Source of the DNA: Sminthopsis crassicaudata
Taxonomy: Eukaryota
Reading direction: 5' to 3'
Length of the DNA stretch: 64,000 nucleotides
NCBI RefSeq assembly: GCF_048593235.1
Contig: NC_133620.1
Location: 373,331,261-373,395,260, forward strand
Below the pieces are notes generated by a model. The model did no database searches. It saw only the letters and a program-made list of their open reading frames with translations, and was not told the origin of the DNA. This document shows, piece after piece, positions 1 to 64,000 of the stretch (the stretch's first letter is position 1; each line of letters starts with the position of its first letter). A program made the position numbers and the translations under genes.

Positions 1-128
1 GGGTACCACGTGGCTGCCTAAAAAAGCCCAATTGGAAACAGTGCAGGTCAAAGCTCAGCCACGGTGGAACTAGCCTGTGAGTGGCCATTGCACTTCCATC
101 CTGGAAGAGTTAGGGAGACCCAGTCTCT
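1..128 (+). pseudogene. Decayed 7SL (SRP) RNA copy, 3' half, cut by the window edge
   Basis: Colinear blocks match recalled 7SL: GGGTACCAC..GGCTGCCTAA, GGAAACAGTGCAGGTCAAA (cf. GGAAACGGAGCAGGTCAAAA), GCCTGTGAGTGGCCATTGCACT (cf. GCCTGTGAATAGCCACTGCACT), GAGACCCAGTCTCT (cf. GAGACCCCGTCTCT). Two internal deletions. Confidence 0.8.
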
Positions 129-148
129 CCCCGCCAAAAATTGGGGAA

Positions 149-249
149 AGAGCAGCATTGGGGAGGACCCAAGTTCAAAGTCAGCCTCAGATATGACTAG
201 GTATCTGACCCTGGGCAAGCCATTTAACCCCCATTGCCAATAAAAAAAA
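149..249 (+). mobile_element. 5'-truncated marsupial CORE-SINE (WSINE1-like) with A tail
   Basis: GGAGGACCCAAGTTCAAA B-box, TGACCCTGGGCAAGCCATTTAACCCCCATTGCC, then an A run. Confidence 0.75.
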
Positions 250-1129
250 TGTTTAAGTTAAATTTTTAGAAAAATTAATGTACTTTAGGTTAAGAGCTCC
301 TGGATGAGACAGATGCTAAGATATAATTCTCCATCTTTACATCCTATGATTCCCCAGAACAGAGAAGGGAAACTGAAGCCTACAGAGACACATGGATTGG
401 GGGTCAGGGTACCCAAGTTTGTCTCATTTTTTTCTGACTCAGCTGCTTGAAAAATCTCTAGCTCCTCATGTCTGTTTCCTGAGGGGGTAGAGGAACTGGG
501 GGAACCTCCTAGCCACCCCCAGAGCTCATTATGCAAATGAAAGAAGCCTGAGAATGGAAACGGTTTGAAAGGCAGGTCCAAGCCTATAATCAGCATCTCC
601 AGAGCCCAGGAGGGAGGGCAGCCTTCTTTCCCTCTGTCCCCAGGCCTATCCTGGGCTCCTGAGCACTATGTAGCTCAGAGGCCCCTCCAGGACAACCTGG
701 ACTTCTCTCCTCGGCAGGGTCCTGAATTCTGGGATTCATTCTGCTGCTATCATTTTTTTTTTTTTTTTGGTAGTAGTTCTTCCCCTTTCTAGGCCTGTTT
801 CCTTTATTCAGCAAACAATTCTTAACCACAAGCTTTGTGCAAGGGGCTGCTCTTGATGTTAGAAACACAGACAAGAAATAAAATCATTCCTACCCTCAGG
901 GAGTGTAATGATGTTTACCAGTAAAATGACGTTGATTCAGGAGATGGCAGATTCTTGTCAGCTGTCAAAATCCTAGAGTCTTACATGCTATAAAGTTCAA
1001 ATATAGTCAGTTAACTACTCTTCCCCTGGAGATGGTCCAGAAGTTGCATAAGTTACAGCCTCTGCCTGGATAAGGCAAGACTAAAGGCCATTCTGTTGGG
1101 CCTCCCTTCATGTTCTCATCTCTTCCATA

Positions 1130-1730
1130 GCAGTAGCTGGCCCAGTGGACAGAGCGTTTTATCTAGAGTCTGGATAGACGTAAGCTCAAAATCAGCTTCA
1201 GCCATCAACTGTAAGACTCTGGCAAAGTTACTTGCCCTCTTGTCCTAGTTCTTCAACTATAAAATGGGGATAACAGCTACTTTGCAAGATTTTGAGTACC
1301 CAGCACATAGCAGGCACCTCTATACTTCCTCTGTGGACTCAGTCATTTTTACTTCCCTTTAAATTCCTCCTCCATTCCTGGATATGCTGATCTACACTTA
1401 GTAAATACACAAACTCTGCACTTAGTAAATCCTCAGTTTCCTCAGCTGTAAAAATGAGGGGATAAATCTAGTTAACCTCAAAGGTCCCTTTCAATTCTAA
1501 ATCCTTTGATTTATGAAGCCAAAAAAAGTTCCCAGCATTTCCTTCCTGTTCCTGACATGATTCTGGAAAGAACATTAAATAGGGAACCCGAAGAACCAGC
1601 TAGCTTCCAGACCTGCATCTGCTACTAAGAGATTCAGTAATATTAGGCAAGCCCCCTTTCTGAGCCTCAGGGGTCAAATCTGTAAAATGGAGAGGAGTTG
1701 GACTAGAGGAACTCTAAGATTCTAACTCTT
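1130..1730 (+). mobile_element. Cluster of MIR/MIR3 SINE relics (~1130-1320, ~1410-1512, ~1605-1730)
   Basis: CORE motifs CTCAGTTTCCTCAGCTGTAAAAATGAGG, CTATAAAATGGGGATAA and CTGTAAAATGGAGAGG, with MIR3-type tails. Confidence 0.65.
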
Positions 1731-2544
1731 CTGTCCTGATTCATCCCAGTAGCCAAACTAGAAAATTGAAATCCCAGGAATAGGGCACAGTTAGGAAGCT
1801 CCTGCCTCTAGTGCACTGAAATCTTCAAGACTGTTCAAAGGAATCTAGGGTACAAAGAAATTCAAAAAAGTGAGGGGAGACAAAGGGCTAAGGAAAAAAG
1901 GGGCGCTGTGTGCAGCTCCTGCTTCAGGGGGCCCTGCCACCTTCAACTCCTCCTTAAAGTCCTTTCTCTCTCTAAAGTTTCTCCCTCACCTGCCCTCCTT
2001 CAGTTCCATTTTTTAACATCCTTCATGGCTGAGTTCTCCTGAGTTCGAATCCTGATGCCCCTTTATGCTAACCTGCATGACCCACAGCCTTCTCCACTCC
2101 CAGCAGCATAGTTGACTCAATTTCTTCGGCTCCCCCACCTCTCGCGTCTCCCTGGGCTGAGTTTAACCCCAAATCTCCCCTCCTCTGATCCTCCACCTTG
2201 TGCCCAGGTAATAGCATCAATCTCCTTTGGACCTTTAGGCTCTTCTCTCCCCACCCCCATTCCAAGGAGCCAGGTCCGGCTACCCAGAAATACCGTTCTG
2301 CCTGTACATCTCATTTGCAAGGTTTCCTAAGGGGGAAGAGTTAGATGCCCCAAAAGTAGCAAAGCTCTGATTGGGATCAGAGCTCAGGAAGGACTCTGTG
2401 AGGTCACCAACGAAAACTCTCCTTCCCTAAAGAGATTCAGAAACAGGACAGCCAGCTAGTTTTGGTGGAGAGACAGAGGATCATGGGACTTTTGGGTTCT
2501 TTGTCCATTACAAAAATGACAAAATTGACAAAAATGTGAAGCCA

Positions 2545-2560
2545 GTGCGCCGCCTAGTGC
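2545..2560 (-). promoter_or_regulatory. Possible CTCF site downstream of PBXIP1
   Basis: Reverse complement GCACTAGGCGGCGCAC resembles the CTCF core. Motif only. Confidence 0.35.
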
Positions 2561-2853
2561 CCCCCTTTGCCCCCACCCCAATATCCAGAGATGGCGGGGA
2601 GCCTGAGGAACAAGTTCTGGGGCTGGGCCAAGGAAGCTGCGGCGTTGGGTGGAAGGGAACTGTCAGGGAGTAAGTGCTGGGCTTCAAGCCTGAATGCTGG
2701 AGATGAAGTATTTGGGATCGGGGCTGGGACAGCCAATTTCCACAGCTTCTCCAAGGGTCCCAGGGGATGGCGGACCCAGTGAGAGAGCTCCCCCATCCCG
2801 TCCCCATTCCCCTGCCATTTAAACAGCCACAGCCACATTACCAACAAAGGCAC

Positions 2854-2859
2854 TTTATT
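2854..2859 (-). terminator. PBXIP1: PBXIP1 polyadenylation signal AATAAA
   Basis: TTTATT on +, ~670 nt past the stop codon. Confidence 0.7.
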
Positions 2860-3526
2860 GAATTCAGTGTTGACCGAGTGTCCAAGTCAAAAGCCTGGAA
2901 GCAAGGGAGTGGACCTCCCAACTCTACACCTACAGACAAATCTAAGTGGGTCCCAGGCCCCACAAGCTGCATCCCACACTGAGCAAACCAAGCGTGGCTG
3001 GAGCATGGAGAGTGTTCCCAAGAAGCCCCGGCACCTCTCATACATATACAGAAGGCAGCGAGGGGAGGGCTGATGTATCAAACTTCACCACAGGATTGGC
3101 TCCCCCTTTGGGGCCCACACCCTGCCCCCGCGCCCCGAGGAGCAGCCCCCTTTGGCACACATTGCTTGGGCCCGGAGCCAACCATGTGTCCATCCAGGAA
3201 CCTGAGGGGAAGAGGGCCCAACTGTATCCACACACATAAATAAGCAAAAGCAGCATCAGAGCACTTTCAAGCTAAAGTGGCGACTCCTGAGCAAGCTGGG
3301 GTTTGAGCTTTCAACCTACTTCCTCCTGGCAGTGAAGCCATGCCAGTGCCAGGGGGAGGCGCTACATTAATGCCCCCCCCAACTGGGGTCACAGACCTCC
3401 CCAAAAATACACCACACCCATGCAGTGATCGATGAAAATTGAAGGAGGCCAGGCCCCCCCAATTTCTCTGATGGCTGGCAGAGCAATGGGCAAATGCCGG
3501 GCACTGAGCCCCCGCAGCTGTCTTCC

Positions 3527-6500
3527 TCAGCCTTCCCGGTAGTTTCTGGGCCCCTTCTGATACTTGTCCTTCTTCCCAGACCTGCAGGAAGACATGGTGG
3601 GACACAGACAGGTTAACATGAGTGCTGACCCAAGGATGCAGACCAGAGAAACAAGTCCAAGGTTAAGTGACAGAAAAGGGGCTCCTGAAGGTGCCTCACA
3701 CATGCATACAAAAAGGCCCAGGCCTGCTGAAGGACTGCTGCCCATCCCCAATTTTGGTCTCCGGTTGGAAAGGCGGCAGTAACAGGGATGGGGAAGATGA
3801 AGACGGGCCCTCCCACAGGCCAGGGAGGAGAGCTAGAGGCCCACTTCCCAACTTCCACTCCAATTTTCAGCGGAAGTTTGCTGTTGCTGGAGCCAAACCT
3901 CACCCTAAGCCTTGAACCTCTAACTCCTTAGTTCTTTAGTGGATCAAGAATTTCCTGGGCCAGCTCCAGTGTACCCCACCCAACCCCGCCCCTCCCCGGG
4001 CCCCGAATTTCTTCCCCCCAGGGCTCCCAGACCTCTTCCTCAGCGCCTTGTCCCCCAAGAAATGGCCAAAGATGAAGTCCTCAAAGTCATCAACTTCATC
4101 GTCATCGCCCGTCTCTCTGACTGCAGCCTCCTCCAGGCTGTCCTCCATGGCCTCCACAAAGTCTGAGAAATGAAGGCGGTCATGGCGAAAGAGGCCATCC
4201 TCACCAAAGTAGGTGGACAGGGCAGAGAGAGGCTCAGGAAGCCGCTGGCCCCAGGGCAGCCGGGCCAGGTACTTCTGCAGCAGCGACACAAGCTCCTGTT
4301 TCCGAACTGGGGGCAGCTCCACCCCAAAGGTGGTGAGCCCTTCCTGGCGGGCACACTCAGTGACGTCGGAGCAGCCCTGCGGCAGGCGGTACTTGTGGCT
4401 CAGCACCTTCCTCCAGGTCAGCTGGGGATCCTGGGGGCTGGGGCCGCTGCCCTTGGCCCCTTCCCTCTGTGCCGGGTGCTTCTGCCCCTCACTGCCTCTG
4501 GAGCCTCCCCAGCTCTTGTTGGGAGCCTCCTTCACCCCTTTCCACTCCCTAGCATCCTTGCCCCTGAACTCTGCAGGCCCTTGCTTCTCTTCCTTCCACT
4601 TCTTCTCATCCTTCCACTTCTCGTCCTTCCACTTCTTCTCATCCTTCCACTTCTCGTCCTTCCACTTCTTCTCATTCTTCCACTTCTCGTCCTTCCATTT
4701 CTCATCCTTCCACTTCTCTGACTGCCCACCTTCTTTGCCCTTGAAGCTCTTCTTCCTTTCTCCAACATATTCCTCCTTGTGCTTCCACTTCTCTGCCTTG
4801 TGGTCCCCCTGGCCATCCTTCCACTTCTTCTGACCAGGCTCCCGGGGGCTCCTGAAGTGGGCTCCTCCTTGCCCCCAGGCCTCAGATGTATTGGCCAGAC
4901 CCCTGGAGGCCCGGCCCTCCCTGGGGCTCCAGCTCTCTGCCCTCTGCAGCTCTACAGCCAGCCTCCGCCCCAACTCTGCCAGATCTGCTCGGTCCCCATC
5001 CCCCAGCCCCGACTCATGCAGGCTCCTCTCCAGCTCCCTCTGCACTGAGCTCAGTAGCAGCCTTTGCTTCTCTAGTTCCTTGCACAGCATCTGGGCCTCG
5101 GCCTCCAATTGCTCCTTCTGCTCCAGGAAACCCTGGGGCTCCACCACCTCGGGGGTCTTCCCTGCACTCTGGCAGGTCCCATCCATTGTCTGTGAATAGG
5201 TCTCTTCCAGCTCCCCCAGGCGGCTCCGGAGCTCCTGCATCTCCGATTCCAGCACCTGCTGGGAGGCTTCTCGCTGCTGCAGGGCTCCCCGGAGTCTCTC
5301 GTTCTCTTCCTCCAGGCCCGGGCGTCTGTGCAGCAAGTTCTGGAGCTCTTCCTTCTGAGCCTGGCAGGGAGGAAGAAGATGGGGAGAGAGCTGAATGGTC
5401 TAAGAACCCACAAGGAGACAGGAACGTGGGGCAGTAACCATGCCCAAAAAATAGTTGTTCTTTCACCTCCAATTCCATCTAGAGAGAGAACTCTGCCATC
5501 ACCAAAGCCCCAAAGTCCACCCAGGGAAGCTCTCCTCTCAACTCGGAATCAGAGAGGATCAGAACTGGAAGGGATCTCAGAGATAAATTAACCACCCAGC
5601 CCACCAGATGAAATACTGAGGGCCACAGCAGGGGATGGGGGACTTACCCAAACTTTCAAGGACACCCCAAGGCCAATGTTTTTTCCCACATCATTAACAG
5701 GAGTATCCTGCCAGCTTACAAGCAGTCTGCTCCCCTACCTGCAACTGGGCCTGAAGGAGCCGGATGTCCTGATTCTCTTTGGCCAGCTTGTCCAGCAGGA
5801 GGCTCATGGACTGGAGGTTTGGGAGACTTTCAGCCTGTTGCTGCCTCAGACCGCCCTTGGGGACAGGAAGGTTGGGGGTCACACACACATAACTAGAACC
5901 AGCCCCCTCTGCACAGATACATACACGTGGGAGTGAGCACCCAGACACATGGAAACACAAACACCACCTGGATATCCTCAATGCCTTGAGACTCAGATTC
6001 TGGAGTCGCTTCTGGTTCCAAGTTCTCGGCTGGCCCTGGCAAAGAAAGAGAGGCAGTCTGGGAAGCTGGGCACTCACCAGCTACCCAAATCCTACAAGAC
6101 AATGAAGAATCCAAAACTGTCTCAGTGCAATGTTATAGTATAGTGAGAGGCGCGCGCACACACATATACACATACTTCTTCCTCCCCTCCCTCCTTCCTC
6201 TCAGATCTCTGAGATCCTGTAGCCTAGGAACTCTGATTAGGGTTACCCTTAAACTTATTTTACATGTTGGAAAAGACAGACTTAATCATTCATCCTCCCT
6301 TCAACCCCCAGCTCCCAGACATTCAGTCTGAGAACTAAAATATCAGACACATAGGCCTGAGCCAGGCCCCCTTCTCACTCACCAGCCTCAAGGTCAGAGA
6401 AACCACCTGGAGACAGATGGAGGAGTCTGGGTGAGTCCCCTCCGGCATCAGAGTGGGGGAGAGGGGCAGGGAGAGGAAAAGCAGAATCAGGACACTGGTC

Positions 6501-9500
6501 AGAAAAAGGAGCAAGGTTTGGACAGAAGGGGAGCAGGGGCCAGAGAGAAGGACAGGGCAGTAAGGGCCACAGGCGCTCACCAGAGAAGAAGAGGAAGCCG
6601 AACCCCACGAGGACCAGAGCGCCGAGGAGACAAGTGTTCAGGGTGAGCCCGAGCTCTCCACTTCCTCCCTCGCTGCTGGCCTGGTCATGCACCCCCAAGG
6701 AGGCTTGAGGATGGAGCGGGTTGGATGCCCGGCCCCGACGCCTCCTCAGGCCCTCCACATCGACATCGTCCTCACTGCTCGAACAGCTGAATTCCTCGCC
6801 AACCACACCTGGAGTGGGGGAAAGGCAGAAGTGGAGACTTAGCTAAAATCGCAAAAACACCACGGAGGCGGACACAGAGGGGGAGAGGGAGTGGTGGTTG
6901 CAGTCCCTTGCGGTCCCCCACTGGCCGGTGTCGGCCCGATGCTCACTAGCCATGCAATTCTAAGCTGCAGCATGAACCTAAGAACACTGCCCATCAAACA
7001 GGATTGGAGTGAGGATCAAATATGAGAACTGGAAGATTCCCATGGGGAGCCTGGGGCCCATGTGCAGGGCTCAAAAGCTATCCAGCAAGGAGGAATGGTG
7101 ACCCAGTACTCTGGGAGGGGCCGGTGGGAGAGATTGAAGCATCAGGCAGGACAGGGTAGACAAAGGAGAGAGGGAGGTGGCTCCTCACCTGCTTTAGAGG
7201 GCTGCAGGACAGTCTTTGGGCCCTTCTGATCCAGGATGTCTGACTCCAGCTCTGCCCCTTCTGTGGCCTCTGGCAGCTTCCCCTTTGTCTCTTCTTCGTC
7301 TGGACTTGGAAGGTCCAAGCTCTTCCCGCTGCTTTCCAGGGAAACCTGACACACAGTAAGAGCCCTGAGCATGGCTTCTGCTCCTCCGCCCCCAGCTTGC
7401 CACCCCCATTTTACAGGAGAGGAGACAGTCTAATGGTCACAATGAATCAATTCAAAATTGGAGACTTAAAAGCAGGCCTGCCAATCCCCAATGCTTTTAG
7501 CCGCCATCTCTTCCCTGGGGAGGGACCCACCTTGACATCTGTGACATCCTCTGGGAGGCCGGCATCAGGCTGGACAGGAGGCTTCTGGGGAACAGCAGGG
7601 GCTGGGGGGGAGGGAGAGTCGAGAAGAAGGCTCAGAGAAACTGCTACTCAGCCTCCTTCGGAAGAACTGGCCCCTGTATGCCAACAAGTCTCTCTGGCCC
7701 CAGGTTAGAGTGAGGAAAAGGCAAGAACCAGGTGAGCATGGGAATCAACTGATATGGAGGGTGGGGAGAGTAGAAGGCTGAGGTGACGGGCAGTAAAAGG
7801 AGGCGAGGGAACTCTCTTCCAAGGGAATGCAGAAGCATGTCTGCTCCCCTCCCTCCCAGGGCTGTTTACCCTCTCCATCCACGGCTCCTGCATGTCCACT
7901 TGTTGAGATCTGTGGAGCTGTATCAGATTCTGGGCCCAGAGTCTCTACTGGCAAACAGCCCTGGAGGAAGAAGGGTACCATTTACTGCTGGTGGAAGCTG
8001 CTGCACCCGCTCTCCAGTGCCCCATCTGGGTACTTTGGGCTGAGCTTTAGCAGATCCATGACACGGTCTGTGACCCTCATCTCTCTCTGCATCCTTTCCT
8101 TCGGCAAGCCCTATCCCTTCCCTCTCTGTAAGACCACTGCGACTCCCTCTTCTTCCCCAGTGTGGTGGTGGTGTGACAAGGACACCTGTGGCTCTCACAT
8201 CGGCTCTGTCACACTCGCTTGTACGACATGAGGGGAGTTACTTCACAAGCTCTTTGGGATTTAGTTTCTTTAGCTGTAAAATGAGATGTCTAGACCAGAT
8301 GACTTCTAAGGCCATCTCTGCACCTGACACATTCAAATTCACACTCATTATTTCTGTAGAGAACTGGTCCCAGAGCCAAGGAGGCCTTGGTTCATGGCCC
8401 ACCACTGACAAGGACTGCAGCTGTCACCTGAAGCAAGTCACTGCCTCTCACTCAGACCAATACCTCTCTTAATCTGGAAGTTAAGAGAACAGGCCTCCTT
8501 CAGAGGCCAAGGGAATTTCCTTATGGGGAGTTCCCTATGCTAATTAAACCATAAATAAATAATTAAAGCATTAGTCCCTCTCCCTCTCTCTGTATTTGTG
8601 CACATCCTCAGTTAGGTTTGAGATTCTTAAAGGTCAGAACTAAGTTTTTGTTCACTTCAGGAGCTCCACTGCCTTGTGAATAATCAATGTTAATTGAATT
8701 AAATGAAAACTTAGGTCCTCCACAGTCTGTTTCCAAATTACCATTGCAGTCTGATCTCTTACTCCTCCCAGGTGAACCCTCCACTCCAAACCCGGACCAA
8801 TTCATCCCTCTGAGATCCTTTAAGACCCAGCTCAAGCCCCACCTCCTACCAGAACAGTCACCAACCAGCCAGCTCAGCCCACTGTGTTCTCCAGAGCCAA
8901 GGGGCAGTGTCTTAGAGCAAAGATCTTGCTGGATTTGGAATTCCAAAGAGTGGTTAAAAATACCACTTTGCCGTGTGACCTCTCTGAGCCTTCATTTCTA
9001 CAAACAGGATAATAATAATAACACTCTGGGGTCTGTCCCACAGCTGTTATCTGGCTCAAGTGAGCTCATGGATAAAGTGCTTTAAAAACTTTTAAGATAT
9101 CACATGAATGTCAATCACCGGTCTTTCCCTAAAATCTCGCAGCCACTAACTGTTTATACCCGTCATTTAGCCTTTATCACATAAGTGGCAGGCAGGATAG
9201 ACTGCTTGTGACATGTCACCAAAAGGCACGTTACCCAGTTAGTTACACCATCCATATAGTGCGGAGCTGATCCTCACCCATCCTACCCCTGCTGTTGGGT
9301 GACCAAGTCTCACAGAAGACACATTAAAGAATCACAGATTCTCCAAACTGATGCAGGGGTCCTCTACTGGGAAATGACAGGAATCCTTCTGCAACATCCC
9401 TAAAGAGCTCCAGCAATTGTCACTGAAACCAGGGCCTATACCGTTTCTGAGGTGCCCTTTAGCCTCTGGCTCACTGCTTTAGCTGGAGCACAGGTATTTA

Positions 9501-10419
9501 GGAGATGCTACAACCACTGATGTTTCCTCCATACATCTGCCCCTTTTACTTTTGCATTTCTGATGCAGTGCCTTGCAGACTACTAAGTGTTTATAGTGCT
9601 GGTACGATTCCCCTCTCCTCAATGAGTCTGCTCCTTCTTCTAACTCCCCTTATTTGATAATTCAGAAGTATAGAGTCATTCCAGCCCTTTCTCTTTGCTA
9701 CCTCTATCTGTGGACCTCCTGCTTCCCACTCATTCTCCCAGCCATTCAAATCTACACCAAGGTATCAGGGGAAAGAAGGGGTTCAGCACTCTGGACATCA
9801 GCTGCCTCCTTAACACTGAGAGCTCTTTCCTGCTTCCCCCCAAGGACTTCAGATTTCTTAAGGCTCCTCTCCCTTTTCCCTTCCACCATTCTTATTTTAT
9901 TATTCTATCTGGGCAAACCTGTCCCATTATTTCCACCTAGGCCTCCCTCGTTCTCCACAGAAGGGGTCATTCCAACCCTCCAGGATCACCTTGTAACCTG
10001 TTCTCCTGACCCTATTTTGTACTAGACTTCTCAAGGAGCCTTCCTAGACTAATGCCTCTGGCTCCACTCACCCTATTCTCTTCCCAGTCTCGAGTACTAG
10101 TAACTAAACCTTCTGCCTGGATACCTTTATCTCTGTCTGGGGCCTGGGTCTGCATCCTTGGGGGGGCTGGGGACCTCTCCCCCTATATTGTCTCCATCAA
10201 ACTGAAGCCTTGGTGGATAAGGACTCTTCCGGCTTCCCCTACCCCTCCACTGTAGCAGCCAGTGAGGATACTGAGAACCCAAGAGGGAATGGACTGGGAA
10301 TCCCCACCCCCCACCCAGACACATTCTGGCTCTCCCCTGACATTCCCAGTCTCTCCCTGCCTTACCTCTGAGCCAGCAATCACCCAGCTATTATCCGACT
10401 CTGGGCTGGAAGACTCCAT
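3527..10419 (-). CDS. PBXIP1: PBX homeobox-interacting protein 1 (HPIP), 730 aa, 10 coding exons
   Basis: complement(join(3527..3581,4033..5360,5739..5855,5968..6035,6383..6406,6581..6808,7189..7345,7531..7601,7870..7960,10366..10419)); 2193 nt, all GT-AG, phases consistent. Diagnostic peptides: MESSSPESDNSWVIAGSE, LPVETLGP, SSSEDDVDVEGLRRRRGR, TM segment LLGALVLVGFGFLFFSG, LDKLAKENQDIRLLQAQLQ, FRHDRLHFSDFVEAMEDSLEE, DDEVDDFEDFIF. The exon at 7531..7601 is the least certain. Confidence 0.93.
4585..4719 (-). repeat. Coding tandem repeat, 8 units of WKDEK/WKDEKK (15/18 nt), in the large PBXIP1 exon
   Basis: Translation KWKDEKWKDEKWKNEKKWKDEKWKDEKKWKDEKWKDEKKWKEEK. On +, the units are CTTCCACTTCTCGTC and CTTCCACTTCTTCTCATC. 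Confidence 0.95.
8204..9115 (+). mobile_element. MIR3 (~8204-8330) and MIR (~8900-9115) relics in a PBXIP1 intron
   Basis: CTGTAAAATGAGATGTCTAGACCAGATGACTTCTAAGG; TGTGACCTCTCTGAGCCTTCATTTCT...GATAAAGTGCTTT. Confidence 0.6.
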
Positions 10420-10711
10420 TCCTGGAGGACCTCAATAGACACCGCCTGCTGAGAAGAGGGATTAGAAAGGGAAGCACCCTTAGAGATCACCTTGGGATGT
10501 AGGGAAGACCTAGGGTGGGGGGAGGGAGGGCCACAGAGGGCACTGTCCAGCATCAGGACCCTGCCCTACTTTGGGTCCTTCTAAGGCCAAAGCTACCAAC
10601 TTGTGGGCAATATTTGACTTGCAAATGAGTATTTGCAAATGTCCACAAAAGAATATGCCTCTCCTGGGGATTGGCTGGCTGGCAAGAATGAGGAATGACC
10701 TTGAAAGGACA

Positions 10712-11060
10712 CAGAACTTCAGGGCTGGAAGAGATCTCAGGGACCATTTAGTTCAATTCTCCTTCATTTTTACAGCTGAAACTGTATCCCAGGGAGCCTG
10801 GGGGAGTGAGTCACTGAAGGTCCAGATCAGGGATAAGAAGCCAGGTTTCCTTGGGCAGTACTTTTCTCAATAAACCATTTTTCTCTCCTTATCTGTGCTC
10901 CCAGCCTCTCCCTCACCAGAGTAACACAATTAGAAGGCAACACGGTGCAGCTGAGGGCCCTGAGTGTGAATCCTAATTCAGCTACTTAGTATCCTGTGGC
11001 CTTGACCTACCCATTTGTAAAAGGGTGTGTGTGTGTGACCTAAGGGACCTTCAAGGTCCC
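10712..11060. mobile_element. MIR3 (-, ~10712-10852) and MIR-family (+, ~10935-11060) relics
   Basis: GGCTGGAAGAGATCTCAGGGACCATTTAGTTCAA...TTTTACAGCTGAAACTG; AATCCTAATTCAGCTACTTAG...CCCATTTGTAAAAGGG. Confidence 0.55.
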
Positions 11061-11289
11061 TCCCTGCTCGATATCTTCTCTGCAGCTGGTCCCCCCTGCT
11101 TTCAGGCAGACTCCCCCAGCAGGGAAAGCTCTCTGGCCCTTACAACGCTGCTCCCTCCTCCCATGCCCCCACTTTCCATCCTCCCCCCCCAAAATCAGTA
11201 AGAACCACAGCCACTCCATCTTGTGACTCAGTTCTGGAGTTAGCCCAGTTCTCTTCCTATTCAATTATGGACTAGTTCAACTTCTGTCT

Positions 11290-11853
11290 TGTGAAAAAAC
11301 TTTATTTAATTGTGGAGATAGTGAGAAAATCTCACTGCATTGTTTAAACCAACCCTGCCTAGCTCTCTCTGCCTGCTCCTTGGAGATCTTTAACTAAGGA
11401 CCAGAAGCCAGATCAGATCCAAAGACTGATGGGAGGAATTTTCTCACAATTATACATCTCAAGAAACCCATGTGCCTTATCTGAAAACCAACCCCTTGCT
11501 GGTTGATCAGTTACTGGTTCTCAATGGAATACAGACACCTGGGGGGAGGGGACATCTCTTTTTTTCTGATACCAGGGGGTTGCCCCTTTTGGCCTTCCTC
11601 TTCCCAATTCAGAAAGCCCCCAACTCTTCCTCCAGTTAGAATCAGATGATCTAATTAAATATCCTACTTTGTATCCTGCATTGTTATCTTTGTTATCTTT
11701 GAATGCATAAAACCATCTTCCTCGGTATAGGAGGTCCCAGCTGAGGAGGTCTGCTGCTGGTTAGGCAAATGGCAAGCACTACTAAAAAATAGATCTGGGA
11801 AGTTCCAACCTATTCCTCAGTTATTTCATCTTTAACCTTCCTCAGCCATCACA
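11290..11853 (+). mobile_element. Possible solo LTR
   Basis: TG...CA termini ~560 bp apart, with a TATA-like GCATAAAA and an A-rich signal near the 3' end. No target-site duplication found. Confidence 0.25.
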
Positions 11854-12194
11854 GACCTAAACTTCATCCAGATTCCTCTGGCTAGTCACTTCCTCAGTCC
11901 TCAATCTTGAGGCCTGGGGGGGGGGGGGGATGTCTTTCCTGGATCTCTCACTCTTCCAAGATCCAGCTTTCTAATTTCATAGCATTCCCCTCCCCCCAAA
12001 GGGCTGGATTTGTAGGCAAGAGGGGAGAATTCAAGTCCCAGCTTGGCACAAACTGAGTGGACTTGGGGCAAATGACTTTATCTCTATGAACTTCAGCTCC
12101 CTTAACTGGTAAAGTGGGCATCATGAGAAAAGTGCTCTAAAAACCATAAGATTCTAAATAAGTGGGGGCTAATATTCAGTGGCTCCTTATTACT

Positions 12195-12365
12195 CATTAC
12201 TTTTTTTGGCAGAGATAATGAAGTAGCTGGCCATTTCCTTCTCTAGTTCATTTTACAAATGAGGAACTGAGGCAATGACAGGCTAAGGGACCTCCCCACT
12301 GTGACTGAGGCTGCCTTAGAGCTCAGCTCTTCCTAAGACACTTAGCTGCCCACTGAGCTAACACT
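12195..12365 (-). mobile_element. MAR1-type marsupial SINE
   Basis: GGCCATTTCCTTCTCTAGTTCATTTTACAAATGAGGAACTGAGGCAA matches the MAR1 core/tail in reverse. Confidence 0.7.
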
Positions 12366-13019
12366 GGGGAGAAGGCAAATTATGGACAAAGTAGTTTTGT
12401 GTCTTAAGCAAGATTTGAAAACTGTACTCCTTTTAGGCTATTATTTACCAGAAAATTTGAACTTTTACTATAAAACATGCAGCTTGGAGTCACTTGTCAC
12501 CCAAATGGAAAAGATCTTAAACATCACCTAAGCCAGGCCCCTCTTTTTTACAAATAAGGAAACTGAGGACCTGGGGCAATCTGCCTAAGATCTTAGAGAA
12601 AGAAAAGACCAGACAAGGATCCTACAACTTCTTATCTCAAAATAAGTACCTGCAGGGAAAGGCAGGGACACAGGGCAGTGGCTGTTCTATTAAAGATTCC
12701 ACAAACTATAATAGGAGAGGCTAAAACTAGCCACCACCATCCACCCACTCACCCCCAAGAATGACTTCACTAAGAAGAAACTTCAGACTAAATGGAACAA
12801 AGGAACAGCAATTTCACCTTTAAAAGCAATAAATGATTTCAACCCCACTGCCCCATGTCTAAGCAAGTTTAGGGCCTTCATGGAGACAGAATTGCTAGAA
12901 TTACTCAAAATTCAATCCAGATTTTCTAAACCCCCTCAGATTTGTCTTCAGCTTGGGTGCTCAGCTTTCTCTTCCCTTCTCACTCCTTCTCAGTCCTTGC
13001 TTAGCCAATTATACCCTTT

Positions 13020-13810
13020 TTCATGCATTTTCAATCTCTCCCCTACCACTGGCTCTTTCCCATGTGCCTACTAGATCCCCCCAATCCTACAAAAGGCTTT
13101 GTTCAGTCTTTCAAATCCATCTAGCTACTATCATTTCTTTCTGGCATACCACCCTTTCTCTGCCAGAATTCTTGAAAAACCTCATGTTTCTACTGCCTCA
13201 CCATATGCCCTCCACTTAAAACTCCTCTCTCAGGTTACCAGGTACCTTATCACCAAGTCCAATGAACTTTTCAGGCTGCATCTTTCTTGACCTCTCTGCA
13301 AACTGACTCCTGCCTTGCTTCTGCTTCAGACATTGCTTCCCAACTTCCTCACTCCTCCAATTCCACAGAATTCCAGTCTTCATACCTACTCTTCATGGGG
13401 GGGTGATCACTAACCTTCAGTCCCCAGCCCTCTATCCTTTTTTCTCTATGGAGACTTCTAATCTCACTTGTAACCATGATTTTGGCTATTATCCATGTAC
13501 ACACTCCCATATCTCTCCTCTGCTATCCCCAAGTTCCTTTCTAAGCTCCAGACTACTGCCTATTGGACCTAGCTGATCAACACACCCATCAATCAACTAG
13601 TATTTAAGTGCTCCTCTGTTCAAGGCACAGTCTTCCTCTGGTCCTGTACTCTCATCATCCTGGTCACCCTGTCTTGGACATCCACACTCTAATGTGTCAT
13701 GGTCCTTCTTCAATGCAGCACCAGAAAGAAATACTGTGGTTCCATGAGGCAGAGCACCCCACGACTATCACTTCCCTTATCTGAACACCACTGTTTCCAT
13801 TAATTCAGTC
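13020..13810 (+). mobile_element. L2 LINE relic
   Basis: Pyrimidine-rich L2-like text (CACCAAGTCCAATGAACTTTTC...TTTCTTGACCTCTCTGCA), with an L2-tail-like piece near 13580-13630. Confidence 0.55.
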
Positions 13811-13822
13811 TAAATTCAAGAT

Positions 13823-14008
13823 GGGAAGCCATGTGGCACAGTGGATAGAGCACTGCGCCCAGAGTCAGGAAGACCATTTAACCTTGCTTGCCTCAGTTTC
13901 CTCCTCTGTAAAATGAGCTGAAGAAAGAAATGACAAACAGCTCCAGTATCTTTGCCAAGAAAATCCCAAACGGGGTCACAAAGAGTAGGACACAATTGAA
14001 TAAGAACC
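13823..14008 (+). mobile_element. MAR1 SINE with internal deletion
   Basis: A-box GTGGCACAGTGGATAGAGC, core CCTCAGTTTCCTCCTCTGTAAAATGAGCTG, RTE-type tail CCAGTATCTTTGCCAAGAAAATCCCAAACGGGGTCACAAAGAGTAGGACAC. Confidence 0.85.
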
Positions 14009-14419
14009 ACAAATTCAGGTCAGATTTTTTTTTCCTGACATATTATACTGTTGACTCATGTTGAGTTAATAATAGTCTTGTACAATAATATTTGTAAAGT
14101 GCTTAGGATAGAGCCTGGCACTGGGATGGGGGCTATACGGATGCTTATTCCTTTTCTTTCCTCTTAATTTTCCCCTAAAATTCCCAGTTCATTTTCATAC
14201 TAATTGTTGGTTAGGCCAAATTCTGTCATGATATACCTGTGTAGCTGATTTTTTCTTTTTAATGCAGGTGAGACTTAATATTTATTTACAAATTCTACTA
14301 TCATAGATTTTGCCTACCTAGTCTGTCCCAAATCATTTGGATACCGATTCCATCGTCTGTATACTATTGACATCTTTAGGGTTCAGCACAAAGGTTGAGA
14401 CTGATGTTCAGGCACCAAA

Positions 14420-14925
14420 TATTGGGGTTCGTTCATGTGAAGAATTCACAATGGCCATTCTTTTTGGCAAAAGGTAGGCTTATTTAGGAGGAAACATGAC
14501 AGACCAAATGAAGGGATACAACAGTCAGAAGGAGTGGTAAATACAAAATGGAATCGGGAGAGCAATGGGGTTACCAGAGAAAGAAGTTCCTTCCTTCCTT
14601 CCTGGCAATTGGGGTTAAATGACTTGCCCAGGGTCACACAACTAGGCAGGGTTAAGTGTTAGTCCATTCCTTTTCATGTCATGGCATCACCTCCCCGGTG
14701 TCATGGTCCTCTTTGGGAGAAGGACAAACCAACTACAACGACTGACTGGCGGGCTAGCCCATAAGGCGTTAGCACCCTAAAAGAGCTAGTTAGTTATAAG
14801 GAGAAAGACATCATGAGACATGGGGGAGGGCGGGCTAACCCCAAAAGGCATTCAGCAAAGATGGTCTGGACCACAGGGGAAATTTAACCCCAGGGCTTTG
14901 ATATAACTTGGATTTCTGACAGGAC
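14420..14925 (-). mobile_element. Probable LTR-like element interrupted by SINE fragments at ~14585-14725
   Basis: Inserted GGCAATTGGGGTTAAATGACTTGCCCAGGGTCACACA (SINE core, -) and GTCATGGTCCTCTTTGGGAGAAGGACAAAC (RTE-SINE tail-like). The flanks look LTR-like, but no TSD was found. Confidence 0.35.
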
Positions 14926-15064
14926 AGAGCAAAATGGGGCTACTCACCACAAAGAGTGGGACTATAAAACTGAACTAATCTACATCAATGCCCTTTCCTG
15001 CCCATTTCAAGGAGCAATTTTATCAGTACTTCAGTTTTTCTCTGCCAGCCCCCGCCCCCAGATC

Positions 15065-15200
15065 TCATCACTATCACTTCTCAACTCTTCATCTGGAAGC
15101 TTGATGGAACATTCATTTATGCTATTGTTCAAGTCACTGTTAAAAATGTTAAAAAGCATCTGGACAAGGACGGATTGCTGGGGTACTGCGCTGGGGGTGT
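15065..15200 (-). mobile_element. L3/CR1 LINE reverse-transcriptase fragment
   Basis: Translation AVPQQSVLVQMLFNIFNSDLNNSINECSIKLPD matches the CR1-clade RT motif GVPQGSVLGPxLFNIFINDL...KFADD. Confidence 0.8.
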
Positions 15201-15664
15201 AACTTTGCCTCTTCTCTTCCCTCCCATAAATCCTGCTGACCCTTCCCCCCCCAAACCTGGGCAGTAAGTAGTACAAGTTCTAACTTGAACTCTTTAGTCC
15301 TTTTCTTTCCTTCTACCATGAAGATGCTAATGGATGCTCTGTGTGCGCCCTCACCCTTTTCCATCTCTGCCCACCTCCTGAAATCCTACTCATCCTTTAA
15401 GCCCAGCTCCCATCCCTTGCACCGTGGTCTCTAATTCCTCCTTCCTCTCTCCCTCCTCCCCGGATTTCACACCGCACTTTACACAAGTACCACAATATGA
15501 AATAATACAAGTCATATGTCCTATTGAAAGCTGGGCCTTCATCTGAACTTTCTCTCTCTCCAAAGCCAGTGTTTTGCTCACATGGGGGAGTGCCGTGGTA
15601 AACATCTTGCAAACCCCTAATCTCTTCCTTCCACCACCCAGCTCTCTCTTTTATATCTGCTCAC

Positions 15665-15840
15665 CAGCTGCCGAAGGCCTCTTAGTTACTAGGTAAGATT
15701 GTTGACAGGCAGTAACAGGAAGTGAAAGCCACTGGTAAAGTCTCTGTTTACCCCTCATTCTGGTACAGCATGCTCAAGTCCCCCAGCGATGACTACCATG
15801 GCAACCAAGGTGCTGTCAGGCCCACTGTCACCATGGGGAT
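15665..15840 (-). promoter_or_regulatory. PBXIP1: Candidate PBXIP1 alternative first exon / enhancer
   Basis: Donor CTG|GTGAGC (exon edge 15665), ETS-IRF composite GGAAGTGAAA at 15718-15727, RFX-like X-boxes at ~15685, ~15793 and ~15827. Confidence 0.4.
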
Positions 15841-16289
15841 GAGGACTAGTATTTAGGTCATCAAAACATTCTTTCCCACCCTGGGGAAACCCAGCCAAGG
15901 AAAGGGCTCCTACCCAAGCATCCTGGGTTCCCAGGCCCCGGCATCTCTTGCATCAGCCTTCTGGGATCCCTAGGGTGTGCCAGCATCCTCAGAAAAATCC
16001 CACCCCCATTTTGGGTCTATTTCTTCATCTGTAAAATTCCTAAGATCTCCAAGAATTCAACAATCTAAGTTCCTTCCACAGTCTAAGTTCTGAGGCAGCA
16101 CGATAACACGCCAAGAGCCCCCAGTGTGACGTTGGAAAGTTTGTATCCAAATGCCACACTTAATAGCTATGGAAAAATCACTTCCAAGACTCAGTTTTTC
16201 CATCTGTAAAATGGGGATAAATACTTTGTTGTGCCTTTCCGCTGGGTTAGGGGGAGGAAGGGCGAGCGCAGCGACCGTTAAAGTGCTGA

Positions 16290-17600
16290 GTGTCCACAGT
16301 AAGCATAACTAAGGCTCCTTCCTCCCTAACTGACAGGAGCACCTATTTTCTTCCTCCCCTCGGACTCCGACAACCGCGGAGCGCGCGCTCTCCCCACCCC
16401 CACCCCTTTAAAGATCTGCAGTGTTCTACAATACTGTCTGTGAGGGACGGGCTGACAGCCGCTTTACAAGCGAGGGCACTGAGGCAGAGAGCCCAGGCGG
16501 CGTCACGCGCCCCTCCGGCCCCCGGCCCAGAGCGCCTCTGTGGGATGGGGGGTGGGGAAGCCACGGGCCCTGCCTGCATCTATAACCGCCCCCTCTGTGC
16601 AAACAGACCGCTTCCGGACGAAGGGAGAGACGGGGGCGGACGGCTTCTCCAGCAGCCTCGGTCAGTCTCTCCGTCCCAGGCCGGCCGCACTCTCCGCTCC
16701 GCCCGCGGGGAAGACCACCGCTGCCAGGGTGGTGGACACTGAGGAGAGCCCGCCCTCCCGACCTGCCAGCGGATGCCCCGAGCTCCCCGTCCTTTCCCAC
16801 CCCTCGCCCCCAGTCTGGGGACATTACCTGAGCCAGCTGGGGGGGGGGCTCGATCTTCAACTAAACCTGCTCCCGGGTCCCCGAGTTTCCGACCTCTCGT
16901 GGAGGAAGGGACACGTGACACCCCAAAGACCAATAGGGAAACGGCTCCTTCGCCAGGGGAAAAAACTTTGCACCAATGGGAAAGGGGGTGAGGCGGCTGG
17001 GCCATAGAGACTCAGGCTGCGGCGGGAAGGAAGGTGGCGAGCGGACCTCGCGCACCTCTCCCAGGCCCGCCCCACCCCCACCCGCGCCGGCTAGCTAGGA
17101 CTGGGACCTCGGGGCTTGCAGATGACAGCCGCTTCCGGGCCCAAGCCCGAGTCAGATGAGTCCGGGATGGACGGGGACAGCTGTGGCCCGATAGGTGGAG
17201 GAGCGTGCGCTCCGCCCCTCCCTCCCCCCTCCCTTCGCCTCCGGGCCCTCGACGTTCCAGCCTTGGCTCGAGACCCAGCCCCGGAGCTAGCCCAGAAAGG
17301 AAACTCAGTCCATTTCTCACGACCTGGCCGGGCGGAGGGGGGGGGGGGGGCCAGGCTTCTGGCGGCTCCCCTGCCCCGTGGGAGCCCCCTCCAACCAGGC
17401 TTTCCTCGCTCAGCCGGGCCGGTGCAGGCCGTTCCCAGCTCTCCGGACAGACCTCCCCAGGCGGTGTGAAAAATCTGCCCATTCCCGGCACGTTACCCCA
17501 TAAGAGGTGGAGCGAGCGCGTGGAGCCCGCAGCAAGCTTCGAGGCCGCCTCCGAGAAGTTCGCATTACCAGAGGCTGCCGCCCCCCAAACACAAGTCGGG
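16290..17600 (-). promoter_or_regulatory. PBXIP1: PBXIP1 CpG-island promoter and non-coding first exon (edge 16828)
   Basis: CpG-rich; donor CAG|GTAATG; E-box GTCACGTG (CACGTG 16912-16917); CCAAT at 16930 and 16973. Confidence 0.75.
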
Positions 17601-17625
17601 GACCCAACGTGGCTTTTCAAGTCAC

Positions 17626-17631
17626 TTTATA
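17626..17631 (-). terminator. PYGO2: Candidate distal PYGO2 poly(A) signal, variant TATAAA
   Basis: Located where the U-rich 3'UTR-like sequence ends and the PBXIP1 CpG island begins. Confidence 0.4.
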
Positions 17632-18494
17632 AATCCAACCGTACAAAAAGACCAAAGGCCCCCACCAATGCCAATCCACCCCGGCCCCTTTGCCCCGATC
17701 TTAGTGGATAGAGGGGGTGGCTCTTTACAAAACGGGGAAAGAAGAAAACAGGGCAGAGGAGGAATGCACAAAAATAGCAACAGATAATGGGAAGGGACGT
17801 CAGAGGCAAACCAAAACAACACAAAATTTAAGTGTGGTTTTCCATCCGTGGTCAGTTCCTTTTCATGTTTTGTTCTTTCCCCCCCACCCAGGGAAAAAGG
17901 GACAGGAACACTGGTCCACTCTGTTCTGGAATTAAGGAAGAGCTTTGAGCATTAGCAAAAAACAGACAAGAAACCGAGATGCCCAGTCCCCTTGCCTTGG
18001 AGTTATCTCATCCAAGTGCTCTGGAACAGGGAAAGCTGCCTGGGGTGCAGAGGAAAAAATATACCTTGGCCCTTTTCCATTACTCCCTCCTCAGCTAAAG
18101 GAGTACTGACAGCTAGAGGCTGCTGATTCCTTCCAGATGACTAAGCCTCACCCCCAATCACCAAGGGGGAGCTGAGCTGCAAGCTGAGGGTTTCATCAGG
18201 GTGGGAAAGGGGGCAAGTAGAGTACCCACATAACTCAGAACCAGCAGGGGCTAAGCAGAGAGGCCCCATGCTGAGCAGCCAACCATCTCCTTCAGCCAAG
18301 TGGTTTTATCAGAAGAGAAAATACACTGTAAAGGGATGATAAAAATCAGATTTTCAACTGCTGGATCACTTAAGCCTTGGGAAATTCTGGGGAAAAGTAT
18401 GAAAATATCCAATTCTTTCCTAACCTCCCATAAGGATCCCAGGGAATAACCCTGCCCCATCCAAAGGGGGAAGATGTAACCTTCACTTTTATCC

Positions 18495-18500
18495 TTTATT
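18495..18500 (-). terminator. PYGO2: Candidate proximal PYGO2 poly(A) signal AATAAA
   Basis: TTTATT on +, ~850 nt past the stop codon. Confidence 0.45.
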
Positions 18501-19352
18501 TATAAGAACATCTGAAATAAATGATTGAGAAAATTATTGGGATTTCTACTCTTTTCTTCGGTTCTCAGTATAGCAGACACAGGTGCTATAGATAAAAGGG
18601 CAGATTTGGAAAAACAGTTATTGTCTATGAGATGTACAAAATGTCAGGGGTGAGGGAAGCAGATGAAGAGACTGGAACTGGGGAGGGAGGGACCTGTGAC
18701 TTTGGTATGAGGGAACAAGCTCAAGAACACCATCTCTCACCCATTCTGATCTTGCTGTCACCAAAATCTCCAGAAATCTGCTGTGGTTCAGACCTTCATC
18801 TAGTTTCCTCAAAGCCTTTTGGTTCCAGAGGAGGGAAGCCAGTGGAAAGAGAATTGCTAGAAAAAAATGGATGACCCCTACCAACTGGTTCCACTCATTG
18901 ATTAATACTGTCTTCTGCACTGGGCTGCATGGGAGACCACTGAAGGAATGGGGGAAAAAACATTCAGGAGTTTATCCCTCAGAGTGAGACTGGGTAGGAG
19001 TATTAGGCAGATACTATAAGGCATCTGGCACCAGTAAGGAAATGCAGCCCCAAACCAATAATGTCCACTCAATATCCTACCCCTCTATCCTTTCCTCTTT
19101 AAGACACCCTGGACAATCAGAGAATGGCACTGCTCAACAAGGCTCCCAGGGGACTCTTTCTTAGCCCTTCAGGTGCAGGTTCCAAAGAGAGAAAGATCCA
19201 GGCATTCCCTTGCCCAGTAAATCCCTTCTCTCAGCCCCAGGAATCACTATGCTTCCTCCCAGCCTGAGTGGAGAGCTGGGACCAAGAGCCACGAGAGGAA
19301 AGGTCCATGGTCCTCCAGGAGATCGCCTGGTCCCACGCTGCCTCTGTCCACA

Positions 19353-22300
19353 TCACCCATCATTGGCAGCCACTAGTTGTCCCATGCCTTCTCGGATGTA
19401 GACGGACTGGATCTCCTTGGTCTTGAGGCAGAAATCACAGGCCCAGACGGCCGAAGCTTCGGTGGTCAGCAGCCCATAGGCATTCTCTGTCATGCCAGTA
19501 CATTCTCGATGGAACCACTTCTGACAAGACGCCTCACACAAAATGGCGTCCTGGTCGTCATTCACTTCGCTCCGGCATGCCCCACATGGGTACACCAAGC
19601 CTGGAGGGGGCTGGTGCCCTGATGCCCCGCCTGTCTTACTGGGAGGTGCCGCCAGGCTGTTGGCATCTGGGGTGCCCCCACCCCGACCACCACTGTTCTG
19701 GGGAAAACTGGGCTGGTTGCCATTGACAGCAGCAGCAGGTGAGCCCGAATGAGGCTCCTGGGGGAAGGCAGTTGCTGCAGGAGGATTTAGGGGCTTCCCT
19801 CCATCCTCTCCTCCAGGACCAGGGAAACCAGGATCAGGACCAGGGAAGGGGCTCGTGTTAGGGGGCAGACTCGGGAGTCCTTGGCCAGGCCGCTGAAGAG
19901 GTGAGGGCCCAAAGGGAGCACCTGGCTGGGCAAATCGTTGGGGAAGGGAGGGAGGGCCCAGCTCCCCTCTGGGTGGCTGCCCCATAGTAGGTGAAATCAT
20001 GGGTCCAAACCCCCCCACAGGGCCTGGCATCATTTGTCCCCCAGGAGGACTAAAGTTCTGGCCCAAGGGCTGGTTAAAGGGCTGGCTGGAGAAGTTCATG
20101 TTACCTGGGGGTGGGTACCCAGGGCCCTGAGGGGGCATATTGAAGGCAGGACCCATTGGATTGGGGGGAAAAGGAGGAGGCTGTCGTCGCAGTGGTTGAG
20201 GCCCTCCTCCACCTCCACCACCATAGCCTGGGGGCACCTGGCCTGCCATGCCCCCCTGCACACGAAATCCACCAAAGGGCACGGGGCTGCCAAGGAAAGG
20301 AGGTGCTGCCCCCCCAACTTTGGGGGCCCCAAAGTCATCCTCAAATGGGTTGGATGCCACCAGATGATCCACCATGGGGGTTGGGGGTGGTGCAAACTCC
20401 GTCAGGTGTGAGTATGCAGGGCCCTGGGAAGGGGAAGGACAAAGAGGGGAAAGGGAGGCGTTACAGGTGAAAGAACACAGGAAAGCAAAGACCCGGAGAA
20501 CAGGGAGGGAGATCCAAAATATAGTTCCCTTACAAGAGATTGTGGGAACAATAAAGGAAATTGGGTAGCTAGGGAATGATTGTGGATGTTGATAGCGCCT
20601 GACCAAAAAGAAACTTCTGTCAAACCCAGTCTCTTGGCTTACTCATACCACGGGATTTAGAGCAGGAAGGGGGTCTCTGATAAAATCAAACTCAACCTGT
20701 CTCAGAGCAGGCCTGAAGGGGTATGAATAGATCAAGAAGAGATCTACAAAACGGCACCAACAGGAACTCCTCCACTTCCTCTCTTCCTATACCCACTCCA
20801 AGGAATAGATGGGAAGACTAAGGCTTTCAAGTAGGATAGGCAAGAAGCAGGATCGTGGTGTCCCTAAGGCTAATGAAAAAAGACCCCACCCCACCTAATA
20901 TAGACCCCACTCACCTGAGTATTTGACTTGCGCCGTTTCTTTTCTGGGCTCTTCATTTGCAGACCTGGAAAGAAAGAATGGTTGAGGAGGATGTCTCCAA
21001 GAAATGGGCAGCCTAGGCTCTCCAAGCCCCATTCCCCACAGCCATGCCCCAGACAAATCTCCAAGCCTCTTCCCTCAGTGCTGTCAGGTCTCTACATTGT
21101 TTCCAACCCAAGGCTTGCTCTGCTCCCAACTCCCATTAACCTGGAATCCCAGGCTGAAGAATGCAAGGGGGAAGGAGAATGAGGAGCCACATTCCAGGCT
21201 AAGTCTGGGATTTAGAGGAGTGTTTCATAGCGTCAGTCTAGGACTCCCTCAACTGCTCATTCCTTCCCCCCAGATGCCCAGCAAATAGTCCGGGCCTAAG
21301 TCTCTATAATGTAAGGTAGAACTAGCGCTCTCTAGGAGTCTGGTGAGCACTTCAAATTGGCCCCAATCACGGCCCCCTTCAATTTTAGGTTGTCTCCAAT
21401 GACCTCAGAAGCCCTGCTGAATCCTCTCAACCCCCCCATGCAGAGTAGAATCTCCTATAAATCCAGATGTCTTTGTCCCCACTGACTGTCTCGTCCCCCT
21501 GAAATATTCTGCACCCTCACCGCTCCCTTCTATTTTCGTGGTCAAAGAATACGAACAGGCAATTTTCAGAAGAAATCCAAGCTACCCATGGTCATATAAA
21601 AAAGGCTTTAAACAACTATTGATTAGAGAAATACAAGCTGAAAACTCCAGAGGGACCTCCTCACACCTGGCTAACACAAGGGAAAAGGAGCTCGGCAAAT
21701 GCTGGAGGCGGTGTGGAAAACGGGCCACTGGGAACCACTGGGGAGAACAATCCAGACATGCCCAGGGCTCGGGAGCCCAGCCCACCACACTGGGTCTGTC
21801 CCAAGGAGACGGAAGGAGGAGGCTCTATCTGCCCCAAAATGCGGATGGCTGCTCTCTTCGCCATGGGCCGTGGCCTGTGATGTGCCACAGTGAGGCTGAG
21901 AGCCAAAAGGGCCGTTTCAGAAAACCCTGGGAAGACTTGCACAAACTGATACAAAGAGAAGGGAACAGAACCAGGGGATACCGTAAGGATGACCAGGCGG
22001 GAAAGGTTTGGCTTCTAGAACCGAGGCGGTGAAAACCACAGCCCCCCGGAGCCGATTAACTCTGAGGGGGATGGAAATACCCGGTTTTCACCTTATTTTC
22101 CTCACTTTTTTTTCTCCCCTCAACATAGCTGATGTGGAAATATGTTTTGCATGACTTCATATGGGTATCGAATTTCCTGCCTTCTCTGGTGGGGGAGGGA
22201 CTGGAGGGAGAAGCAGAAGCGAACATTTAGAAAAAGTTCAAGGACGAGCTCGAGCCTCCGGCGCTGGGGAGGCCTCTGCGCTCCTCACCCCTAAATGCCC

Positions 22301-22985
22301 CCCCCCCCGTGTGTACAGTGTTGTTCTCCCACAGAACGCGGGTCCTGGTTTCCCCTTTTGTACCCGGGCAGACAGCAAGCTCCCTGCCGGCCGCCCCCCT
22401 TCCAGGGACCGCTGCTCCCGGACTTCAGAGGCTCCCAGAGTGAGAGCCCCAAGAGGCAGGAACCACTGCAACTCCTCTCCGTCCGGGAGCCCCCCTAACG
22501 TGAAAGCCTCCTCCCTCCCTAAGGCCCCAGCCCAGGCGCCGATACCCCCCATCCTTAGACCCAAATCCCAACTCTCCCAGCGCTGCCCAGAGAAACTTCC
22601 CGGCCGGAGACCTCCGGGGCCGTCCTCCGGCACTCCAACCCTCAGCTCGGGAGCACAACCCAGGAGTCCGGGAACTCGGGCCGGAGCCCCCGCCCCCCGG
22701 CTCCGAGCCTCGCCACCCCCGCGCCCAGCTCCCTCCCCGGGACCCCTAGGAGCCCTTCAAACGCTCTGCCTAAGACCCCAACCACCCCCTACCTCAGACT
22801 GCTCTCCCTGAAATCCTAACTCCCCTAAGCCTCTGCTAACACCCCGGACTCGTCCGCTGAGCCCCCCCGCCCCCGCTCTCACCGGCTTTGCCCTGCTTTC
22901 TCCCGGTGCTGGGCGGCGCTGGCGGCGCGGCGGGGCCGCCTCCTCCCTCCAGCTTGTCAGGGGGGGGCGGCGCCGCGGTGGCCAT
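19353..22985 (-). CDS. PYGO2: Pygopus family PHD finger 2, 407 aa, 3 exons
   Basis: complement(join(19353..20423,20915..20964,22883..22985)). MATAAPPPPDKLEGGGG...; NLS MKSPEKKRRKSNTQ; NHD ASNPFEDDF; PHD CGACRSEVNDDQDAILCEASCQKWFHRECTG...WACDFC. GT-AG, phases 1 and 0. Confidence 0.98.
21540..22235 (+). mobile_element. L1 LINE 3' fragment (end of ORF2 and 3'UTR) in PYGO2 intron 1
   Basis: GAACAGGCAATTTTCAGAAGAAAT, CTATTGATTAGAGAAAT, CCTCACACCTG, AAATGCTGGAGG, CTGGGTCTGTCCCAAGGAGA, ACAAACTGATACAAAG and GGAAATATGTTTTGCATGACT are marsupial L1 hallmarks. Confidence 0.8.
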
Positions 22986-23440
22986 GGGGCGGGGGCGCGG
23001 GTCAGCGGCGGCGGCGGCGGCGGCCGCCCGGACGGCGGCGGGGGGGCGCAGAGCCCCCGGCCTGCACCATCTCCCAGAGGGGGGGATCAGGGCCAGCGCA
23101 GGCCCCTGGGCGGTACCATCCTGGGCAGCACGGAGGAGGGAGCGAGCGCCAGAGCGGATGGGGAGCTCCCTCCCGACTCACCCGCCCGCCCGCCGCCAGA
23201 ACCGGAACCGGAACTCGACTGGGGCTCCACCACTTCAACTCCGTGGGGAGGGGAGAGAGAGACTTACAAGCGGAAACAAGGACTCTACCATCAGCGCGGA
23301 GGCCCGGGAGACGGGGACTCCAGGGGGAAGGTCCAGCCAAGCCTGAGCGTATCACAGCGCACCCGTTCTCCAGCAGACTCCTGTCCGGGAGGGGGCAGGG
23401 CCAGCTACCTTGGTGCCCAGGGCGTGCGCCCTCGAACACC
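22240..23440 (-). promoter_or_regulatory. PYGO2: PYGO2 CpG-island promoter, with candidate upstream alternative first exon (edge 23268)
   Basis: CpG-rich; tandem ETS sites CCGGAACCGGAA at ~23203-23215; donor CTT|GTAAGT at 23267. Confidence 0.7.
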
Positions 23441-24273
23441 CATCTGCCCCTCCTAGTGATGCCACCGCCAGACACACAGGCCTCACTCACACTCAGCCCC
23501 ATCCCGCCCCTAGCTGTCATTCACAACCCCCCCTCCTACCCTAGTCTGCACAGCTCCAGGCCTCCCCACAGTGATGCCCCAGCACGCGTACAGCCCCGTT
23601 ACTCATACACCCTCCCTGCAGTGATACTGTGCCCAAACACACATCCGACCCAGTCAGTCATGCTGGCCCACCACTGTCGGATACACATGCTCAGATACAT
23701 GTCACTCATCCCCATCTACCCTTCTATAGTGACATTACAGTCAAGCCAGTGTCAACGATGGTTCCCCACTTAGTAATCCTTCCTACACACAAATTATACG
23801 GAGACTTCCACATTGGTCCTTTCCTTGGATTTAGCCATATCACAATCTAGATATAGTTAATTCCACACCCATACTACTTTAATGGTATATCCCACCTTGA
23901 CATCACTCTCACAGTAATAAACCTAAACACAATCAAATCTAAACCACAAACCACCCAGACACCCCTCCTATATATCCCTACCACCAAAGACATGTTCACA
24001 GCTTATCAATCACACCCCAACAATCATCCCTCCAAGTAACAAGATACAAAGTAACACCTATATATCCCTCCCACAGTGCTATCACACTACCACAACCATC
24101 TAGCACAAGTCTATCAGCCAGCTACACACAAGCCCAAACACAACACGCACATTCGCTTCATTCATAGGTGGGACCAGAGCTTGCTTGCTCTTTCCCAAAT
24201 CCCAAGCAGGTCCCAAAAGAATAAAAGAGGTTCTGAATTGAAAGGGAGACATATGATAAAAGAAATAATGATC

Positions 24274-24279
24274 TTTAAT
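24274..24279 (-). terminator. SHC1: Candidate SHC1 poly(A) signal ATTAAA
   Basis: ~1.36 kb past the stop codon, followed on - by a U-rich tract. Confidence 0.5.
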
Positions 24280-24499
24280 GACATTTCCCTTTGGTATAAG
24301 TGAGACCCGTGAATTGATTCAAACAAAACAAGGGTAGGAGAAAGAAATAGGAGATTAAGATACAGTCAACTCTCCATTAACCACAACTCCTTAGAAGGAT
24401 TATCTTCTATCTCTTCTGTATTCCTCCCACTGTCCAGCAACAGGTACTCAATAAATACATTGATTTAAATGCTCCTCTCTGAGGCTTATCTGCAGCAAA

Positions 24500-24730
24500 G
24501 TTAAATTCCAGCCTTTTCCTAGGCTAAGATGAGGTCTGGTTTTCAGTCTTGGCCATTTACTGTCTATGTGGCTTTCAACAATCACCTAACCTCTATGCAT
24601 TGGTTTTCTCAATTGTAAAATGGAGATAATAATGCCTATGCTACTTATCTCACAGGCTTGTCATGATGGTAAAATGATATAATAGATGAAGTCTTTGAAA
24701 AAATAAAAAAGGTGCTATATGTATAAAGAT
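24500..24730 (+). mobile_element. MIR, antisense within the inferred SHC1 3'UTR
   Basis: TTTTCTCAATTGTAAAATGGAGATAATAATGCCT...TCACAGGCTTGTCATGATGGTAAAATGATATAAT. Confidence 0.7.
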
Positions 24731-25640
24731 AACTTTTGTGCTCAAGCAAGACAAAATTAGGAAATAATTCAGTTGCAAAAACTATAACTTCCCAAACTAA
24801 ATTAAAAAAATATATATGGGAATTATCCACAGTTAGATTAACCATTACCCCTCAAATTAACGCAGAAAATTGAGAGTTGACTGTATAGAAGAACCAAACA
24901 CTGGATTCACTGTCCAACTCAAAGGAGTTGAGAGGCTACAAGGGGCTACACTTTGGCTGTAAAAGAGGACAATGTGCATGCAATGATGGGGGGAGGGGAG
25001 ATGGATATTTACGAAATGTATATACAGACCCCTGGAGTAAGGGGGCCTGGCCAGGAGGCACTCTGTGTATGTGGCAAAGGGGAGAATTGGGGACTGGACA
25101 TTCACCTCCCCTGGCCAGGAAGTTCTGGGCTAGACTCTGAGGACTAAACATCTTCTTTGATGAAGGATGAGCAACCAAATCTGCCCCTTGTCTTCCAAAT
25201 CCAGTCTGGTGGAAACAGGCTAAAGGAGGGCTGGGGGAACATGATTCTAGAGGCAGAGTATCAAACATTTCTAGCCCACAGATAAACTTTGCATAAAACT
25301 TATTTGGACCTGGCGCATGGTCAAAGGCACAAGGTTTAAACACTGGAGAAGGGATAGAATTTTGTCCCTTTGAAGAAAAATCCCATTCCACTGCAATTGT
25401 CCCTAAGATTCCTCTTTCTCGTTAGGGGGTCTTGCCAAAGTCCATGAGGCTGGTATGGGCACTAATACTCTTGTAGAAGAGAAGGATTAATCCCTCCTCC
25501 AGGACCTGAACCCAAGGATTCAGGCCAGTTACAGATATCACAGAGTGCTGCAACCATAACATTTCCCCCCAGATGGGATAAGAAAAGTGAAAGGGAGCGT
25601 CCTGGAGACTGAAAGAAGGTTGAAAACAGGATCAGGTCAG

Positions 25641-28600
25641 TTATAGCTTCCGTTCTACTGGTTGCTGAAGACACAGCTCGCTCCCTGCAGAGATGATTGG
25701 TAGGTGATTGTCCATGTGGTAGCTGATGAGGTGACTGACACTTTCGAATCGGTGATCCTTTGTCCGAACCTAGTGGCAGGTGGCAGAGGAAATTTAGACA
25801 TTGAACATTTCTAGGGGTTTTTTTGTTAGGAGGAGGGGAAGAGGAAGGTGATTAGATGGATGGTTGAATTAAGATGAAGCATTCAGCTCTCAAAGACTGA
25901 AGAATCTAAGTCATTTAGGAAAAGAGGGAGAATTGTTAGGAAGAGAAGAGTGAAGAAATTGGGATGTTAAGTAGGAAAGGACAAAAAGAATGAAGAAAAT
26001 ACTTAAGACTAAGGAAGTCCTGGGTATCAAGCCATTATTATTGAGGAATCCTGGTTCTTCTTAAAAGAAAGATTACTTTAGAACAGAAGTAAAGAGGAGG
26101 GACATATCTATAGGGCAAACAAAGGCCTGAAATCATTATCTATGAAATAAATTGATAAGCGAGGGTAAAGATAAAGATAATTATTGGCAGAATGGAGGGA
26201 TTTACTTTACTCTCCAAAGAGAGTAGAGAAGGAAAAGAAGAGGGAATAGGTAAATATGGGAGTAAAATGATTAACAGTTCTAGAGGAGAATAGCTTAAAG
26301 GCATATTTGTACTTCTGCCTGGTCTAAGGATTGTGTAGAATTGTGCCAGGTGAATTTCTGGCAAAGAGAGTTTACATGGGAAGAGATGCATGGGATGCAA
26401 GAAGAACCATGAAGAAAAAAACATTGGATTTGAAAGTTAAGAGACTTTGCCTCTGTCGCTAACTAGCTACATGACCTTTATTTTATTTAGCCTCTTGCCC
26501 TTTCCAGTACCAGTTCCTTTATCTGTAGTAATAAGAATAACAATTGCTAATTTAATAACATGTGACATGCATTTTTTTTTTCTTGTTTTTCGAATTGGGG
26601 AAAAGGGGAATATGGAAGAGGAGTGAATGAAAAACTAAAACCAAAATAAAATTGAATGTAAAAAATAAAAGTTTCTCTCAATTTCAACATTCTAATATTC
26701 TTTGGCTTTTAAGTGGATATAAACTAGAGGAACAGATTTGTGTGTTAGGCCTAGGAGTCTTGTTGGGTTTGGACCAAAAAACACCTCCTAGTTGATAGAG
26801 CTGATAGAGCTGGTCTTAGAAATAAATAGTGGGAAGAAGTAGGAATTAGGCCACCTGCAAGGGGAAAGGTGATAGAAGAAACAATTGCAAAGAGAAAAAA
26901 GGTTTCAGGATGGTGACAGAAGGCCAGACCTCATCCACACCCATACACACATCCAGGAGCTTACCACGCCTTCAGGATCAACAAGCAGCAAATGTTTAGG
27001 CTGGCCACTCTGTAGGCCAGTAAGGACATACTGGCCTGGGGTGGTCGTACTCTCTCGAACCAGAAAATCCCCATTGAGCCTCAGCTGCCCTTCAGCCTCC
27101 CGCCTACTCAACTTCCCATGGAACCAAGGCTCCCCTCGGAGCTGCTCCGCCATTGCTGTTGTAGGGGCAGGTGGGGGGACCCGAAGCGCATCTTCAAATG
27201 GCTCTGAGGGAGTAAAGGCAAGTCAGGGTAAAGACAAGAGGCAATATGTGCTTTTTTTCACCAGTGGGACTCAGAGTAGACACAAAACAGACCTACCCCA
27301 AAGCCCACTACTATGAGGTGACAAAAGAAGGTAACTGTGAAGCAAAGCAGCAGCCAAGATGGAAAAGATGGGAAAAGAGAAACTGAGGGGAGGGGTAGGG
27401 TGGGTTGGGTAAGAGAGAGGAAGACAAGCAGGAAAAACATAAAAAATAAAGCAAGGGGGAAAAAAAGAGTACTACTTACTCATGTCAAAGAGGTCACGTG
27501 GAGCACTACCATTGGTAGTAGGGTTGGAAGAAATACCAGCCCCTTGCCGGACTTTTTCCAGGTTCTGAACATTGACATAGGAGGGATCATCAAATAGTTC
27601 TCTACCTGCCAAAGGAAGAGGAGTTTGCCAGAATCCCAGAGTCTGTAACCTTGTAAACTCCCCCCCCCCCCCCCGGACCTTCCCTTTCTGCAGACCTGGC
27701 CCAGGAGTAGGGAGCTGTTTCCGGCCCTCATAGTCACCGCCAGCGATCTGTCCAACGGGCTAGGTGGGGGCAAACACAGCATGAGAATTGCAGACACTTT
27801 TGGGCTAGTCCAGCCTACAGGCCCAAGCTGACCTTCCTGCTCAGTCTTAGCAACATACCAAAGTGGCTCCAAGGTGGCTGGCAGCCTGAGAGCTAGGGGG
27901 GGCTGGAAGAGGAAGTCTCATGTCTACCACTCCCCCGAGAGGGGGCTCCTTCCCTGGGAAGTCATTGTAGTACTGATGGTCAGGGGGCTCTTCTTCCTCC
28001 TCATCCCAAGCCGAGCCATCGAAGCCAGCCATCCTGGGAGAAAAGAAAGAAAAAGAAGGCTCCTTCACTTCCCAGTCCTGGCCCAGACTGGTCTGCAGAC
28101 AGTACATATCAGCCAGAAGAGATTCTGCTTTTTAGCTGGTCAAAGTGGGGCAGCAGCCAGAAGTGTCGCAGCTTTAGCTCTCTCAGGGATCCAGGAGACC
28201 ACCAGAAGAGGAGACTAAAGCACAGAGAAGGTATTTGTTCTCACTCTAGTCAGTCTCAGAGGCAGATTTTGGACTAGAGCCTTTCTGACTCCAAGTCCAG
28301 CACTCTACCCATTTTCTCCTGCTAATCTGGTCTAAAGGAAGTGAGGTGACCCTATAGACAGAACACTGGTCCTAGAATCAAGACCACTTTATTACTAGCC
28401 AAGTGACACTGGACAAGTCACAACTTCTGTCTGCAAAGCACTTAACTCAAAGGGCTGTTGTGTAAGGATTCAATGAGACATTCATGTAAAAGGTTTTGCA
28501 AACCTTAAAAAGAGTTTTATACTAGCAAAATAGCTAGCTACTGACTGACCAGAAGTTAGGGGCACAGGATCTGGGAAAAAAGGGGGACAGCCTAGACTAA

Positions 28601-31600
28601 AGTGACCCATCTTTCCAAAGAAGGAACACTGTAGTATCAGGGCTAGAGATTAGACTCCAGGAAAGAATTCTCAGGAGGGCAGTAGAAAACAAGGCAGTGA
28701 GGACACGGGGCTACAGAAGGGACACCTCTACTGCACGGAAACACTGACTTTCTTACAATGTACCACTTCTCACCATTTGATTCACTAGCTCCTCTTCATC
28801 CCCTACCCAACTGTTAATGATTTCTCCTCCAATTTAATTAATAGTCATTGAATTGTTGAAATATTGTATTCTCCCAAATAGAATGGAAGCTATCACAATC
28901 AGGATGAGGAACTATTGATTTTGGGGGTCTTTTTATCCCCATTCATTAGCATCGTATTTTGCAGAGTAGGAGCTTCAAAAAGGCTTGCAGCACTGGATGA
29001 GATAATTTGGGTTTTGAAGAAATTTCTGAAGTTTTCTTTCCTCTAGGGAATATTTCCACCCCAATGCCCACATCCCTAGCCTTCATCCTACCTGTCGTGG
29101 GGAGTGACAAGCTTCGGTGGGTTCCTGAGGTATTGTTTGAAGCGCAGCTCAAAAGCCTGGCCAATGGTGCTGATGACATCCTGTGCTAGTCCTTCTGGAC
29201 ACTCCAGGATGTGGCAGGCTATGGGCACAGCAGGCATTGTCCTTATAAGCAACAAGTATGGGGCTGGGGATGTTCAGGCACTAGCCCGGCCATCCCAGGC
29301 CCCTTGGAAAAAGCCACCCACTGGGCAAGAGAAGCTCAAAATTCCCTCAAGGGCCACAGAAAACTAATAACCAGGGATCCATTCTTCATTCTTATCAATG
29401 GATAGGTGTTTCCCTGACCCATCCCATGATATTCCTTCTTACCTCTCTGGTTGACAGGATCTTTGGCAACATAGGCAACATACTCTGCAGTGTCCTAGGG
29501 GATCAGTCGGGCAAAATCAGCCAGCTTAGCTTTGTCATCTCCCCCACCAACCCCTGAAAATCTCTTAATCCGCCTACATACTTCCATCCAAACATTATAG
29601 GCCATCCCAATTCAGTCACTCTACTTTTCCCTACCCACCATCCCTTTTTACCACAACTTACTGGATCTCCACCGGATGCAAATGAGATTGACTGCATGTG
29701 GTGATTGGCAATGATCTGAGGGTTCAGGGTGGTGGGACACAGTGTTAGCAAGTCCACTTTGACCCATGTTCTTCACCCCTTAGGATTCTCTTCCTTCCTA
29801 CCTCCCTTATTCCCTCCCATTCCAATTCTTGGTCCCTTCCACCAGGACCCCTTAACTACCTCCATCCAGATACTCAGTTTTCCCCTCATTTCTTCCCCCT
29901 GTGTTTCAATCATTTTCCTTCATTGGCCAAACTGTTTCCCTTTCCGTAAGGATCACCCCTCCCCACTTCCCAGTCCCAACCAACCTGTTTACAATCTGCA
30001 GCCATGAGGTTGAGACTGCTGGTAGAAACAGTTAGGGTAATGGGCATGCCAGCAAACTTTAGATTACTCCTCCCCAGTATGGAGCCGAGTGGGCGGCTAC
30101 AGGGCTAAGAGAGGATCCACAGAAAATTGGGGGGTTAAGGGTCACAGGCCTAGGACTGAAGACCCAGTTTCTATAACCAGAAAACCATTTCCCTCCTTCC
30201 CCCTCTGCCCTTTCAATCCTTCCAACATCCCTTACCTCTCTCCTCCCATCTACTACTCTCCCATGATAATGCTCCCCAGGTACCTTTCTCCTCCGTGCAG
30301 CCCCCTTGGCCCCGGGCACAGCCTCACACACCAGACTGATGGCTTCCCTAAGAAGACAAAGACTTACTCAGAAGCAAAGATTTCCCGGGGCCCCAACATA
30401 AGTCTAAGGGAGGGAAAGCCAGGGACAGACTCCAGGGGCACTCTGAGCTCTTTGTAGTGGCTGATTGAATTAAGGGCCTTTAATATTTGATGATACTAAG
30501 GAGCTGCTTGCTGGCTGATTGGATTAGGGCCTCTGGGCCCAGTGATGGACCCAGTCACTTCCCCTTAACCTCAATCCTTCTAGTCACCAAATACTAATTT
30601 TCCCTGAAACCATGCCCCCACCCTTCGGTATCTTTGTATTTCTAAGGCTTGGCACACGGGAAGCCATGACCAACACTAATTGATTCAGGAACTGCTCCTG
30701 CTCCATTCCAAGGCTAGATAGGTGAAGAGGAACCCAGATCTTTGAATGGGCTGCCCTGAGTACTCCATTCCTCAGTAATTATGCTCCTTCTGTGCTATCA
30801 TGACCACATGTCCCCACATGTCCCCATCTGGTCCCAATGCTGAATTCCATCACCCATAACCCAGACAAACCCAACTCACCTGGTGACCTGGGTACGAGTA
30901 CTGAAATCCAAAGCCCGCATTGACTGGAGGACCTCCACACAACCCATGTACTGAGGGAGGAGAAAAGTGGAGTATTTGACCACTGCCAACTACTACCAGC
31001 AATACAGTCAACACCCATACACACAAAAGATATGCTGCCTCCCCCCACCCAAACCTTTCAGGATTTTCTCTTATATTAATTACAGAATATAAATGCCTAC
31101 CCAATGACCCTGCTTGGTACCTGAGTATGGAACACCCCTATGTCCCAGTGTAGAAGAGAACAGGTTAGGAAAACAATCTATGTAAAGTAATAGGGAAAGA
31201 CAATCTTTAGGTACTGGGAAGAGAAGACTAGAATGATATGAAGAGGAAGAAAATAGGAAATAGGAATGTTTGCAGAAGAATTAGGAGAAAAAAAAAAAAA
31301 AAAAAAAGGGAACCAGAAAGGAATGGTGAAAGCATCTGGGGCAGGAGATAGGATGAAAAATAAACTATGGAGGGCTAATGTACCTGGAGAGACAATCTGA
31401 TAGAGGAAGAAAACACAAAATCTAGTTCAATAAAGAACTTGAAAGGATCTCAGGTAAAAGAGGGCTGGGTAGGGGTAAGGGAAGGAGTATTTAGAAGTAC
31501 AGATATACTCACTCACCCGAACAAGGTAGGAAACCCCAGGTCCCATGACCTTTTCGTTGGGATGCAACCAACCCCGAGTTGGCTTGTTGACAAAGCTTCC

Positions 31601-32005
31601 GTGACGAGTCCACTCCTCACCCCCCAGCTGGCCCCCTTCCACCCGAGTCCTCCGCCCGCCGCTCAGTTTGTTCATGTCCTGGAGAAGAGGTGAAGGACCT
31701 GAGTCTGGCCCAGCCCCCCCTGCATTTCTTTCCCTCTCCTCAAGTCCCTGACCTGACTCTTCAGAGGGCCCCAGTCGCCCCCCAGTTGGATTGGCTAGCT
31801 TCAAATTGCTCATCCGAGGGAAAAAAGAGCAAAGGGTTGTAGGACTATCATCTCCTAGCACAGGGGACAAAATGGGTCCCAGGGAAGAGGCAGATGGAGA
31901 GGACAGCTCCCCAGGGGATAAGGGTCCCAGAGTCCCCTCTTCCAGTGATGATAGAGATTCATTCCGAAGAGGGTTGTACTTGGGTTTGGGGGGCAGGAGA
32001 TCCAT
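25641..32005 (-). CDS. SHC1: SHC adaptor protein 1: p66Shc 569 aa; p52 ATG at 31675, p46 ATG at 31546
   Basis: complement(join(25641..25769,26965..27203,27480..27605,27696..27759,27859..28033,29092..29218,29443..29494,29662..29715,29985..30104,30284..30347,30880..30950,31517..32005)); 1710 nt, all GT-AG. CH2 [17 protein letters not shown] with S36-P; PTB YMGCVEV...CHILEC; CH1 YYNDFPG and YVNV; SH2 [12 protein letters not shown]...GDFLVRES...[10 protein letters not shown]. Confidence 0.98.
25810..26680. mobile_element. L2 relic (~25810-26330, -) and short L1-tail-like piece (~26570-26680) in the last SHC1 intron
   Basis: Purine-rich L2-antisense text; GGGGAAAAGGGGAAT...AAAATAAAATTGAAT resembles an L1 3' end. 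Confidence 0.4.
28230..28520. mobile_element. Adjacent MIR relics in a SHC1 intron
   Basis: TTTCTGACTCCAAGTCCAGCACTCT (-); GTGACACTGGACAAGTCAC...GGGCTGTTGTGTAAGGATTCAATGAGA (+). Confidence 0.6.
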
Positions 32006-32284
32006 GGCTGAAGAGGGAAGGAAGTTGCTGTCCAGCCCGGCCCTCCCCCCAGTCAGGGTAAGGGGGCCGGGCCGGGGGCATTCCCAGGCCCTTAGTTTGC
32101 TCCGAAAGATACAGACAGGTAGTCACAGAGTCCTTGCAGGGAAGACCTCCATTCCCCCCAGCTCAGACCCAGACAAGCCCTGGCTCCAACCCCGCCTAGC
32201 ATGAAGCCTCTTCTCTGACTGTAGAAGACAGAGCTAGACCAGGAGCAGTTGGGCTCCTCCCCAGAGGAGGAGAGCTGCTAAGTG

Positions 32285-32320
32285 AAGGCCAATCAGGAAG
32301 TCAGTGCTGACTCACAGGCA
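32285..32320 (-). promoter_or_regulatory. SHC1: p66Shc internal promoter module: CCAAT, ETS and ARE/MARE
   Basis: CCAAT 32289, CAGGAAGT 32294-32301, TGCTGACTCAC 32305-32315 (reverse complement GTGAGTCAGCA = NRF2/Maf ARE consensus), ~300 bp upstream of the p66 ATG. Confidence 0.6.
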
Positions 32321-35300
32321 CAGAAGAGGCAGAGCCCCCCACTTCTACCCCACCCAAGGCCTCAAATCCGAAGGGAGGGAATCTCTATGGCCCTCCCACT
32401 TCCACATACCCAACCCCTCCTCCCAACTGGGCACAATCGGGAATGGGGAAAAGGGAAGAGATGATGAGAAGGGAGAATAGATCTCAAAGTCTAATGCCTG
32501 ACACTGGGAAGGGAGGAGGGGAAGGCAGGAAGTCAGGGCACAGTGGGGAGGGAAACAGAGAGATAGGAAAAGGGGACAATCCTGACCGACTTCCCTTTCC
32601 CACCCCAGTTTAACGTCCTGGCCACCTTGTCTTCAAGCCCCTTGCCTCCGCTTGGCCTGGGGAGAAGATCCCCAGGGAACCTCAAGGCCATTAGCTAAAA
32701 TGGCCACAACAGCTGGTGACAGAGTAGAAAGGAAATCTCTCTTCTCTGCCTGGAAGGAAAGATAGATATTGCACAGCGTTGCTAAGCGAAAGGGCAGGAT
32801 GAGCAGAGCCCAGAGGGCTACAAGAATGAGGGAGCCAGGCCAAAACGGGGCCTCGGGACAGCCAGCCCCACAAGGCTCCAGAAGGGGAGCGTGGGAATGT
32901 AGGAGAGGAAGGCGGCTGAGACGTGTCTCATTCCTCTTTTTAACCTTTCAACCTGACACAGGGGAACTGAGCCAGCCCGAGTTCTAACCCACCTGTACTA
33001 CACCGTGCATGATGGGGAAACACAAGTGATGGTGAAACCAAGGGGACAACACTTGGAAAGTGGGAAGATTCTGCTACTCCCTCTTCCAGGTTATTAACCT
33101 AATAACTCAAAGCCCCAAGTCAGAAGACTAGATACTGAACTACCCAACAATTCTCCTGAGTAAATTTCAACTAACCTACAGGACTGCTTTACCTCTACAT
33201 TGGGGCACTTACCCATTCCATGAGGATCACAGGGAAGAAAAATTACTGGTCATCAGATCCTAATCATGCTAATAGAGCTCTAAGCTATGACCCCATCGTT
33301 AAAGAGTCTTTTATACTCCTCCCCATAGCCACTAGGTACTGGGAGTAAGAGCAGATTTAAAAGCAAAAGGGATTCGTGGCACACAGAGGGGGTGTGTGCA
33401 TACCTATGTGTGAGTGCGAAGTTGCTGGTTCCCTCCCAGTGATCCTTAAGTCTAGCCCCGTTCTGAAAAAAGACTCTTCTCCAACCCCCACAATCATGTT
33501 CTAACCATACAGAAAAGGGGAGTTTGGGGGGGAGTCAGGTTTGAATCTGGACACAGGAAACGGTCCAAGACCCATTTCCTCCACCCACAAGTTCCTGACT
33601 TCCTGCCAAATCAAATGGAGGAGAGGGCAGAAATTCCTATAAAAGTAGACAACAAAAAAGATTAGAGGGACTAAATTCAAAATTGAGCCTCAGGTACATT
33701 CCTTGCCTAGGGAGAGAAAAGCTTTCTTTCATCTCTTAGCCAAAATTTGTATGGTTGAGTACCAGGGCTTAAATTCCTCTTCTACTTGGCATCTGTGACT
33801 TTAGGCAACCTCACTAGGTCTCAGACCTGACATCTATAAAATAAGTAGAGGGGAGAAGGGTTGGCCTAGCTGACCTCCCCCAGCTAATCTATCAAATCTA
33901 TGATCTGATTAAATGGGGGAAGGGAGAGTAGATGGAAGTGTCTGTTTCAACCCATCGTTCCTAAAACACTGGGAAAAATGTATCATCCCCATCTCTTCCC
34001 TTTTGCCAAGCTCAGTTCACAGAAAAAGGAAGACCCAAAAGATCATTAGCCATGTATCTTACAGACCATGCCACGATTGCTGTACTACCTACAAGATACT
34101 CATTTTCTCATAGCTTTCTCAATAAGAAAATAGTGAGCTACTTGAAAGGGTTTATTTGGAAAAGAATGTGGAAGAAATTCAGTTCCAGAGAGCTAAAAAT
34201 TAGATGACTTTCAGTGGTTTGGGGTGGGGGTGGGAAACGTTTGCTTTCTCTGCCCAGGGGGAGGAGGGAAAGGAGGAGAGTACTGTGGCAGGAAGCAGCC
34301 GGAAACAGCAAAAGCCTCAGGAATGTTTCCTGGACTGAAGGTTAGGCAGGCAGTGAAAAGATGGGGAATACCCAGACAAGAAAGCGGGAGTGGGGGTTGG
34401 GGTAAAGTCTCTAAAGCCAGAGGGACAAAACAACCCCCCACCTCCCAACTCCAAAATGCACTACATCTATGGGGAAGGTGGGGGGCAGTTACCCATTTCA
34501 CAACCCCATTCTACACACCAGGGAGTCCATGGCCCAGCCCAGCTCCTGAGGTACAGGTACGACATGCAGCTGTTTCTGGGGTGGAGCCGGTCCTGGGAAG
34601 GGAAACTCAGGGAGTAGATCCGGGAACTTAGGAGGGATTTCCCAGCCCATTTCAGGTCACCCCACACCCAAGAATAAAATTAAGGCCCCAGGGGGAGGCA
34701 GAGGGCAGCCAGCCTTCCGTCCCCCAGATCGAAGTCAGGGATAGACAACTAGAGCGGGCCTTTGGTTTAGGTTGGGAAACTTAAGATAACTCCTGTAATA
34801 CTCAATGCTAATGCAATCCTGTCACTGAACTCTGACTGCTTCCTCAGGTGCAGAATGAACTGAGAAAACTTGCACTGCTTTTCTCACGGGAGTTTTCGGG
34901 GACCTCAGTCTATTTAAATGACGACCTACACATGGGCTGGAGGTGGAGGGACCGGGACGGTTAGAAAGCCTGGGCCCACGGAGGGACTGTGTGTGACTGG
35001 GGAGGGAGGCTGGCCTGTCGGTCACCGTGGACATTCTCGGAACTCTCTATCTCTTGGAAGGCGCTGCTGCAGGGCAGGGACCGGCCGTGCGAAATACTTC
35101 CCGGTCCGCACTTCCAAGCTCAGTGTTTCTCCGCTTCTCGTCCGTTCTTATCTTACAGCCAAATGAACCAGCTGGGTCTTCTGGCCCCAACACCCCCTCT
35201 CCCGCTCTGCATCCATAAAATGCCTGCTGCCCTTTAAATCTCGCCCAAGAGCCCCGACCTCGGGGAAGTCTGTCCCGACCCCGCTGCCCGCGGAAACTCC

Positions 35301-35989
35301 CCTCGCGAGAGTCACTTGATACACAATTTTAACTTCTGTCTGCGAGTTGTCTCCTCCGCGAGAAGCAAGCTCCCGGGAGGCTCACAAGCGCTGTGGCGGG
35401 CACACAGGAGATGCTTCACATACATTTATTGACTTAAATGGAAAAGGGGCCAGGGGAAAGATAGAGATGAGGTGTAAAGAGGGGTTATGGCCAAATGAAG
35501 GGCAGAGCTCCCCAGAATTCTAAGGAGAGGCAGCTGAGGAAATGGGCTGGGGGCCCCCTAGGCCAGAGCCGTTACAAGGCCCAGTCCTAAAGAACTCCTG
35601 GAGGGCCTGCTTGGGGGGCGGGCGGCCCAGGGAAGATTCAGATTAAAGAGGGCGTGGTTTCTGGGTTGGGGGATGCGGGAGGCAGAGCTCTCCAGAAATG
35701 CGGGCGGGAAGAAAATCCAGGGAGGGGGGAAGATTTAGGAAAGTGATCACTTTTGAGGGGTTCGGGGAGCCCCTGAATCAGGGGCTGGACTTCCGGGGAT
35801 GGGGTCCCAGAAGGCGGGACTTATGCATGGTTGGCCGGAAGTGGGATTCCAGGGGATTGGGGGTGAGGGGAAAGAATATTAAAGATTACTAAAATTCCAT
35901 ACTCACCAGGGCCGCATGGGGTCTCCGCTCCGCGCCGCGGGCCGGTCTCACTCCGGTTCTAGCGGACGCAGCTTCTTCAAGTAGACGCT

Positions 35990-39927
<3,938 letters not shown>

Positions 39928-40387
39928 AAGAACATACCACTTCTTTTCCAAGCTGTACATAGCTGTCCTTATCTGCTAACATCTTTCTGCTAATAGTGTT
40001 GCCTTCTTGTTTCTCACTTGGGATATTTAAGGGATGTTTAATACACTGTTTAAAAGTGCTGGTGACTCTCTTGTTTCTTGAGCAAAGCTGACATCACCAC
40101 CACCACCAACCCCCCCATCGGGTGCTCTGATGAATGTAACTTCAGCTGATCTTTGCCTCCAAAAGGCAAGCTCTGTATCAAGCTGAACACATTGGGTATA
40201 TGGACAAAGTATCAAGAGTGACTGAAGACTCATCACTGCTTAGTTGTGGGCCTTGTATAATTGTTGCTATTTGTGTTTGTTTTTTCTCTGCCAAGTTGTG
40301 TGCAAAGTGACTTAATGGATTTATATTTTCATTTGTTGGAAACTTTCCATTTTATTCAAGAAATGTCTGTTCTGTTTAAATCCCTTG

Positions 40388-40393
40388 AATAAA
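40388..40393 (+). terminator. CKS1B: CKS1B poly(A) signal AATAAA
   Basis: ~460 nt after the stop codon, followed by a T-rich sequence. Confidence 0.75.
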
Positions 40394-40964
40394 GAGGAAG
40401 TTTTTGTAATTCATTCTTAAATTCCTTCTACCTGTGATCAGGATAAGTATCACTCATGGGATACCAGAGACCTAATTATCTGATTTCAGTACTTTACTAC
40501 TAATGAGGCTCAGAGAGTTGATTTTTAAAATAGATTAAACTGATTGTTCTCTGCTGAAAATTTTTATTTTAAACTTTCACCGACCTAGGGCAGCTCTCCA
40601 CAAAATGCATTAGTTTGTCATTTTTTATATTTGTATGTTTCCAGCCGATTGCTTTACTAATTTAGGGATAAAGGGGAAAATTCCATTCATAACAGTTCCC
40701 TGTATAATGTATGACAAGAACTTTTTTCATCAAACTGAAGTCTTCTGAGTTAGAGACCCCTCAGAGAAACTGCTTTTCTATTTCTTCGGACATTAATGGA
40801 GCTCCCTACCAATTATTTGACCTGAATGGAACATTGCACAGATCAGAAGCAGCCAGTTTGAGATATTGTTCAGGCTTCCACTGATAAGAATTGCAGGCAT
40901 GACACAATGAGCAGTGATGGGAAGCAACTAAGGATGGTAGAAATTCTCCAAAGAAAAAAGTCCA

Positions 40965-41109
40965 GGGGGTAGCTAAGTGGCGCAGTGGATGAAGCACCCG
41001 CCCTGAATTCGGGAGCACCCGAGTTCAAATCTGGTCTCAGAAACTTAACACTTCCTAGCTGTGTGACCCTGGGCAAGTCACTTAACCCCAGCCTCAGAAA
41101 AAGAAAAAA
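40965..41109 (+). mobile_element. Full-length young marsupial CORE-SINE (WSINE1-like)
   Basis: A-box TGGCGCAGTGG, B-box GAGTTCAAATC, core CTAGCTGTGTGACCCTGGGCAAGTCACTTAACCCC, A-rich tail; CpGs retained. Confidence 0.9.
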
Positions 41110-41599
41110 TGAAACTACTTCATGATTGTCCTATCAGAGTTGGGATTTTTAGTAGCAGGTGAAATAGCTCACATTTCTATGGTAGTTTCAGCTATGGAAA
41201 ATGTAGTTTCTTAGTGATTTGCCCAAAACCATGAAGTAATGTGTAAGTCCAGCCAGTTGGCCTGCTTCCAAGTTTAATATTCTACTGTGTCCACACAACT
41301 AACTTCTTAACTTGGGGTCCAACTTCAACAATTTTCCTCAAGTTGTTCCCTTAAGGATGTAAGCTCCACTTACTGGTGTTGCTTAAGCATAAGGCCTCTC
41401 TCAGCAAGCCCTCAAACACTGGAGGGGAAGGCTTGGGAGGAGGCCCACGTTCTCACCTCGAAGTGGCCCAAAAAATAAAAGGCCAGAGAAGTGAACTACG
41501 GACTTGACACAGCAGGGAAAGTTCCTGGCCTCCTAAGTTGGGTGGGGCTAGGGAGTTTTCTGATAATTCCAACTCCTAATGACCTGGCGCCCAGGGCAG

Positions 41600-43200
41600 A
41601 ATCTCCTCCCCCTGCAAGATAAAAATTGGCCTTTTTTAGGTCCCTCATCCCGTTAAAACACCCGCACAAAAGCGCTAGCCCCTCACCGTGGGGACTTGGT
41701 GTCTAACCCCAAACCCGTCTCTCCCACTGACCCGCGATTTGTCCACTGCGCCTTCTTCCTGGCTCTACAGTGGCCCTACGGGGGTCCACAGACTTGTAGA
41801 CCCGCTGGGGCAGAGGTTCGAGAAAGGAGACAGTGCCCCACCCCTCACCGGAGCACTTCCGGCCCTGATGGCCTCGTGCTCTACCGACAACAAGCCTCCC
41901 TCTCGAGAGCCTACCAGAGGGACGGCGGACTCTACCAATGAAGCCTTGGGGGAAGGGAGGGGGCGGTGAAAGTCCAGGCCAATGGGCGTAGAGCGGTTGT
42001 GTAGCTGGGGAGAAACGCTGCGTACGGAAGCCGAAACGGGACAGCTCCGAGGGACTCAGAGGAAACCTTGACTGGTGAGGGGGCAAAAGGGCAGGTGAGA
42101 GCGGAAAAATCCAGGCTGGAGAGCTGCAGCGCGGCTCCGGCGGGGTTGGGGGCCCAGCCTGGGAAAGCGCGCTATCGGGCCGGGAGGAGGGGCATCGCGT
42201 GTGCACGCAGGGTCCCGGGACCGGCGAGGAAGGACGCCGGGACTGAACGCCGAAGCGGGGTTTAAAGGGGCGGCGGCTGGCGCGCCTGGGGCTTGGGAAA
42301 GGGGCAGGTGGTGTGGAGAAAGGAGCAAAGGACCGCCATCCCACGGACGGCCCGAGCTCGCCGGAAGAGAGGGTAGGCCTGAGAGTTCGTCCCGTCCACA
42401 CCCGCTTTATTTTGCAGATGGGGAAGCGGAGGCCGGGAGAGTTCAATGATCTGCCCAGGGTCACCCAGTAAGTAAGTAGCGGACCCGAGGCCCGCCCCCC
42501 GGCCGTCAGACTTCCCTCCCGTGGGTTTTGTCTCCTCCGCGCTCCCTCCGCTTCCAGAAGTGCAGCGGCGCCCGGCGCGGTGGGCACGGAGCAGCGGTCC
42601 CGGGTCAGCCCTGGGTCAGCCCTTGGGCCGGCCCGTGCAGTCACCCGGGAGCTCCCGGCCCCTCGCCTCCTCCGGGCGCCCTCCATTCTGGTCTTGTCTC
42701 CCACCAGGCTGGCCGTCTCTCTGGGGCCCTAGCTGCTGATTTTCAGTAGAACTGGCGGGACCCTCATGTTTCCGAGCGCTGTCCCGGGGCCTGGGTGGCT
42801 ACCGCAGGGCCCTGCGAGATCGGAAAGCCTGGACCATGGCCACCCCCAGGAAAACCGTGACGGCCGGCATCATCATGATCGGAGATGAGATCCTCAAGGT
42901 GTGTGTGAGCCCGCGGCCTCCGCGGGTCCTGGGCGCGCCCGACGGGCAGGGGCGTGGCCCCGCTCCCGGCCGCTCCCCTTGGGAATCCGGGGGAGAGGTT
43001 CAGGTTGGTCCGGCTGGGAAAGAGGAGGCGAACTTCCCCTAGTGCCACCCAGTCCCAACTTGCAGGTTCCGTGACACAGACCTCCCGCTGCCGCACTCCT
43101 GCACAACGTGACCGAGCCTTGTGCCAAACGGGTTACCTAACTGGCTCCTGCGCTCCGCTGCGGTTCTGGCTTCTGTGAAACTCCCAGGGCTGGGGGGAGG
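41600..43200 (+). promoter_or_regulatory. FLAD1: FLAD1 CpG-island promoter and non-coding exon 1 (ends 42074)
   Basis: ETS CACTTCCGG ~41855, CCAAT ~41935 and ~41979, donor CTG|GTGAGG at 42075, acceptor TTTTCAG|TAG at 42746. Confidence 0.75.
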
Positions 43201-46200
43201 GGGGCGTTATTCAGCAGACACTGATCCAGCACCGACTCTATGTCCAGGACTGTAGAAGTGCCTTGGAGAATGCAAAGCCGCTCACGGTACATGTGGAGGA
43301 CACTTAAGAAGGAGGGGAAGAAAGGAGGATTTAAGCGTTGGCTATGTGGCGGGCGTTTTGCTGAATGCTAGGGGTACAGGCAAAAGCGAAAACAAAGGTA
43401 GTGCCGCCTTCAGAGAGCTCACATTCCAGTGGCAGCGAGTGCCCAGTGAAAGGCCCAAGGTCAAACTGGCCTCAGACACTAACGGTGTCACCCTGGGCAA
43501 GTCTCTGGGTGCTTTTGCCCCAGCATCTTCAACTGTAAAACAGAAATAGTAATAGCAAACTACCTCCCAAAATATGTGTAAAACTGCTTAGCACGGGGCC
43601 AGGCCCGTAGAAAGGGATAATGTAAATGCTAGTTATTGTTCCCCGGGGGAAACAGCCCACAAAAGGTCGCTAAAGGGACTGAAGATAAAAAGTGAAAGGG
43701 GAGTGAGACTCCTCAAAATAACTGAAGGACAAGACCCTCAGAAGCATCGGGTGAATGAGTGATGCCGTGTAGATGGAGCTACAAGGGGTCCGGCTATTAA
43801 GTAAAGCCGCGCAGAGAAGGCCTTTGAGCTGAGCATTAAATGTCAGAAGCAGAAATGGTGCAGAGGACATTACGGGGGCGGGGACAGCCTGACCGAGGTT
43901 GAATTTGACTTGTGCCTTCTTATTTTCATCAAGCAGTAAGTGGGCTGATTTGGCTGGAATACAGGGTATGTGTAGGCAGCTGGTGTGTAGCAAGGTAGTC
44001 AGGGCACCAAAGGCCACGGTGAGTTTGGATTGCAGGCAGCAGGAAGCCGGGATGGTGATGATCAAAGGGGAGTCCTAGGAGGGCTGGTGTGAGTGTCTGA
44101 TGTGAGACAGGCAGAGGAGAACAGAAGGAAAAAGGCGAGATAAATCCCAGTATATGATAGTACAGGCCAGAGCAAAGGAAATGGCCTGACCCACAATGTT
44201 GGCAGCAGGGACGGAAGAGCATTGTATTAATTGGATTCAGATGTCAGATTTGCCACTAAAAGCTGAGCAACTCAGAATGGACAGGACGTGGCAGCTGTTT
44301 AGAGGTGAAGTATAAGAGAAAGGAAAGTTAGATTTATTCTGAAATAGAAAAATCAGGAGGATAGTCAGGTTCTGGAAGAAATAGAACTTTATTTTGGACC
44401 TAATGTGTTTGTAGCAGTAATTTCAAGTGGAAATGTCTGGAGGGGAATTGAACATATGAAACAAGTTCAAAGGAGTAGTTAGTGGTGGAGATTTAAAAAA
44501 AAAAAAAAAAAGTGAGTCATCTGCTTGGGGGGGGGATAGTTGAAACTATGGGACTAGACAGTCTCACCAAAACAGAGGAGTAAGGGCTAAGTATAGCAGC
44601 CCAGAGCTGGCCGGGTGAGTGACTGACTCTTCCAAATCTTAACCCTAAATGAGTTTCCATTCATTGCCCAGTGTTTGGTCCTTATCTCTCCCTCCAGTCC
44701 TCCTTCCGTCACTCCTCCCTTCTGCCCACCTACCTCTATGGTACTTCCAGAAAGAGGCTCTCTCTCCACAGACGGAGATAGGAAGCCTTCCACATAACTA
44801 AAGATCAGATCTCTTCAACTTCCCTCCCTTGCTTTCCCAGGGCTACACTCAGGACACCAACACCTATTTTCTGTGCCGGACCCTTCGCTCCTTGGGTGTC
44901 CGGGTGTCCCGGATCTCTGTGGTGCCAGACGAAGTGATGACCATTGCAGAAGAGGTGGCTTCCTTCTCCACCCGCTTCAATCTTGTCCTCACTTCTGGCG
45001 GCATTGGACCCACTCATGACGATATCACCTTTGAAGCTGTAGCTCAGGCTTTTGGAGATAAACTCCAGCCCCACCCTGAGTTGGAAGAAGCTGTGAGAGC
45101 CCTGGGGGGCACTGGGCAAGAGAAGCTGGTTCAGGTGCCCTCCACTGCCCGGCTCCACTATGGTACTGACCCTGAGACCGGGGTCCCCTTTCGATTCCCC
45201 CTGGTTTCTGTCCGGAATGTCTACCTCTTCCCGGGCATTCCAGAACTGCAGCAGCGAGTGCTCGGGGGGCTGTCGGATCTGTTCCGGAATGAAGGGATGC
45301 AATTCCACCTTCGTGAATTATATCTGACGGCAGAGGAATCATCGATTGCTCCCATCCTCACAGAAGCACAAGCCCATTTTGGACGCCGACTTGGCATTGG
45401 CTCTTATCCAGACTGGAGTAGCAACTACTATCGTGTTAAAGTGACGCTGGACTCTGACGAGGAGGCGGCAGTTGAGGAAGCCCAGGCTTACCTGAATGCC
45501 CACCTACCCCCCGGATCCCTAGTGCCATTTGTGCCCAATGCAGTGGAGCACGCTAGGGAGGCTGTGTACAGACTAGCCCAGTCAGGTAGGAAGAAGGCTG
45601 CTGGAAGAAAGGAAGTGGCCATCCTTTTCCTTTGGCCATCTCCTGTCTCAGGGGGCAGGGGGAGTGAGAAAAGGAGCCAGTAGATCTTGTGAGAAGAAGG
45701 ATGGTTTGTTCCATCCAAATGATGCTAGTGTGCAGGTGGTGAGGCTGCTACACTGCTCCTGGATACTGCCTCTGGGTTCTAGAAGGCAGCCTCTTGTCAG
45801 GGAACTAGAGAAGAAATGCATGCTTCAAGGTCTGGATTTTGGTTTTCTCTCAGCTCTCAGATTCTGTGTATTCTGCCTAGCCCCTGGGTGGGACCCACTG
45901 GAAGAGGTGTTAAGCTATAGAGAGGCTGGGAAAGTTCTGAGCCCTCCCATTCCCTTCTGATTGTCCTGTGCTCCCGACCCTCCTGGCAGGGACTCCTCTG
46001 GGCAACAAGGTGGAGGGGGCCTTGAAGATTATGGAGGAGGCCCTCTCGAGGTACAAACTGAACCAGCTTTGTGTGGGATTCAACGGAGGCAAGGATTGCA
46101 CTGCCCTCCTACACCTTTTCTATGCTGCTGTACAGAGGTACCCCAACCCTGGGCTGGGCAGTGGCTGGGATGCTCCCCCAGACTCCTGCTTGTGCTCCCT

Positions 46201-47706
46201 CCTCCCAAGCTCCACTCATGCTGTTTCTCCGTCTTGGGTGGGTGTCAGTGTGGCCTAGGGGGACCGTTCCTATCAATTCACCCAGGGTTAGGTGCATCCC
46301 ATGTATGTTCAAGGCCCTACACTAGACACTAGGGAGGCTACCTAAGCTTCATCTGCCCTAACCCTACCCTCCAGGAGCTTATAATCTTGTTGGGGTGATA
46401 TCCATGACAATCAGAGAGGGCAAAATACACTCCTTAATCAAGTGTTAGATCACATTCTGTAGATTAAGATAAATGTTTTACAAGTTGGGAGAAATCCAAC
46501 TAGGGCCAGCTTCCTTGAGGAAGTGAACCTTAAGCTGGTCTGTGAGATGTGGGTGTGCAGGATTTGGATAAGAAGACAAAGGAGGGCATTCCAGAATGGG
46601 GTGGGGGACTGCCTCCACAAATGGAGAAACCTGTGGGCTCTGATCCCTCTCAATCTACTTAAAGGAAGTTCCCAGAGACCAGGGTCCCCCTGCAGATTCT
46701 CTACATCCGTAGCATCTCCCCCTTCCCAGAGCTGGAGCAGTTCCTGAAGGAGACAGTTAAGAGGTACTGGGAATCAGGAATTTGGGGCTTGGAGAGCTGT
46801 GGGTTATGGGAGTTAAGAGGACGGTAAAGTCTGTTAATTATGGGCTCAAGCAATTTATGGGGCTCTCTCCAGGTATAAGTTGCAGGTTCTACAGGCTGAG
46901 GGCGATATGAAGCAGGCATTGAGTGACATTCGAGCACAGAACCCTCAGCTGGAGGCTGTGCTGATGGGCACAAGGAGGACGGATCCTTCATCCCGAAGCC
47001 TCAGTCCCCTCAGTCCCACTGACCCAGACTGGCCTCAGTATATGCGCATCAACCCACTACTGGTGAGAGAGGATTCGGACTCACCGCCACCTTCTAACTC
47101 TTCAGATTCCCATCCTTTTTCCATATAGAGTGAGACAAGTGGAGTTTCGGGAAAACTCTGGAAGGGTTAAGATAGAAACTAGAGCTAGTATCCTGTCCTT
47201 TTTTTTAAAACTAGGGGGAGGGAGCACTCCTGAAGTCTAGGATAATCAGAGGCAGAACACCCCCTCCCTCTAGGGATCGAGATATGGTATAGAGTGAGTA
47301 GAAGTGCTTGGGTCTGCCCATCCTCCCAGAGGCAGAAAGAGGAGTGGGGCAGGGTCTGTGATCCAAACCCAGTGGTCCCTGCTCGTGAACTGACTCTTGT
47401 TTCTCAGGACTGGACGTATAAAGACATCTGGGATTTCCTCCGTCAACTGTTTGTTCCTTACTGCATCCTATATGACTGGGGGTAAGAGCTAGCATGGGAA
47501 AGAATAAGAAGGGAGCGCTGAAATGGGGATCCAGGCATTCACAGGTACGGTGCCTCCCTTCTGTCCCCAGCTACACGTCCCTTGGCGGCAGGGAGAATAC
47601 AAAGAAAAACGAGGCCTTGATGTACCCAGGCCCTGGGGGATGCCCTGCCTATCGACCGGCCTACCAGTTGGAGAACGAAGATGAAGAACGGAATTCACGA
47701 GTCTGA
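42836..47706 (+). CDS. FLAD1: FAD synthase (molybdopterin-binding-like domain + PAPS-reductase-like FADS domain), 484 aa from the first in-frame AUG
   Basis: join(42836..42898,44841..45585,45990..46137,46665..46763,46873..47062,47408..47481,47571..47706); 1455 nt, GT-AG. Motifs [62 protein letters not shown]. Confidence 0.97.
43230..44800. mobile_element. L2 relics with an embedded MIR/MAR-type SINE (~43460-43640) in a FLAD1 intron
   Basis: GCTGAATGCTAGGGGTACA...AGAGCTCACATTCCAGT (L2 tail); CTGGCCTCAGACACT...CCCTGGGCAAGTC...CAACTGTAAAA (SINE); GAACTTTATTTTGGACC (L2). Confidence 0.6.
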
Positions 47707-47765
47707 CTGGGGATTTTTGTCCCCACCTGTTGCTCTCTGCCCCCCTCAATCCCAGCAGCCCTGAC

Positions 47766-47771
47766 AATAAA
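47766..47771 (+). terminator. FLAD1: FLAD1 poly(A) signal AATAAA
   Basis: 60 nt after the stop codon. Confidence 0.75.
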
Positions 47772-48169
47772 TGGTGCCTGCTACTGTGTCCATTGCTTCT
47801 GCTCCTTCATCTGAGATCTCTTGTAGTCAAAGCTACCATGGGTTTGACGGGACCCCCTCTTCTCCCCTAAAGCTGTGACAGGGCCCCACCACAAGACCCA
47901 GGGCTGGGCCAGAACCCACAAGTAGAGGGTTGGGCCGTTTTCTCCTGGGCACTCGAGTTAGGGACATAGAGGAGGGGGGGGGAGGGAAAGGGCCTTGATA
48001 GGCTTGAACTGACCGATGCTTCTCGATGCCAGCATCAGCAGGGCTCCACGTGAGGATATATGACCTGGGGAGAAGGGAGGAGGGAGCTGGGCCAATGGGC
48101 AGCTTGGCAGGATGCCCAGGTTTCTCCTACACAGCAAGGGGTCAGACACTCCCTTCCCAACTCCCACCC

Positions 48170-48290
48170 AGCCCAGGCTGACACAGCCTATTGCCCATTC
48201 CAGAATCTCCTCTCGCCTCACCCAGGCGCTTTGTCTCTGTTAGTCATGCGGGCACTCGGTCCCAGGGCAGGAGAATGCTTATAAAGGCCA
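48170..48290 (+). promoter_or_regulatory. LENEP: LENEP promoter: TATA box with possible SOX and MAF/AP-1 half-sites
   Basis: TATAAA at 48280-48285, ~50 nt before the ATG; CTTTGT and TTAGTCATGC just upstream. Confidence 0.55.
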
Positions 48291-48330
48291 AGGGAGCCAG
48301 CCCCCCTTTCTCTCACCGAGAACTATCCTC

Positions 48331-48516
48331 ATGCAACCGAGGGCCATCCCCATAGCCCAAGCCTTGCCCTTTTCCCTCAGCCAGGCCCTTCATGATGCTG
48401 GGCTCCGATTGCCTCTCACCAAGATGGGCACAAGCTGGGGAGTACTCCAGCGATTCCTGAAGGAGGCGGCTTATATCCTTCTCTGCTGCTGGTGTATTAA
48501 GGAGCTGCTAGACTAG
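48331..48516 (+). CDS. LENEP: Lens epithelial protein (LEP503), 61 aa, single coding exon
   Basis: MQPRAIPIAQALPFSL...KMGTSWGVLQRFLKEAAYILLCCWCIKELLD; the C-terminal AYILLCCWCIKELLD is diagnostic; syntenic position; TATA upstream and AATAAA downstream. Confidence 0.95.
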   Translation: MQPRAIPIAQALPFSLSQALHDAGLRLPLTKMGTSWGVLQRFLKEAAYILLCCWCIKELLD

Positions 48517-48682
48517 CCCAGGTATCCACAGCACCATACTCAGCACCCTCAAGTGGGCACCTTGGGGGCAGGACTTGTGCTTTCTTGGCAATGTTCCTTC
48601 TTCTGAGCCTACTCTTTTCTCCTTCTAGTGCCTCCTTCATCTCCAAGATTCCTTGTGTCCTTTGTGCTTACCTGAGGGTACC

Positions 48683-48688
48683 AATAAA
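48683..48688 (+). terminator. LENEP: LENEP poly(A) signal AATAAA
   Basis: ~170 nt after the stop codon. Confidence 0.7.
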
Positions 48689-50485
48689 TGAATGAAGTTC
48701 TGTGCCTGCTATGAGCTGTGGGCTTCCAGTCTCTCACCTCTGGAGCCATTTCCTTTCTAGCGCCTCTGGAAATCAGAGCCATTTCCCTGCAGAAGCAGGA
48801 TCTCAGTGAGCTGCTATGGGGGAGGGCAAGGTAGGAGTTCAGGGGAACAAGGAGGTAGGAAATATACTGTCCGTGCCTTTTGTTTGTTTGGGGTTTTGGG
48901 GGGTTTCTGTTGAGGAAACATGATAAAATGGGAGGGCACCAGTGGTGTATTAGGGGCTCCTCTTCTATCATTGCTACTGTATTCAAAAATTTCTCTATCT
49001 CACATATAGCACATACCACCTTCCTGTACAAAAACTGCCAGGGATAGATTTCTCCCTCAGGACTTTGGATTCCATTATCCTCTCTTTCAAGATGTAGAGA
49101 AAGGGATAGAAGCCCGATCCTGATCCTGGGTGTGGTGTAGGAAATGAGAACAGGAGGGTAGGAGAAGAGAGAAGCAGCTTCCACAATCCAATCTACCCCT
49201 TCCATTCCTGTCACAAGGACCTGGCCCCCGTTTTGCTCTAACCTACCCTGTGACTCAGGCCCTGGCCTCCTGCCTCTACCAGGCCCTTTCCTGTCTCCCG
49301 ACCCATGACCAACCCTACTCCACCCAGCTGGAGCTGGTACCTTGCCCAAAGGACGAGGGGGAGAGGGTGCAGCTTTAGTACAGGGGCTAGGAACCCATGC
49401 CAGGGGTATGGAGTGGGCAATGGGACGCTTGGCAAAAGGGACTTTAGGGAAGTGGTGGGTGGAGATGGGCAAAACTGTGGTCTGTGAGAGAGAGGAAAAA
49501 AGAAAGAGAAACAGTGACAGACAAATTCAATGTGCAACTTGAGCTAGGGAGAGGGTAGACATTCCTGGCAGTTTGAGGGGATACTGTTAACAATCAGAAG
49601 CGTCTTTCTTCCCCCCACTTGCCTTCACACCACGTGTTCTCTTTTCTTTTTCCTTGATGAACCTGGTATTGAGGACAAGAGAACCTACCTGACTCCCCGC
49701 TGAGTAGGGAAGTGAGTTGATTTTCTCTCCACTCACAACTCCCCCTTTCTGCCACTTACTGGTGGAAAGAAGGCAAGCCTGCACCCCTTCTTCCTGTACC
49801 CTCCAAGATTCTAGCATAATGGTATCAAACTTGAAAAAAAATGGGGCTGCTAATTCTTCCCTAAACACACCGAGGGTCGCAAACTGACTTAGTTTTACAA
49901 TATTATGTCATCAGCTATGTTTATTAAATGTATTTTTTCGTTAACTATTTCTCCTTTTTATCTGGTTCTCCCACTTTGGGGGGTGGAGGCAGGGAAGTGT
50001 TTTACATAAGCACCTTTCATCCACTCCCAACCAATAGTGCTTCCTTTCTCCTTGGGGAGAGGTTTCGGCCCCAGCTGTCCGAGGTAGCTCCTCAGGGTGG
50101 AGAAAGGCAGTTTGGGGGGCAGGGTTAGGGCCACCAGGGTACCGGTAGACAAGGTTTCCGCCCGCCTAGGAAGCGCTGAAGGATTCTTTTAATATAACGT
50201 CAGGGTGCGAAGTCTCCGCGGGTGACGGCCGGCTGTTTTATGAAGCCGGGTCTCGTCACCAGGAAGGTTCAAAGCCTCCAGTGACAGCAGGAATAAACCG
50301 CCCGTCCGCGGTAGGGCAGTGACCTGGGTGCTTTGGAGGCGGGGTGATCGGTACCCTCGTGGGCAGTGCTAAATTTCCTACTCTGTGTGACTGAAGGGGA
50401 AGGGGATGCTTTTTGAGCAGGGGTCCTGGGGACCCGAAGGGGCTTCCCGGGAGACAGAGGGGGCTTTCCCACTCAGCATTTGGAG

Positions 50486-50505
50486 CAGCGCGGACATCTA
50501 GTGGT
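50486..50505 (-). promoter_or_regulatory. CTCF-like motif in a small orphan CpG island between LENEP and ZBTB7B
   Basis: Reverse complement ACCACTAGATGTCCGCGCTG. Confidence 0.55.
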
Positions 50506-51279
50506 TTCTAGGGGAACTGAAGCAAACCCGGAAATTGAAGCTAGACGTGGAGTGAACAGGGACCACGGGTGCAGAACTCCGACCCAAACGGAACCTCTAG
50601 GAATCCCCTGGGAAGAGGAAAAACGGCGGCACTAAGCGTTTTTTGGACCGCTGGATTGGGAGGAAAGGTATTGTTTTACCGCGTGAATAAACTGAAAATC
50701 AGAGTTTTTTTAAAAAAGGAACAAAAAACAAAAAACAGATCCTTGGTATGCAGAATCTTCCCGAATGCAAAGACCCGCAGAGGTCACTAGTAGCTGTAGA
50801 GCGGTGGACCCTCAGCACGTTTTTTTTTTTGGTTCTTTTTTTTGCATATATTTGCATCTTAGTTGCATCTGAGTCATTTCCTTTCTGTGCGAACCCTCCA
50901 CATATACCCTTCCCCACAGGGTCCTTCTTGTTTGTGGTTGTCCCCCAACTCAAGCCCCATTGTCCTCAAAATGTCCCAGATTTCTTCCCTTTCCTTCCCT
51001 GGCCAGCCCCTCAGACCCTTGCCTTTCCCCCTAGGCTCTCGACCTCGGTACCTTCGTCTCTCCAACCTCAGTTCCCATCTCCGAGTCCGGTACTCCCGGA
51101 GTAACTACCCCAAACTCCTCCTTCCAAAGCAGCGACCTCTGCAGGCCAGCGGAGAGGGATAGGGCTGAGGGTGAGGAGGGGGCGGGACCTGTTTTCATCC
51201 CCCGCCTCCCCCATCCCCCAAGCAGTTTTGGAAACTTGCTCCCCTGAGCTTCCTGGGGCTAAATTTAAATTTACCTGCC

Positions 51280-51700
51280 TAGGCCCTGGGGGGCGCAAAG
51301 ATCCCCGCGGAGATAGCGCGCCGAGCCGACGACTCGGAGTTCGGAGCTCGGAATAGGCACCGGAGTTATAAAAAGAGCCGCCCGCAGAAGCTGGTGGGGG
51401 GAGACTGAGGAAAGGGGAGGGTGCCCCCCCCGGCAGCCGCGGCCCCTTCAGGTGGGTTGGGCGGTCGCAGTGGGAGCGTCGGGTGGCGGCGGCTGGGGGG
51501 GCTGCGGTCTGGGCGCCCCCAGCGGTTTCCTGGGCGGCTGTACTTCGAGGGAAGCGGTGCAGGCAGCGGGGGGCCTAAAGTCAAGAGGTGGGCGCACAGC
51601 AGCTATACTAACTTGGGATTCCAGTTTTCCTACTAGGAAGTGACTGCCCCCCCATCCCAAAACGCAGGCCCTCCAGAATCTCTTCCCTCCACATCCTAAA
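51280..51700. promoter_or_regulatory. ZBTB7B: Candidate ThPOK silencer / distal regulatory element
   Basis: GC/CpG-rich block ~3.3-3.7 kb upstream of the putative distal first exon; RUNX site TGCGGT at 51503-51508. Position fits the RUNX-dependent Zbtb7b silencer known in mouse (inference by synteny). Confidence 0.5.
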
Positions 51701-52489
51701 ATATGTTTCCCCAGTTCTCGTGGCGTTTATCCCCCAACCATGAGCTCCTTCCTGGCTGTTCCTTCTCCCGATCTCCCATCCCAAAGGACGGGTGCCAGCC
51801 CCCAGTGCCAGCGCCATTCTCTAAGACAAACTTCCTTACTTTTCGGGTTACTTACCCCGTGCCTCAACAGCCCCGCCCCCTCCATCTCCCGAACGTTACC
51901 TCTCTGGTTGGGTATTTATTTTATGGGAGAGGGGAGAATCTAGCTCAGGCCCGAGGAGTGTGGAACTTTTCCACTTGCCCCTGGAGGCACCTGCAGGCCT
52001 CACCCGGTTCCGACCCAGTCCGCCCGGACTGGACCCAGATGGGAAGGGGAATGAAGGGACAGGGGTTTGAGAGAGAGGGATAGCAAGAAGTCCACGTTTT
52101 TCTGTTCAGTTCTCCACCTTTTGGTTCTGGATGGCCAGAAGCTGGGACGGTTATGTCCGGATTGCCTGCCTCACCTTCCGAGTGGGGATCCGAGGGGAAC
52201 CGGAGGACAGGGACTGGACACTGAAAGGAGACTTCCTGGGAAGGTGGAAGGGGTTTGGATGGATTGGGGGTGGGGAGGGGCTGCGGGGAATGGGAAGGTG
52301 AAGAATAAGTGAAGATAAGCGAAGCTAAGTGAAAGGAGAGAACCGGAATGATTCGGATTCTTAAGGAAATGAAGAATTGAAATTCCTCCACCTAGAAGCT
52401 ACCCACCCCCATACGTCAGATTGGAGGTGGGGGGAGGTCACTGGACTCTCTCAGGCGCCGCTTCCCACACCAACTAGGAGGTCACTGCA

Positions 52490-52670
52490 ACCTTTTCTGT
52501 CCCTTAGTAGTGTGACCTTAGACAAGGCAAGTAACTCGAGTCTTTTCTCATCTGTAAAATGGGGATACTGATATACGTAATGCCTACCTCACAGGGTTGT
52601 TGTGAGGCCCAGTGAGATAATGTTGGTAAGGCGCTTTTCAAAGTGCTACATAAATACCAGCTATTACTTA
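52490..52670 (+). mobile_element. MIR
   Basis: TAGTGTGACCTTAGACAAG...TTTTCTCATCTGTAAAATGGGGATA...CCTACCTCACAGGGTTGTTGTGAGG. Confidence 0.8.
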
Positions 52671-54559
52671 TATCGATATTTCTTGTGCCAATTTGTCCTT
52701 GGCGCTCCCTCAGTCCCCCCGCCCACTTTATGCGTGCCCTCTCTCTGCTCTGTTCAACTCTATCCCTGGCATAGTCCCTTCTTGATTTCGAATGTGCCCC
52801 TGGCACTGCCCCCTCTCGCCTGGCACCGGCCCTTCCCCAGGCCAGCCGGTCCCAGGAGGTAGGGAAGAAAGGAAGAAACTCCGGCCTGGACTCTACTCCT
52901 TCCAAACCCTTACAAACCGGACTCTGTCCGCCGAGGCCAGCAAGAAAACCCGGAGAAACTGTGACCATCTACAGAGGGACTGGGGGGGGGGTGGCAAAGG
53001 GGGAGGGAGAACGGGTGGGAACGGATGGAAAACCCGGAGCGGATCTCCCGAATCAAAGTTCCCACCTCTTCATATACACACCCCCTTAAATGCCCCAGAA
53101 CCTCACCCCCCTAATTCTCCAGTGAGATAATGTCTGGGGGTGGGGGGCTGTTTGCCTTGGCCTGGGCCCTCTGGGGCGCCTCACACTTTCCGCCCCTGGC
53201 TGGGGCGCAGGGCAGCGGCCCCGAGGCTGAGTCACGGCCGGCTAGGGAGGGAGTGAGTGTGGATGAGGGAGGGGCCCGGACCCGAGCTCCTCCCCTCCCC
53301 CTAGCCAGGGGATCCCGGGTCAGCCCGGGTGAGGGACTGGGCCCCCGCGACGCCGCCCATTGTGGTCCAACAGGTTCAGCTAGTGTCCCACGAAGCCACC
53401 TGCTTTGGGGGGGGAGCCCCCGGGCCGAGGAAGGAAAGAAAAGGGAAGGAAGGGAGCGAATCTGACCCGGTTCGGCCTGGCCAGAATGGGAAGAGAAGCT
53501 GGCCAGCTTAGCTGAGGTGGGAGGGGTCCGTCAGGGACCGGGAGGCGCCAGACTCCTAACGGAGCCTCCCAGTCCGCTCCTGTACCTTTGGTTGGGGACA
53601 GGGTGAAGTACAAAGTGCCCTCTCCACCTCAGGTGGCTGTCCTGCCACAAACTCACTAGCTCCTATCGTGACTCTCCTCCCGCCTCCCAAGGCTTTAATC
53701 TCTGAATGGCACTCCGACCAGGACACAGGCCCTCGATTAACGGCCTCAGTTTCCCCAGTTATCAAAAAGTGAAAGGAATTCCAGGCTCTCGAACCGGAGA
53801 GGAGGGGCGGAGAGAAGAAGCAACGTGCCATCCCTATTCCCCCGCCCCCTTCCATGAACTCAGCCCCTCCCCGCTGGCAGTGCCAAGGCCGCAGCCGGGC
53901 ACAGGGCTGGGACTCAGAGAGCGAATTCTGCCTTTGGGCTTAGCCGAGGCGTGTGTCCCCATTCCGTGGGATGCTGTCACGCGTGTGGGAGGGACTCGTA
54001 ACGAAACCTCTAAAACCAGACCCCTTCCCTCCAGTCTAAGGGGGTTGGGAGTTGGAGGGGGGTGAGGGACATGGCTCTCAAGCCTTGGCCATTGGTGACT
54101 CCACCCTCCTCTTCCCTCCCTCCTTCTGCTGTGACCTGATTATTTCCCCTGCTCTGGTTTACCACCCTTCCTTCGCCCAACACTGAGTCCCTGATTCCGC
54201 CCCCAATCAATCTCCCCCCTTTTATTAACTCCTTCACAAGCCACTTCCCTTCCTTCTGCTGTCCCACCCTTTGGGGAGCCCTTTGGGACTAAATGGGAGT
54301 AATAGGGGGAGGGGGAGGGGCTGTGCCCAGACTGCTGCAGACAAGGTCTCCACCCCCCCCTTCTCCCAGTACCATTCCAGTCCAGAAGCCCCGCCTCTCT
54401 CCCCAAGGGCCAAGTTGGGACGGGCCTAAGATTTCGATTGACGGGTATTCCAATCAATAGAAGAGCTGGGCGGTGGAGCTAAGGGGCGGGGGCGGGGCAT
54501 CCCCCTCGGGTTGGATGGGGGTAGAAGGCGGGGTTTGGGTTAAGGTGGACTGGGGGTGA

Positions 54560-54720
54560 TAGCTGCAGGAGGAGGGAGAGGGGAAGAGGTATCGCGGCAG
54601 GTGAAGGGGAAAAAGAGGGAGAGAAGAAAAGAAGAGAAAGGAGGAGAGAAAGGGACGGAAGAAGGCAAAAGAGGAGGGGAAGAGAGACAAGAGGGGAAAA
54701 AGAGAAGGGAAGGACAGGCC
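54560..54720 (+). repeat. Polypurine (GA-rich) low-complexity tract
   Basis: A near-pure G/A run at ~54600-54715. Confidence 0.8.
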
Positions 54721-54799
54721 GGGTAGTTCTGAAGGGACTGGCTGGACTAAAGGGCTGAAGTTTATGTCCTTATTGGGCGGAGGGGGGGCCTGAGGGGGG

Positions 54800-55238
54800 G
54801 TGGTGGTGGAAAACCAGGAAGTGACAGAGGGTGTTGCTAGGGCTGGGGAGGGGAGTGGGGGGGGCTTCAGGAGGGGGCGGGGGGAGGGAGGGAGGGATGG
54901 GGGGAAAGGAGGCTGGAGGACAGGTGAGACAGCAGGACAGGTGAGGCGGGCCCGGGGGGGTGGGGGCGGGGGGTGGGGTGGGTGGGAGCCAGGTGGATGA
55001 GCGGCTCCCAGCAGCCAAGGGGGGGCGGGAGGCAGGAGGAGGCAAAGGGAGGCGGAGGAGGAGCCCCCCAGGAGCAAGCAGCCAGCGGACTGCCCGCGGC
55101 CTTCTGACCAATATTGGAGCAGAGCCCCGAGGCTCCGGCCCCCTACGTCCCCCCGAGCCCACAGGGCCTGGAGGGGGACAGCGCGTTCCCTACAGCCTCA
55201 TCTCACAGCCCTCTGCGGACAGACCCGACGGCGGAGAG
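54800..55238 (+). other. ZBTB7B: Putative ZBTB7B (ThPOK) distal non-coding first exon in a CpG island
   Basis: Strong donor GAG|GTAAGT at 55239; ETS CAGGAAGT ~54816; CpG island ~54.9-56.5 kb. Gene identity is from synteny only, since no ZBTB7B coding sequence is in the window. Confidence 0.6.
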
Positions 55239-58200
55239 GTAAGTGCGCCCCTGCTCCTCCCTCCCGGCTCGGGCACCCCTCTCAGTCCGACACTGCTGCA
55301 GTGTCCTTCGGCCGCCCTGGGAGGGGGACCCCCGCGCAACCGTGCAGCTGAGACGAGGACTCCCGCCCTCCGCTCTCTCCGGCGCCTCGGAACTGGTTTG
55401 GGCCGGGGAGGAGGGTGCGGAGCGATCGCGAGGTTCCCGGGAACTTTCTCGGCACTTCTCCGGGGCCCAGGTGGCTTTTTTTTTTTTTTTTTCCTGAGAT
55501 GAGTTGGAGTCACTGGGCGCCGAGCGCTCCCCCGGCCGCTTCTCGGGACGTTGGGGGACCCTCCGCGGGGGCAGGGTTGAGGGAATGGAAACGCTGACTC
55601 TAACTAGGACATCGCCCCCCCCCCGCTCCGGCGCGGTGAACTGGACCCCCGCCAGAAGTCCGGGGGGGCGCAGGAGGAGACAGGCGGGGAAAGTTACCGG
55701 CTGCACTATTCGGTTTCTAGACCTTCCAGGACCGCGCTCGCTCGTGCCGCTCTCCCTGTTTCTGCTGCTGGGGCTCCAGCCGCCCGCTCCCCTCTGCCCG
55801 GTCCCTTCCTCCTCCCCTCTCATAGCGGCTGCCCCGCGCCTCGGACCCGAGCTGGGGGCGCGCTGCCTGGAAGCGCTTCCCTACGCCCCCTAATTCCCTG
55901 GCGCTGGAGCACCTGCCCCCACCCATGGGTGTGTGCGCGCGCGTGTGAGGAGGGGTCGCGCCGGGGCTGCCGAGTCGGACCGCCCGCATGCTAGGGCAGA
56001 TTTTGAAGGGGGGTTTTGGGGGGTTGTTTCGTGGAGTCTCCAGCCCTTTTCCTCTTCCCACCCCCTACCCCACCCCGAATCGGAGAGCGACGTGTCCCGG
56101 CCGGGGCGGGGGGGGGGGGGGGGGGACTCTGGGAGTCCGGGGGCCGGCGTGGGCAGCGGGCTGTGCCCGGACACGTGCCAGCTCCTGCGCCCCTGCCCGG
56201 CCGGTGTTTGGAGAGAGGGCGGGGTCCCTTGCTCCCCCAGCCCCCCCACTACGTATCAAAGGGCGGCTGAGACGTGGTGAGACCTCGGGGCGCCCTGGGG
56301 GGCGGGGAGCTTAGGTCCGGAGTAGGGGAGGGGCAGAGGCGCCGGGGCTAGCTGACCCACAGGAAACGAGCGCCGCTGACCTAGTTTGGGACACCGGAAG
56401 TGGGTGCTCGGAGGAGAGGGGGAGACAGGGAGCAGGCAGGCGGTCCTGGCTTCCGGGCCAGGTGGAGGGCTTTCCGGAATTAGCGCTGTCCCCTCATGCC
56501 TCGGACCCTTCTGCTCTGCTGCTGGGAATGGGGATGAGTCAGCGTTGCCCCTCCCCCCGGCGCTTCCCTTAGGGGAGTCAGAGGGATTGTGGGGGGAGAG
56601 ACCCTGTAGGGCAGGGAGGGGTTAAACTAGGACAGGAACTCTTTGTTGGGGGGAGGAGAGGAGGGGAGTGAAGCCTGGAGGATTATGGGGCTGGCTCCTT
56701 CTCCCCCCCCCCAACTGGTTTGGTCACCCCTCTACCTGCCTGGCACTGCCAAAGGGGGAACGTGCATGGGTGTAATGAGGCAGGGGGCACGGGGACAGGG
56801 GCTTATTTGTGACTTGGCCTAGGTGGTGGCAGCAGGAGAGAGTGGAATGGGGGAAGCTCCCCCTGGAGCAGCTGATGAAACCTCGGAGAAATCTCCGCTC
56901 CCGCCTCCCATTCTGGCCCCGGGGACCCCAGACTCCCCCAGTGACACCTGTGTGTTAGATGGTTACCGTGGGCACCGTGCAGCCCTTGGGCACCCCTGGG
57001 CACTGCCCCCTCCCTTGGGCACCTCCTAGGCACCGCCCTGCCACTCTTGCCCTGGGGTTTCAGGAAGGGGTTAATGCCATTAGGGAAGGGGGCTCTGGGA
57101 AAGGAAGAAGGCAGACTCCACTGGATTGATGTGCCAGGAAGAGAGGCCGCACCGAAATCTAGCAGAGTCACATCTAGGCCCTGGTGAACTGGACCCTGGT
57201 TTCCAGGAGATAGGATTTGCCCCCTCCCCCTTGCCATGGTGCCCCCTGGTACTCAAGGGCCCCCAGCTTCTCCTTGGCTTGGCGCCTGCCCTGGGAGGGC
57301 GCGGCGGGCAGCGGGGGCTGGGCTAACAATGCACCATCGGGCCCTTTGTGTGCTTATACTTGGCACCCTGGGGAAGGGTGGGGGAGGGGTGCCCCCCCTG
57401 GTAGGCATGGGGGGGCGGGGCGCTTCTGGGGTGGGGACAGTGGAGATTTGGGGAAAGCTGAAAAGAATAAAGGCAGGTGGGAAGAAAAGGGAAGTAGGTC
57501 AGATAAGGGGGCTAGCCCCCACCCTCATTCCAAGCCAGGCTAATGCACCAGCAGCACCCCTTGGCTCCCAGATGGTATAAGACTGGCAAACAGGGAGCTG
57601 TATGTGGTTGGGAGTTGGAGGTCATAGGTCACTGTCACAGAGAACTGCCCAGATGGAGGGAGGAGGGCCTAGTGCTCCCCCTCCCCTCTGGTGGGCATAA
57701 AGCCCAGTTCCCCTGGCCCTCTGCCCCCGAGAGGCCTAAGAAGTAGGGAGCAAGAGTCAGAGGCCCCACCCAGGTGGGTAAGTAGGTGGGCATTCTGCCA
57801 GGTTACTGGCCTCAGGACTAAGGCCTCTACTTCTGCCAGGCTCAGCCTCCCCACAGGCTTCTAAGTCAGGGCCCACCTGGCGAGGAGCCTTTCCCTACAT
57901 TGAAGACTTCCTGGCCTCTGCTAGGCTGTAATAATGAGGGAGTGAGCGAACCTGTGCCTGCCTTGTACTTAGGCTGGGCAGAGGGGCGGGGAAGGAAGGT
58001 AGGGATGGGCAGATGGATAAGACCCTGGCATGGGTGTGTCTGGCCTGGCCTCTTCCCCCTCCTGCTGAGTAAACTTGTGAGTAAACTTGACGTTGTGCCC
58101 GGACAGTTTGAAACTATCTTCGCCACCCCAGCTCCCTAACCCCCATCCCCACCCTACGCCACCTCCTCTCAGCACCCGATGAAACCAGGAACCAAGACAG

Positions 58201-59167
58201 GCCCCGGCGGGATGGAGAAGGCACTTGCCGCCCGCCGCCCACCCGCCCTCGGAGGCCTTGGAGGAACAAGAAAAGTCCCTCTCGCCCGTGCCGGGCAACG
58301 TGCTTTAGTGGGAATCCCAGCTGAGCAGAGGAGGCTTCTGGAGGTCAGAGATTTCTCTGAAAACAGGCTGGGATCTTGCAGTCAGTCCATCACCCCAGGC
58401 CTGGCCCCCCAGACTCGTCCGCCCTTCACACTAAGAGGGCTCCATTGGATGTTCCCCCAGCTTGTCCTGGAGAAAGACGCTCGTCATCCCCTCCCCCACT
58501 CCACCAACCAACCCTCTTTCTGCAAAATAGGTCAAGGGGGCACTGAGGAGGCAGCCGAGTTAGCAGGGCCTCTGCATGGGGTGGGGGCGGGGAGGGCTAT
58601 GGAGAGCATGGCCACCGTGTGCCAGCATCCTTGTCTTCTCTCCTCCTGGCCTCCACCCCAAGGACTAACTCGGCAAAGCCACGCGCTCCTGGGCCTCCCC
58701 GGCAGCCTCCTCAGAACTGTGGGCCCCTAAAGGTCAGAGGCTGGCCCAGCGGGCAGGGCAGGTGGCAGAGATCAGCCAGGCAGGCTCCTCCCGTGCTGCT
58801 GCAGTGGACATGGCCCACGCGGGGCACCCTCGTCCCCGCAGCCTCCGAGTGGGGGCTCCCCGGGCCTTTGTTCCAGGGGCCTCATGTCTCTGGCTTTAGT
58901 TTCCTTCCTGTTTCCCCTCCTATACCCCCACCCCACCCATATGCCCCTTTCAACAGACATCCTCTCCTCCTTCCTTCCTCCTCGCCTCCCCTCTGCTTGG
59001 GCTCTGGAGTGGGGGGCAGCTTGCCCCCCCATGACTCCTTCTCCATCCATGTTTTCCTAAACCAAGGCTCCTTGCCATCTTCCACTTCTCCTCCATTCTG
59101 TACACCACTCTGGGCCCTAGCTCAAGGCAGGAGGGGGGACCTAGATTGGCAAGAGTAGGTCAAGTGA

Positions 59168-59223
59168 ACTACAACTCCCATGGTGCACTAGGGTGCTTCA
59201 TGAAGTACCCTGGGAACTGTAGT
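59168..59223. promoter_or_regulatory. Inverted pair of ZNF143/SBS (ACTACAnnTCCCA) motifs
   Basis: ACTACAACTCCCATGGTGCA (+) and ACTACAGTTCCCAGGG (-). Confidence 0.7.
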
Positions 59224-61099
59224 CAGTCATACTGGAAATGTTGGGAGTGGGTAAGAAGGGAGGCAGAGCGAGGTGTGGTGCATCTCCTCCATGTTTGTCC
59301 TGCCTTGGCCACCTCAAGCTCCTGTGGCCTTCTCCATGATTCCGTGACACCCACAGTTGCCCTGAACCTGATGCCAGTGTCACATGCCCTCTGGGGAGAG
59401 AGTCCACCCACCCTTCTCTTGTGGCCCCACCCCAGAGTGCCCACGCCCTGCCCAACTACCCCCGGGGGAAATGAAATTGGGGGGCGCCTTGTGAACCCCT
59501 CACCTGCCCCAGGCTCTGCTCACTCCCTTTATGGGGATCAAAGGGCAGAGTGCTGCCCCACCCACCCCCTCCCAGGCACAGGGGCTCCAGGGAACCCAGC
59601 AAGAATTGCAGGGACTTTGGTGTCCAAGCAGATGCTGGGGGGGGGGGGTCCTGCAGCCTGGCATCTGGTGCCTGGGAACTCGTGCCCCCTCCCCCACCCT
59701 GGCGGCGCGGGGCCTCCACTGTTGTGCTACAGATAACACCCATCACTGACTACAGGTTCTCCGTGAGGGTGCTTAGGGAGACCTGGAAATAACTGCTGCC
59801 TTCAGAAGGAGGGATCTGGGAACCAGGGCCTCCAGGCTTGTCTGTCTATGGGACCCGGGGGTCCAGGGCTGCACCAGGCTGGCAGCAAGGGTAACATAAC
59901 CCTCCCCCATCCCTACCCCAGAGTTGGCATGAGAATCCTGAGAGCAGGAGGATTGGTTGGGGGGAGGGCAGTACTGCCAGCATCCTGGTGGGTAGGTGCC
60001 AACCGGGCAGGGAGCTGGTGAGGGGCAGCTGGCCAGGGGCACAGTGCCAACTGCCAGCAGGAGAGAAGGGGAGGGGGCATTTCAGGGGACATTACTGAGA
60101 GTCTCCCCACCCTGTTCCCTTCCCGGGCTCCAGCAGAAACTAATTCAACCAGTGCCTAGTCAGCCGTGCCTGGATTCAGGGGACGCCCCCCAATATCAGC
60201 ACCTCCTGCCTCGAGGTCCCTGGTCCCTGGCAGCCAAGGAAAGGAGCCTCTTTGTTCCTGCCCGAACTTTAAGCAGGGACCAGAGTCCTGGGTGCCCCTC
60301 CTCAGGCCCAGGCAGGTCCCACCCAACCCAACTGGCCAGGATGGCAGCAGGCTTGCGCAAGAGGTGGGGCCAGGCCCTTCCCAGCAGATGCCCCCTCCTG
60401 GCTCCTTCCTCTTTCAGTGCTCGTTGCTCCCCTCTCTCACCCCCAAAGGAGACACCGTACCCATGTCCCCCCAGCCTTGGGGTTGGCGCGATTGCTGCCC
60501 CCTGGCCTGGTTGGCAGGGGCAGGCGCCCAGGCCAGGAGCTGTGGTATGTGAGTGGGTTTGGGGTGAGGCTATGGGGAGGGCGGGGTGCTGCCCCGCCTG
60601 GCCCCTGAGGGCCCGAGCCTGTCACCAGGGTGGGAGGGTCTGGCCAGCTCCCATGGGGTGGGGGGCCTGCTCCTTAACGAGGCTCCTAAGGGTCTGAACC
60701 CTGGGCCTCAGAGACACCCAGGTTGCAGGCTTCCCACTCCTCCCTGCTTCTCCCCTTCCTTTCTAAGACTTCTGCCCCTCAGCCCCGGAGCTCTCTGGCT
60801 CTCCCAGCCCATTAAACACGTTTTCATGTCCTTTGTCCGTCCTAGCCCTCCGCTATCCCCAGCTCCTCGTCCTCCTTGCCCCCTCACCTGCTTCCAGAGT
60901 GGGGGGAAGGAGGGAGGGGACCAGGAGTTCTAGTAATGGTGCCAGGGGCAGAGTTCTGCCAGATTCTTGGGTCCTTCTCCCACAGTGCTGGCTCTCCCAG
61001 TGGCCCCTCCCTCCAAGCCTGAAGTGGGGGGGGAGGGAGGGCCAGCACCCAGAGGGTTAAGGCTGCTGGGGGAGGGGTTGGGCCAGGCCGTGGGCGGCC

Positions 61100-61248
61100 C
61101 CTTTGAAGAAGGGAGCTGGATTGGGGAACGGGCTCCCCCCATCCCGCCCCCAACCCGCCCATCAACACCCCCCCAAGCCCTGCCTCCCCCCTGCCTGCTC
61201 CCCCCAGGGGCCCAGGAGGAGTTGCAGCCACCGCCCCTCAGCGTGCAG
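61100..61248 (+). other. ZBTB7B: Putative ZBTB7B proximal non-coding first exon
   Basis: Strong donor CAG|GTGAGT at 61249 after a GC-box-rich stretch, ~6 kb downstream of the distal exon. Fits the two-promoter structure of mouse Zbtb7b. The 5' end is approximate. Confidence 0.5.
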
Positions 61249-62798
61249 GTGAGTGGGGCCCGCTCCCCAGGGACTAGGAGACCGAGGCCCTAGGGAGTCT
61301 TGGAAGAAATGGGGGCGATAGAGCCTTGAAAGCAGTCTAGGGGAGACGAAGAGAAGCCACTCCAGGGGAGATGGGTAAATGAAGGGACTGCGGGCACCGG
61401 GATGTCCGGGAAACGTTTGAAAGATTGAGGGGACCAGAGAAGCGGAAGAGAACAGAAACCTTGACCCTCGGGGAGTTGGACTAGGAGATTGCCAGGGTGG
61501 GAAGATAGGGTTGGCAGGCCGACCGGGCCAAGGAGCTGGGCTCAGGGGACCAGGCTGGGGTGTCTTCTGGGGCTGGGGGGCTCAGGTTTCTGCCGGCAGC
61601 ATGGCGGGTGTGGGGTTACCAGGCGGCTCGGTTACCCGCCCCACAGACGCCGAGCCTCAAGGGGTGGGGGTGGGCAGCAGGGCAGACCCTGGTACCTTTG
61701 GGCACACCTGCCAAACCTCCGTGGAGAGAGCTGGGAGCTGGCTGGCGTACCCCCTATAGCTAGACATGACCTCTTGAATCCTGGGGTCTTCCTGAGGGGA
61801 TAACAGGCAGAGTGGGGCGCCCCCCGGGGAAGTCCGGTGGTTCCAGGGTTGGAAAATCTGACGGTCTAAGCCTGTCCCCAACCCCCACACACATCCGCTC
61901 TCACTGTTCCCCACCCTACCCCACCCCCTCGATCCTTCTTTCTTTTCCCCTCCTCTATCCCTTCCTCAATCCTAGAGGCCGTCGTGAGGACTTTGGACAA
62001 GGGCATCGGCTCCTATGGCACTGCCGGGGTTTGAACAAAGTGGGCTTCTGGCTCTGATTTGATTCTGTGCTCCGTTCTTCTCTTGCCTTCTACCCTCTAG
62101 TAGAGAGATTGAATGGGTCTGGGAGAGATACCGCGGAGGATTCAGTGGGAAAGATGGGGACGGGTCGCAGGAAGGGCCTGAGGGGGATGAGAGTGGACAG
62201 AAGGAGGGAGAGGAAGAGCTGAGAACAGGGATCTTCCAGAGAACCAAAGGGAGAAAATGGAATGGGGAGGAGTGTGGTGAGGAGAGACAGAAGGAAGGGG
62301 AAGAGAGGGTAGGGGGACACTCCATGAGGGCCATTGCAGAGAAGTGAGGGCTTTCTTAACCTAGGCACCCCCTGCCCTCCCACCACCATCCTCTTCCCTC
62401 CTATCTCCCCTGCTGGGAACCTGGGCTGCCGGGGGCTCGCGGCATGATGAGACTAAGGTGGGTGCACCAAGGTCTTTCCCTTTTGGATGCCTGGGATGAG
62501 AGGCTTAGGGGGAGGTGGACTCCCCCCCCCCCCAGCACCGGGAAGCAGCCAGCTCCTCTCACCTCCTTCCCCCTTCGTGGCTTGCGGTCTCTCCCCTCCC
62601 TGTCTTGGCCCCCAGGAAGTGTGAGTTCTGGGGGTGGTGAGGTTAGGAGGGGGAAGGGATGGGGGGAAGCAGCAGAAGCTGGAGGGGCTAGGGCTGGAGG
62701 GCACCACTCCTTTGTGCACCTTGGGATAAAAGGCCTTCTCTGAAGCGGCCATGGCAAGCAGAGCAGCAGATGAGATTTCTATCCCCTCTTCTCCTCAG

Positions 62799-62834
62799 GC
62801 TTCTCCATCTTACCGAGCGGCCTTGAGATGCAAG
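62799..62834 (+). other. ZBTB7B: Possible small internal 5'UTR exon of ZBTB7B
   Basis: Good polypyrimidine acceptor CCCCTCTTCTCCTCAG|, weak donor AAG|GTTTGA. Confidence 0.25.
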
Positions 62835-64000
62835 GTTTGAGAATGGGTCAGAAAGTCTCGTGGAGGCAGCGGCCCGAGGTCTTTGGGGAAACCAGTCTGG
62901 CTCTTTGGTCATCCCTCCCCCACCCCCACCCCTATCCCCTGGTCCAGCCGCAGGCCAAAGCCTGGGCTTCGTGCAAGTAACTCCACAAAAACAGGAAGAA
63001 AACCTGAAGCTGGAGATGGGTGGGGGTGGGGGAAGCATGGGGGAAGAGGTGCTCAGGGAGGCAGTGCTCAGTCTGCCCCATCTCTAATCTTTCTAGCTCG
63101 CTTTGAGGGTCTGTTTTTATTCCAAATCTGTGGAATCTTAAACACTTCTCTCGGAAAAACCGGGCAACTCTAGCAGCTTCTCTAGAACTAAACCTGGCGG
63201 CCCTGCCTCCACGCCATCCTCCGTGCCCAGCCTTCCCAACACCAGAATCTGACAATATTGGGGGGTGGGGAAAAACGAGGGAGGGAATGGACTCTTGTGT
63301 CTTAGTCCAGTATCTATTTTCTCCCTCACCCCGTAATCCTGGCTCCACCCCGCTAAGCTGTTTCCCCTAATCCCAGAGGTGGGGGAGGTGGTGGTCAGCT
63401 TGCTTTATTCAACTGTCCACCCAGAGCTTCCTAAACCTGCCCGTCAGCTGGCACCGACCAGCATCATTGGCCCTGCCGTTTATTATAACCCGCAAGTCCC
63501 TTGCTGCCTGGTATTGGCACCTGGGGCAGGGCACGAAACTTTGCTTTATCCAAATCCTGGGGCCGACGGCCTCTGCCCTTTTGGCTCCAGAGAAGTCGGC
63601 ATGCCCTGGTTAGTGCCCACTGGCACCAAGGAGGCTAGCTGGCGATATTGGTCTCCCCCTCTTCATCTCTTTATTGCACCCCCCCCAAACCAAGATGGGG
63701 CAGATTTGACTCAGGGCCCAGTTTCAAGAGAGCTGCCCACCTGCCCGGCCGGTCGAGCAGGCCTGACAGTGAGGGGAGCCTGGGGGGGTGGGGGTGGGGG
63801 GTGGCTGGCAAGGGGGGAAGATTGGGGCGGGGCCCCCAGCTTCCCGTCCCCCCCCAAGGCAAACAGACCAAACAGACCTCGCCTGGTTCCCTGGCACCCC
63901 CAGCACAGCTGCCCTCCCCACCCCCCAACTACCACCACACCCGTCCATGCCCACGAGGTCTTAGCAAGAGGGGGCATGCCAGGCAGGGTGGGGATGGGGC

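What the first reader, a model, noticed from the sequence alone, without database searches (positions are those of the whole stretch)
42747..42835. FLAD1: putative CUG-initiated mitochondrial presequence upstream of the first AUG
Seen in sequence: the frame upstream of the FLAD1 ATG (42836) is open back to the acceptor at 42746 and reads [31 protein letters not shown]. From the CTG at 42752-42754 (context GAA-CTG-G, with G at -3 and +4) this gives 28 residues with 6 Arg, 1 Lys, 1 Asp and no Glu, typical of a mitochondrial presequence. No in-frame AUG exists: unspliced reading hits TGA at 42737-42739, and spliced exon 1 is open only back to TAG at 42002. The CAG/TAG NAGNAG acceptor keeps this frame either way. 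From memory, human FADS isoform 1 has [32 protein letters not shown] here. Inference: amino-acid-level conservation without an AUG suggests a conserved non-AUG route to mitochondrial FAD synthase, which matters for the debated origin of mitochondrial FADS and for FLAD1-related MADD.
Basis: partly seen in the sequence, partly recalled or inferred. Interest (0 to 1): 0.72.

Follow-up and report, generated by a model that had tools for sequence, protein, structure and literature searches.

The report
FLAD1 leader: relic presequence, possible CUG start
The stretch in front of the dunnart FAD-synthase start codon is the leftover of an ancient mitochondrial targeting leader that has lost its own AUG; it could still be made from a conserved CUG codon, but it does not evolve like protein, so this stays an open, testable idea.

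Summary
The window is the FLAD1 locus of the fat-tailed dunnart. The sequence facts hold: open frame 42740-42835, CTG at 42752 with G at -3 and +4, and 6 Arg, 1 Lys, 1 Asp. The splice model is wrong. RNA contigs start this exon at 42708, not 42747, so the in-frame TGA at 42737 is exonic. Opossum and monito del monte gene models splice that ATG in frame to this extension; the observed dunnart splicing makes it a short uORF.

For a CUG start: reptiles, birds, frogs and a ray have a real AUG1 followed by 22-29 Arg-rich codons directly upstream of the same internal Met. All 12 mammals examined lack AUG1 but keep CTGGCG in frame. All length changes are multiples of three.

Against: codon evolution is neutral (omega 0.92-1.03, against 0.06-0.36 in control blocks). 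The leader carries four to five upstream AUGs. No translation data exist.

My estimates are about 0.4 for a low-level CUG-started presequence isoform, about 0.38 for an untranslated relic under nucleotide-level constraint, and about 0.08 for an AUG start through a rare splice. I found no published report of a non-AUG FLAD1 isoform. Earlier notes of this scan do not mention FLAD1.

The parts
41902..42094 (+). Non-coding exon 1 (at least this extent). Donor GGCAG|GTGAG at 42094|42095. Two CCAAT motifs at about 41935 and 41979.
   Evidence: contig record 20 ends exactly at 42094, and there is a joint 42094|42418; the donor is conserved in 7 marsupials.
42418..42471 (+). Alternative 5' exon derived from a MIR-like SINE. 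Acceptor at 42417|42418, donors at 42467|42468 and 42471|42472. uATGs at 42418 and 42446.
   Evidence: joints 42094|42418, 42467|42708 and 42471|42708; the core is repeated elsewhere in the window; homologous to the ATG exon of opossum and monito del monte isoform X1.
42708..42898 (+). First coding exon as seen in RNA: leader 42708-42835, coding part 42836-42898.
   Evidence: contigs and joints start at 42708, and joint 42898|44841 is present in all four runs.
42737..42739 (+). In-frame TGA, exonic. It closes the extension frame five codons upstream of the CTG.
   Evidence: Present in 7 of 8 marsupials (Petaurus has CGA).
42746..42749 (+). Not used in the dunnart contigs. Homologous to the acceptor used by opossum and monito models, and probably by eutherians. 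Both AGs are destroyed in the Tasmanian devil.
42752..42754 (+). Candidate CUG start, G at -3 and +4, followed by GCG.
   Evidence: CTGGCG is invariant and in frame in 12 of 12 mammals.
42752..42835 (+). 28-codon Arg-rich frame between the CTG and the main ATG. Homologue of the AUG1-AUG2 leader of non-mammalian vertebrates.
   Evidence: Rates. Omega.
42766..42888 (+). Out-of-frame uORF (40 codons plus stop) from a weak-context uATG. It overlaps the main ATG.
   Evidence: The uATG is present in 8 of 8 marsupials and in the tenrec, and absent in mouse, panda and platypus.
42836..42838 (+). Main FLAD1 start codon (A at -3, G at +4).
   Evidence: 100% match to the Sminthopsis crassicaudata FAD synthase P0126.
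44841..45585 (+). Second coding exon (MoCF-biosynthesis-like domain).

Best explanation
Window 42752-42835 is the mammalian counterpart of the short Arg-rich leader that non-mammalian vertebrates encode between two in-frame AUGs of FLAD1. There, AUG1 has a weak context and gives a presequence form; AUG2 has a strong context and gives the cytosolic form.

Mammals have no AUG1. In dunnart mRNAs the exon begins at 42708, and an exonic TGA closes the frame five codons upstream. The only entry to this frame is therefore a near-cognate codon.

I take as most likely that a small share of scanning ribosomes starts at the invariant CUG 42752 (G at -3 and +4, next codon GCG). This would add a 28-residue, net +6 leader to FAD synthase. 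Most ribosomes would scan on to the strong AUG at 42836.

Shown here: the homology, the mRNA structure, and the conservation of the CUG and of the frame. Inferred: initiation at the CUG, mitochondrial import, and any physiological role.
For: -: annotated FLAD1 of crocodilian, turtle, tuatara, lizards, birds, frog, caecilian and ray start 22-29 residues upstream of the internal Met. Their leaders have net charge +3 to +6 and at most one acidic residue.
- in alligator both ATGs lie in one exon, 66 nt apart. AUG1 has T at -3 and C at +4.
- the mammalian frame aligns collinearly with these leaders.
- 12 of 12 mammals (8 marsupials, 3 eutherians, platypus) keep CTGGCG in frame with G at -3, and have no in-frame ATG before the first upstream stop.
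- CTG and GCG are the only codons invariant in the 11 species aligned there; the twelfth has them too.
- CTG-to-AUG2 lengths are 81, 84, 87 and 105 nt, all multiples of three.
- only 17% of 87 gap events in marsupial non-coding flanks are multiples of three. The extension has one event (3 nt) against 6.9 expected.
- the first 51 nt evolve as slowly as the coding part (0.25 changes per site, against 0.76-0.93 in introns).
- frame 0 has net charge +3 to +6 in every species; the other two frames average about 0.
- in the observed mRNAs no AUG can feed this frame.
Against: -: substitutions fall evenly on codon positions (10/13/12 in marsupials, 23/32/30 in therians).
- GY94 omega is 1.03, 0.92 and 0.92, not different from 1 (p > 0.7); 28-codon control blocks of exon 3 give omega 0.06-0.36 (p < 0.03).
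- The conservation of the first half may therefore be nucleotide-level: a promoter-proximal element, a leader element or the uATG region.
- The G at -3 is the splice-acceptor G in most species.
- the observed leaders carry uAUGs at 41938, 41982, 42418 and 42446. Two of the resulting uORFs end only 13-20 nt before the CUG, and a further uAUG lies 14 nt after it.
- no special RNA structure downstream (z = -0.26).
- A GC-rich random frame is expected to be Arg-rich anyway.
- No ribosome, peptide or localisation data exist for any species.
Confidence: 0.4

Rival explanations
1. Untranslated relic. After AUG1 was lost in the mammalian stem, the segment became plain 5' leader. Its first half is conserved for nucleotide-level reasons: a promoter-proximal or internal-start element, splice signals of the nearby acceptor, or the uATG/uORF that throttles the main start. 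The open frame, the Arg content and the CTG are inheritance plus GC-richness.
For: - Omega is about 1 and substitutions are even across codon positions, while controls detect constraint.
- The other two frames are also mostly open.
- Eutherian 'amino-acid' similarity continues upstream of the CTG into what is intron and polypyrimidine tract in the spliced form. Nucleotide constraint can therefore mimic protein conservation here.
- In two runs the exon contig ends at 42708 or 42740 with no upstream exon laid. This allows an internal start site, as described for human transcripts lacking exon 1a (PMC4908180).
- The uATG 42766 is conserved in all marsupials.
Against: - The length changes in three lineages are all multiples of three.
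- CTGGCG is the only pair of codons invariant from platypus to placentals.
- Presequence-like charge is kept in frame 0 only.
- True presequences at this locus in birds and reptiles also vary greatly in sequence and length, so omega near 1 does not exclude function.
Confidence: 0.38
2. AUG-started extension through a rare splice. The ATG at 42446 in the MIR-derived exon is joined to 42747 or 42750 instead of 42708. This gives a leader of about 36 residues, as in the NCBI isoform X1 of opossum and monito del monte.
For: - P0135 and P0131 begin with eight residues from the homologous exon, joined in frame to the same extension.
- The dunnart and Antechinus keep the ATG, the phase-1 donor and the AG acceptors (form D, 74).
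- The Tasmanian devil has lost the ATG and both AGs together.
Against: - No contig in four runs joins into 42747 or 42750. All joints from this exon go to 42708, which leads to TGA 42737.
- Wombat, koala, sugar glider and devil lack the ATG yet keep the frame.
- An out-of-frame ATG at 42418 precedes it in the same exon.
Confidence: 0.08
3. Human-type isoform 1: retention of the upstream intron lets an AUG far upstream read through into this segment.
For: This is how human FADS1 is described (PMC4908180).
Against: - In the dunnart the unspliced frame hits TGA 42737 with no ATG.
- In tenrec, mouse, panda, platypus and sugar glider the contiguous frame also closes before any ATG.
Confidence: 0.01

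Closest known systems
AUG1/AUG2 dual start of non-mammalian vertebrate FLAD1 (annotated proteins of alligator, turtle, tuatara, lizards, birds, frog, ray)
   Same: Same gene and same exon. The position is the same, directly upstream of the internal Met-Ala. Length (22-29 against 27-35 codons), net positive charge and scarcity of acidic residues are similar. The alignment is collinear.
   Different: The dunnart and all 12 mammals examined have no AUG1; a CTG lies a few codons upstream of where AUG1 aligns. The mitochondrial role of the non-mammalian leader is itself only inferred from composition.
Human FAD synthase isoform 1 (hFADS1, 97 extra N-terminal residues, mitochondrial when expressed)
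   Same: Its last roughly 30 extra residues are the homologue of this segment. It is the proposed mitochondrial form (PMC4908180, PMC3546728).
   Different: It starts at an AUG reached by retaining intron 1a, and that open frame is absent here (TGA 42737). Its predicted targeting peptide is the first 17 residues, not this segment. The transcript was not found in fibroblast or blood RNA-seq (PMC4908180).
Conserved non-AUG (CUG) N-terminal extensions of mammalian proteins (Ivanov et al. 2011, PMC3105428; Fedorova et al. 2022, PMC9789052)
   Same: An in-frame near-cognate codon in good context, no upstream in-frame AUG, a conserved start codon, and orthologues elsewhere that use AUG.
   Different: The accepted cases mostly show coding-type evolution. 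This one does not (omega about 1). It was outside those screens: the extension is shorter than 50 codons, and in human the region overlaps annotated coding sequence.
Opossum and monito del monte FLAD1 isoform X1 (P0135, P0131)
   Same: The same extension is read in the same frame, and the AUG donor exon is homologous to window 42418-42467.
   Different: They use the downstream acceptor. The dunnart RNA uses 42708, which puts a stop in the way. These are gene models whose RNA support I could not see.

Membership tests
Non-AUG-initiated N-terminal extension | An in-frame near-cognate codon in favourable context, with no stop before the annotated AUG | tested here: met
   CTG 42752 with G at -3 and +4; the frame is open to 42836.
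Non-AUG-initiated N-terminal extension | No in-frame AUG upstream in the real mRNA | tested here: met
   RNA contigs put TGA 42737 in the exon, and no AUG feeds the frame in forms A-C. A rare alternative splice cannot be excluded.
Non-AUG-initiated N-terminal extension | The start codon is conserved across species | tested here: met
   CTGGCG is invariant and in frame in 12 of 12 mammals.
Non-AUG-initiated N-terminal extension | The extension evolves as coding sequence (omega below 1, third-position bias) | tested here: not met
   Omega is 0.92-1.03 with p > 0.7. Changes per codon position are 23/32/30. Controls give omega 0.06-0.36.
Non-AUG-initiated N-terminal extension | The frame is kept through insertions and deletions | tested here: met
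   Lengths are 81, 84, 87 and 105 nt. There is one 3-nt gap against 6.9 events expected, and 17% of flank gaps are multiples of three. Few events, so the weight is modest.
Non-AUG-initiated N-terminal extension | Ribosomes initiate at the codon | not testable with these tools
   No ribosome profiling was accessible.
Mitochondrial presequence | Net positive charge, Arg-rich, almost no acidic residues, 15-50 residues long | tested here: met
   R6, K1, D1, E0 in 28 residues. Net charge is +3 to +6 in all species, in frame 0 only. A GC-rich frame gives part of this by chance.
Mitochondrial presequence | Amphipathic helix or a positive predictor score | tested here: inconclusive
   The maximum helical hydrophobic moment is 0.77, against 0.62-1.03 in non-mammalian leaders and 0.2-0.5 in most other-frame readings (mouse and platypus frame +1 reach 0.69 and 0.75). 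TargetP and MitoFates were not available.
Mitochondrial presequence | Import and cleavage | not testable with these tools
   Needs a reporter or proteomics.
Vertebrate FLAD1 AUG1/AUG2 dual start | An in-frame AUG1 in the same exon, 22-29 codons upstream of AUG2 | tested here: not met
   There is no in-frame ATG. The only ATG in the segment (42766) is out of frame, 70 nt from AUG2 against 66 nt in alligator.
Human-type FADS isoform 1 (intron retention) | An open frame through the retained intron back to an AUG | tested here: not met
   TGA 42737-39 with no ATG.

The most novel reading that the evidence does not exclude
Across all mammals, FLAD1 makes a minor mitochondrial FAD synthase by starting at a conserved CUG. 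This CUG replaced the weak AUG1 of other vertebrates; AUG1 may survive as the frameshifted uATG at 42766. It would explain mitochondrial FAD synthesis in species such as rodents and marsupials that have no annotated AUG-started long isoform.
Probability: 0.3. Interest if true: 0.75.

Novelty: new member of a known kind. Interest (0 to 1): 0.45.

Why it matters
Whether mammalian mitochondria make their own FAD is an old, unsettled question (PMC7432027). The human mitochondrial isoform rests on an intron-retaining transcript that was not seen in fibroblast or blood RNA-seq (PMC4908180). Here that open frame is also absent from the contiguous genomic sequence of five further species.

A conserved CUG start would give every mammal a route to a mitochondrial enzyme from the ordinary mRNA. 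It would also change how variants in the FLAD1 leader are read in multiple acyl-CoA dehydrogenase deficiency.

Even if the CUG is not used, the comparison is informative. It shows that the vertebrate ancestor had a two-AUG gene, and that mammals lost the first AUG. Single lineages then gained new AUG entries: a SINE-derived exon in opossum and monito del monte, and intron retention in human.

Tried and rejected
- **In-frame AUG in exon 1.** None with either donor. The real donor at 42094 gives TGA 42076-78 in frame.
- **Unspliced reading.** Stops at TGA 42737.
- **RNA hairpin after the CUG.** Folding of 42740-42850 is no better than shuffles (z = -0.26).
- **The uORF frame (+2) as the conserved coding frame.** Overall its omega is about 0.7-0.76, no better than frame 0. 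Its second half scores lower (about 0.5, p 0.04-0.08), but its first half is about 1.2 in marsupials. The uATG is missing in mouse, panda and platypus.
- **Frame openness as evidence.** Weak, because the other frames are also mostly open.
- **Word search with the N-terminus of the monito del monte isoform.** Only the opossum was found.
- **Literature.** No paper links FLAD1 with non-AUG initiation or an N-terminal extension of this kind. FLAD1 is absent from the main text of Ivanov 2011 and Kazak 2013, from the text and held supplements of Fedorova 2022, and from the held supplements of the 2024 5'UTR proteomics paper. In the 2025 alternative-start paper it appears only as a Met98 variant.
- **Left undone.** I did not fetch or compare human or other primate DNA. 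The third protein word search and the representative-library search were not used.

Full report
**What is there.** The window carries FLAD1 between CKS1B and LENEP. Its exons match the Sminthopsis crassicaudata FAD synthase P0126 at 100%. The main ATG is at 42836. The frame is open from 42740 to 42835 and closed by TGA 42737-39. CTG 42752 has G at -3 and +4. The 28 codons hold six Arg, one Lys, one Asp and no Glu.

**Transcript structure.** Four public runs behaved as RNA: their contigs carry GT..AG joints. The joints are 42094|42418, 42467|42708, 42471|42708 and 42898|44841.
The in-frame TGA at 42737 is exonic.
- Exon 1 ends at 42094.
It derives from a dispersed SINE core that recurs in the window: 5 matches against 0.67 expected. 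From memory it is a MIR element.
- It carries ATGs at 42418 and 42446.
- In run X6 the two joints from this exon account for about 47 of about 53 depth units entering the coding exon. In run X12 one contig carries it.
- In runs X11 and X16 the coding-exon contig simply ends at 42708 or 42740 and no upstream exon was laid. An internal start site is not excluded. Contigs cannot show rare forms.

NCBI isoform X1 of opossum (P0135) and monito del monte (P0131) starts with eight residues from the homologous SINE exon. These are joined in frame to the same extension through the downstream acceptor.
- The dunnart and Antechinus keep that ATG, the phase-1 donor and the AG acceptors. A 42467|42750 join would give an AUG-started leader (form D).
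- The joins actually seen go to 42708 and turn ATG 42446 into a 16-17-codon uORF.
- The ATG is not general. It is deleted in the Tasmanian devil and the wombat, and it is GTG in the koala and the sugar glider.
- The devil has also lost both AGs of the downstream acceptor.

**Deep homology.** Annotated FLAD1 of alligator, turtle, tuatara, two lizards, many birds, a frog, a caecilian and a ray begins 22-29 residues upstream of the internal Met-Ala. These leaders have net charge +3 to +6 and at most one acidic residue.
- In alligator DNA both ATGs lie in one exon, 66 nt apart. AUG1 has a weak context and AUG2 a strong one. This is the usual arrangement for two products by leaky scanning.
- The mammalian frame aligns collinearly with these leaders.
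- I read the segment as the remnant of an ancestral presequence-coding stretch. I hold this part with about 0.75 confidence.

**Evidence that the frame is still kept.** I examined twelve mammals: eight marsupials, tenrec, a mouse species, panda and platypus.
- None has an in-frame ATG before the first upstream stop in the contiguous sequence.
- All keep CTGGCG in frame with G at -3. These two codons are the only ones invariant in the 11 species aligned; Antechinus, the twelfth, also has them.
- CTG-to-AUG2 lengths are 81, 84, 87 and 105 nt.
- In marsupial non-coding flanks there are 87 gap events in 1064 nt, of which 17% are multiples of three. The 84-nt extension has one event, of 3 nt, against 6.9 expected.
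- The first 51 nt change as slowly as the coding part: 0.25 changes per site, against 0.76-0.93 in introns. The last 33 nt are near neutral at 0.67.
- Net charge is +3 to +6 in frame 0 in every species and about 0 in the other frames.

**Evidence against a protein under selection.**
- Parsimony changes per codon position are 10/13/12 in marsupials and 23/32/30 in therians.
- Synonymous changes are not enriched.
- A GY94 fit gives omega 1.03, 0.92 and 0.92 for marsupials, therians and all mammals, none different from 1.
- Four 28-codon blocks of exon 3 in the same species give omega 0.06-0.36, with significant tests even in marsupials alone. The method has the power, and the extension fails it.
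- The conserved G at -3 is the acceptor G in most species.
- Eutherian 'protein' similarity also runs upstream of the CTG into what is intron in the spliced form. Nucleotide constraint can mimic amino-acid conservation at this place.
- The leaders seen carry four uAUGs before the CUG and one 14 nt after it.
- There is no special structure after the CUG.
- In mitigation, the real leaders of birds and reptiles are themselves very variable in sequence and length. A presequence can function with little positional constraint.

**Literature.**
- Human FADS1 arises by retention of intron 1a and was not detected in fibroblast or blood RNA-seq (PMC4908180).
- Its predicted targeting peptide is the first 17 residues (PMC3546728), not the segment homologous to this one.
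- The mitochondrial location of FADS is called an old debate (PMC7432027).
- I found no report of non-AUG initiation in FLAD1.
- The large screens would have skipped it: Ivanov et al. required 50 codons, and Fedorova et al. excluded leaders that overlap annotated coding exons.

**Verdict.** The splice model and 'no AUG' need correction. My estimates:

| Reading | Probability |
|---|---|
| Low-level CUG start giving a presequence-like leader | about 0.4 |
| Untranslated relic kept by nucleotide-level constraint | about 0.38 |
| AUG start through a rare splice from the SINE exon | about 0.08 |
| Human-type intron retention | excluded |
| Other | remainder |

If the CUG reading is true, it is a new member of a known kind. 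It bears directly on where mitochondrial FAD synthase comes from.

Noticed in passing
window 42418-42471: A SINE (MIR-like) fragment is used as an exon. It has a 'ttttgcag' acceptor and two GTAAGT donors 4 nt apart (42467 and 42471). Both donors are seen in RNA contigs. The choice of donor shifts the frame of the two uORFs that start in the exon.
   Followed up: partly
window 42766-42768, compared with L011:2501-2569: The out-of-frame uATG lies 70 nt before the main ATG; alligator AUG1 lies 66 nt before AUG2. The protein alignment puts AUG1 one codon away from this uATG. The uATG may be the ancestral AUG1, thrown out of frame by a net +1 change in the mammalian stem. This is speculative.
   Followed up: partly
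L005 (Tasmanian devil), homologue of window 42440-42460 and 42744-42749: The devil has lost both the SINE-exon ATG (a deletion of about 20 nt) and both AGs of the downstream acceptor. Antechinus and the dunnart keep both. This looks like joint decay of one splice isoform.
   Followed up: partly
L001:3960-4022 (opossum): In the opossum SINE exon, the first uORF (10 codons) ends in a TGA that overlaps the isoform X1 ATG (ATGA). This layout is typical of termination-reinitiation.
   Followed up: no
window 41935-41941 and 41979-41985: Two CCAAT motifs lie upstream of exon 1; the second is conserved in all seven marsupials aligned. They are probably promoter boxes. Their ATGs count as uAUGs only if transcription starts further upstream, as one contig (41902-42094) suggests.
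   Followed up: no
window 43064-43285 to 44840: Run X11 shows a minor joint 43285|44840. An extra exon inside the large intron is spliced to the second coding exon.
   Followed up: no
window 44802-44840: The frame of the second coding exon stays open 13 codons into the intron. The annotated Antechinus isoform X1 starts in the homologous retained intron sequence. The devil isoform '1-T1' also starts with an alternative sequence before the second coding exon, but one unrelated to this intron stretch.
   Followed up: no
window 42093-42471: In run X12 a single 1316-nt contig runs unspliced from 42093 to 42471 and then joins 42708. So the intron between exon 1 and the SINE exon is either retained, or transcription starts inside it.
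   Followed up: no
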